Below are positions 1-26,302 of a DNA stretch of 26,302 nucleotides, piece by piece. The notes below the pieces were generated by a model. It saw only the letters and a list, made by a program, of their open reading frames with translations. It searched no databases and was not told where the DNA came from. How positions within the stretch are numbered: position 1 is the first letter of the stretch; each line of letters begins with the position of its first letter. The translations under genes and the position numbers were made by a program. The stretch spans positions 1 to 26,302 of the forward strand of contig JBDRIG010000110.1 of NCBI GenBank assembly GCA_043816185.1, given 5' to 3'. The stretch is from Elusimicrobiota bacterium (GTDB taxonomy: Bacteria > Elusimicrobiota > UBA8919).

Positions 1-192
1 CTCACGGAGCACCGCATACACTATTATTTTTCACCTTATGACTTTTAGCGGTGCGAGTGAGAGCCCGCCCTCAAAGGCGAGGCGTTTCCGCGAAGCAATT
101 CCCGAACGCCCTTCTGACGAGCGTCTCAAAGAAACTTATTCTCGAGCGCCATTCTAACGAGAGCGTCTAAAAAAAATTTGCTTGCGAGCGAC
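1..192. repeat. GC-rich palindromic intergenic element with degenerate direct repeat
   Basis: ctcac..gcaccgc (1-15) pairs with gcggtgc..gtgag (48-61); ggcgtt/aacgcc hairpin (81-110); two degenerate copies of ttct(g/a)acga..gcgtct..aaa..tt..cgagcg (112-148, 152-190). Confidence 0.45.
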
Positions 193-196
193 ACTT

Positions 197-1543
197 TTAT
201 TCCCCTGCAACTGACAATCTGTTTATTAGTAGCGACGGACTTCCTGTATTTCCATAAAACCTCAAATCATTTCCAACGCTATCAACATTGTTAAACAAAT
301 CTAATATATTTCCCGCAATCGTTATGCCATGAACAGGAAATTTTTTAATACCATTTTCTACAAAAAAACCATTTATACCAATGGAAAACTCGCCGGAAAT
401 TGCATCGGCATTGTGCATGCCCATCGTCTCAGTTATCAAAAGTCCACTACCTTGAATATTTTTTAACAGTTCGTCGAGAGAAAAAACACCTTTTTGAATA
501 TAGATGTTTGTCGGAGCAGGACGAGAAATTCCAGAATAACTTCTCGAAGAATTGCCCGTTGATTTTACATTATCTTTATTTGCTGTATATAAATCGTAAA
601 GATAATTTTTAAGTACTCCTTTTTCTACCAATACAGTTTTTTGTGTTGGCATACCCTCATCATCAAAAGATGATGTCGCGATACCCTCAGAAAGCGTTCC
701 ATCATCAACAATATCTAATTTATCGGAGCATATTTTTTTATTAAGTTTTTCTTTGAGAAGCGATACGTTTTTTTGCACGGCATATGCAGAAAACGATGAA
801 TCTAAAAGTGAGAGAAATTCACATGCAACATTTTGATTAAGTACGCAAGGATAATTTCCAGTTTTTATTTTTTTAGCACCCAAAAGGTCAATAGCATTTT
901 TTGCCGCCTCATTTGTAATGCCCTCAAAATCGAGTTTGCTTAAAACCCGTTTTACTGACGATTCTCCGCCAACCTGAATTTCCTTACCGTCGGTAGCAAT
1001 ACATGAAATTCCATACGAAAAAATTGTTCCATTAGAGGAAAGCTCAAGATCGTTGCTGTTAATAATATATGTTTGACTTATCGATTCAGAGTAAATCGCC
1101 CTTATAACACTTTTTATTTTATTATTTGACAGTGCTAATTTTTCCATTTTTTTGATAAGTGAAATTTTTTTTTCTACAGTTTGACTACCAAACGAATCGT
1201 CACAAATATCCAGTTCAAGATTGTATGTTTTTGAAGGAGTTGCAAGTGAAACATATTTATCCGATCTTAAAAACTCTGAATTTTTTAATGCCGCAGATAC
1301 TAAATCATTTATTGTCTTGTCGCTAAGGTTATTTGTATATGCAAATCCATGTTTTTCATTTTTTATAATTTTGACCCCTACCCCATACGATTTTGAAATA
1401 TAAAAATCTTCAAGTTTTCCATCCGACCAAACAACGGTTGTATTATTAGTACAATCGGTAAAAATTTCCACATCTGACGATAGCCCTACTATTTTTTGTG
1501 CTTTTACAAAAACATCTCTGAAAAATTTTTTATTGATTGTCAT
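197..1543 (-). CDS. pmbA: TldD/PmbA family protein, PmbA/TldE-like
   Basis: FDDEG-x-P motif, GVLKNYLYD, STGN, SGEFS, C-terminal GSPSLLI; no HExxGH zinc motif, consistent with PmbA rather than TldD. Confidence 0.88.
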   Translation of the reverse strand: MTINKKFFRDVFVKAQKIVGLSSDVEIFTDCTNNTTVVWSDGKLEDFYISKSYGVGVKIIKNEKHGFAYTNNLSDKTINDLVSAALKNSEFLRSDKYVSLATPSKTYNLELDICDDSFGSQTVEKKISLIKKMEKLALSNNKIKSVIRAIYSESISQTYIINSNDLELSSNGTIFSYGISCIATDGKEIQVGGESSVKRVLSKLDFEGITNEAAKNAIDLLGAKKIKTGNYPCVLNQNVACEFLSLLDSSFSAYAVQKNVSLLKEKLNKKICSDKLDIVDDGTLSEGIATSSFDDEGMPTQKTVLVEKGVLKNYLYDLYTANKDNVKSTGNSSRSYSGISRPAPTNIYIQKGVFSLDELLKNIQGSGLLITETMGMHNADAISGEFSIGINGFFVENGIKKFPVHGITIAGNILDLFNNVDSVGNDLRFYGNTGSPSLLINRLSVAGE

Positions 1544-1547
1544 ATTA

Positions 1548-1766
1548 TTAATGATCTACTAACGACGCCCAAACCATATAAAATGCAATTATAGAAAATA
1601 GTATAAAAAGTGCACCAATTTTTTCTCGCCGAAGAAGCACAAAAGCATCATTAAACAAAAACTTGTTTGCGTAAAAATTTATTTTTATAACTGTTTTCGG
1701 TCTATACAGATAGATGTAGCCTAAAAACAACAGCACAATTCCACAGATAAGTTTCACTGTAACCAT
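1548..1766 (-). CDS. Small two-helix membrane protein, unknown function
   Basis: 72 aa, two hydrophobic segments, AGGAG RBS upstream, ends 4 nt before the pmbA start. Confidence 0.7.
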   Translation of the reverse strand: MVTVKLICGIVLLFLGYIYLYRPKTVIKINFYANKFLFNDAFVLLRREKIGALFILFSIIAFYMVWASLVDH

Positions 1767-1885
1767 AGTTTTCTCCTAAAAAATAACTGTAATAAAATCA
1801 GAGATGTTAGCGATAATGTTTCTCATCGTTGTCGTTGTTTTTTAATTGTTGCAATCAGGATAATTGAGGATTTTTCAATACTCCT

Positions 1886-1913
1886 ATTTTATAAAAACAT
1901 TGCAAAATGTCAA
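1886..1913 (-). promoter_or_regulatory. Putative sigma70 promoter for small membrane gene/pmbA
   Basis: TTGACA (1913-1908), 16 nt, TAAAAT (1891-1886). Confidence 0.45.
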
Positions 1914-1928
1914 TTTTTTTTATACATT
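1900..1928 (+). promoter_or_regulatory. Putative sigma70 promoter for Nudix gene (overlapping divergent promoter)
   Basis: TTGCAA (1900-1905), 17 nt, TACATT (1923-1928); ATG 7 nt downstream. Confidence 0.4.
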
Positions 1929-1935
1929 GGTGTCT

Positions 1936-2463
1936 ATGATAGAAAACACAATAAAATCAAAAAAAATTTATGGCGGTAGAGTCCTCAATTTTTATATTGA
2001 CGATGTGTCTCTTCCAAACGGAAAAACTGCAACCAGAGAATATATTCGTCAGCCTGCTGCATCTGCTGTAATACCATTTATTGACGACGATAAAATAGTC
2101 CTTGTTAAACAATATAGATATCCTGTAAAAAAAATAACATATGAATTACCTGCTGGAAAAATTGATGTTGGTGAAAAAGATATTGACTGCATTAAAAGAG
2201 AACTCGCAGAAGAAACTGGGTTCACTTCAAATAATATAAAAAAATTGATTTCCTTTTATCCGTCAACAGCATTTTCGACGGAAATGTTGCATATATTTGT
2301 GGCAAAAAATCTTATAAAAATTAAGGTATACCCTGATGAAGACGAATTTATAGAACCAATAATCGTTGATTACAAAAAAGCACTAAAATGGATTGAGACT
2401 GGTAAAATAGTAGATGCAAAAACACTTATCGGACTACTTTATTATTTTAAGATGTCTCGTTAA
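1936..2463 (+). CDS. nudF: Nudix hydrolase, ADP-ribose pyrophosphatase-like
   Basis: Nudix box ELPAGKIDVGEKDIDCIKRELAEETG, QYRYP, DEDEFI, DAKT; likely start is ATG 1936 (MIENTIKS) rather than TTG 1864. Confidence 0.85.
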   Translation: MIENTIKSKKIYGGRVLNFYIDDVSLPNGKTATREYIRQPAASAVIPFIDDDKIVLVKQYRYPVKKITYELPAGKIDVGEKDIDCIKRELAEETGFTSNNIKKLISFYPSTAFSTEMLHIFVAKNLIKIKVYPDEDEFIEPIIVDYKKALKWIETGKIVDAKTLIGLLYYFKMSR

Positions 2464-2921
2464 TTTTCCTCGTTAATTTCTTTCATAACTGGTACTTCGT
2501 TGCAATCTGGAAACAATGGACATTTAACACATTCAAACCATATCTTGTGAGGCAAAATGTCTTTTGGAACAATTTTAAATCCAAGTTTTTGAAAAAATGC
2601 TGGCTTAAATGTGAGGGCAAAAACTTTTTTCACTCCGAGTTGTTTTGCAGTTGATATACATTTTTTAACAAGTGCTTTGCCAAAACCATTATTTTTATAA
2701 TTCAGCATCACAGCAAGCGATCTTATTTCGGCAAGATCTTCCCAAGTTATAAAAAGCTCGCAACAACCGACAATTTTTTTATCAACTTCAACTACATAAA
2801 AATTTTGCAATTGTTCATAAATTTGACCTAACGACTTTGGTAACATTTCGTCGTTTTTAGCATAGTAGTTAATAAGTTTCTGGATTTCTTTTACGTCTGA
2901 CATTCTCGCCTTTCTCATCAT
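2460..2921 (-). CDS. argA: GNAT acetyltransferase, short ArgA-type amino-acid N-acetyltransferase
   Basis: RKARMSDV, WEDLAEIRSLAV, VFALT, LPHKIWxECxxCxxFPDCNE typical of the short N-acetylglutamate synthase family. Confidence 0.75.
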   Translation of the reverse strand: MMRKARMSDVKEIQKLINYYAKNDEMLPKSLGQIYEQLQNFYVVEVDKKIVGCCELFITWEDLAEIRSLAVMLNYKNNGFGKALVKKCISTAKQLGVKKVFALTFKPAFFQKLGFKIVPKDILPHKIWFECVKCPLFPDCNEVPVMKEINEEN

Positions 2922-3433
2922 AATTTTGTACCCCTTATAAATGCTGATAAATTAAGATCCAAAAGATTTTTTCTGTCCTTTAAAACACTCTTAATAATAT
3001 CAGAAACTACTTCGATAGAAAACAACTTTGTAACCGCTACAAACTTACCAATCATAACCATATTCGCCACACGAATATCTCCAACCTGAGAAGCTATCTC
3101 TGTTGCAGGAACACAAATTGTACCTGACGGTTTAGAATAAACGAGCGATGAATTAATAAATAGTAAACCGTCTTTACTTAATTTTGGCAAAAATCTATTG
3201 TATGACTGCTCGTTCATAACAATTAAGGTGGATGGATGATTTAATAACGGTGAACCAATTTCAATATCGGAAATTATTATAGAACAATTTACAGTTCCGC
3301 CTCTTATCTCAGCACCATACGACGGAAAAAATGTCGTATATTTATTAAGAGATGCGGCCACCTCGCACAAAAGATTACCAAAAAACATAATCCCTTGACC
3401 ACCACTACCAGCAATAATTATTTCTTCTCGCAT
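2918..3433 (-). CDS. 2-oxoacid:ferredoxin oxidoreductase gamma subunit
   Basis: AGSGGQG, PSYGAEIRGG, ANMVMIG motifs. Confidence 0.92.
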   Translation of the reverse strand: MREEIIIAGSGGQGIMFFGNLLCEVAASLNKYTTFFPSYGAEIRGGTVNCSIIISDIEIGSPLLNHPSTLIVMNEQSYNRFLPKLSKDGLLFINSSLVYSKPSGTICVPATEIASQVGDIRVANMVMIGKFVAVTKLFSIEVVSDIIKSVLKDRKNLLDLNLSAFIRGTKL

Positions 3434-4168
3434 TTATTTATTTTTATAAATCCCAAGTGGAAATGTTTTTGACAGAACCTCGTCCACCCATTTTACCGAC
3501 TCAAGCGGAGTCATCTGCCATCCAGTTGGACATTGTGATAAAACCTCAACCATTGAAAATCCACGATTATTTATTTGATTCTCAAATGCCTTTTTGATTG
3601 ATTTTTTCGCCATTAAAATATTTTTAGGGCTTGATATAGAAACTCGTTCAAGGTAACAAACACCGTCAAGTGAAGATAAAAGCTCGCAAGCCTTTAATGG
3701 ATAACCATCTCTTTTGGCATTCCGACCATTCAATGTGGTTGCCGTCTTTTGTCCTAATATTGTGGTCGGTGCCATCTGTCCACCCGTCATTCCATAGTTC
3801 GCATTGTTAACAAAAATTGTTGTAATGTTTTCTCCGCGATTGGCAGCATGAATTATTTCGGCAGTACCGATTGCCGCTAAATCACCGTCGCCCTGATATG
3901 TAAAAACAATTCTATCGGGAAGACACCTTTTTATGCCAGTTGCGACGGCAGGAGGCCTTCCATGTGCTGCTTCTGTTACATCAAAATTCCAATAATAATA
4001 TGCAAAAACTGCACAACCAACTGGTGCAATGCCAATTGTCTTTTCACGAATATCAAGTTCATCAATTACCTGTGCAATAAGACGATGAATTATACCGTGA
4101 CCACAACCAGGACAATAACTATTAATTTTATCTTGTAAACTTTCCGGCTTTGAAAAAATTTTTTTCAC
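3434..4168 (-). CDS. 2-oxoacid:ferredoxin oxidoreductase beta (TPP-binding) subunit
   Basis: [38 protein letters not shown] start with AGGAGAG RBS. Confidence 0.93.
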
Positions 4169-4226
4169 CTAATCTCTCCTACAATTCTATATAATCACAA
4201 TCCTTTCGTCTTCACATTTTTTTGAT

Positions 4227-5306
4227 TTACTTTGAAAAAGATTCGGCTTTCAGCATCTCTTTGATTTTTCTAATTACTTGTTCTTCGCTAAAAATTGCTC
4301 CACCAGGGGCACCTAAAAACTCAACAGGACATTTTCCATTTACAGCAAGTTTTACATCTTCAACCATTTGCCCCAAATTCATCTCGACAACAAGAATCTT
4401 TTTTGATTTAGATGCAGTGTCCGAAATTACTTTTTCTGGAAACGGCCAAAGCGTTATCGGTCTTATTAAACCGACTTTTTTCCCGTCCATCTGTCTTAAT
4501 TTTTTTACGGCCGATTTACAAATTCTCGCTGCAATTCCAAACGCTACGACTATTATTTCAGCATCGTCTATAAAATCTGCCTCATATCTTATTTCGTTTT
4601 TTTTTATCTCATCATATTTTTCTTTGAGATGCCAATTGTGTTTTTCAAGTCCACCCTCTTCCATTATCAATGAACGCATTAAGCGAGGTTCTCTGTCTTT
4701 ACATCCATCTAACTTCCAATTTTTTTCCAATTTCAAATTTTTGGTTTCCGATTTCCGACTAATATTTATCGGCTCCGCCATCTGTCCAACAACTCCATCA
4801 CTTAAAATCATAACGGGAATTCTATATTTATCGGCTAAATCAAAAGAAAGACAAGTTAGGTCGTACATTTCTCTAACTGAATAAGGAGCGAGTACAATAA
4901 GACGGTAATCACCATGACCACCGCCTTTTGTCGCCTGAAAATAATCTCCCTGACTTGCAGAAATATTTCCTAAGCCAGGTCCTCCGCGTTGAATATTGAC
5001 AATTAAGCACGGAAGTTCCGCACCAGCAAGATAAGAAATTCCTTCTTGTTTCAACGAAATCCCAGGCGAAGATGAAGACGTCATCACACGCTTACCACAC
5101 ATAGCTGCACCAAAAACCATATTTATTGCCGCAAGTTCCGACTCAGCCTGAACAAAAACCCGTCCCAACTCAACCATTCTTTTTGACATATTCGCAGGGA
5201 TTTCATTTTGCGGAGTTATTGGATAGCCAAAATATGCGTCACAACCTGCATCAATCGCACCCTCGCAGATTGCAATATTTCCTTTCATTAGTATTTTTTT
5301 ATTCAT
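4227..5306 (-). CDS. 2-oxoacid:ferredoxin oxidoreductase alpha subunit (VorB-like)
   Basis: GYPITPQNE, QAESELAA, TSSSSPGISLKQE, RGGPGLG, LWPFP, VEMNLGQM. Confidence 0.93.
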   Translation of the reverse strand: MNKKILMKGNIAICEGAIDAGCDAYFGYPITPQNEIPANMSKRMVELGRVFVQAESELAAINMVFGAAMCGKRVMTSSSSPGISLKQEGISYLAGAELPCLIVNIQRGGPGLGNISASQGDYFQATKGGGHGDYRLIVLAPYSVREMYDLTCLSFDLADKYRIPVMILSDGVVGQMAEPINISRKSETKNLKLEKNWKLDGCKDREPRLMRSLIMEEGGLEKHNWHLKEKYDEIKKNEIRYEADFIDDAEIIVVAFGIAARICKSAVKKLRQMDGKKVGLIRPITLWPFPEKVISDTASKSKKILVVEMNLGQMVEDVKLAVNGKCPVEFLGAPGGAIFSEEQVIRKIKEMLKAESFSK

Positions 5307-6658
5307 TATTCGCCCTTTATCATTTGTCCTTCTATCGCATTAAAAGTTTTATTGAGAATAGTAAACATTTCATTTTTTTTTATAGATAATGGCAAATAGA
5401 GGTAGATAATATTACCGAGTGGACGTAAAATTATTCCATTTTTAAGCCCTTCTCTATAAATTTTCAGCCCGATTCTTTCTTCAAAACTAAATGGTAATTT
5501 TGTTTTTTTATCTTTGACTAATTCTATCGCACCAATCATACCGATATACCGCACATCTCCTACTAAAGGTATCGCTCTAAATCTTTCCATTTCTTTGTGA
5601 AAAATCGGAATTAAGCTTTTAATTCTATTTAATGTATTTTCTTCTTCGAAAATTTCAAGAGATGCCAAAGCGGCAGCACAAGATATTGGATTTGCAGTAT
5701 AGGTGTGACCATGATAAAACGTCTTTTTTTTATTATAATCATCGTAAAATGTTTTGTAAATTTCGTCGGTAGTTAAGGTTACCGCAAGAGGCAAAGTGCC
5801 AGAAGTTATGCCTTTAGAAAGACACATAAAATCAGGCTCAATATCATCTACATATTCACAGGCAAACATTTTTCCCGTTCTTCCAAATCCCGTTGCAACT
5901 TCATCTAATATCAATAAAATATCATATTTTTTTGCAAGTTTGGAAACTTTTTTCAAATATTCTTTTGGGTATATTATCATGCCACCCGCCGCCATAACTA
6001 AAGGTTCAAGAATAATTGCGGATATTTCTTTTGCTTCGGTTTTTAATAAATTTTCTAATGGTTTTATGCACTCAATACTACAATTGGATTGTAGTTTATT
6101 CATCGGGCAACGATAACAATATGGTGACGGTATTTTGAATGAAGAAAAAAACAACCGCGAAAATACCTCATTAAAAATTCCTACACCACTAACACTCATT
6201 GCACCAATAGTGTCGCCATGATATCCGAGATCCAAAGATACAAATTTTGTTTTTGTTTTTTTACCATTATTTTGCCAGTACTGAAAACTCATCTTTAAAG
6301 CTACTTCCACCGACGTTGAGCCATTGTCTGAAAAAAATACTTTGGTCAATTTTTTTGGTGTGATAGAAACAATTTTTTCCGCTAATAAGATGGCACTTTT
6401 ATGAGTAAAACCTGCAAACATTATATGGTCTAAAGAATTTAATTGTTTTTTGATCGCCGATTTTATCTTCGAATGATTATGCCCGTGAACATTACACCAC
6501 CAACTGGAAATTGTATCGTAATAAAAATTACCTTTATCGTCGTAGAGTTTAATACCTTTGGTCTTTTCTATCAAAATTGGTGGAAATTTTTGATAATCCT
6601 TCATTTGAGTATAGGGATGCCATATATATTTTTGATCTTTTTCTAACCACTTATTCAT
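5306..6658 (-). CDS. bioA: Adenosylmethionine-8-amino-7-oxononanoate aminotransferase
   Basis: IWHPYTQM, SSWW, GYHGDT, DEVATGFGRTG, LSKGIT (PLP Lys), HGHTYTANP, RPLGN. Confidence 0.96.
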   Translation of the reverse strand: MNKWLEKDQKYIWHPYTQMKDYQKFPPILIEKTKGIKLYDDKGNFYYDTISSWWCNVHGHNHSKIKSAIKKQLNSLDHIMFAGFTHKSAILLAEKIVSITPKKLTKVFFSDNGSTSVEVALKMSFQYWQNNGKKTKTKFVSLDLGYHGDTIGAMSVSGVGIFNEVFSRLFFSSFKIPSPYCYRCPMNKLQSNCSIECIKPLENLLKTEAKEISAIILEPLVMAAGGMIIYPKEYLKKVSKLAKKYDILLILDEVATGFGRTGKMFACEYVDDIEPDFMCLSKGITSGTLPLAVTLTTDEIYKTFYDDYNKKKTFYHGHTYTANPISCAAALASLEIFEEENTLNRIKSLIPIFHKEMERFRAIPLVGDVRYIGMIGAIELVKDKKTKLPFSFEERIGLKIYREGLKNGIILRPLGNIIYLYLPLSIKKNEMFTILNKTFNAIEGQMIKGE

Positions 6659-6788
6659 ATTTTTTTAATCTTTTTTTTCTTCATCACTTTTTTTCATTAT
6701 CATTTTCATCTCACAAACTATTACAAATTGGTGTGGAATTTAATATAAAATATGAACGGTCTAAAGGCCATTCACTACCATTGCTTTA

Positions 6789-6929
6789 TCATTACGAGCG
6801 AAGCGAAGCAATCTCGCCTTTGTCTTTAACATCGAGATTGCCACGAGTCCCTGTGTAACACTTCACAATTTCGGTAACAGATTTCTTGAGTTTATGGTAA
6901 AAGATGGCTTGCGACACAGTCTGAATGAC
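6789..6929. repeat. Palindromic TCATT(A/G)CGAG...GCAATCTC/GAGATTGC repeat with nested ~70-bp insert
   Basis: gcaatctcg (6808-6816) / cgagattgc (6833-6841) arms; insert bounded by ctgtgt (6851) and acacag (6914-6919); terminal aatgac at 6924-6929; related halves at 24092-24133 and 25418-25456. Confidence 0.6.
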
Positions 6930-6981
6930 GGCTTGTTGCAATGAGCACGAACATAAAATAGGTTGTCAGTAAATGAGTCGC

Positions 6982-7689
6982 TTAACGAAGCGGTGTTGTT
7001 AGCTTACAAAAAATCCTATCAGACATCGGAACAAATGCTTTGTTTAATAATCTCGTATCTTTTTGCCACGGCAAAATTCCTAATATTTCTTCTTTTGCTA
7101 ATTTACTTATTATTTGAGGATTATCTCTCAAAATAATTTTATTCTCGTTTTTATTTATGTTATTAAATATAATCCCTAACATTTTCATACTTCTCGCTTT
7201 TATTGCTTCTATGGTCAAAAGTGTATGATTTATGCAGCCCAATTTATTCGCCGCCACAACCAAAATCGGTAGATTTAGTTCTTTAACTATATCTATTATT
7301 AATTTTTTTTTATTGTAAGGTACAAGAAGTCCTCCCGTTCCCTCAATAATTACAAAATCAAATTGCTTTACTAAAATATCAAAACTTTTTTTTATCTTGC
7401 TAACATCAATTTTTCTTTTTTCCATAGCCGACGATAGATGTGGTGAAGCAGCAAGCTTAAAAATATATGGAGACATATGTGCTGAGCAATCTTTTATATA
7501 TTTCCGATTCACCCCAATAAATTTTAGATGCGTTTTGATATCCACAGAAAAAAATTTATTGCCCGTCTGTATCCATTTCTGAGTAATAACACGATAGCCT
7601 TTGTCCAAAAGACACTTTGCTAATAATCCAGTGACAGTTGATTTACCCACATTTGTATCGGTTCCAGTAACAAAAACTGCCTTAATCAT
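6982..7689 (-). CDS. bioD: Dethiobiotin synthase
   Basis: FVTGTDTNVGKS P-loop, ASPH, IEGTGG, LGCINHTLLT. Confidence 0.96.
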   Translation of the reverse strand: MIKAVFVTGTDTNVGKSTVTGLLAKCLLDKGYRVITQKWIQTGNKFFSVDIKTHLKFIGVNRKYIKDCSAHMSPYIFKLAASPHLSSAMEKRKIDVSKIKKSFDILVKQFDFVIIEGTGGLLVPYNKKKLIIDIVKELNLPILVVAANKLGCINHTLLTIEAIKARSMKMLGIIFNNINKNENKIILRDNPQIISKLAKEEILGILPWQKDTRLLNKAFVPMSDRIFCKLTTPLR

Positions 7690-8464
7690 TTTTATATTTT
7701 TTTCCCTGACAATAAAAAATCTGATAGGTTGCCGTTAGATTATTAAATTTTTTCTTATATATTTCCTCTATCGCGTTTATTCTTTCATGAGTCCAAAAAC
7801 TATTGACAGAAATGCCATTCCCCCTTGTTCCTGTGTATCTTATTTTATTTAATAATTGCATCAATGAGTCGTATTTTTCTTGAAAAATCTCCTCTTCCAC
7901 GAGAACATCATTAAAATTCTTTTTCAAAATTTTTTTTAGCACACCTTTCTCGATAAATCCACAAGAACTTAAATTTATGTCTTTTCCGAGCAATTCTTTC
8001 AAAGAAGCATTTAGTTCATAAAATGTTTTTGGACCAAATATAGAAAAAATAATAACACAACCATTTCCGAGCAATTTCTTGTATTTTGCCAAACTTTTTT
8101 CTAAATTCAAAAACCACTGAAAGCTCGCATTAGACGTAATTATGTCAAACTTTTCGTCGAGTTCCATAATTTCTGCGTCTGCTACAACAAACTCAATTTT
8201 GTTATCAGCTGTTTTTTTACTGGCTATCTCTACCATTTTATTAGAAATATCAACAGCTTTTATATTTGCGTCTATAAACTTCTCTTTCAAAAGTAAGGTA
8301 TAGTTTCCTGTTCCACAACCAATATCCAAAATTTTTTCGCCAGAGGAGGCGGATTTATTTTTTTTAATTTTTGAAACGAGTACTTTTGCCGAATGATTTT
8401 GCACAGAACAATAATCATCGTAATGGTCGGCATATTTGGAAAAATTTTTTTTAATTATATTCAT
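7682..8464 (-). CDS. bioC: Malonyl-ACP O-methyltransferase
   Basis: F-x-x-x-A-x-x-YD...Q, ILDIGCGTG, SNASFQW, FGPKTFYEL, ATY; located in bio operon. Confidence 0.9.
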   Translation of the reverse strand: MNIIKKNFSKYADHYDDYCSVQNHSAKVLVSKIKKNKSASSGEKILDIGCGTGNYTLLLKEKFIDANIKAVDISNKMVEIASKKTADNKIEFVVADAEIMELDEKFDIITSNASFQWFLNLEKSLAKYKKLLGNGCVIIFSIFGPKTFYELNASLKELLGKDINLSSCGFIEKGVLKKILKKNFNDVLVEEEIFQEKYDSLMQLLNKIRYTGTRGNGISVNSFWTHERINAIEEIYKKKFNNLTATYQIFYCQGKKYKND

Positions 8465-9593
8465 CTATAATTTCAATTAATTTTTGCAATGTTTCCCTGC
8501 TATGACAATATGTTAACGAAAATCTCAAACGGGACTCGCCGACTGGCACTGTAGGTGGTCTTATCGGTAAAACCCAGTACCCTTGCTCTCGTAGTTCATT
8601 GCTGAACTTTATTGTTTTGGAAACATCTCCAAGAATTAATGGAATTATTTGCGAGGAACCACTCGTCTCAAATCCCATTTTTTTAAGTTCATTGCGAAAA
8701 TAATCGGCGTTTTCCAAAAGTATTTTTCTTCTAAATGGTTCTTTTTTTATCAATTCCAAACTAACTATATTGGCGCAAATTATTGAAGGCGGAAGCGACG
8801 TTGAGTAGATAAAACTCCGACAAGTATTTATTAAGTAATCGGTAATATTTTTTGAACATGCCAAATACGCCCCAAAACTTCCGAGTGCTTTTCCGAATGT
8901 TCCCATAATTAATTCAACCCTGTCCGTCAATTCTTCTTCTTCCACAACGCCACTTCCATTTTTTCCAAAAATTCCAGTAGCGTGTGCTTCATCAACCATT
9001 ATTTGGCAGTCATATTTTTCTTTTAATTCAACAATTTCTTTTAAATGAGCTTTATCTCCATCCATGCTAAAAATTGTTTCTGTAATTATAAAACAATTTT
9101 TAAACCTGCTTCTTTCTTTTTTTAGCAGATATTCTAAATGATTTGGATCGTTGTGTTTGAAACGGAAAAATGTTGCACCAGATAATAATATTCCGTCTAT
9201 TATACTTGCATGATTTAATTTATCTGAAAAAATTACGTCGTTTCTCGTCAACAATGAGCTTATTATGCCGAGGTTTGCCTGATATCCCGAATTAAAAACC
9301 AACGCACTTTCCTTCCCTTTGAATAGCGCCACTTTCTCTTCCAATTGGTGATGAACTTCCAAATCGCCACTCAAAAGTCGAGAAGCACAACTGCTGCTAC
9401 CAAACTTTTCTACTGCTTCTTTTGATACTTTTTTAAGTTCAGGATGATTTGCAATTCCAAGATAATCGTTAGAAGAAAAATCAAAATACTCCCTGTCCTT
9501 AAAATAAATTTTTCCTTCTCTGCGCAAAATTGCTGGATGTAATACTCTAAATAGGTTTTTCTTTTCCTCTAAAAATTTTTCTAAATCAATCAT
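8451..9593 (-). CDS. bioF: 8-amino-7-oxononanoate synthase
   Basis: FSSNDYLG, SGYQAN, HASIIDG, FSMDGD, VDEAHATG, GTFGKALG, IRPPTVP. Confidence 0.96.
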   Translation of the reverse strand: MIDLEKFLEEKKNLFRVLHPAILRREGKIYFKDREYFDFSSNDYLGIANHPELKKVSKEAVEKFGSSSCASRLLSGDLEVHHQLEEKVALFKGKESALVFNSGYQANLGIISSLLTRNDVIFSDKLNHASIIDGILLSGATFFRFKHNDPNHLEYLLKKERSRFKNCFIITETIFSMDGDKAHLKEIVELKEKYDCQIMVDEAHATGIFGKNGSGVVEEEELTDRVELIMGTFGKALGSFGAYLACSKNITDYLINTCRSFIYSTSLPPSIICANIVSLELIKKEPFRRKILLENADYFRNELKKMGFETSGSSQIIPLILGDVSKTIKFSNELREQGYWVLPIRPPTVPVGESRLRFSLTYCHSRETLQKLIEIIDEYN

Positions 9594-10483
9594 ATCTTTT
9601 CTACTTCTCTAATCAGATTCTTATCATCCAATATATCTCTCCCACTGATTGTCAAGTAACCGCCAATAAGCATTCCGTTTGCACCGGCTATAAACGCTAA
9701 TGCTTGGAAATCTTTTAATATCGTTTCTCGTCCCGCTGCAATTTTTATAATTTTATCTTCTAATATAATTCTAAAAATGCATATAGTCCGTATGGCATCT
9801 ATGCAAGATATTGGATTTATGGATTCAAATGGCGTTCCTTTAATAGGGACTAAAAGATTAATTGGAACAGAATCAACTTTTAATTTTTTTAACATTACCG
9901 CCATGTCAATTCTATCCTGCCATGTTTCACCCATTCCAATTATTCCACCGCTGCATACTTCAAGTCCAACTTCTTTAACCGCATGAATAGTAGATATTCT
10001 TTCTTCAAAAGTATGTGTAGAAACAATTTTGGAATAAAAACGTTGTGATGTTTCTATATTGTGATGATAACGAGCAGCTCCTGCTTTTTTCAACATCAAC
10101 AATTCCTGCTCTTTTAATGCACCTAATGAAGCACAAACATCTATATCAACATTACCTTTTATCTCACTGATTGATTTTAAAATTAGATTAAATTCTCTCT
10201 TATTTAAACAATTACCACTTGTAACAATTCCAAATTTTTTTGCACCATTTTTTTTCGCAGTATATGCTGCTTCTAAAATTTCGTTTTTATTTTTAAGAGA
10301 ATATATGGATGAGTTAGTGAAATAATGCGAGGACTGGGCACAAAACTTGCAATCTTCACTGCATAGACCCGATTTGGCGTTCAATATACTGCAAATTTCT
10401 AATTTGTTACATTTATATTTTTTCTTTACCTCATCTGCCTGTCGAATTAGATCTACAAGAGGAACATCTAAAAGATGATTCAT
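9590..10483 (-). CDS. bioB: Biotin synthase (radical SAM)
   Basis: NAKSGLCSEDCKFCAQS, YHHNIET, CSGGIIGMGET, SVPIN, AAGRE, GYLT. Confidence 0.96.
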   Translation of the reverse strand: MNHLLDVPLVDLIRQADEVKKKYKCNKLEICSILNAKSGLCSEDCKFCAQSSHYFTNSSIYSLKNKNEILEAAYTAKKNGAKKFGIVTSGNCLNKREFNLILKSISEIKGNVDIDVCASLGALKEQELLMLKKAGAARYHHNIETSQRFYSKIVSTHTFEERISTIHAVKEVGLEVCSGGIIGMGETWQDRIDMAVMLKKLKVDSVPINLLVPIKGTPFESINPISCIDAIRTICIFRIILEDKIIKIAAGRETILKDFQALAFIAGANGMLIGGYLTISGRDILDDKNLIREVEKI

Positions 10484-10538
10484 AAAAATCTAAAGTAAGA
10501 AGGTAAACGACTTCATTACATAATGTCAGTTTAATTTT

Positions 10539-12305
10539 CTACCATTGGGTATAATAATTACCAGTAGAATCTGTTCCAAAAACATTCAGCTGAACTTTCC
10601 CTCTTTCATAAAACCACCCGCCAGAACCGTCTTGTGTTTTAACTACATTGTTGGATTTTGTTAAAAGTTCTTGCGGAATTTCATTGAGATATTCATCGAT
10701 AAGTGACTTGGGTTTGCTCGGATATCTACCAGTTTTACTATTGTAAATATCTAACGCCTCTCTTAGATAAAACAGATTATTGCGAGTTATTTTTTCTTTT
10801 TCAAGAGCAATTTTTTTGTAAACCGTTTTGCGCATAGTAGAAAAAATTTCAGCCCAAGATGGGGATGACAAATTTATTGTCGGTACACAGATTATTGCTT
10901 TTAGACCATAGTTTTTTGTTATAAGACATCCACTGATAGATATTAAGAAATCTTTACAATTTTTTTCAATCGTATTTGCAAAAATTTTAGACAAATCAGC
11001 ACAAAACATTTCATTACTTTTTTTTGAAGTCTTCAGTTGCTTAAAGCTATCTACATTCAGCGTAAGATTTTTTCTTTTAATTATAAAATTTTTTGCTAAT
11101 TCTTCTAATGAGAGAGGCGAACAAATAACAAAATAATTCTTTATGAAAAAATATTTGTACTGCAAAAGACCTAAAAGCGGTAATTTATATTCAAAAATAT
11201 TATTGTTTTCAATTTTTTGGATATTTTCCTCAAATTTATTAAGAAACAATTTTTTATTTTTTACTCTACAAAATATCGCAATTTTACTTTCCTTTTTATT
11301 TAGCCACAGTATATAATTGATATCGCTTACCAGTAGTAAATTTTTTATTATGGCATCTTTTACTGGATATGCTTTAAAAAAATCGCCGACGGTACGAAAA
11401 AAAACATTTTCAGACAAAAAGGATACTAAATTAGTTTTCTTTACACAAACCGACTTTGAACAACGTTCGCGAAATATACATAATTCAAATTTAATTCCAT
11501 CTTCGAACTTTGTCGAAAATATTAAGGTTTTTGCCTCATTTTTTACTAAATCAAACTTTTTCAGATTTATTTTTTGAGGCTTAACATAAATGTAATTAGA
11601 AGAACTAATTTCTTTTATGTTTTTTTTGAATTCAGCGTCATCGACAATAGAGTTATCGGGAATATTTACTGAAAAATCTATACACTTTTTTATGTTTCCA
11701 ATATCATTTGATATAGTAAACATGTCACCTATAAGACACCAATATTTGTCCTGACCAAGTGCGATTATTTTTACATTTTTATATTCGTCAATAACATTAG
11801 AAGTATTGTTGTAGAGTGTGTTATTTTTGTCAATTAGATTAAATCCTTCGTTAAACAATGGAAATTGGATATTTTGTTGAGAAATCAACAAAAATTTTTT
11901 GTCGTCAGGATTTTCCAGCCACATTGAGAGCAAAACCTTTTTTCCAATTAAAGCAAGTATGTTTTTCTCACTGAGTTCAAAACCGATGCTTTTTTGAACA
12001 TCTTTTATATCATTTGTAAAACTAAGTGTTGTCGAGGGAAGTTTTTTAAAAAACCATTTAGAAAAATCTTTGAAATGCACATAAAAATTTGTTTTTTTAA
12101 AATCAGACCAAACAAAACTCAAATTATCAAATCTTATTATGACCGATACATCTGACGAAATAAATTTTTCATAGTTTAATTCAATTGAAGTAACTTTTTT
12201 TTCTTTATGAAGTAGAAAATAAAGTGTAATTACAATTAAAACTACTGAAATCGATAAAACTAATTTTGTTTTTTTACTTTTCACTTTTGCTAAATATACA
12301 TCCAC
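10539..12305 (-). CDS. Membrane-anchored protein with C-terminal pilin/GspG-like domain
   Basis: N-terminal TM helix; C-terminus TRNNLFYLREALDIYNSKTGRYP..L...YLNEIP...DGSGGWFY resembles a pseudopilin globular domain; start uncertain. Confidence 0.6.
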   Translation of the reverse strand: MDVYLAKVKSKKTKLVLSISVVLIVITLYFLLHKEKKVTSIELNYEKFISSDVSVIIRFDNLSFVWSDFKKTNFYVHFKDFSKWFFKKLPSTTLSFTNDIKDVQKSIGFELSEKNILALIGKKVLLSMWLENPDDKKFLLISQQNIQFPLFNEGFNLIDKNNTLYNNTSNVIDEYKNVKIIALGQDKYWCLIGDMFTISNDIGNIKKCIDFSVNIPDNSIVDDAEFKKNIKEISSSNYIYVKPQKINLKKFDLVKNEAKTLIFSTKFEDGIKFELCIFRERCSKSVCVKKTNLVSFLSENVFFRTVGDFFKAYPVKDAIIKNLLLVSDINYILWLNKKESKIAIFCRVKNKKLFLNKFEENIQKIENNNIFEYKLPLLGLLQYKYFFIKNYFVICSPLSLEELAKNFIIKRKNLTLNVDSFKQLKTSKKSNEMFCADLSKIFANTIEKNCKDFLISISGCLITKNYGLKAIICVPTINLSSPSWAEIFSTMRKTVYKKIALEKEKITRNNLFYLREALDIYNSKTGRYPSKPKSLIDEYLNEIPQELLTKSNNVVKTQDGSGGWFYERGKVQLNVFGTDSTGNYYTQW

Positions 12306-12783
12306 AGTAATTCTGAATATATAAATTTAATTTTCTAAATTTATTAAGATTTTTATAAAAATCTCGTCGACCATCATAATAATAAAAATTTGTTCCAGTT
12401 TCCTTTGCTACTTCTTCACCTATTTTTTTTAGAATATCATGTTTTTGATATGGACTTGTTAGGAGTGTTGTTGAAAAAAAATCCATTTTTAATTCTTTGG
12501 ATTTTTGTGCAACTTTCGTAAGCCGTAGTCGATAACATATTGAACACCTTTTGTTTGGCTGACGACAAACAGATTTAATTTCTGATGACCACAAATCGTC
12601 ATCATATTCATCAACGATTAAGGGGAACAATTTTTTTGCAACACTTAGTCGTTTTTCATATTCATCTTGTGGTTGTATGTTTGGATTATACCAATAATGT
12701 TTCACACAAAATTCATTGGATAAAAACTTTGTTGTGGAAAATCCACAAGGACCGCAACAAGTATGGAACAAAAGTGTTTTCAT
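12274..12783 (-). CDS. queH: Epoxyqueuosine reductase QueH (DUF208)
   Basis: HTCCGPC, YNPNIQPxxEYxxR, RCxxCYxxRL, FSTTLLTSPYQ, YIQNYCGCIFS; true start ATG 12783 (the track ORF extends into tRNA-Gly). Confidence 0.92.
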   Translation of the reverse strand: MKTLLFHTCCGPCGFSTTKFLSNEFCVKHYWYNPNIQPQDEYEKRLSVAKKLFPLIVDEYDDDLWSSEIKSVCRQPNKRCSICYRLRLTKVAQKSKELKMDFFSTTLLTSPYQKHDILKKIGEEVAKETGTNFYYYDGRRDFYKNLNKFRKLNLYIQNYCGCIFSKSEK

Positions 12784-12826
12784 AAGATATCGACATGAGA
12801 TATCGAAGAAAATCCAACATAATAAA

Positions 12827-12898
12827 AGCGGGAGATGGGATTCGAACCCACGACGTCCACCTTGGAAGGGTGGCATTCTTCCACTGAATTACTCCCGC
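12827..12898 (-). tRNA. tRNA-Gly(TCC)
   Basis: GCGGGAG/CTCCCGC acceptor stem, CCACC-CTTCCAA-GGTGG anticodon arm, TTCGAAT T-loop, U73; CCA not encoded. Confidence 0.96.
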
Positions 12899-12959
12899 AT
12901 TAAAAGACAGAATTAAGAATTATTCGTACGTTTTTTTCGCACGATTGAAAACCAATATC

Positions 12960-12985
12960 GCACGGTCGCACAGACCGTGCCTACA
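12960..12985 (-). repeat. GTAG-type REP-like hairpin
   Basis: Minus strand TGTAG-GCACGGTC-TGTGC-GACCGTGC; partial copy ccgtgcctaca at 15083-15093. Confidence 0.5.
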
Positions 12986-13007
12986 CATAACTACGAACTA
13001 AAAACTA

Positions 13008-13079
13008 AGCCCGCGAGAGGGCTCGAACCTCCGACCTGCGGTTTACAAAACCGCTGCTCTACCGCTGAGCTACACGGGC
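13008..13079 (-). tRNA. tRNA-Thr(TGT)
   Basis: GCCCGTG/CGCGGGC acceptor stem, GCGGT-TTTGTAA-ACCGC anticodon arm, TTCGAGC T-loop. Confidence 0.96.
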
Positions 13080-13103
13080 AAAAATGGACAATTTCAGTAT
13101 TTG

Positions 13104-14180
13104 CTACTTATCGCTTAGTTTTGCTTCTATATCATAGACACCTGTTTTTGTGATTTTTACATTGAAGCTTGTATTCTGCTCAAGTCGTTTAGCAACATTG
13201 GTTGCAGTACCTTCTTTTAAATCCAAATCAAGTAAGGCAACATTGTTTGAATAATTTCTGACGAAACAATCGCGAACCTCAATCAATGCACGAACCGACA
13301 TTATAAAACTATTGAGTTTATTTATATTTTCCACATTTGAAATAGTTAAGCGAACAATAGAACGCTCTCTTAAAAATTTAAGAACTGTTTGTGGAATATC
13401 TTCACCCATTTTTTTAGCACAGTTCGCAATTGATGATTTCGCAGCAGCAGATTTTGTTACATCCACACCACCAAATGTTTTTTCATCGGTCGTAATCACA
13501 TCATTAGAACCAGTTTTTGTTACTTTAATAGCAACCGTAGCACGATATGAAATCATGCCTCCGAGTCCCACATCAGTGTTGAAGTTTGAATCGGCCTTTC
13601 CGTTCACAAAAATATCTGAAATAGTGGAATCTGAAACAGTAAAACCAGCCTCAATAAACTTATTTTTCAACTCCAATTCAGCATATTTTGTATCGGATGG
13701 CTGTCTGTCAACAAATTCATCAATTTTCAACGCTACAACAGGGTTACCAAGTTTTTTCGGTTCAAGTTCTAGTGCTTTCAATTTTGCCGACAAATCTTCT
13801 TTTCTTACAAGCGCTTTTATTTTTGTTTTATAAAAATCACTCTCTCGCCATTCTTTCAAGATGTCATATTTTTCAATGTATCCCTCAGTTTTAGAGGTAA
13901 TATTATCTTCAATAAGAATTGCTTTTGAAACAAGTGCCTCCTGCGACACATAAACACCTATAACAAGTCCGAGTGCATTTTTCATCGCTTCGTGTAAAGA
14001 TGTTTTTTTTGCACCGTTTATGTCATTATCAACAATAGGTGCCATACCCTCTGCCTCAACAACTTCCGTGTTAGGAGTAGTTGCTTTAATAGAGTGTTTT
14101 GTTGAAGCACAACCGGAAAAAAGAGTGAAGAGCGAGGGGAAAAAAGTAAACAGTAGCAATAGTGAAAAATATTTTTTCAT
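13104..14180 (-). CDS. Lipoprotein with FlgT-N-like domain
   Basis: Likely start MKKYFS (14180), lipobox LFSGC, VEAEGMAPI...AKKTSLHEAMKNAL...GVYV...ITSKTEGYI resembles FlgT N-terminal/LPP20-like domains. Confidence 0.65.
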   Translation of the reverse strand: MKKYFSLLLLFTFFPSLFTLFSGCASTKHSIKATTPNTEVVEAEGMAPIVDNDINGAKKTSLHEAMKNALGLVIGVYVSQEALVSKAILIEDNITSKTEGYIEKYDILKEWRESDFYKTKIKALVRKEDLSAKLKALELEPKKLGNPVVALKIDEFVDRQPSDTKYAELELKNKFIEAGFTVSDSTISDIFVNGKADSNFNTDVGLGGMISYRATVAIKVTKTGSNDVITTDEKTFGGVDVTKSAAAKSSIANCAKKMGEDIPQTVLKFLRERSIVRLTISNVENINKLNSFIMSVRALIEVRDCFVRNYSNNVALLDLDLKEGTATNVAKRLEQNTSFNVKITKTGVYDIEAKLSDK

Positions 14181-14352
14181 ATATAATATTCTATCCTTAT
14201 AAGCCTTATAAACATTGCAAAAAGCAGTAACATAATAATATGCTGTTGATATGTGAAAATCACACAACAATACCACTGCACAATCGCTGTTGTCTTACAT
14301 CGCCCTATTATTTGTTACCCACGCATCAATGAATTTTTATTTGTCTGCGATT

Positions 14353-14829
14353 TTATTCGCCCATGACTTTTAAGCCCATCTCTTTGAGGGCTTTTTTAGA
14401 AAGGCGAAGCACGACTACACAACCATCATCGGATGTCCACTCACTTCTGACAACTTGCGCACCTTTTATGGTAGCATTTATGGTTGTTGCGAGCATTGAA
14501 TCTGTTTCAATTGCTTTTTCCACAGTAATTCCACCTTCAAGTTGAACACCTTTAACGACAGAAAGCATGTTGTATTGAGCGTTGACAACTGCAGCATTTC
14601 TGGATGTTGCCATTTTTTGTGTTCTGTTTTCAAGTGTTTGATCGGCACCTCCAATTCCTCTGGCAAAAATAAAGGTTTTTGTTACACCTTGTTCTACCCA
14701 TTCCTTTTCAATTTCACCCTCTTTAGAAACAGTTCCCTTGTCTGGACTTGAAGCACAACCGATAAAGACAGGCAATAAACAACAAACAACGAGCAACGAG
14801 AAAAACCAATTCCCAATTCCAATTTTCAT
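14353..14829 (-). CDS. LPP20-like lipoprotein
   Basis: Likely start MKIGIGNW (14829) after AGGGGGAAGG; lipobox FIGC; ARGIG...SRNAAVVNAQ...VKGVQLEGGITV...IKGAQVV. Confidence 0.65.
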   Translation of the reverse strand: MKIGIGNWFFSLLVVCCLLPVFIGCASSPDKGTVSKEGEIEKEWVEQGVTKTFIFARGIGGADQTLENRTQKMATSRNAAVVNAQYNMLSVVKGVQLEGGITVEKAIETDSMLATTINATIKGAQVVRSEWTSDDGCVVVLRLSKKALKEMGLKVMGE

Positions 14830-14939
14830 ACCTTCCCCCTTGTCGCATATCGCGACCGCTTTAACGTCAGAGAGTGAAAAAACAAGAGAGTGAAAAAACT
14901 TTTTTTCTTCTCTTGCCTCTCTTATCTCCACTTTTACAT

Positions 14940-15013
14940 TGCCAGCGGTCGGAATCGAACCGACGACCCCCGCCTTATGAGAGCGATGCTCTAACCGACT
15001 GAGCTACGCTGGC
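14940..15013 (-). tRNA. tRNA with CAT anticodon: elongator Met more likely than Ile2; not initiator
   Basis: GCCAGCG/CGCTGGC stem with paired G1-C72 and C3-G70, TCGCT-CTCATAA-GGCGG arm lacking the three G-C pairs of fMet, A73. Confidence 0.88.
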
Positions 15014-15170
15014 AAATAAGTCAACAAATAAGTCAACGAATTCACACGATTGAAACTATCGGTTGAAACCGTTCTCATATATCCGTGCCTACATATTTAT
15101 GCAATCAACATCCGATTCAATCCTGATACCACAAAATCTATCCGCCATTATATTTATACATTACGTCTAT

Positions 15171-16448
15171 CTACATCACTATCAGTTTTTTATCCGTTTG
15201 CATCATCATTTTCATCTCATCAACAATACCATCTATTTCAATTTCTTTTTGTTGTTGAAATTCCATATCTCGCAGAATTACCTTCTTATTCTTAATTTCT
15301 TCCTCACCAATTATTATTACATATTTTGAGTTTAGGGAACAAGCAAGTCGCATTTGTGATTTAAGTGATTTTGTAAAATACCCACCGTCGGCAACCATAC
15401 CTAAATTCCTGATTTTACACAAAGTGTGAAACGCTATTTTTTTACAATCATCGTTTTCGGTTGCACAAACAAAAAGACAGGGGGTGGGAGGCGGCGAGTA
15501 TGGAGTAGTTGATTTATTTATAATTTCAGCTAAACGATCAACGCCTATCGCAAAACCAACAGCAGGAGTTACTGAACCGCCCATATCATTTACAAGATTA
15601 TCGTATCTTCCACCTGCACAAACAGCATTTTGACTTCCTAAAACATCTGATGTAATTTCAAAAACCATTTTGGTATAATAATCAAGACCTCTTACAAGTT
15701 TATGCGAGATGGTAAAGTCAACGTTTACATCTTTCAATTTGTTTTTTAATTCTTCAAATTCGTTGGTACAGTTCTCGCAAAGTTCTGGTTTAATGTCTCT
15801 AAATTTCTCGCCATCAATTTTACAGTCAAGCACTCTAAAAGGGTTTTTTGCAGAACGTCTTTTGCAATCATCACACAATTCGCCATCTTGTTTACAGGAT
15901 AATATTTCTTGTATTTTTTTGAAAAATAATGAGCGACATTTTTCGCAACCAAGATTATTAATATCTATTTTAATATTTTTAATTCCAACTTTTTCTAAAA
16001 TTTCCTTTGCTAACAAGATTATTTCAATATCAGCATAAATCGAAGGGTTGCCGAAATACTCACACCCAACTTGATCAAATTCACGAAATCTCCCTAATTG
16101 TGGTCTTTCCTGACGAAACATTTGCCCAACATAAAAAAATTTTTGCGAAGGATATTTTTGTGAAAGATTATTTTCAATATATGCACGGACAACGCCAGCC
16201 GTACCTTCTGGACGTAAAGCAATTTTTCTTTTGCCTTTATCCTCAAAAACATACATCTCTTTTTCAACAATATCCGTTGTTTCACCAATTGTTCTTAGAA
16301 AAAGTTCCGCCAGTTCAATTATCGGAATTCTTATCTCGTTAAATTTATACTTCTGGAAAACACTTCTTGCTGTTTTTTCAATAAACGAAAAAGTTTCAGC
16401 AGAAACACCAGCAATATCTCTAAAACCTTTTACCGAATGATATTTCAT
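15171..16448 (-). CDS. hisS: Histidine--tRNA ligase
   Basis: VKGFRD, DIVEKEMY, LRPEGTAGVVRA, FRQERPQLGRFREFDQ, LVRGLDYY, AGGRYD. Confidence 0.97.
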   Translation of the reverse strand: MKYHSVKGFRDIAGVSAETFSFIEKTARSVFQKYKFNEIRIPIIELAELFLRTIGETTDIVEKEMYVFEDKGKRKIALRPEGTAGVVRAYIENNLSQKYPSQKFFYVGQMFRQERPQLGRFREFDQVGCEYFGNPSIYADIEIILLAKEILEKVGIKNIKIDINNLGCEKCRSLFFKKIQEILSCKQDGELCDDCKRRSAKNPFRVLDCKIDGEKFRDIKPELCENCTNEFEELKNKLKDVNVDFTISHKLVRGLDYYTKMVFEITSDVLGSQNAVCAGGRYDNLVNDMGGSVTPAVGFAIGVDRLAEIINKSTTPYSPPPTPCLFVCATENDDCKKIAFHTLCKIRNLGMVADGGYFTKSLKSQMRLACSLNSKYVIIIGEEEIKNKKVILRDMEFQQQKEIEIDGIVDEMKMMMQTDKKLIVM

Positions 16449-16460
16449 ATTAAACTGATG

Positions 16461-16967
16461 TTAAAATTTTTCCCAGTGCAAAACTTCGTTTAATTTTCTT
16501 TTTTGAATATTTGGTTTTTCGGCAGAATAGCCGACTGGTATTATAGAAATTAATTTATATTCGCAAGGAACATTTAATTCTCTCATTATATTTTCTGTAT
16601 ATTTCTTTTTATCGCCAGCAACCCAACAAGTGGAAAGGCCGAAATTATTTACTGCAAGCAAAATATTTTCAGTTGCAGCACACCCGTCCTCTAAATAATA
16701 TTTTACATTTTTGGCAAAAATTATTATGCAAAAAGCAGCATCTTTTACGAACGAACCGTTATAATCGACGATTTCAGAAATCGTTTGCAATTTTTTTATA
16801 TCTGTAACGACAATAAATTCGCAGGGCTGAATATTGTTGGCTGTTGGTGCAAGGCGTCCGCAATCAATTATATTCTCAATAATTTCTTTTTTTACATCGC
16901 AGAAATCTGCCTTACGCGAGAGTTGTCTTTTAGATCTTCTCGTTCTTATACATTCGATAGCATCCAT
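16461..16967 (-). CDS. Nitroreductase family protein
   Basis: IRTRRSKR, LAPTANNIQP, ENILLA...GLSTCW, IPVGY; likely start ATG 16967. Confidence 0.9.
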   Translation of the reverse strand: MDAIECIRTRRSKRQLSRKADFCDVKKEIIENIIDCGRLAPTANNIQPCEFIVVTDIKKLQTISEIVDYNGSFVKDAAFCIIIFAKNVKYYLEDGCAATENILLAVNNFGLSTCWVAGDKKKYTENIMRELNVPCEYKLISIIPVGYSAEKPNIQKRKLNEVLHWEKF

Positions 16968-16973
16968 GATTTT

Positions 16974-17001
16974 ATTATACCCAAAAAAATACAAAAATCA
17001 A
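16974..17001 (-). promoter_or_regulatory. Putative sigma70 promoter for nitroreductase-hisS
   Basis: TTGATT (17001-16996), 16 nt, TATAAT (16979-16974); ATG 6 nt downstream. Confidence 0.5.
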
Positions 17002-17057
17002 GGTTTGTTTACATAAATCCAACGTCGGATTTAGTAACATTTGAATGTATCTACATT

Positions 17058-19220
17058 TTACCACTTCGAATCGTATTGCAGCTTGAACGTGTTTTCTCTT
17101 TTCCCATATTCTACATTTCCATACCCATCAGCATCACTTATTGTATGCTCATACTTGAACCATATACTTGCATCTTTTGAAAGTTTCTGGTCAAACTGTA
17201 TGTAGCATCTTGTACCTTTTGATGGATTTCCCATAATACTTGTTGTCCAGGCAACAAACACATTTTTCCAATATGGTTCCGATTGGGTTACATATTCATC
17301 AGGTGCATCAAAAAATATCATTCTGACATTAATATTTAAATCTGGTGTAATTTTATATTTTACGTCGCTAAATATCATTTCGCCAGTTGTGATTTCATTT
17401 ATTTGCTCAATCTTTTTTCTTCTATGCTCGTATCTTGCCATATAGCGTATATTTTTTGAAGCGTCCCATTTTATCTGTAGTCGTGTTTTTCTTAATACCT
17501 TCGGGAAATCATTACTATCTTCCTCGAAACTTCCACCTTGTGGCAGTGCCCTTACTTTTGAATAAATATCCCATTCTCTAAAAAGAAGTTCAAAATTACT
17601 GTAAATTTTATATTTATATTCAAGGTAAAAATCAACTCCATTAAAAGAACCAATTGGCCTTGTTGATTGTGAGGATATAGAAAGTGGTTTGTAGGCAGGC
17701 ATATTAAAAATACTTCCAGATAGATGAGCCGAATGTGCCTTTTTTGTATATTCAGTACCCGCAAAAAAACCTTTTTGACTTCTAACCTCACTTAAACCAT
17801 AGTCGGTTTCCATGCTGGTACTTATCGTCGCAACTTTTGATTTGCCAAATCTGTTATAATAATTCTGACCGTAATTATAATACCCATTCCACATAATAAT
17901 CGGTGCAATCTTGTAAACCATCTCTATTAAATATGACTGTCCCGATTGACTTCTTCCTTCGTATTTTGGCGCATCCGACCTCGCCCATTCACCAAAAAAA
18001 TTTAGATTTTTATAGTATGTATCAAATGCAAAATCGTAAAGCGAGATTTTATTGCCTCTAAATGTATAAGTGCCTGTTTCAGGATTTAATGGACGAATTT
18101 CTGGAGTATAATTTGCTGTATAGGCGAGCACCGATATATTGGTATTAGAAATAAATGACAAAAAATATTTTATGTACGTTCCGTAGAGTTTCTCTTTTAA
18201 TGTTTTGTTTGCTATTCGCTGCTCAGCCGTTCTAATATATCCACCGCCGTCATATTCTCGCCAAAGTAAAAAGTATGCATTTGCTGAGCCATCTTCATTT
18301 AATGGTGCATCGAGAAATTTTTCTGATACAAAAATCACGGTATCAAAAGCATCATATTTTTTTTCAAAAAAAGCACCACACAAGTGTTGATTGGGATTTG
18401 TTGATTTATCCTCTTTACCACCGTTTCCTTTTATTTTTATAGGTCTACCTATTTCATCTAAATTATCATAAAAAGCAAGTCCCTGATTTAATTGCATTGC
18501 ATAATTACCGAGAATAATTTTTGTGAAATAAAATGTATCATTCGTTTTCAAATAAAACTTTTTCAAATTATATTGTCTAATGTTGTCAAATGTAAATGGT
18601 GGTTCCTGATCTCGTCTGTATGCGAGAAAACCAAATTCGCGTTTGTCGTTATATTTTATACAAGTATTAGCGTAAAAATAAAATGGTTCATGATAATGAC
18701 CATAATAATCGCTTTTTGATGAATCGTCGTTGTTATAGTAATTATCGGGTGTTGAGGAAACAGGGCGGGTCGCCTTGCATCTCAATTTTATATCGCCGCT
18801 CAATACATTTTTCGTTTTTAATTTCTTTACAGTAATATATGGCTTTATCTGTTCATAAAATTCACTTGTAACGCCTTGCACATTTTTAATATCCTCAACA
18901 TCGAAAAACGATTGTTTTTTTCTGTATTTTAATATCTTTGTTGCAAGTTGTGCCGTCATATATGGAATATCTAAAAGAGAACAAACATCTGCTGAATTTA
19001 AATCAACTGGATTAAAAATTAATTGCTTTTTTATGTTTTCTCCCTCTAAATTCTGAACCTGCTCAATTACAAAAATACCTGTTTCGTCTAAATTATCGAC
19101 TTCGGAAAAATTATCGACGAGAAATGGAATCGCATTTTCTTGAGTAGCGTGCCCAATAGATGTAGCATAGAAAATTAGTACAAAATATAAAATATACCTG
19201 ATAGTTTTTACTTTACACAT
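17058..19220 (-). CDS. Secreted ComEA-like helix-hairpin-helix protein with probable outer-membrane beta-barrel
   Basis: Signal peptide; PVDLNSAD..LLDIPYM...ATKILKYR...F..VEDIKNVQGV (HhH pair); amphipathic strands; C-terminal FKLQYDSKW barrel signature. Confidence 0.75.
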   Translation of the reverse strand: MCKVKTIRYILYFVLIFYATSIGHATQENAIPFLVDNFSEVDNLDETGIFVIEQVQNLEGENIKKQLIFNPVDLNSADVCSLLDIPYMTAQLATKILKYRKKQSFFDVEDIKNVQGVTSEFYEQIKPYITVKKLKTKNVLSGDIKLRCKATRPVSSTPDNYYNNDDSSKSDYYGHYHEPFYFYANTCIKYNDKREFGFLAYRRDQEPPFTFDNIRQYNLKKFYLKTNDTFYFTKIILGNYAMQLNQGLAFYDNLDEIGRPIKIKGNGGKEDKSTNPNQHLCGAFFEKKYDAFDTVIFVSEKFLDAPLNEDGSANAYFLLWREYDGGGYIRTAEQRIANKTLKEKLYGTYIKYFLSFISNTNISVLAYTANYTPEIRPLNPETGTYTFRGNKISLYDFAFDTYYKNLNFFGEWARSDAPKYEGRSQSGQSYLIEMVYKIAPIIMWNGYYNYGQNYYNRFGKSKVATISTSMETDYGLSEVRSQKGFFAGTEYTKKAHSAHLSGSIFNMPAYKPLSISSQSTRPIGSFNGVDFYLEYKYKIYSNFELLFREWDIYSKVRALPQGGSFEEDSNDFPKVLRKTRLQIKWDASKNIRYMARYEHRRKKIEQINEITTGEMIFSDVKYKITPDLNINVRMIFFDAPDEYVTQSEPYWKNVFVAWTTSIMGNPSKGTRCYIQFDQKLSKDASIWFKYEHTISDADGYGNVEYGKRENTFKLQYDSKW

Positions 19221-20074
19221 TTTAGAGTAGGATTTTTGTGTGTTTCAAGTTTTAGAGAAAGAGAGAAAAGGTGTGTACCGCCTAAAACGGGATGTAAAAT
19301 ATATCCATAATCTATACCAATATTTTTGTTTTTTAAACCAAAACCCGACGAGAAAGATGTAGGTTGTGTTCTTACACCAAATCTAACTGCAAATATTTTT
19401 AAAAGATTTATTTCTTCAGATATGTGAAGTGTAATACCATCAAAATCGTCTGATTTACTTACATCAAGATTCGAAGTAATCCTTTCAAGTACCTTCAATG
19501 AAATACCAATTTGAAAATTCTTGCTGACTAATTCTGCTTTACTCCCAACATTTGGGCCATTAAAATTAGTGGCTGAAGAACCAATTGAAATATTATCTTT
19601 CACGTTTCCAATAAAACCACAATCAAAACCGACTGCATTTCCAGAACCATATTCTTTTATTTTCAAAGCCATATTTTTCATTGTGTAACCAAAGGCTAAA
19701 TTTTTTGTTAAATAAAATCCATGTGAAAAATAAAATTCAGTTTCACCGTAAATTGAATCGCCAAACTGGTTATAAGAAAGTCCGACTGTACCGAAATTTT
19801 TTAGATAGAGGGCAAAACTCCCCACCATATATGAAAGTTCGTTAAACCCATAAAGATTGCAATGGGTTGTAGATACATCACAAATAGAAACAATTCTTCT
19901 TAGTCCACCAGGATTGTAATAGATTGCCGATGAGTCGTTTGATAATGCTACAAACGCTCCAGATAGAGATGCTACTCTTGCGGAAGAATATCGTTGCTCA
20001 AAAGCGGAGTAAAGATATGTTGAAAAATAAAAAGACAAAAAAAAATAACCAATCTTTTTTACAGTTATTTTCAT
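19208..20074 (-). CDS. PorV/PorQ/FadL-like outer-membrane beta-barrel protein
   Basis: Signal peptide; SARVASLSGAFVALSNDSSAIYYNPGGL; C-terminal IDYGY..HPVLGGTHLFSL. Confidence 0.7.
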   Translation of the reverse strand: MKITVKKIGYFFLSFYFSTYLYSAFEQRYSSARVASLSGAFVALSNDSSAIYYNPGGLRRIVSICDVSTTHCNLYGFNELSYMVGSFALYLKNFGTVGLSYNQFGDSIYGETEFYFSHGFYLTKNLAFGYTMKNMALKIKEYGSGNAVGFDCGFIGNVKDNISIGSSATNFNGPNVGSKAELVSKNFQIGISLKVLERITSNLDVSKSDDFDGITLHISEEINLLKIFAVRFGVRTQPTSFSSGFGLKNKNIGIDYGYILHPVLGGTHLFSLSLKLETHKNPTLKCVK

Positions 20075-20159
20075 TTATTATTTTTTCATTTACTATTGCT
20101 ACGAATGCTGTAGGGTATATTTATTCAGTAGATTTCTAACAGCACTATCTCCAAAACCT

Positions 20160-20240
20160 CAAACAGGTTGCTTATTTTGGCTTGACTTGACCCATTTTTG
20201 GCTAAAGCAACCTACCTCAAACCCGTCTCTTTCTCTGTTT
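20160..20240 (-). pseudogene. Possible degraded XRE-type HTH fragment
   Basis: Minus strand reads (KQRKR/)GLR*VALAKNGSSQAKISNL, like an XRE HTH core with a stop and indels. Confidence 0.25.
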
Positions 20241-20252
20241 ACATAAGGTATT

Positions 20253-20504
20253 TTATACTCCGGGGAATAAAAACCCCCATACACTCAAATCTTCATCAAT
20301 ATCAGACCAGTGAATTCCATATCCTCCAGGAGAAATTTCAAAGTGTTTTAACTGTTTTTCTGTTGCTTTTGATAGTTTTGAATACCATGCAATAGGAATT
20401 GACAAAGTTCTACCATCGCTTAAACTAATCACCATAACATTTTTCAAAAACCTTACAAACGTAATTATAGGTGCTTTAATTTGTTCAGCGATTAAAGTAT
20501 TCAT
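20253..20504 (-). CDS. DUF2442 family protein (putative antitoxin)
   Basis: LSDGRTLSIPIAWYSKLSKAT..QL..FEIS..GYGIHWSDIDEDLSV; start ATG 20504 overlaps the end of the DUF4160 frame. Confidence 0.88.
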   Translation of the reverse strand: MNTLIAEQIKAPIITFVRFLKNVMVISLSDGRTLSIPIAWYSKLSKATEKQLKHFEISPGGYGIHWSDIDEDLSVWGFLFPGV

Positions 20505-20721
20505 GCCAGGCCTACTCAATTCTTTGAGTGTTTCCTTTCACTATATTCAAAATGTTTTTTAACTGGCCTGGATTAAAACTATGACTCCAAACAAATTGAC
20601 AAGAAGGAATCCAAAATTTTGCTTCACCACCTTATCCTATAACATGTATATGACAGGGTTCAAATCCTTCGTTGCTATAAAACAAAAAACGGTATCCCCT
20701 TAATCTAAAAACCGTTGGCAT
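20485..20721 (-). pseudogene. DUF4160 family (putative toxin) pseudogene with two in-frame stops
   Basis: MPTVFRLRGYRFLFYSNEGFEPCHIHVIG*GGEAKFW...IE*AWHEYFNR; TAA at 20632-20634, TAG at 20512-20514; GGAG RBS upstream. Confidence 0.85.
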
Positions 20722-20840
20722 TTTTATTTTTCTCCAAAAATTTCTTAATGCGATATAAATGGAATTGGGCTGAGATTTCTTTTACCGTTTAGCCAGTTGT
20801 GTAGCGTAACAAAATGAACATTGAGTTGCTTGGTAAGTTG
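20722..20840 (-). pseudogene. XRE-family HTH remnant
   Basis: *QLTKQLNVHFVTLHNWLNGKRNLSPI, then a frameshift into HLYRIKKFLEK; no start codon. Confidence 0.55.
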
Positions 20841-20989
20841 TTACAAAATACTTTTTTATATTTTTATTTTGATGAACGTAATTACAAATAACACTGGAAA
20901 TTAAAAAGCTCGGGTTGCATGAATTGGAAATTATCTTAGTTTCGAGTGTCCTATCTGGGTATAATTTTCTCCAGCGATAAAATAATTTT

Positions 20990-21361
20990 CTCAGGCGGTA
21001 GGATTCGAACCTACAACCCTCCGGTTACAAGTACCCCTAAATTTCTTTAGGGCTCGGACTATCTTATTTCCATTCCAATCCGTCTCTCGGTCGCCAGACA
21101 GAACTACGTCTGACTGTTGTCGGACAATAAAAACTGGAATCTGGAAGCGGGCGCTTCCCCCGACATATCGTTCATACCGTCGGAGTACTCCCTTACGGGA
21201 TAGTCTCTGCGCCTTACCCGATAACTATCGGGTCTTGGCTCAGGATTATCTTATACCTTTCGGTAGTTAGAATTCCCTGAATTCACCCACTTTTTCAATC
21301 ACGATTTCTCGTGAAAGCTGCCAATCGACAGCCGGATGCTCCACCATTGAGCTACGCCTGA
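20990..21361 (-). tRNA. tRNA-Asn(GTT), intron-containing (exon 1 21361-21328, exon 2 21027-20990)
   Basis: Joined exons give a 72-nt cloverleaf: TCAGGCG/CGCCTGA, GCTC/GAGC, TCCGG-CTGT|TAA-CCGGA, GTAGG-TTCGAAT-CCTAC, G73. Confidence 0.95.
21028..21327 (-). ncRNA. Group I self-splicing intron, 300 nt, no ORF
   Basis: Exon ends in U, intron ends in G; P1 GCUGU|C-GAUU-GGCAGC with U.G at the splice site; P GAATTCAGGGAA, Q AATCCTGAGCCAAG, R GGCGCAGAGACTA, S AAGATAGTCC; P7 GACTA/TAGTC; P3 GTGGGTG/CGCCCGC; GAAA-capped P2, P5 and P9. Confidence 0.93.
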
Positions 21362-21402
21362 ATTATAAATCTCCACCAAGTCATTGTACTGAATTTATTA
21401 TA

Positions 21403-21993
21403 TTAAATTTCTTTTCTTCCGTCAAGTGCGTTTATTAAAGTTACTTCGTCGCAGTATTCTATACTTCCTCCCGACGGAATACCTTTTGCAAGGCGAGTAA
21501 TTTTTATGTTGTGTGATTTCAAAAGTTGTGAAATATACATTGCCGTAACATCACCTTCAACCGTCGGATTGGTAGCAATAAGAACCTCGTTTATTCCTTT
21601 CAATCGTTTCATAAGAAGTTTTATGCTTAGATTATCAGGGTGTACTCCGTCTAATGGAGAAAGAATTCCCAATAAAATATGATAAAGTCCTTTATATTTC
21701 CCCGTTTTTTCTATAGTTTGTAAATCAATATAATTTTCAACAACGCATATTTTTTGCCTGTCCCTATCTCCCTTAAAATCTGAACATATCTCACATGGAC
21801 TTTCCTTGCATATAGAACAACAAATAGAACAGGATTTTATATTTTTTTTTGCGTCAATTATTGATAATGCTAAATTTTCAACGTCTTTTTGCGAGCTTTT
21901 CAATATAAAAAAAGCAAATCGTTCCGCCTGTTTTTGTCCAATACCAGGTAATTTTTTGAACGCATCAATAAGACGAATAAGTGGCCCAATCAT
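21403..21993 (-). CDS. recR: Recombination mediator RecR
   Basis: LPGIGQKQAERFA HhH, C4 zinc finger, ICVVE, YHILLGILSPLDG, ATNPTVEG, TRLAKGIPSGG. Confidence 0.97.
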   Translation of the reverse strand: MIGPLIRLIDAFKKLPGIGQKQAERFAFFILKSSQKDVENLALSIIDAKKNIKSCSICCSICKESPCEICSDFKGDRDRQKICVVENYIDLQTIEKTGKYKGLYHILLGILSPLDGVHPDNLSIKLLMKRLKGINEVLIATNPTVEGDVTAMYISQLLKSHNIKITRLAKGIPSGGSIEYCDEVTLINALDGRKEI

Positions 21994-22025
21994 TTAAGTC
22001 GCTCAATCATTTAAGTGACCCAATC
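21988..22025. repeat. Short tandem repeat in dnaX-recR spacer
   Basis: caatcatttaagt twice with a 17-nt period, then caatc. Confidence 0.6.
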
Positions 22026-22029
22026 TTTA

Positions 22030-23901
22030 TTATTTGTTATCTGCCGACGGTTTTACAACACTACCACCGAATAAATCGATAATATTCTTAACTGTCGATG
22101 TAGATGTATTTCGCAATGGCATTGTTGTGCCAGATTTTTTGTTTTTACCAATTGACGTATGCGTTAGTAGCGATGCATTCGCATCCATGATGTCATTATC
22201 CTGTTGATATGCGTCTGAGGAAAGTTCTGTATTTTCCACAACATTTTCTGTAACATTTTCTGTGCCCGAACAGATTGATTGCGTAGATTCGTCGTTAATC
22301 GTGGTATCTAAAGATGGAATCTCGTTTTCTATTTCTTCGTTTTCTGAATTATTGGTATCTCCAATTTTTGTAGTGAATTCAAATTTTCCGCCTAATTTTT
22401 CTTCCATCAAAGGAAGCCATTCGTTTTTGTTTGATAAAACTGTTTCTATTTTATATAGATTATCAAATTCAATAACAGAAATTCCGTCATTTTGAATCGA
22501 TATTTTTGTACCTGAAAAACAACTAAGAATACGAGGTCTGATTTTTTCATTTTTTAAAATTTCACTCCACGCTAAACGAACTTTTTCTTCAGACCAAGTA
22601 GGTTTGTCTATGGTGAAGGAATCAGTTTTAGCAAGTGTGGTTTTTGGTGTCACAGGAGTAGTTTTTGGTGTTAATGGTTCTGAATTTTTTGCGGCTGGTA
22701 ATTTTTTTTCTATTGATTTTTCTTCTATCGGTTTGTCTTCGTTATTTTCAAGGTTTTCTGAGGAGGAAAGGCATGGTGAAGACAATTCAAGATTTTCAAG
22801 ACGGGCTATTAGTTCGTCTAAACCGACATATTTTTGGGTGAGTTTTACGCAAAAAATTTCTAAAATAATAGATGGCTGTTCGGCATTTTTCATTTGATCA
22901 GTACAATTGGAAAGTATTTGTATTAATCGAAACAAAACATCAACAGACAAACTTTGCGAATACAATCCCAATTTTGTCGTATCAGAAACGGTTTGCACTA
23001 ATTCTGGGGAAATTTTATAAAGCATTACATTTCTAATATATTCCTGTAAATCACAAACGATGTTTAGGGGGTCGTATCCGAGCAGCACTGTTTTATCTAC
23101 AATTTGCAAAAGTTTTTTTGTTGCATTTTTTTCAATACACTCAAACATTTCCGAAAGAATATCTTCCTTAACAATTCCAAGTATAGAAATAACATCTTGC
23201 GGAGTTATATTGGTTCCGCAAAAAGATATAATTTGGTCAAAAGTACTTAAAGCATCTCTCAAAGCACCGCCGACAGATCTTGCAATTATGGCAACTGCTT
23301 TATTATCTATTTTAATATTTTCTTTTTCGGCAATTTTTTCTATCTGTACGCTTATTTCTTTTATTGATAGTGGACGAAAACTAAACCGCTGGCATCTGGA
23401 AAGTATTGTCGGAGGAATTTTTTGGGTTGATGTAGTCGCAAATATAAAAACTGCATGTGCTGGTGGTTCTTCAAGAGTTTTCAAAAGTGCGTTAAATGCC
23501 TCAGGTGTTATTTGATGTGCCTCATCTATAATGTAGATTTTATATTTTGACGACGATGGAGCGTATTTTATGTTTTCTCTTAATTCTCTTATTTGTTCTA
23601 TGCCTCTGTTTGAAGCGGCATCTATTTCCATTACATCAATAGAATTACTGTTTGCTATTTCACGACAGGAATTACAATTGCTGCATGGTTGTTGTTCTTG
23701 TATCTGTTTGCAGTTTAATGCCTTGGCAAAGATTCGAGCAACAGTGGTTTTACCAATGCCACGCTGACCTGAAAAAATATAGCCATATGCGATTCTTTTT
23801 TCTTTTATTGCGTTTTTCAATACACGTACTATATGCTCTTGACCTATAACGTCGTCAAATTTTTGTGGTCGATATTTTCTCGCTAAAACAGTATATGACA
23901 T
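22030..23901 (-). CDS. dnaX: DNA polymerase III subunit gamma/tau
   Basis: LARKYRPQ, GQRGIGKTT, EIDAASNRG, IIDEAH, NALLKTLEEPP, TILSRC, GGALRDA. Confidence 0.97.
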   Translation of the reverse strand: MSYTVLARKYRPQKFDDVIGQEHIVRVLKNAIKEKRIAYGYIFSGQRGIGKTTVARIFAKALNCKQIQEQQPCSNCNSCREIANSNSIDVMEIDAASNRGIEQIRELRENIKYAPSSSKYKIYIIDEAHQITPEAFNALLKTLEEPPAHAVFIFATTSTQKIPPTILSRCQRFSFRPLSIKEISVQIEKIAEKENIKIDNKAVAIIARSVGGALRDALSTFDQIISFCGTNITPQDVISILGIVKEDILSEMFECIEKNATKKLLQIVDKTVLLGYDPLNIVCDLQEYIRNVMLYKISPELVQTVSDTTKLGLYSQSLSVDVLFRLIQILSNCTDQMKNAEQPSIILEIFCVKLTQKYVGLDELIARLENLELSSPCLSSSENLENNEDKPIEEKSIEKKLPAAKNSEPLTPKTTPVTPKTTLAKTDSFTIDKPTWSEEKVRLAWSEILKNEKIRPRILSCFSGTKISIQNDGISVIEFDNLYKIETVLSNKNEWLPLMEEKLGGKFEFTTKIGDTNNSENEEIENEIPSLDTTINDESTQSICSGTENVTENVVENTELSSDAYQQDNDIMDANASLLTHTSIGKNKKSGTTMPLRNTSTSTVKNIIDLFGGSVVKPSADNK

Positions 23902-23910
23902 AATAGTACC

Positions 23911-23957
23911 AATTAAGAATTAGGAATTGAGAACTCTGAACTACGAACTTTCAATTG
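23911..23957. repeat. Degenerate heptamer tandem repeat
   Basis: AATTAAG AATTAGG AATTGAG AACTCTG AACTACG AACTTTC AATTG; similar heptamers at 12910-12922 and 12989-13008, all next to tRNA genes. Confidence 0.5.
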
Positions 23958-23963
23958 CTTTTA

Positions 23964-24036
23964 TGGAGGTGAAGGGGGTTGAACCCTCGACCTCATCGTT
24001 GAGAACGATGCGCTCTCCCAACTGAGCTACACCCCC
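23964..24036 (-). tRNA. tRNA with alanine body and CTC (Glu) anticodon
   Basis: GGGGGTG TA GCTC AGTTGGGA GAGC G CATCG TTCTCAA CGATG AGGTC GAGGG TTCAACC CCCTT CACCTCC A; G3.U70 and A73; anticodon = plus-strand gag 24001-24003. Confidence 0.93.
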
Positions 24037-24091
24037 AAGGATTATTTAGGAATAAATTGACGTGAAGTGTGTCATTGCAGACGACCTTGTC

Positions 24092-24245
24092 GTCGTTGCG
24101 AGAAGCGAATTAAATGAGCGATGAAGCAATCTCGATTGTTCTATCGTGTCTCGACCCTGCTTGTCATCTCGACTGAAAGGAGAGATCTCTCTGTTTCGAC
24201 TGGAAGAGATCCATCGGTCGCTACGCTTACTCGGGATGACAGGCG
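24092..24245. repeat. Composite palindromic repeat (left flank of cassette)
   Basis: gtcgttgcgag...gaagcaatctc half element (24092-24133); tgtcatctcga/tcgggatgaca palindrome (24162-24241); 42-bp segment 24204-24245 repeated at 25377-25418. Confidence 0.7.
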
Positions 24246-24350
24246 TTCCGAATAACACCGCGTACAATAAAGCATACAATAAAATAATCAAAACTGTTAC
24301 TGAAATGCTGAACAGTTATGCACGGTGCACAGTAGAAAAATACTCAAAAA

Positions 24351-24506
24351 TCAACCATTATTGTCTTCAACAAATTTTTTAATATCTTCTATGTGCTGAA
24401 GCATTAATTTTGCTTTTGCAATACCAAAAGAAAATGGATATTTATCATTTTCATCCCGTTTCAAAACAATAATCTTGTTCCCCTTAAACTCCGATAATTC
24501 AAACAT
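24351..24506 (-). CDS. Small 51-aa protein, unknown function (absent from ORF track)
   Basis: AGGAGG 8 nt upstream of ATG; MFELSEFKGNKIIVLKRDENDKYPFSFGIAKAKLMLQHIEDIKKFVEDNNG*; starts 25 nt after the upstream gene stop. Confidence 0.8.
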   Translation of the reverse strand: MFELSEFKGNKIIVLKRDENDKYPFSFGIAKAKLMLQHIEDIKKFVEDNNG

Positions 24507-24531
24507 TGCTCTTTCCTCCTATGTGTCTTTT

Positions 24532-25326
24532 TCAATTAAGATCTTTCGGTATAGAACTTGGTGCAATTTTTATACTTTTCAATTCCAGTAAACCCGATAT
24601 AATTGCACCAACAAAATATATCAACCACAAATATGTGTAATAATGGCCAAGAAGTGCTGATAGGCCAGCGGCAAGCATTGAAACGATAAATACCTCAAGG
24701 CCTACTTCAAGATATTTCCACTTCAAGGGCATTTGATTGTAAATGCTGTCCGACGGATAGTTATGACGACGTCGGCGAATTATTGTAACGGCAAGAAAAA
24801 AAAAGCCAACAGGCGAAATAAGTTGCGATACGAGATGAATTAATTTAAGTTCAATTTTTTGCTGACCACCTGCAAACCATACTGCATCATATAATTTTAA
24901 GTCGTTAAATAAAACAATGATTTTTGATGAGTTTATAGCAGCGATATTAATAAGAATAAATATAACAGCCATCAAAAATCCAATAGAATAAGAACCAATT
25001 TTGATCGTTCGCGAAGGTTCGCCTTCGTCGGAGTTCCAACAAAATATGCCGACTAATATTGCCGGTGAAATAATTGCCATTAAAAAAAACTGACGTACGC
25101 AATTTATAATCATAGGCCACGGATGTGGTCCAATTATATTTTGTAAAGGACGAGTTATAAAATATATTCCGAATAAAACAAAGGCATTAAAAACTTTTTT
25201 ATAACCAATTTCTCCAAATATAATGCGTCTGATTTTTTCAACTTTCTTGATTTCTATCGCTATGATGAAATAGATAACACCAGCTATGATAGGAACCGCT
25301 ATATTAATTAAGAAAACATGGAGCAT
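24532..25326 (-). CDS. Polytopic (about 7 TM) membrane protein, unknown function
   Basis: 264 aa, about seven hydrophobic segments with basic loops (IRRRRH). Confidence 0.8.
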   Translation of the reverse strand: MLHVFLINIAVPIIAGVIYFIIAIEIKKVEKIRRIIFGEIGYKKVFNAFVLFGIYFITRPLQNIIGPHPWPMIINCVRQFFLMAIISPAILVGIFCWNSDEGEPSRTIKIGSYSIGFLMAVIFILINIAAINSSKIIVLFNDLKLYDAVWFAGGQQKIELKLIHLVSQLISPVGFFFLAVTIIRRRRHNYPSDSIYNQMPLKWKYLEVGLEVFIVSMLAAGLSALLGHYYTYLWLIYFVGAIISGLLELKSIKIAPSSIPKDLN

Positions 25327-25360
25327 AAATTAAAAATTAAACGTCCTCAATCACATTCAG

Positions 25361-25651
25361 ATCGTGTCGCATCGGAAAGAGATCCATCGGTTACTACGCT
25401 TCCTCGTGATGACAGGCGAGATTGTCACGAGCCGATAAATCGGCCCTCGCAATAACCAAAAGTAGAATTACAACACAGTCACATCGCCACGCTGCTACGC
25501 CGCAGGCTTCACGTTTTATTCTCGCTTCAACGAGACTTCAACGAGATGAGTCTGCTTCGTAGCGTAGTGATGCAAATTGTCAGCAAACCGTCAAGCGAAT
25601 TAATTCGCTGTTTTTGATCTGCTGTTTTTGATCTGCTTGTTTTTGATCTGC
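25361..25651. repeat. Mosaic repeat cluster (right flank of cassette)
   Basis: 42-bp direct repeat 25377-25418; half element gagattgtcacg...ctcgcaataac 25418-25456; long imperfect hairpin ~25482-25572 with duplicated cttcaacgaga; palindrome agcgaattaattcgct 25594-25609; gctgtttttgatct x3 at 25607-25649. Confidence 0.7.
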
Positions 25652-25658
25652 AAATATT

Positions 25659-26300
25659 TTAGAATTTTAATACACAACTAATTCTCCATTGCGATATGTC
25701 TAAGATGTTTGCAGAACCAGTAAGTGGATTGTAACCTGAAAGCCCGAGAATATCAAACGAAACATTCTTTGACCAGTCATAACCAATACCGTAATAATAT
25801 TGTGTTGTTCTTACAGTGTTTTCAGAGATCGTAGTTGTTTCCGTTCCTGTATCTTTTCCATCAGTCGTTGCTTCATACGCTGTAGTGGTGGCACAATTTG
25901 ATTCGAAAACCATTTTTTCTAAGCCATCGTTTGTAACTTTCGTAGTGTCTGTCATCTTTGTTGTCTGGATACTATGAGTTACGCCAAGTCGCACTGCAAA
26001 TTTTTTCCAAGGTCTCATTTCAAGGCCTATTGGTAATAAAATGGTGTCTGTTTTTGTCTCGTCGATAAAAGAACCAGTGTCGGTATCAGTTATGGTTATA
26101 CGAGCATCGGCGGATCCATCATTTACAACATTACCATCATTATCCGAGTCAATCGTAATAACATCATCTATGGAAAAGCATGTCAAGTAGAAAATAGCAT
26201 CCCCTTTGTCAAAAATCAGCATCTTTTGACACGCTTCCTTCCCGCTAAACGGGTGGAGATAAACGAATATAAATTTGTAAATGACACCAATAATAAAGGT
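25659..26300 (-). CDS. C-terminal part of probable outer-membrane beta-barrel protein; frame open to window edge
   Basis: LPIGLEMRPWKKFAVRLGV, YYYGIGYDW, terminal WRISCVLKF; no in-frame stop between ATG 26222 and the window end; no signal peptide at 26222. Confidence 0.6.
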   Translation of the reverse strand, partial: TFIIGVIYKFIFVYLHPFSGKEACQKMLIFDKGDAIFYLTCFSIDDVITIDSDNDGNVVNDGSADARITITDTDTGSFIDETKTDTILLPIGLEMRPWKKFAVRLGVTHSIQTTKMTDTTKVTNDGLEKMVFESNCATTTAYEATTDGKDTGTETTTISENTVRTTQYYYGIGYDWSKNVSFDILGLSGYNPLTGSANILDISQWRISCVLKF

Positions 26301-26302
26301 GT

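Follow-up and report, generated by a model that had tools for sequence, protein, structure and literature searches.

A tRNA-Asn(GUU) Gene of an Elusimicrobiota Genome Interrupted in Its Anticodon by a Group I Intron, and the Relatives of This Intron Across Bacterial Phyla

Introduction

Can the gene for tRNA-Asn of a bacterium be interrupted in the middle of its anticodon, and, if so, by what kind of element, and where else does this element occur? This question was raised by an Elusimicrobiota MAG, in which an earlier note, made from the letters of the sequence alone, had recognised a gene for tRNA-Asn(GUU) with a group I intron in it. Herein, we follow this reading from the gene itself to its relatives in other phyla; the term “window” refers to the whole stretch of 26,302 nt that was analysed.

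Group I introns in the anticodon loops of bacterial tRNAs have been known since the 1990s. Four bacterial settings were known—Leu.3Ug, Arg.5Ug, fMet.2Ug and Ile2.5Ug, all belonging to subgroup IC3—and the number of settings rose to 21 when 80,413 bacterial genomes were surveyed; metagenomic assemblies yielded many of the cases, and a ‘Pacearchaeota’ MAG yielded one (Williams 2020, bioRxiv 10.1101/2020.01.27.920355). The statement of the earlier note that the classical introns reside in the tRNAs for Leu, fMet, Ile(CAU) and Arg, and not in tRNA-Asn, agrees with this source. The words Asn and Asp are absent from the main text of the preprint. We consider it likely that Asn at position 4 (‘Asn.4Ug’) is one of its 21 settings and has already been catalogued, since it was frequent in our own small motif scan (see below). 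In our literature searches, we came across no description of a group I intron in a bacterial tRNA-Asn, nothing linking group I introns with Elusimicrobia and, among papers citing the Williams preprint, none beyond the preprint itself. As far as the accessible parts of these texts go, some CPR tRNAs have group I introns (a remark in PMC8172020), while PMC8450103 mentions the fMet and Ile2 settings only. The ‘group I introns’ of PMC5733544 are, in the accessible part of that text, inserts of 22-49 nt in cyanobacterial tRNAs, and we judged them irrelevant.

Results

Gene structure and splice sites

On the minus strand of the window, the gene extends over 21361..20990 and is interrupted between U35 and U36, inside the anticodon. 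Exon 1 (21361..21328, 34 nt, ending ..CUGU) comprises the 5' strand of the acceptor stem, the D arm, the 5' strand of the anticodon stem and the loop nucleotides C32, U33, G34 and U35. Exon 2 (21027..20990, 38 nt, starting UAAC..) comprises U36, A37 and A38, the 3' strand of the anticodon stem, a variable loop of 5 nt, the T arm and the 3' strand of the acceptor stem; it ends with the discriminator G at 20990, and CCA is not encoded at its 3' end. The intron between them (21327..21028) is 300 nt long and ends with G at 21028. When 21361..21328 and 21027..20990 were joined by script, ARAGORN called a tRNA-Asn(gtt) with a normal cloverleaf, just as had been claimed for the removal of 21028-21327. 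The joined molecule has the anticodon GUU, the class I variable loop and the discriminator G by which a tRNA-Asn is recognised; G73 and the anticodon are identity elements for AsnRS.

The splice sites are marked on both sides. U35 (21328) pairs with intron G7 (21321) in P1 as U.G, with four Watson-Crick pairs below it, and the intron closes with the terminal G typical of group I introns, in a column that is invariant in 27/27 aligned introns. The same arrangement was seen at homologous loci, and the cut between U35 and U36 proposed earlier from the U.G pair and the terminal G could be kept. Two U-1/terminal-G junctions leave a regular anticodon arm, and a normal 7-nt loop results only from the one after U35.

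A different junction would turn the gene into a different tRNA, namely tRNA-Tyr(GUA) or, if cut after U33, a suppressor with the anticodon UUA. The first of these is what ARAGORN reports in intron mode: a search with introns allowed, suggested in the earlier note as a check, does see the split gene but calls it tRNA-Tyr(gta) with a 302-nt intron, i(31,302), a cut that breaks the U-1/terminal-G rule. Bacterial tRNA-Tyr has a long variable arm, whereas the variable loop here has 5 nt, and the host has a normal tRNA-Tyr(gta) elsewhere (ARAGORN); the Tyr call was therefore rejected. The combination of U33 and the terminal G does give a ‘tta’ call, but it leaves a loop of 5 nt, and U33 is unable to form P1 with the guide. 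In all 27 of the aligned introns, an invariant GCAGC pairs with GCUGU, with U.G at U35, and a strict script resolver returned Asn, position 4, in 29/30 Elusimicrobiota loci. We regard a junction leading to another tRNA as extremely improbable. On the same 30 loci, ARAGORN in intron mode produced Tyr, Thr, Asp and Cys calls for genes that are all Asn; it is unreliable as a splice-site caller.

Detection by covariance models and tRNA callers

The Rfam model Intron_gpI (RF00028) matches 21035-21337(-) over model positions 1-253, scoring 70.2 bits where the gathering score is 50, so that the covariance-model check proposed for this locus came out positive. The E value was 1.4e-17 in a scan of 1 kb and 4.6e-18 in a search of the whole genome. 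In the sensitive 1-kb Rfam scan, the match is flanked by two sub-threshold tRNA half-matches.

Searches with default settings give a different picture. ARAGORN on the window reports four other tRNAs and nothing at the split tRNA-Asn. The Rfam tRNA model, at its gathering score and over the whole window, likewise finds only the four other tRNAs, which bears out the expectation that standard callers miss this gene. The intron was missed in that whole-window Rfam run too, a filter effect, since the whole-genome search repeats the RF00028 match.

Intron fold and covariation

We aligned 27 introns of up to 320 nt, a limit of our own choosing, with MAFFT (21 belong to Elusimicrobiota, 6 to other phyla) and projected a hand-drawn structure of the host intron onto the alignment. 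Among its 71 invariant columns are CUGU, GCAGC, the P4 strands, GCAGAGACUA, AUAGUCC and G|UAA. Over the 66 pairs scored, 94.9% of the cells are paired, compared with 35-50% when the 3' partners are slid by 1-3 columns, although the count of cells paired favours the structure over its slid versions because it was drawn from the host intron, a bias that affects the compensatory counts less. As many as 45 of the 66 pairs change on both sides, and 0/500 shuffles reach any of these measures. Strong covariation was found in P2, P3, P5a, P6, P8 and P9; the exon part of P1, P4 and P7 never vary and are thus uninformative for or against the structure.

In detail, P1 (21317..21332) is formed by exon GCUGU (21332..21328) and the internal guide GCAGC (21321..21317), with the U35.G wobble marking the 5' splice site; this U.G pair is present in 27/27 aligned introns. 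P2 (21299..21314) is a hairpin with a GAAA loop and compensatory changes in 6/6 pairs. The 5' strand of P3 (21284..21290) pairs with 21153..21147, with 99.5% of the cells paired and 5/7 pairs changing on both sides; its 3' strand (21147..21153) was placed by the hand-drawn structure and by covariation. The P4-P5-P5a-P6 domain occupies 21217..21280, with P4 formed by 21280..21275 and 21245..21240, P5/P5a at 21272..21248 and P6 at 21232..21217; P4 is invariant, while all pairs of P5a (4/4) and P6 (6/6) covary. The 5' strand of P7, GACUA (21201..21205), which aligns to the Rfam core and is invariant in 27/27 introns, pairs with UAGUC (21057..21061), its 3' strand preceded by J8/7, in a pseudoknot with P3. 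P8 (21068..21146) is unusually long in the host, about 79 nt; the base of the helix covaries, the MFE fold gives a long stem, and the alignments show a short hairpin in most relatives. P9 (21035..21052), again with a GAAA loop, has compensatory changes in 6/7 pairs; a further 6 nt separate it from the terminal G (21028).

Between P7 and the 3' strand of P3 there are two extra hairpins (21158..21200), which we labelled P7.1 (21200..21189) and P7.2 (21185..21158). The RF00028 model treats this stretch as a 45-nt insertion, and in the 27-intron alignment all pairs of P7.1 (4/4) and P7.2 (7/7) show compensatory changes. RNAfold on the intron alone yields -103.2 kcal/mol (z = -4.5) and recovers P2, P3, P4-P6, both extra hairpins, the long P8 and P9. 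Covariation thus upholds the conserved group I core, that is, the P3-P7 pseudoknot, P4-P6 and P8/P9. Overall, covariance-model match, exon rejoining, homologues and covariation agree with the initial reading as tRNA-Asn(GUU) with a group I intron; the split gene with its 300-nt intron is confirmed as real and structurally intact. By every computable criterion the element is a group I intron, and it represents no new kind of element.

The gene in the host genome

The host assembly amounts to 1.44 Mb in 112 contigs, with 34% G+C, a completeness of 94.28% and a contamination of 0.54%; as an Elusimicrobiota MAG it indeed lies outside the Patescibacteria, as had been guessed. ARAGORN detected 41 tRNA genes in it, none of them for tRNA-Asn. 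A second copy of either exon was not found in the assembly by BLAST, by a regular expression for a GUU anticodon arm or by ARAGORN in intron mode, and the search for another tRNA-Asn, which the earlier note had asked for, came back empty for this 94%-complete assembly. The split gene is therefore what appears to be the only tRNA-Asn gene of the host; the assembly being 94% complete and in 112 contigs, an intronless one could lie in the missing part.

From here it is a short way to the supposition that the locus is a tRNA-Asn pseudogene with a dead intron, the working tRNA-Asn being encoded in the unassembled ~6% of the genome. Besides the incompleteness of the assembly, two features of the intron speak for such a case: the unusually long P8 insertion and an A at intron position 263, within the catalytically important joiner J8/7, where 25/26 relatives have G. 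Together with a C for U at position 117, this A is one of the two deviations of the host intron at the 99 columns whose conservation in the other 26 reaches 90% or more; at the remaining 97 it matches its family. Further against decay, all 12 scored helices are intact, with a single mismatch at the outer P5 pair, and both exons are 100% identical to those of functional-looking genes of relatives. No fragment of another tRNA-Asn was found in the assembly, and in other relatives, too, the tRNA-Asn detected is an intron-bearing copy. We consider the pseudogene very unlikely and keep to the reading of an intact split gene.

The fragmented state of this MAG also invites the suspicion of a mis-binned or chimeric contig that brought in an intron-bearing tRNA gene from another organism in the sample, the more so as the same intron type is found in many phyla, including archaeal-labelled MAGs that are probably mis-binned themselves. 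The gene lies inside a 26-kb contig beside recR (21403..21993) and dnaX (22030..23901), which are upstream of it on the same strand. Its exons are identical to those of relatives from the same family, the nearest kin of its intron are found within the phylum, and the contamination estimate is the 0.54% given above. A foreign origin of the contig is thus very unlikely, and we assign the split gene to the Elusimicrobiota host.

Upstream of the tRNA gene, a promoter-like site (TTGACG, 17-nt spacer, TATAAT; 21397..21425, minus strand) agrees with the consensus at 11/12 positions. It overlaps the 3' end of recR and ends about 35-36 nt before tRNA position 1; it is a consensus match only, in a region where such sites are overall no more numerous than in shuffled sequence. 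Downstream of tRNA-Asn, a terminator-like site was looked for and not found.

Traces in metatranscriptomes

Contigs of three groundwater metatranscriptome runs from one study (X1-X3) were compared with positions 20700-21700. A 189-nt contig from X1 is identical to 21086-21274, and a 151-nt contig from X2 is identical to 21023-21173; the latter reaches 5 nt past the 3' splice site and so represents precursor or DNA and not the excised intron. In X3, two contigs of 38 and 45 nt, with a depth of ~1300-1500, run up to 21027, after which the next 15 letters are those of 21328-21342; this join of 21027 to 21328 is precisely the ligated junction that was predicted. There are intronless relatives with identical exons, and X3 holds no other trace of the host, so these ligated contigs are not attributable to the host gene. 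This point leaves some room for the pseudogene discussed above.

Four other records, none of which shows splicing of the host gene, stem from other organisms. Two of them (X1 record 1, X2 record 4) represent tRNA-Asn without an interruption, and two (X1 record 2, X2 record 5) represent related genes that contain an intron. We gave no weight to missing cover in X1-X3, as over the flanks and most of the intron in X3. As a separate observation, X3 also holds a 58-nt contig (depth 11.8) that joins 21026 to 21330, corresponding to the ligated tRNA minus its three anticodon letters.

Distribution within Elusimicrobiota

BLAST with the intron alone (E <= 1e-5) detected it in 34/401 sampled genomes of the phylum, the host included, and in 24/123 genera. 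The intron is common in family f12 (16/47 genomes), and it had no match in families f4, f7 and f21, from which 89, 118 and 48 genomes, respectively, had been sampled. We fetched 30 loci from the 34 intron-bearing genomes. The script resolved 29 of them to tRNA-Asn(gtt) with a U-1/terminal-G junction after U35, and the thirtieth, L048, in which the 3' end is masked, has the same junction when read by eye. Intron lengths in these loci range from 228 to 619 nt.

A search of 40 relatives with the whole precursor found the intron in two members of the host's family, G003 and G004, and in G014 and G021 from other families, with RF00028 scores of 107.6, 71, 94.9 and 78.3 bits, respectively. The exons are adjacent and uninterrupted in G002, G006, G008, G009, G010, G017 and others; in three of these, G006, G009 and G010, which belong to the host's family, both exons are 100% identical to those of the host. 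The intron may even differ within a genus: of the congeners G004 and G007, only G004 has it.

Seven long introns from Elusimicrobiota have a sense-strand ORF in the P1 loop (L1), of 115-153 aa (67 aa in G071). These ORFs carry Cys/His motifs of the HNH type, and the Pfam HNH model gave 19.5, 18.0 and 17.8 bits on three of them, under the cut-off of 21.4. In the host intron, ORFs of at least 40 aa are absent, and with them an endonuclease of its own by which a mobile (homing) group I intron is recognised.

Other phyla and the intron tree

A scan of public genomes, one per species, with two core motifs returned at least 119 stretches, 80 of which were fetched. The script resolver identified at least 15 of the 80 as tRNA-Asn with the junction after U35. 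Among the matches listed, these came from Elusimicrobia (4), ‘Deltaproteobacteria’/Myxococcota (3) and Bacillota-labelled genomes (2), with one each from Aminicenantales, Oligoflexia, Patescibacteria, Anaerolineales, a ‘Pacearchaeota’-labelled genome and an unlabelled one. The resolver demands a perfect 5-bp anticodon stem, so loci with a 27-43 mismatch escaped it and were read by eye, which added at least 12 more Asn loci interrupted after U35, some of them cut by contig ends. Among the matches listed, the latter include WWE3, another member of Patescibacteria, three Betaproteobacteria, Binatia, Planctomycetia, Aminicenantes, a ‘Woesearchaeota’-labelled MAG and three others. The Asn setting thus occurs under at least 7 bacterial phylum labels; the archaeal-labelled MAGs that carry it are probably mis-binned.

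The same scan drew at least 42 tRNAs with the anticodon CAU and the junction after position 36, mostly from Gamma- and Betaproteobacteria, which is the classical Ile2 setting, and at least 3 tRNA-Tyr(GUA) interrupted behind U35, which among the matches listed belong without exception to Omnitrophota. Asp(GUC), interrupted after U35, Arg(UCU), Thr(UGU) and Leu(UAA) are represented by one locus each among the matches listed.

These loci bear on two statements of the earlier note. Introns at 35/36 in tRNA-Asn and tRNA-Asp were said there to have been described in Patescibacteria; for Asn, such sequences do exist in MAGs of Patescibacteria (L117 was resolved by script, L053 and L056 were read by eye), but our literature searches found no published report, and the Asp intron exists as well, but its locus (L132) lies in a Pseudomonadota MAG and not in Patescibacteria. 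The suggestion that the present host may extend the host range was overstated, because the same Asn setting is found in public genomes across many phyla.

A quick IQ-TREE analysis covered 82 intron cores and 239 columns; G004, L063, L117 and L093, whose cores were not caught by the regular expression, and the loci that the script had not resolved were left out. A group of 38 rows with 98% SH-aLRT support unites all 28 Elusimicrobiota Asn introns, 7/9 Asn introns from other phyla and 3 Tyr introns. Within it, host families and phyla are interleaved: the intron of G003, from the host's family, pairs with that of a Clostridia-labelled MAG, while the nearest rows to the host intron belong to families f25 and f27. 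The Burkholderiales CAU introns fall into a neighbouring group. The Omnitrophota Tyr introns nest inside the Asn group (96-99% support), and such a topology makes a switch of target from Asn to Tyr likely. Given the short tree search, the 239 columns and several long branches, we treat the order of events as a lead and not as a result. The best explanation of the overall picture is that the host intron is a member of a horizontally mobile lineage residing in tRNA-Asn genes of many phyla.

Discussion

Among known systems, the closest kin of this lineage, judging by its sequences, appear to be the classical introns of tRNA-Ile(CAU) from Betaproteobacteria (Azoarcus type, ‘Ile2.5Ug’, placed in IC3 by Williams 2020). 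Both kinds are small and sit in the anticodon loop, with U.G in P1, a terminal G and GAAA loops on P2 and P9, and they have near-identical core motifs in P4, J6-7 and P7; our core pattern accordingly drew the CAU loci counted above. They differ in the tRNA (Asn versus Ile2), in the site (after 35 versus after 36) and in the guide. They also differ in the region between P7 and P3', where the Asn introns have two covarying hairpins and the CAU introns scanned a different single insert; the Tyr and Arg introns have none there.

Two extra helices at this place recall the P7.1/P7.2 of subgroup IA introns, e.g., those of phages. P7.1/P7.2 are a hallmark of subgroup IA, and IC3 introns are not known to have them. 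Unlike phage IA introns, to which we liken them by description only, the Asn introns have their sequence affinity with the IC3-type tRNA introns. Kinship points to IC3, since the core motifs are common with the CAU.5 introns and the Asn clade stands beside the Burkholderiales CAU introns, while the architecture departs from the compact layout by which IC3 is defined, P7 followed directly by P3', with a 43-nt insert of two hairpins (21200..21158).

With the cyanobacterial and plastid tRNA-Leu(UAA) intron (‘Leu.3Ug’), the present case has in common a position inside a bacterial anticodon, the usual lack of an ORF and the failure of standard callers to find it. Unlike the host intron, Leu.3Ug follows position 34 of a class II tRNA and has another phyletic range, and only 1 Leu(taa) locus sharing the core pattern was among the matches listed. 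The 17 non-classical settings of Williams 2020 are similar in that an Intron_gpI match falls within a split tRNA call and the U-1/terminal-G rule applies; the ‘Pacearchaeota’ case of that survey also has a counterpart in our scan (L063). Likeness to homing group I introns lies in the long relatives with an HNH-like ORF in the peripheral loop L1 and in the patchy, interleaved distribution, whereas the host copy is without an ORF and the HNH matches of its relatives are sub-threshold (17.8-19.5 versus 21.4 bits).

How might the gene be expressed? The anatomy suggests the standard group I pathway. Transcription of the tRNA-Asn, probably driven by a promoter of its own just downstream of recR, would give a precursor of 372 nt. 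The guide GCAGC would pair with exon GCUGU to form P1 with the U35.G wobble, and a free guanosine bound in P7 would attack after U35. The terminal G (21028) would then replace the guanosine, and the freed 3'-OH of U35 would attack before U36, so that the exons become ligated into a 72-nt tRNA-Asn, to which CCA would be added afterwards. The host copy itself may be an ORF-less derivative of a lineage whose longer members carry an HNH-like endonuclease ORF. We infer that splicing occurs, alone or with the help of a protein, and that its product is the cell's working tRNA-Asn. Overall, the explanation in which the host tRNA-Asn(GUU) gene contains a group I ribozyme at 35/36, spliced in the standard manner and belonging to a mobile lineage, is in our view highly probable.

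It is tempting to go further and to suppose that the tRNA-Asn 35/36 introns form a lineage of their own, formally undescribed and derived from the classical tRNA introns. Its GCAGC guide would read the C32-U35 stretch CUGU common to the G34-U35 (queuosine-family) tRNAs, its core would be set apart by the two-hairpin insert between P7 and P3', and an HNH endonuclease encoded in the P1 loop would mobilise it. The lineage would have crossed many phyla and jumped from tRNA-Asn to tRNA-Tyr, and in reduced genomes such as that of the host every Asn codon would depend on a ribozyme. We offer this scenario in its entirety as a tentative conjecture, which may well prove wrong. If true, such ribozyme-dependent Asn codons could couple translation to GTP/Mg2+ status.

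The practical side of the case concerns annotation. Pipelines relying on the callers discussed above would probably score the host genome as being without tRNA-Asn, and the same gap applies to ~8% of the sampled Elusimicrobiota (34/401) and to many MAGs of other phyla. Split tRNAs missed in this way can distort completeness checks as well as inferences on translation or genome reduction. The locus is of use to annotators and opens a way into an intron lineage that has been poorly described; it adds a covariation-backed structure for a non-classical tRNA intron setting and gives evidence of cross-phylum mobility with an HNH ORF.

Finally, we would also like to mention that the 23S rRNA of the same host carries two insertions encoding LAGLIDADG proteins.

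Relatives of the Intron and Their Targets

Group I introns of about 200 nt are also found in tRNA-Tyr(GUA) of three Omnitrophota MAGs (L076, L077 and L098), where, as in tRNA-Asn, they follow U35. They have the CUGU/GCAG guide pairing in common with the tRNA-Asn introns, carry no insert between P7 and P3', and are placed within the Asn clade of the quick tree of intron cores. Such nesting hints that the target tRNA may have switched between Asn and Tyr within this intron lineage.

The core motif of the tRNA introns is also present in two Bacteroidota MAG loci, L068 and L119. By eye, the site of the motif looks like the T-loop of a tmRNA, and not the anticodon loop of a tRNA.

Seven long tRNA-Asn introns have an HNH-like ORF in the P1 loop, at L030 (1560-1925, minus strand), L042 (1202-1663, plus strand) and L033 (1569-1922, minus strand), and likewise at L027, L032, L034 and L044; these ORFs are of 115-153 aa, except for one of 67 aa (genome G071). 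The ends of similar ORFs are visible at L053, L096, L114 and L117, loci from Patescibacteria and archaeal-labelled MAGs. P8 of the window's own intron (21068-21146, minus strand) is about 79 nt and folds as a long stem, whereas in most relatives it is a hairpin of 20-35 nt.

Detection and Genomic Context

The gathering-threshold Rfam scan of the whole window (1-26302) did not report the tRNA-Asn intron, which scored 20 bits over the gathering score in the sensitive 1-kb scan. Introns of this kind can escape Rfam scans through default filters. Downstream of the tRNA-Asn lies a gene for a small DUF2442 protein (20253-20519, minus strand; 72.7 bits), and a 288-aa ORF at 19208-20074 had no Pfam match.

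On another contig of the same genome (C104), a 23S rRNA fragment is interrupted in domain IV by insertions of 775 nt (L002:212-986) and 691 nt (L002:1024-1714). Their matches to the Rfam group I intron model RF00028 are weak (28 and 17.9 bits), and each contains a LAGLIDADG_1 ORF (67 and 104 bits). They are two further group I introns of this small genome, besides the one in tRNA-Asn.

An Anticodon-Less RNA Contig

In the groundwater metatranscriptome run X3, full-junction tRNA-Asn contigs (depth of about 1300-1500) are accompanied by a 58-nt contig of depth 11.8, which corresponds to the ligated tRNA-Asn minus exactly the three anticodon bases and joins window positions 21026 and 21330. It possibly arose when reverse transcriptase skipped modified bases; an assembly artefact is another possible origin.

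Follow-up and report, generated by a model that had tools for sequence, protein, structure and literature searches.

An alanine-type tRNA body with a CUC anticodon at the tRNA-Ala(CGC) locus of an uncultured Elusimicrobiota bacterium

The locus and its neighborhood

The window, by which we mean the whole 26,302-nucleotide stretch of draft genome analyzed here, contains four tRNA genes as called by ARAGORN. One of them occupies positions 23964 to 24036 of the minus strand; ARAGORN places it at 23963-24037 (-) and names it tRNA-Glu(ctc), as the original prediction had expected of annotation tools that go by the anticodon, while Rfam matches positions 23964-24036 (-) to RF00005 over the full model length (66.5 bits, E 1.2e-12). 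Read on the minus strand, its 73 nt are GGGGGUG UA GCUC AGUUGGGA GAGC G CAUCG UUCUCAA CGAUG AGGUC GAGGG UUCAACC CCCUU CACCUCC A. The features described beforehand, for which no strand had been given, can all be seen in these letters: an intact 73-nt cloverleaf, an acceptor stem that opens with G1-C72, G2-C71 and G3.U70 (G3 at 24034 and U70 at 23967, both on the minus strand), the discriminator A73 (23964, minus strand), a D stem GCUC/GAGC, a variable loop of 5 nt and the anticodon CUC. All 21 of the 21 stem pairs are standard, and the acceptor stem of 7 bp and T stem of 5 bp follow the canonical 7/5 geometry. CCA is not encoded in the gene, where A73 is followed by UAA. The minimum free-energy fold of the single sequence differs from the cloverleaf (z-score -1.90), a common outcome for tRNAs in isolation and one to which we attach no weight.

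The anticodon (tRNA positions 36-34) lies at 24001 to 24003 on the minus strand, where the plus strand reads GAG, and is held in the loop UUCUCAA, which combines a YUC anticodon with A37 in the manner of bacterial tRNA-Glu. Its sole departure from the CGC of tRNA-Ala is base 24002 (minus strand), tRNA position 35, where G has become U; the gene is thus one base away from a tRNA-Ala(CGC), as originally proposed, with no other anticodon position changed.

The neighboring genes are on the same strand. dnaX, encoding the gamma/tau subunit of DNA polymerase III (623 aa; 22030 to 23901, minus strand), starts 62 nt downstream of the tRNA and matches the profiles NF004046 (498.9 bits, cut-off 400) and TIGR02397 (442.2 bits). 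Upstream lies a small open reading frame of 51 aa (MFELSEFKGNK...; 24354 to 24509, minus strand), for which neither NCBIfam nor Pfam gave a match. Both genes serve below as anchors of gene order.

Between the small open reading frame and the tRNA is a dispersed-repeat, MITE-like insert (24046 to 24345, no strand assigned) with 49 blastn matches in the same genome. These ~300 nt of repeats at this site are peculiar to this genome; in the same-genus genome G001 the insert is absent and ~55 nt take its place. Five other contigs carry copies, 87-93% identical, of a repeat unit of ~123 nt (~24123-24245), a core of ~40 nt recurs on >25 contigs of the genome, and G001 has similar repeat pieces downstream of its own tRNA. 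A scan for consensus promoters found nothing on the strand of the tRNA and one site on the plus strand, no more than in shuffled sequences, and the upstream flanks of 11 family members share no motif and no conserved promoter. Pairing of the tRNA anticodon with its own leader was considered and dropped, since all orthologs carry plain CGC.

Alanine versus glutamate identity

Two covariance models were built from the tRNAs of this clade, one (R1) from 20 Ala(GGC/UGC) tRNAs of the window's own genome and its relatives, excluding CGC isoacceptors, and the other (R2) from 30 true Glu(CUC) tRNAs. The window tRNA scores 90.2 bits on the alanine model and 48.7 bits on the glutamate model, so the alanine model outscores the glutamate model, as anticipated, with models built from the clade itself. 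The genome's true tRNA-Glu(CUC) shows the reverse pattern (51.1 and 98.8 bits, respectively), and the 48.7 bits of the window tRNA fall within the range that the window's unrelated tRNAs reach on the glutamate model (45-62 bits). In acceptor stem and D arm the window tRNA matches the genome's own tRNA-Ala(GGC) letter for letter.

The D helix tells the same two families apart. In the clade's true tRNA-Glu(CUC), U11:A24 and U13:G22 are present in 30 of 30 sequences, and this glutamate-type helix is missing from the window tRNA, which has C11:G24 and C13:G22 instead. Two features had been offered as setting the tRNA apart from bacterial tRNA-Glu, and only this one stands: the D arm does differ, in all 30 comparisons, but a variable loop of 4 nt is not typical here, as 5 nt separate the anticodon and T stems in 29 of the 30 clade tRNA-Glu(CUC). 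The NGC anticodon of bacterial tRNA-Ala is lacking too, its place being taken by CUC. Judged by model scores, acceptor stem (with G3:U70 and G2:C71), A73 and D arm, the body of the window tRNA is alanine-type.

Alanyl-tRNA synthetase (AlaRS) picks its tRNA through G3:U70 and ignores the anticodon, whereas bacterial GluRS reads the anticodon. The U11:A24 and U13:G22 pairs of the D helix are, we presume, further identity elements for GluRS. The genome encodes a full-length alaS (932 bits), and from this gene and the G3:U70 pair we infer that AlaRS would charge the window tRNA with alanine. Excerpts of a study of human tRNA-Ala variants restate that AlaRS selects by G3:U70 and not by the anticodon (PMC12084884).

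Orthologs carry CGC

We searched 40 relatives for this gene and obtained a match in 37 of them (38 of 41 genomes when the window's own is counted). On the 30 best loci ARAGORN returned the window tRNA itself, 27 tRNA-Ala(CGC), one Ala(UGC) and one Ala(GGC), the last two being cases in which another isoacceptor was the best match in that genome. The CGC isoacceptor was not found in 13 of the 40 relatives searched, where the rest of the matches were weak or there was none; this absence suggests that tRNA-Ala(CGC) is dispensable in parts of the phylum.

Gene order is shared with these loci. The 51-aa open reading frame has tblastn matches upstream of tRNA-Ala(CGC) in the loci of eight relatives, at 78-93% identity, and dnaX follows directly downstream of the tRNA in six, giving the order small open reading frame, tRNA, dnaX. 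Because of this synteny, orthology is confirmed: the window tRNA is, by position as well as by similarity, the ortholog of the lineage's tRNA-Ala(CGC).

The alignment shows the ortholog family to be under clear selection for tRNA structure, with CGC fixed, because its stems covary: 99.7% of cells are paired and both sides vary in 10 of the 21 pairs, a degree of pairing and covariation reached by none of 500 shuffles, with slid controls only 44-59% paired. All 18 distinct ortholog sequences keep G3:U70. Every one of the 27 orthologs has G at position 35, U being confined to the window tRNA, and CUC occurs in none of the 27. Had a selected CTC anticodon been at work, the original prediction reasoned, relatives should retain it while their stems covary, and CGC at this locus in close relatives would refute it; the stems do covary, but 27 of 27 orthologs carry CGC, including that of same-genus G001. 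The G001 ortholog is 97% identical to the window tRNA and differs at 2 of 73 positions, namely position 35 and one variable-loop base that also varies among other relatives; its T stem is the same.

The tRNA gene set of the genome

The genome is a draft of 1.44 Mb in 112 contigs, with 34% G+C and an estimated 94% completeness, in which ARAGORN lists 41 tRNA genes. Among them are a true tRNA-Glu(UUC) (contig C33), a true tRNA-Glu(CUC) (contig C50) and a tRNA-Ala(GGC) (contig C90); tRNA-Glu(CUC) was likewise found in 30 of 30 loci examined. Genes for Ala(UGC) and Ala(CGC) are absent from the ARAGORN list for this assembly, and the search used for the relatives detected no further copy of tRNA-Ala(CGC) in the genome besides the window gene. 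This makes for an annotation trap: the genome appears to have an extra glutamate tRNA and to lack tRNA-Ala(CGC).

The absence of tRNA-Ala(UGC) is most likely an assembly gap. We read it so because the rRNA operon is unassembled (16S is missing, and 23S is represented by its 3' part alone, at the end of a contig) and because one relative (L028) has neighboring Ile(GAU) and Ala(UGC) genes, the arrangement of an rRNA spacer. The partial 23S (contig C104, 45-2673) is unusual in its own right, since ~1.7 kb of its DNA spans only 230 model positions (1785-2014), which suggests that an insertion or intron interrupts the 23S gene. A separate observation concerns the pair tRNA-Arg(UCU) and tRNA-His(GUG), present in two diverged copies (contig C7, 10244-10455, and contig C40, 2750-3865), which may be paralogs or may indicate a bin that includes contigs of a second, related strain.

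GAG still means glutamate

All open reading frames of at least 120 codons from the window's genome were translated and compared by tblastn with ~260 kb of sequence from the same-genus genome, where the tRNA has its normal CGC anticodon. The counts below come from 171 of the 225 alignments, those covering 100 aa or more at 50% identity or better (median identity 75%). GAG codons aligned with glutamate in 560 of 693 cases (80.8%) and with alanine in 11, while GAA codons aligned with glutamate in 81.7% of 2462 cases and with alanine in 19. Alignment with alanine is thus slightly more frequent for GAG than for GAA (11/693 versus 19/2462), a difference that is not significant (Fisher p = 0.07).

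At conserved glutamate positions the share of GAG is 21.8% in this genome and 24.8% in G001. Corresponding shares are 13.6% versus 15.3% for AAG, 35.8% versus 51.0% for CAG and 22.8% versus 29.9% for GCG. Because the drop in GAG is no larger than in these other NNG/NNA pairs, GAG is not avoided, and its lower share reflects the lower G+C content of the genome.

A reassignment of GAG to alanine is ruled out by these data, as GAG aligns with glutamate just as GAA does and the true tRNA-Glu(CUC) and tRNA-Glu(UUC) are both retained. The original prediction had already argued against complete reassignment from individual GAG codons in the motifs YGAEIRGG, QAESE and EKEMY, all of which do encode glutamate on the minus strand, and the genome-wide comparison bears it out.

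Age of the change

The same alignments provide a measure of divergence. At conserved glutamate positions the third base differs between this genome and G001 in 611 of 2572 cases, so silent sites are heavily diverged. Against that background the tRNA, with 2 of 73 differences and every pair kept, must have been constrained in its body for nearly the whole period of separation between the two lineages. The intact pairs and the 2/73 differences, against such diverged silent sites, exclude an old pseudogene; the view that the gene is not long dead was therefore well founded, the same-genus ortholog being this close in a genome pair whose proteins have a median identity of 75%. As far as the two copies can tell, either the anticodon change is recent (or not real), or the tRNA would still be under selection with its new anticodon.

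Occurrence in genome collections and metagenomes

A scan of 185,579 species, represented by one genome each, for the exact alanine D arm with UCUCA downstream at the appropriate spacing gave four loci; this collection may not include the window's own genome, and other D-arm variants would escape the pattern. The four comprise one intact tRNA (L034), two truncated tRNA-like pieces (L031 and L033) and one fragment (L032). The intact case, at 52-124 of its locus (contig C16 of genome G041), is a G3:U70 tRNA with CUC from a metagenome-assembled genome (MAG) labeled Sideroxydans; it scores 78.4 bits on the alanine model and 48.8 bits on the glutamate model, and its contig has, by name, a coverage of ~3x. 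When 20 of its relatives were searched, 13 of 13 best-matching loci carried tRNA-Ala(CGC). By these comparisons it is a second, independent CUC tRNA with an alanine body, and likewise a singleton. The G35-to-U change is thus seen twice, each time in one genome, which is the signature of sporadic mutation or error and not of a lineage trait.

A second scan covered metagenomes with the anticodon arm and T arm of the window tRNA, allowing any base at position 35, in a set that may lack entries for the window's own genome; it returned one contig, which has CGC and resembles the form found in G010.

The two truncated pieces are of a different nature. In a Fimbriimonadaceae MAG (L031, 294-345) and an Ignavibacterium MAG (L033, 294-343), an intact tRNA-Ala gene is preceded, ~50 nt upstream, by a truncated tRNA-Ala-like piece made up of the 5' acceptor half, the D arm, the anticodon arm UCCCG-AUCUCAU-CGGGA/CGUGA and the beginning of the T arm. 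This odd anticodon arm is common to two records labeled as different lineages.

Discussion

The comparison of bodies, loci and anticodons given above identifies the window gene as this lineage's tRNA-Ala(CGC), carrying an anticodon change that is private to it and may be real or artefactual. We lean towards a real G35-to-U allele, private or polymorphic, in an otherwise normal tRNA-Ala(CGC), the only record of the base being the assembly. A recent or polymorphic mutation at base 24002 would then have struck an isoacceptor that the cell can do without, with GCG read by tRNA-Ala(UGC), usually encoded in the rRNA spacer. Alanine would still be attached to the mutated tRNA by AlaRS via G3:U70, and the product, if expressed, would compete with the two genuine tRNA-Glu for GAG, leading to low-level misincorporation of alanine for glutamate. 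The U32-A38 loop context, which we take to be tuned for a GC-rich anticodon, may decode GAG poorly. The outcome would be a tolerated, mildly harmful accident, neither a recoding nor an adaptive device. We find no evidence for a new genetic code or for a dedicated mistranslation system.

A stronger version of this proposal can be put forward only tentatively, and we consider it doubtful: that the U35 allele is real, fixed and expressed, so that the only tRNA-Ala(CGC) gene of a free-living population would be an active alanine-at-GAG mistranslator whose constant low-level errors are tolerated.

Among the alternatives, the one that survives best is an error of sequencing, consensus or assembly, in which the organism's gene reads CGC and a wrong base or rare read variant was recorded at 24002; we regard it as possible, if on the unlikely side. 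The change affects a single base of an anticodon that is otherwise invariant in 27 of 27 relatives, in a draft of 112 contigs, and the one further intact case listed comes from a contig with, by its name, ~3x coverage. The tRNA strand shows a G to T change, the plus strand correspondingly C to A, and oxidative damage during library preparation produces substitutions of this class. Against an error, consensus errors are rare per base and ~123 anticodon bases are a small target, which is an order-of-magnitude argument, and the remainder of the tRNA is without apparent errors, with all of its pairs intact.

Of the four explanations offered originally, assembly error or private mutation has held up, while a natural mistranslator, a tRNA edited at position 35 and a non-ribosomal alanine donor have fared poorly, given CGC in 27 of 27 relatives. 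That the tRNA is a selected device for placing alanine at GAG, comparable to tRNAProX of Streptomyces, seems improbable to us. The idea draws on a fully intact tRNA body and an anticodon-blind AlaRS, and excerpts of PMC10404621 describe dedicated mistranslators in bacteria. Yet CUC is not conserved (0 of 27 orthologs), no partner synthetase gene adjoins the tRNA, its neighbors being the 51-aa open reading frame and dnaX, and codon usage shows no GAG-specific response. In addition, the normal tRNA-Ala(CGC) is replaced and not supplemented, there being no other copy in the genome.

Charging by GluRS through U35-C36-A37, which would turn the gene into an extra and correct tRNA-Glu, is if anything a little more improbable still. 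The new anticodon does supply elements that GluRS reads, but the clade-invariant D-helix pairs of tRNA-Glu (30 of 30) have been replaced by C11:G24 and C13:G22, the glutamate score lies within the range of unrelated tRNAs of the window, and G3:U70 would still make the tRNA a substrate of AlaRS. Hardly credible, finally, is that position 35 is edited or modified to read as G, or that the tRNA donates alanine off the ribosome for cell-wall or lipid aminoacylation: anticodon editing of the U-to-G type is not known from bacteria, the T stem, which sets affinity for EF-Tu, is that of the normal same-genus tRNA-Ala(CGC) with nothing to mark an off-ribosome role, and the change is a singleton among 27 CGC orthologs.

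A real allele in the normal tRNA-Ala(CGC) gene thus remains the reading we prefer. If the base is real, the gene would be a natural bacterial anticodon mutant of tRNA-Ala, of a kind so far documented and tested mainly in humans and engineered yeast, and would show that a bacterium with a small genome can carry such a mutant where the normal gene would be.

Comparison with known systems

Bacterial tRNAs that join G3:U70 to non-alanine anticodons have been described before. The allo-tRNAs of Mukai et al. (PMC5389517) are natural and bacterial, and amber-suppressor versions of them inserted alanine in Escherichia coli; as described in excerpts of that work, their acceptor and T stems are of the 8/4 or 9/3 type, in contrast to the canonical 7/5 of the window tRNA. 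The tRNAProX of Streptomyces and Kitasatospora resemble it in principle, being natural bacterial tRNAs that combine the identity of one amino acid with the anticodon of another and mistranslate (PMC10404621). According to the excerpts of that paper, however, they form conserved families of extra genes, usually beside a special ProRS isoform, whereas the window tRNA is a singleton change in a normal gene with no synthetase nearby.

Engineered anticodon variants of yeast tRNA-Ala illustrate the same principle as the window tRNA in a eukaryote: AlaRS ignores the anticodon, and the variants mistranslate with effects that depend on the anticodon (PMC10543346). The main text of that article, as excerpted, contains no mention of CUC and no data on glutamate anticodons, and its supplements may hold growth data for CUC.

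The nearest precedent is a human allele. G35T in tRNA-Ala-CGC-1-1 is a rare natural variant (frequency 0.0004%) that affects the same isoacceptor by the same base change and yields the same CUC on a G3:U70 body; excerpts of its description report alanine at GAG by mass spectrometry (~0.7%) and, of the three variants tested, the most marked impairment of protein production (PMC12084884). The window tRNA differs in being bacterial, from an uncultured draft genome and known from sequence alone, and in that it would be the only tRNA-Ala(CGC) gene of its bacterium, whereas the human allele is one of many alanine genes. By analogy with the human allele, a real and expressed window tRNA would be predicted to insert some alanine at GAG. 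If the change is also fixed, the gene would be the bacterial counterpart of human G35T, and may offer a snapshot of an anticodon mutation entering an identity system that is blind to the anticodon.
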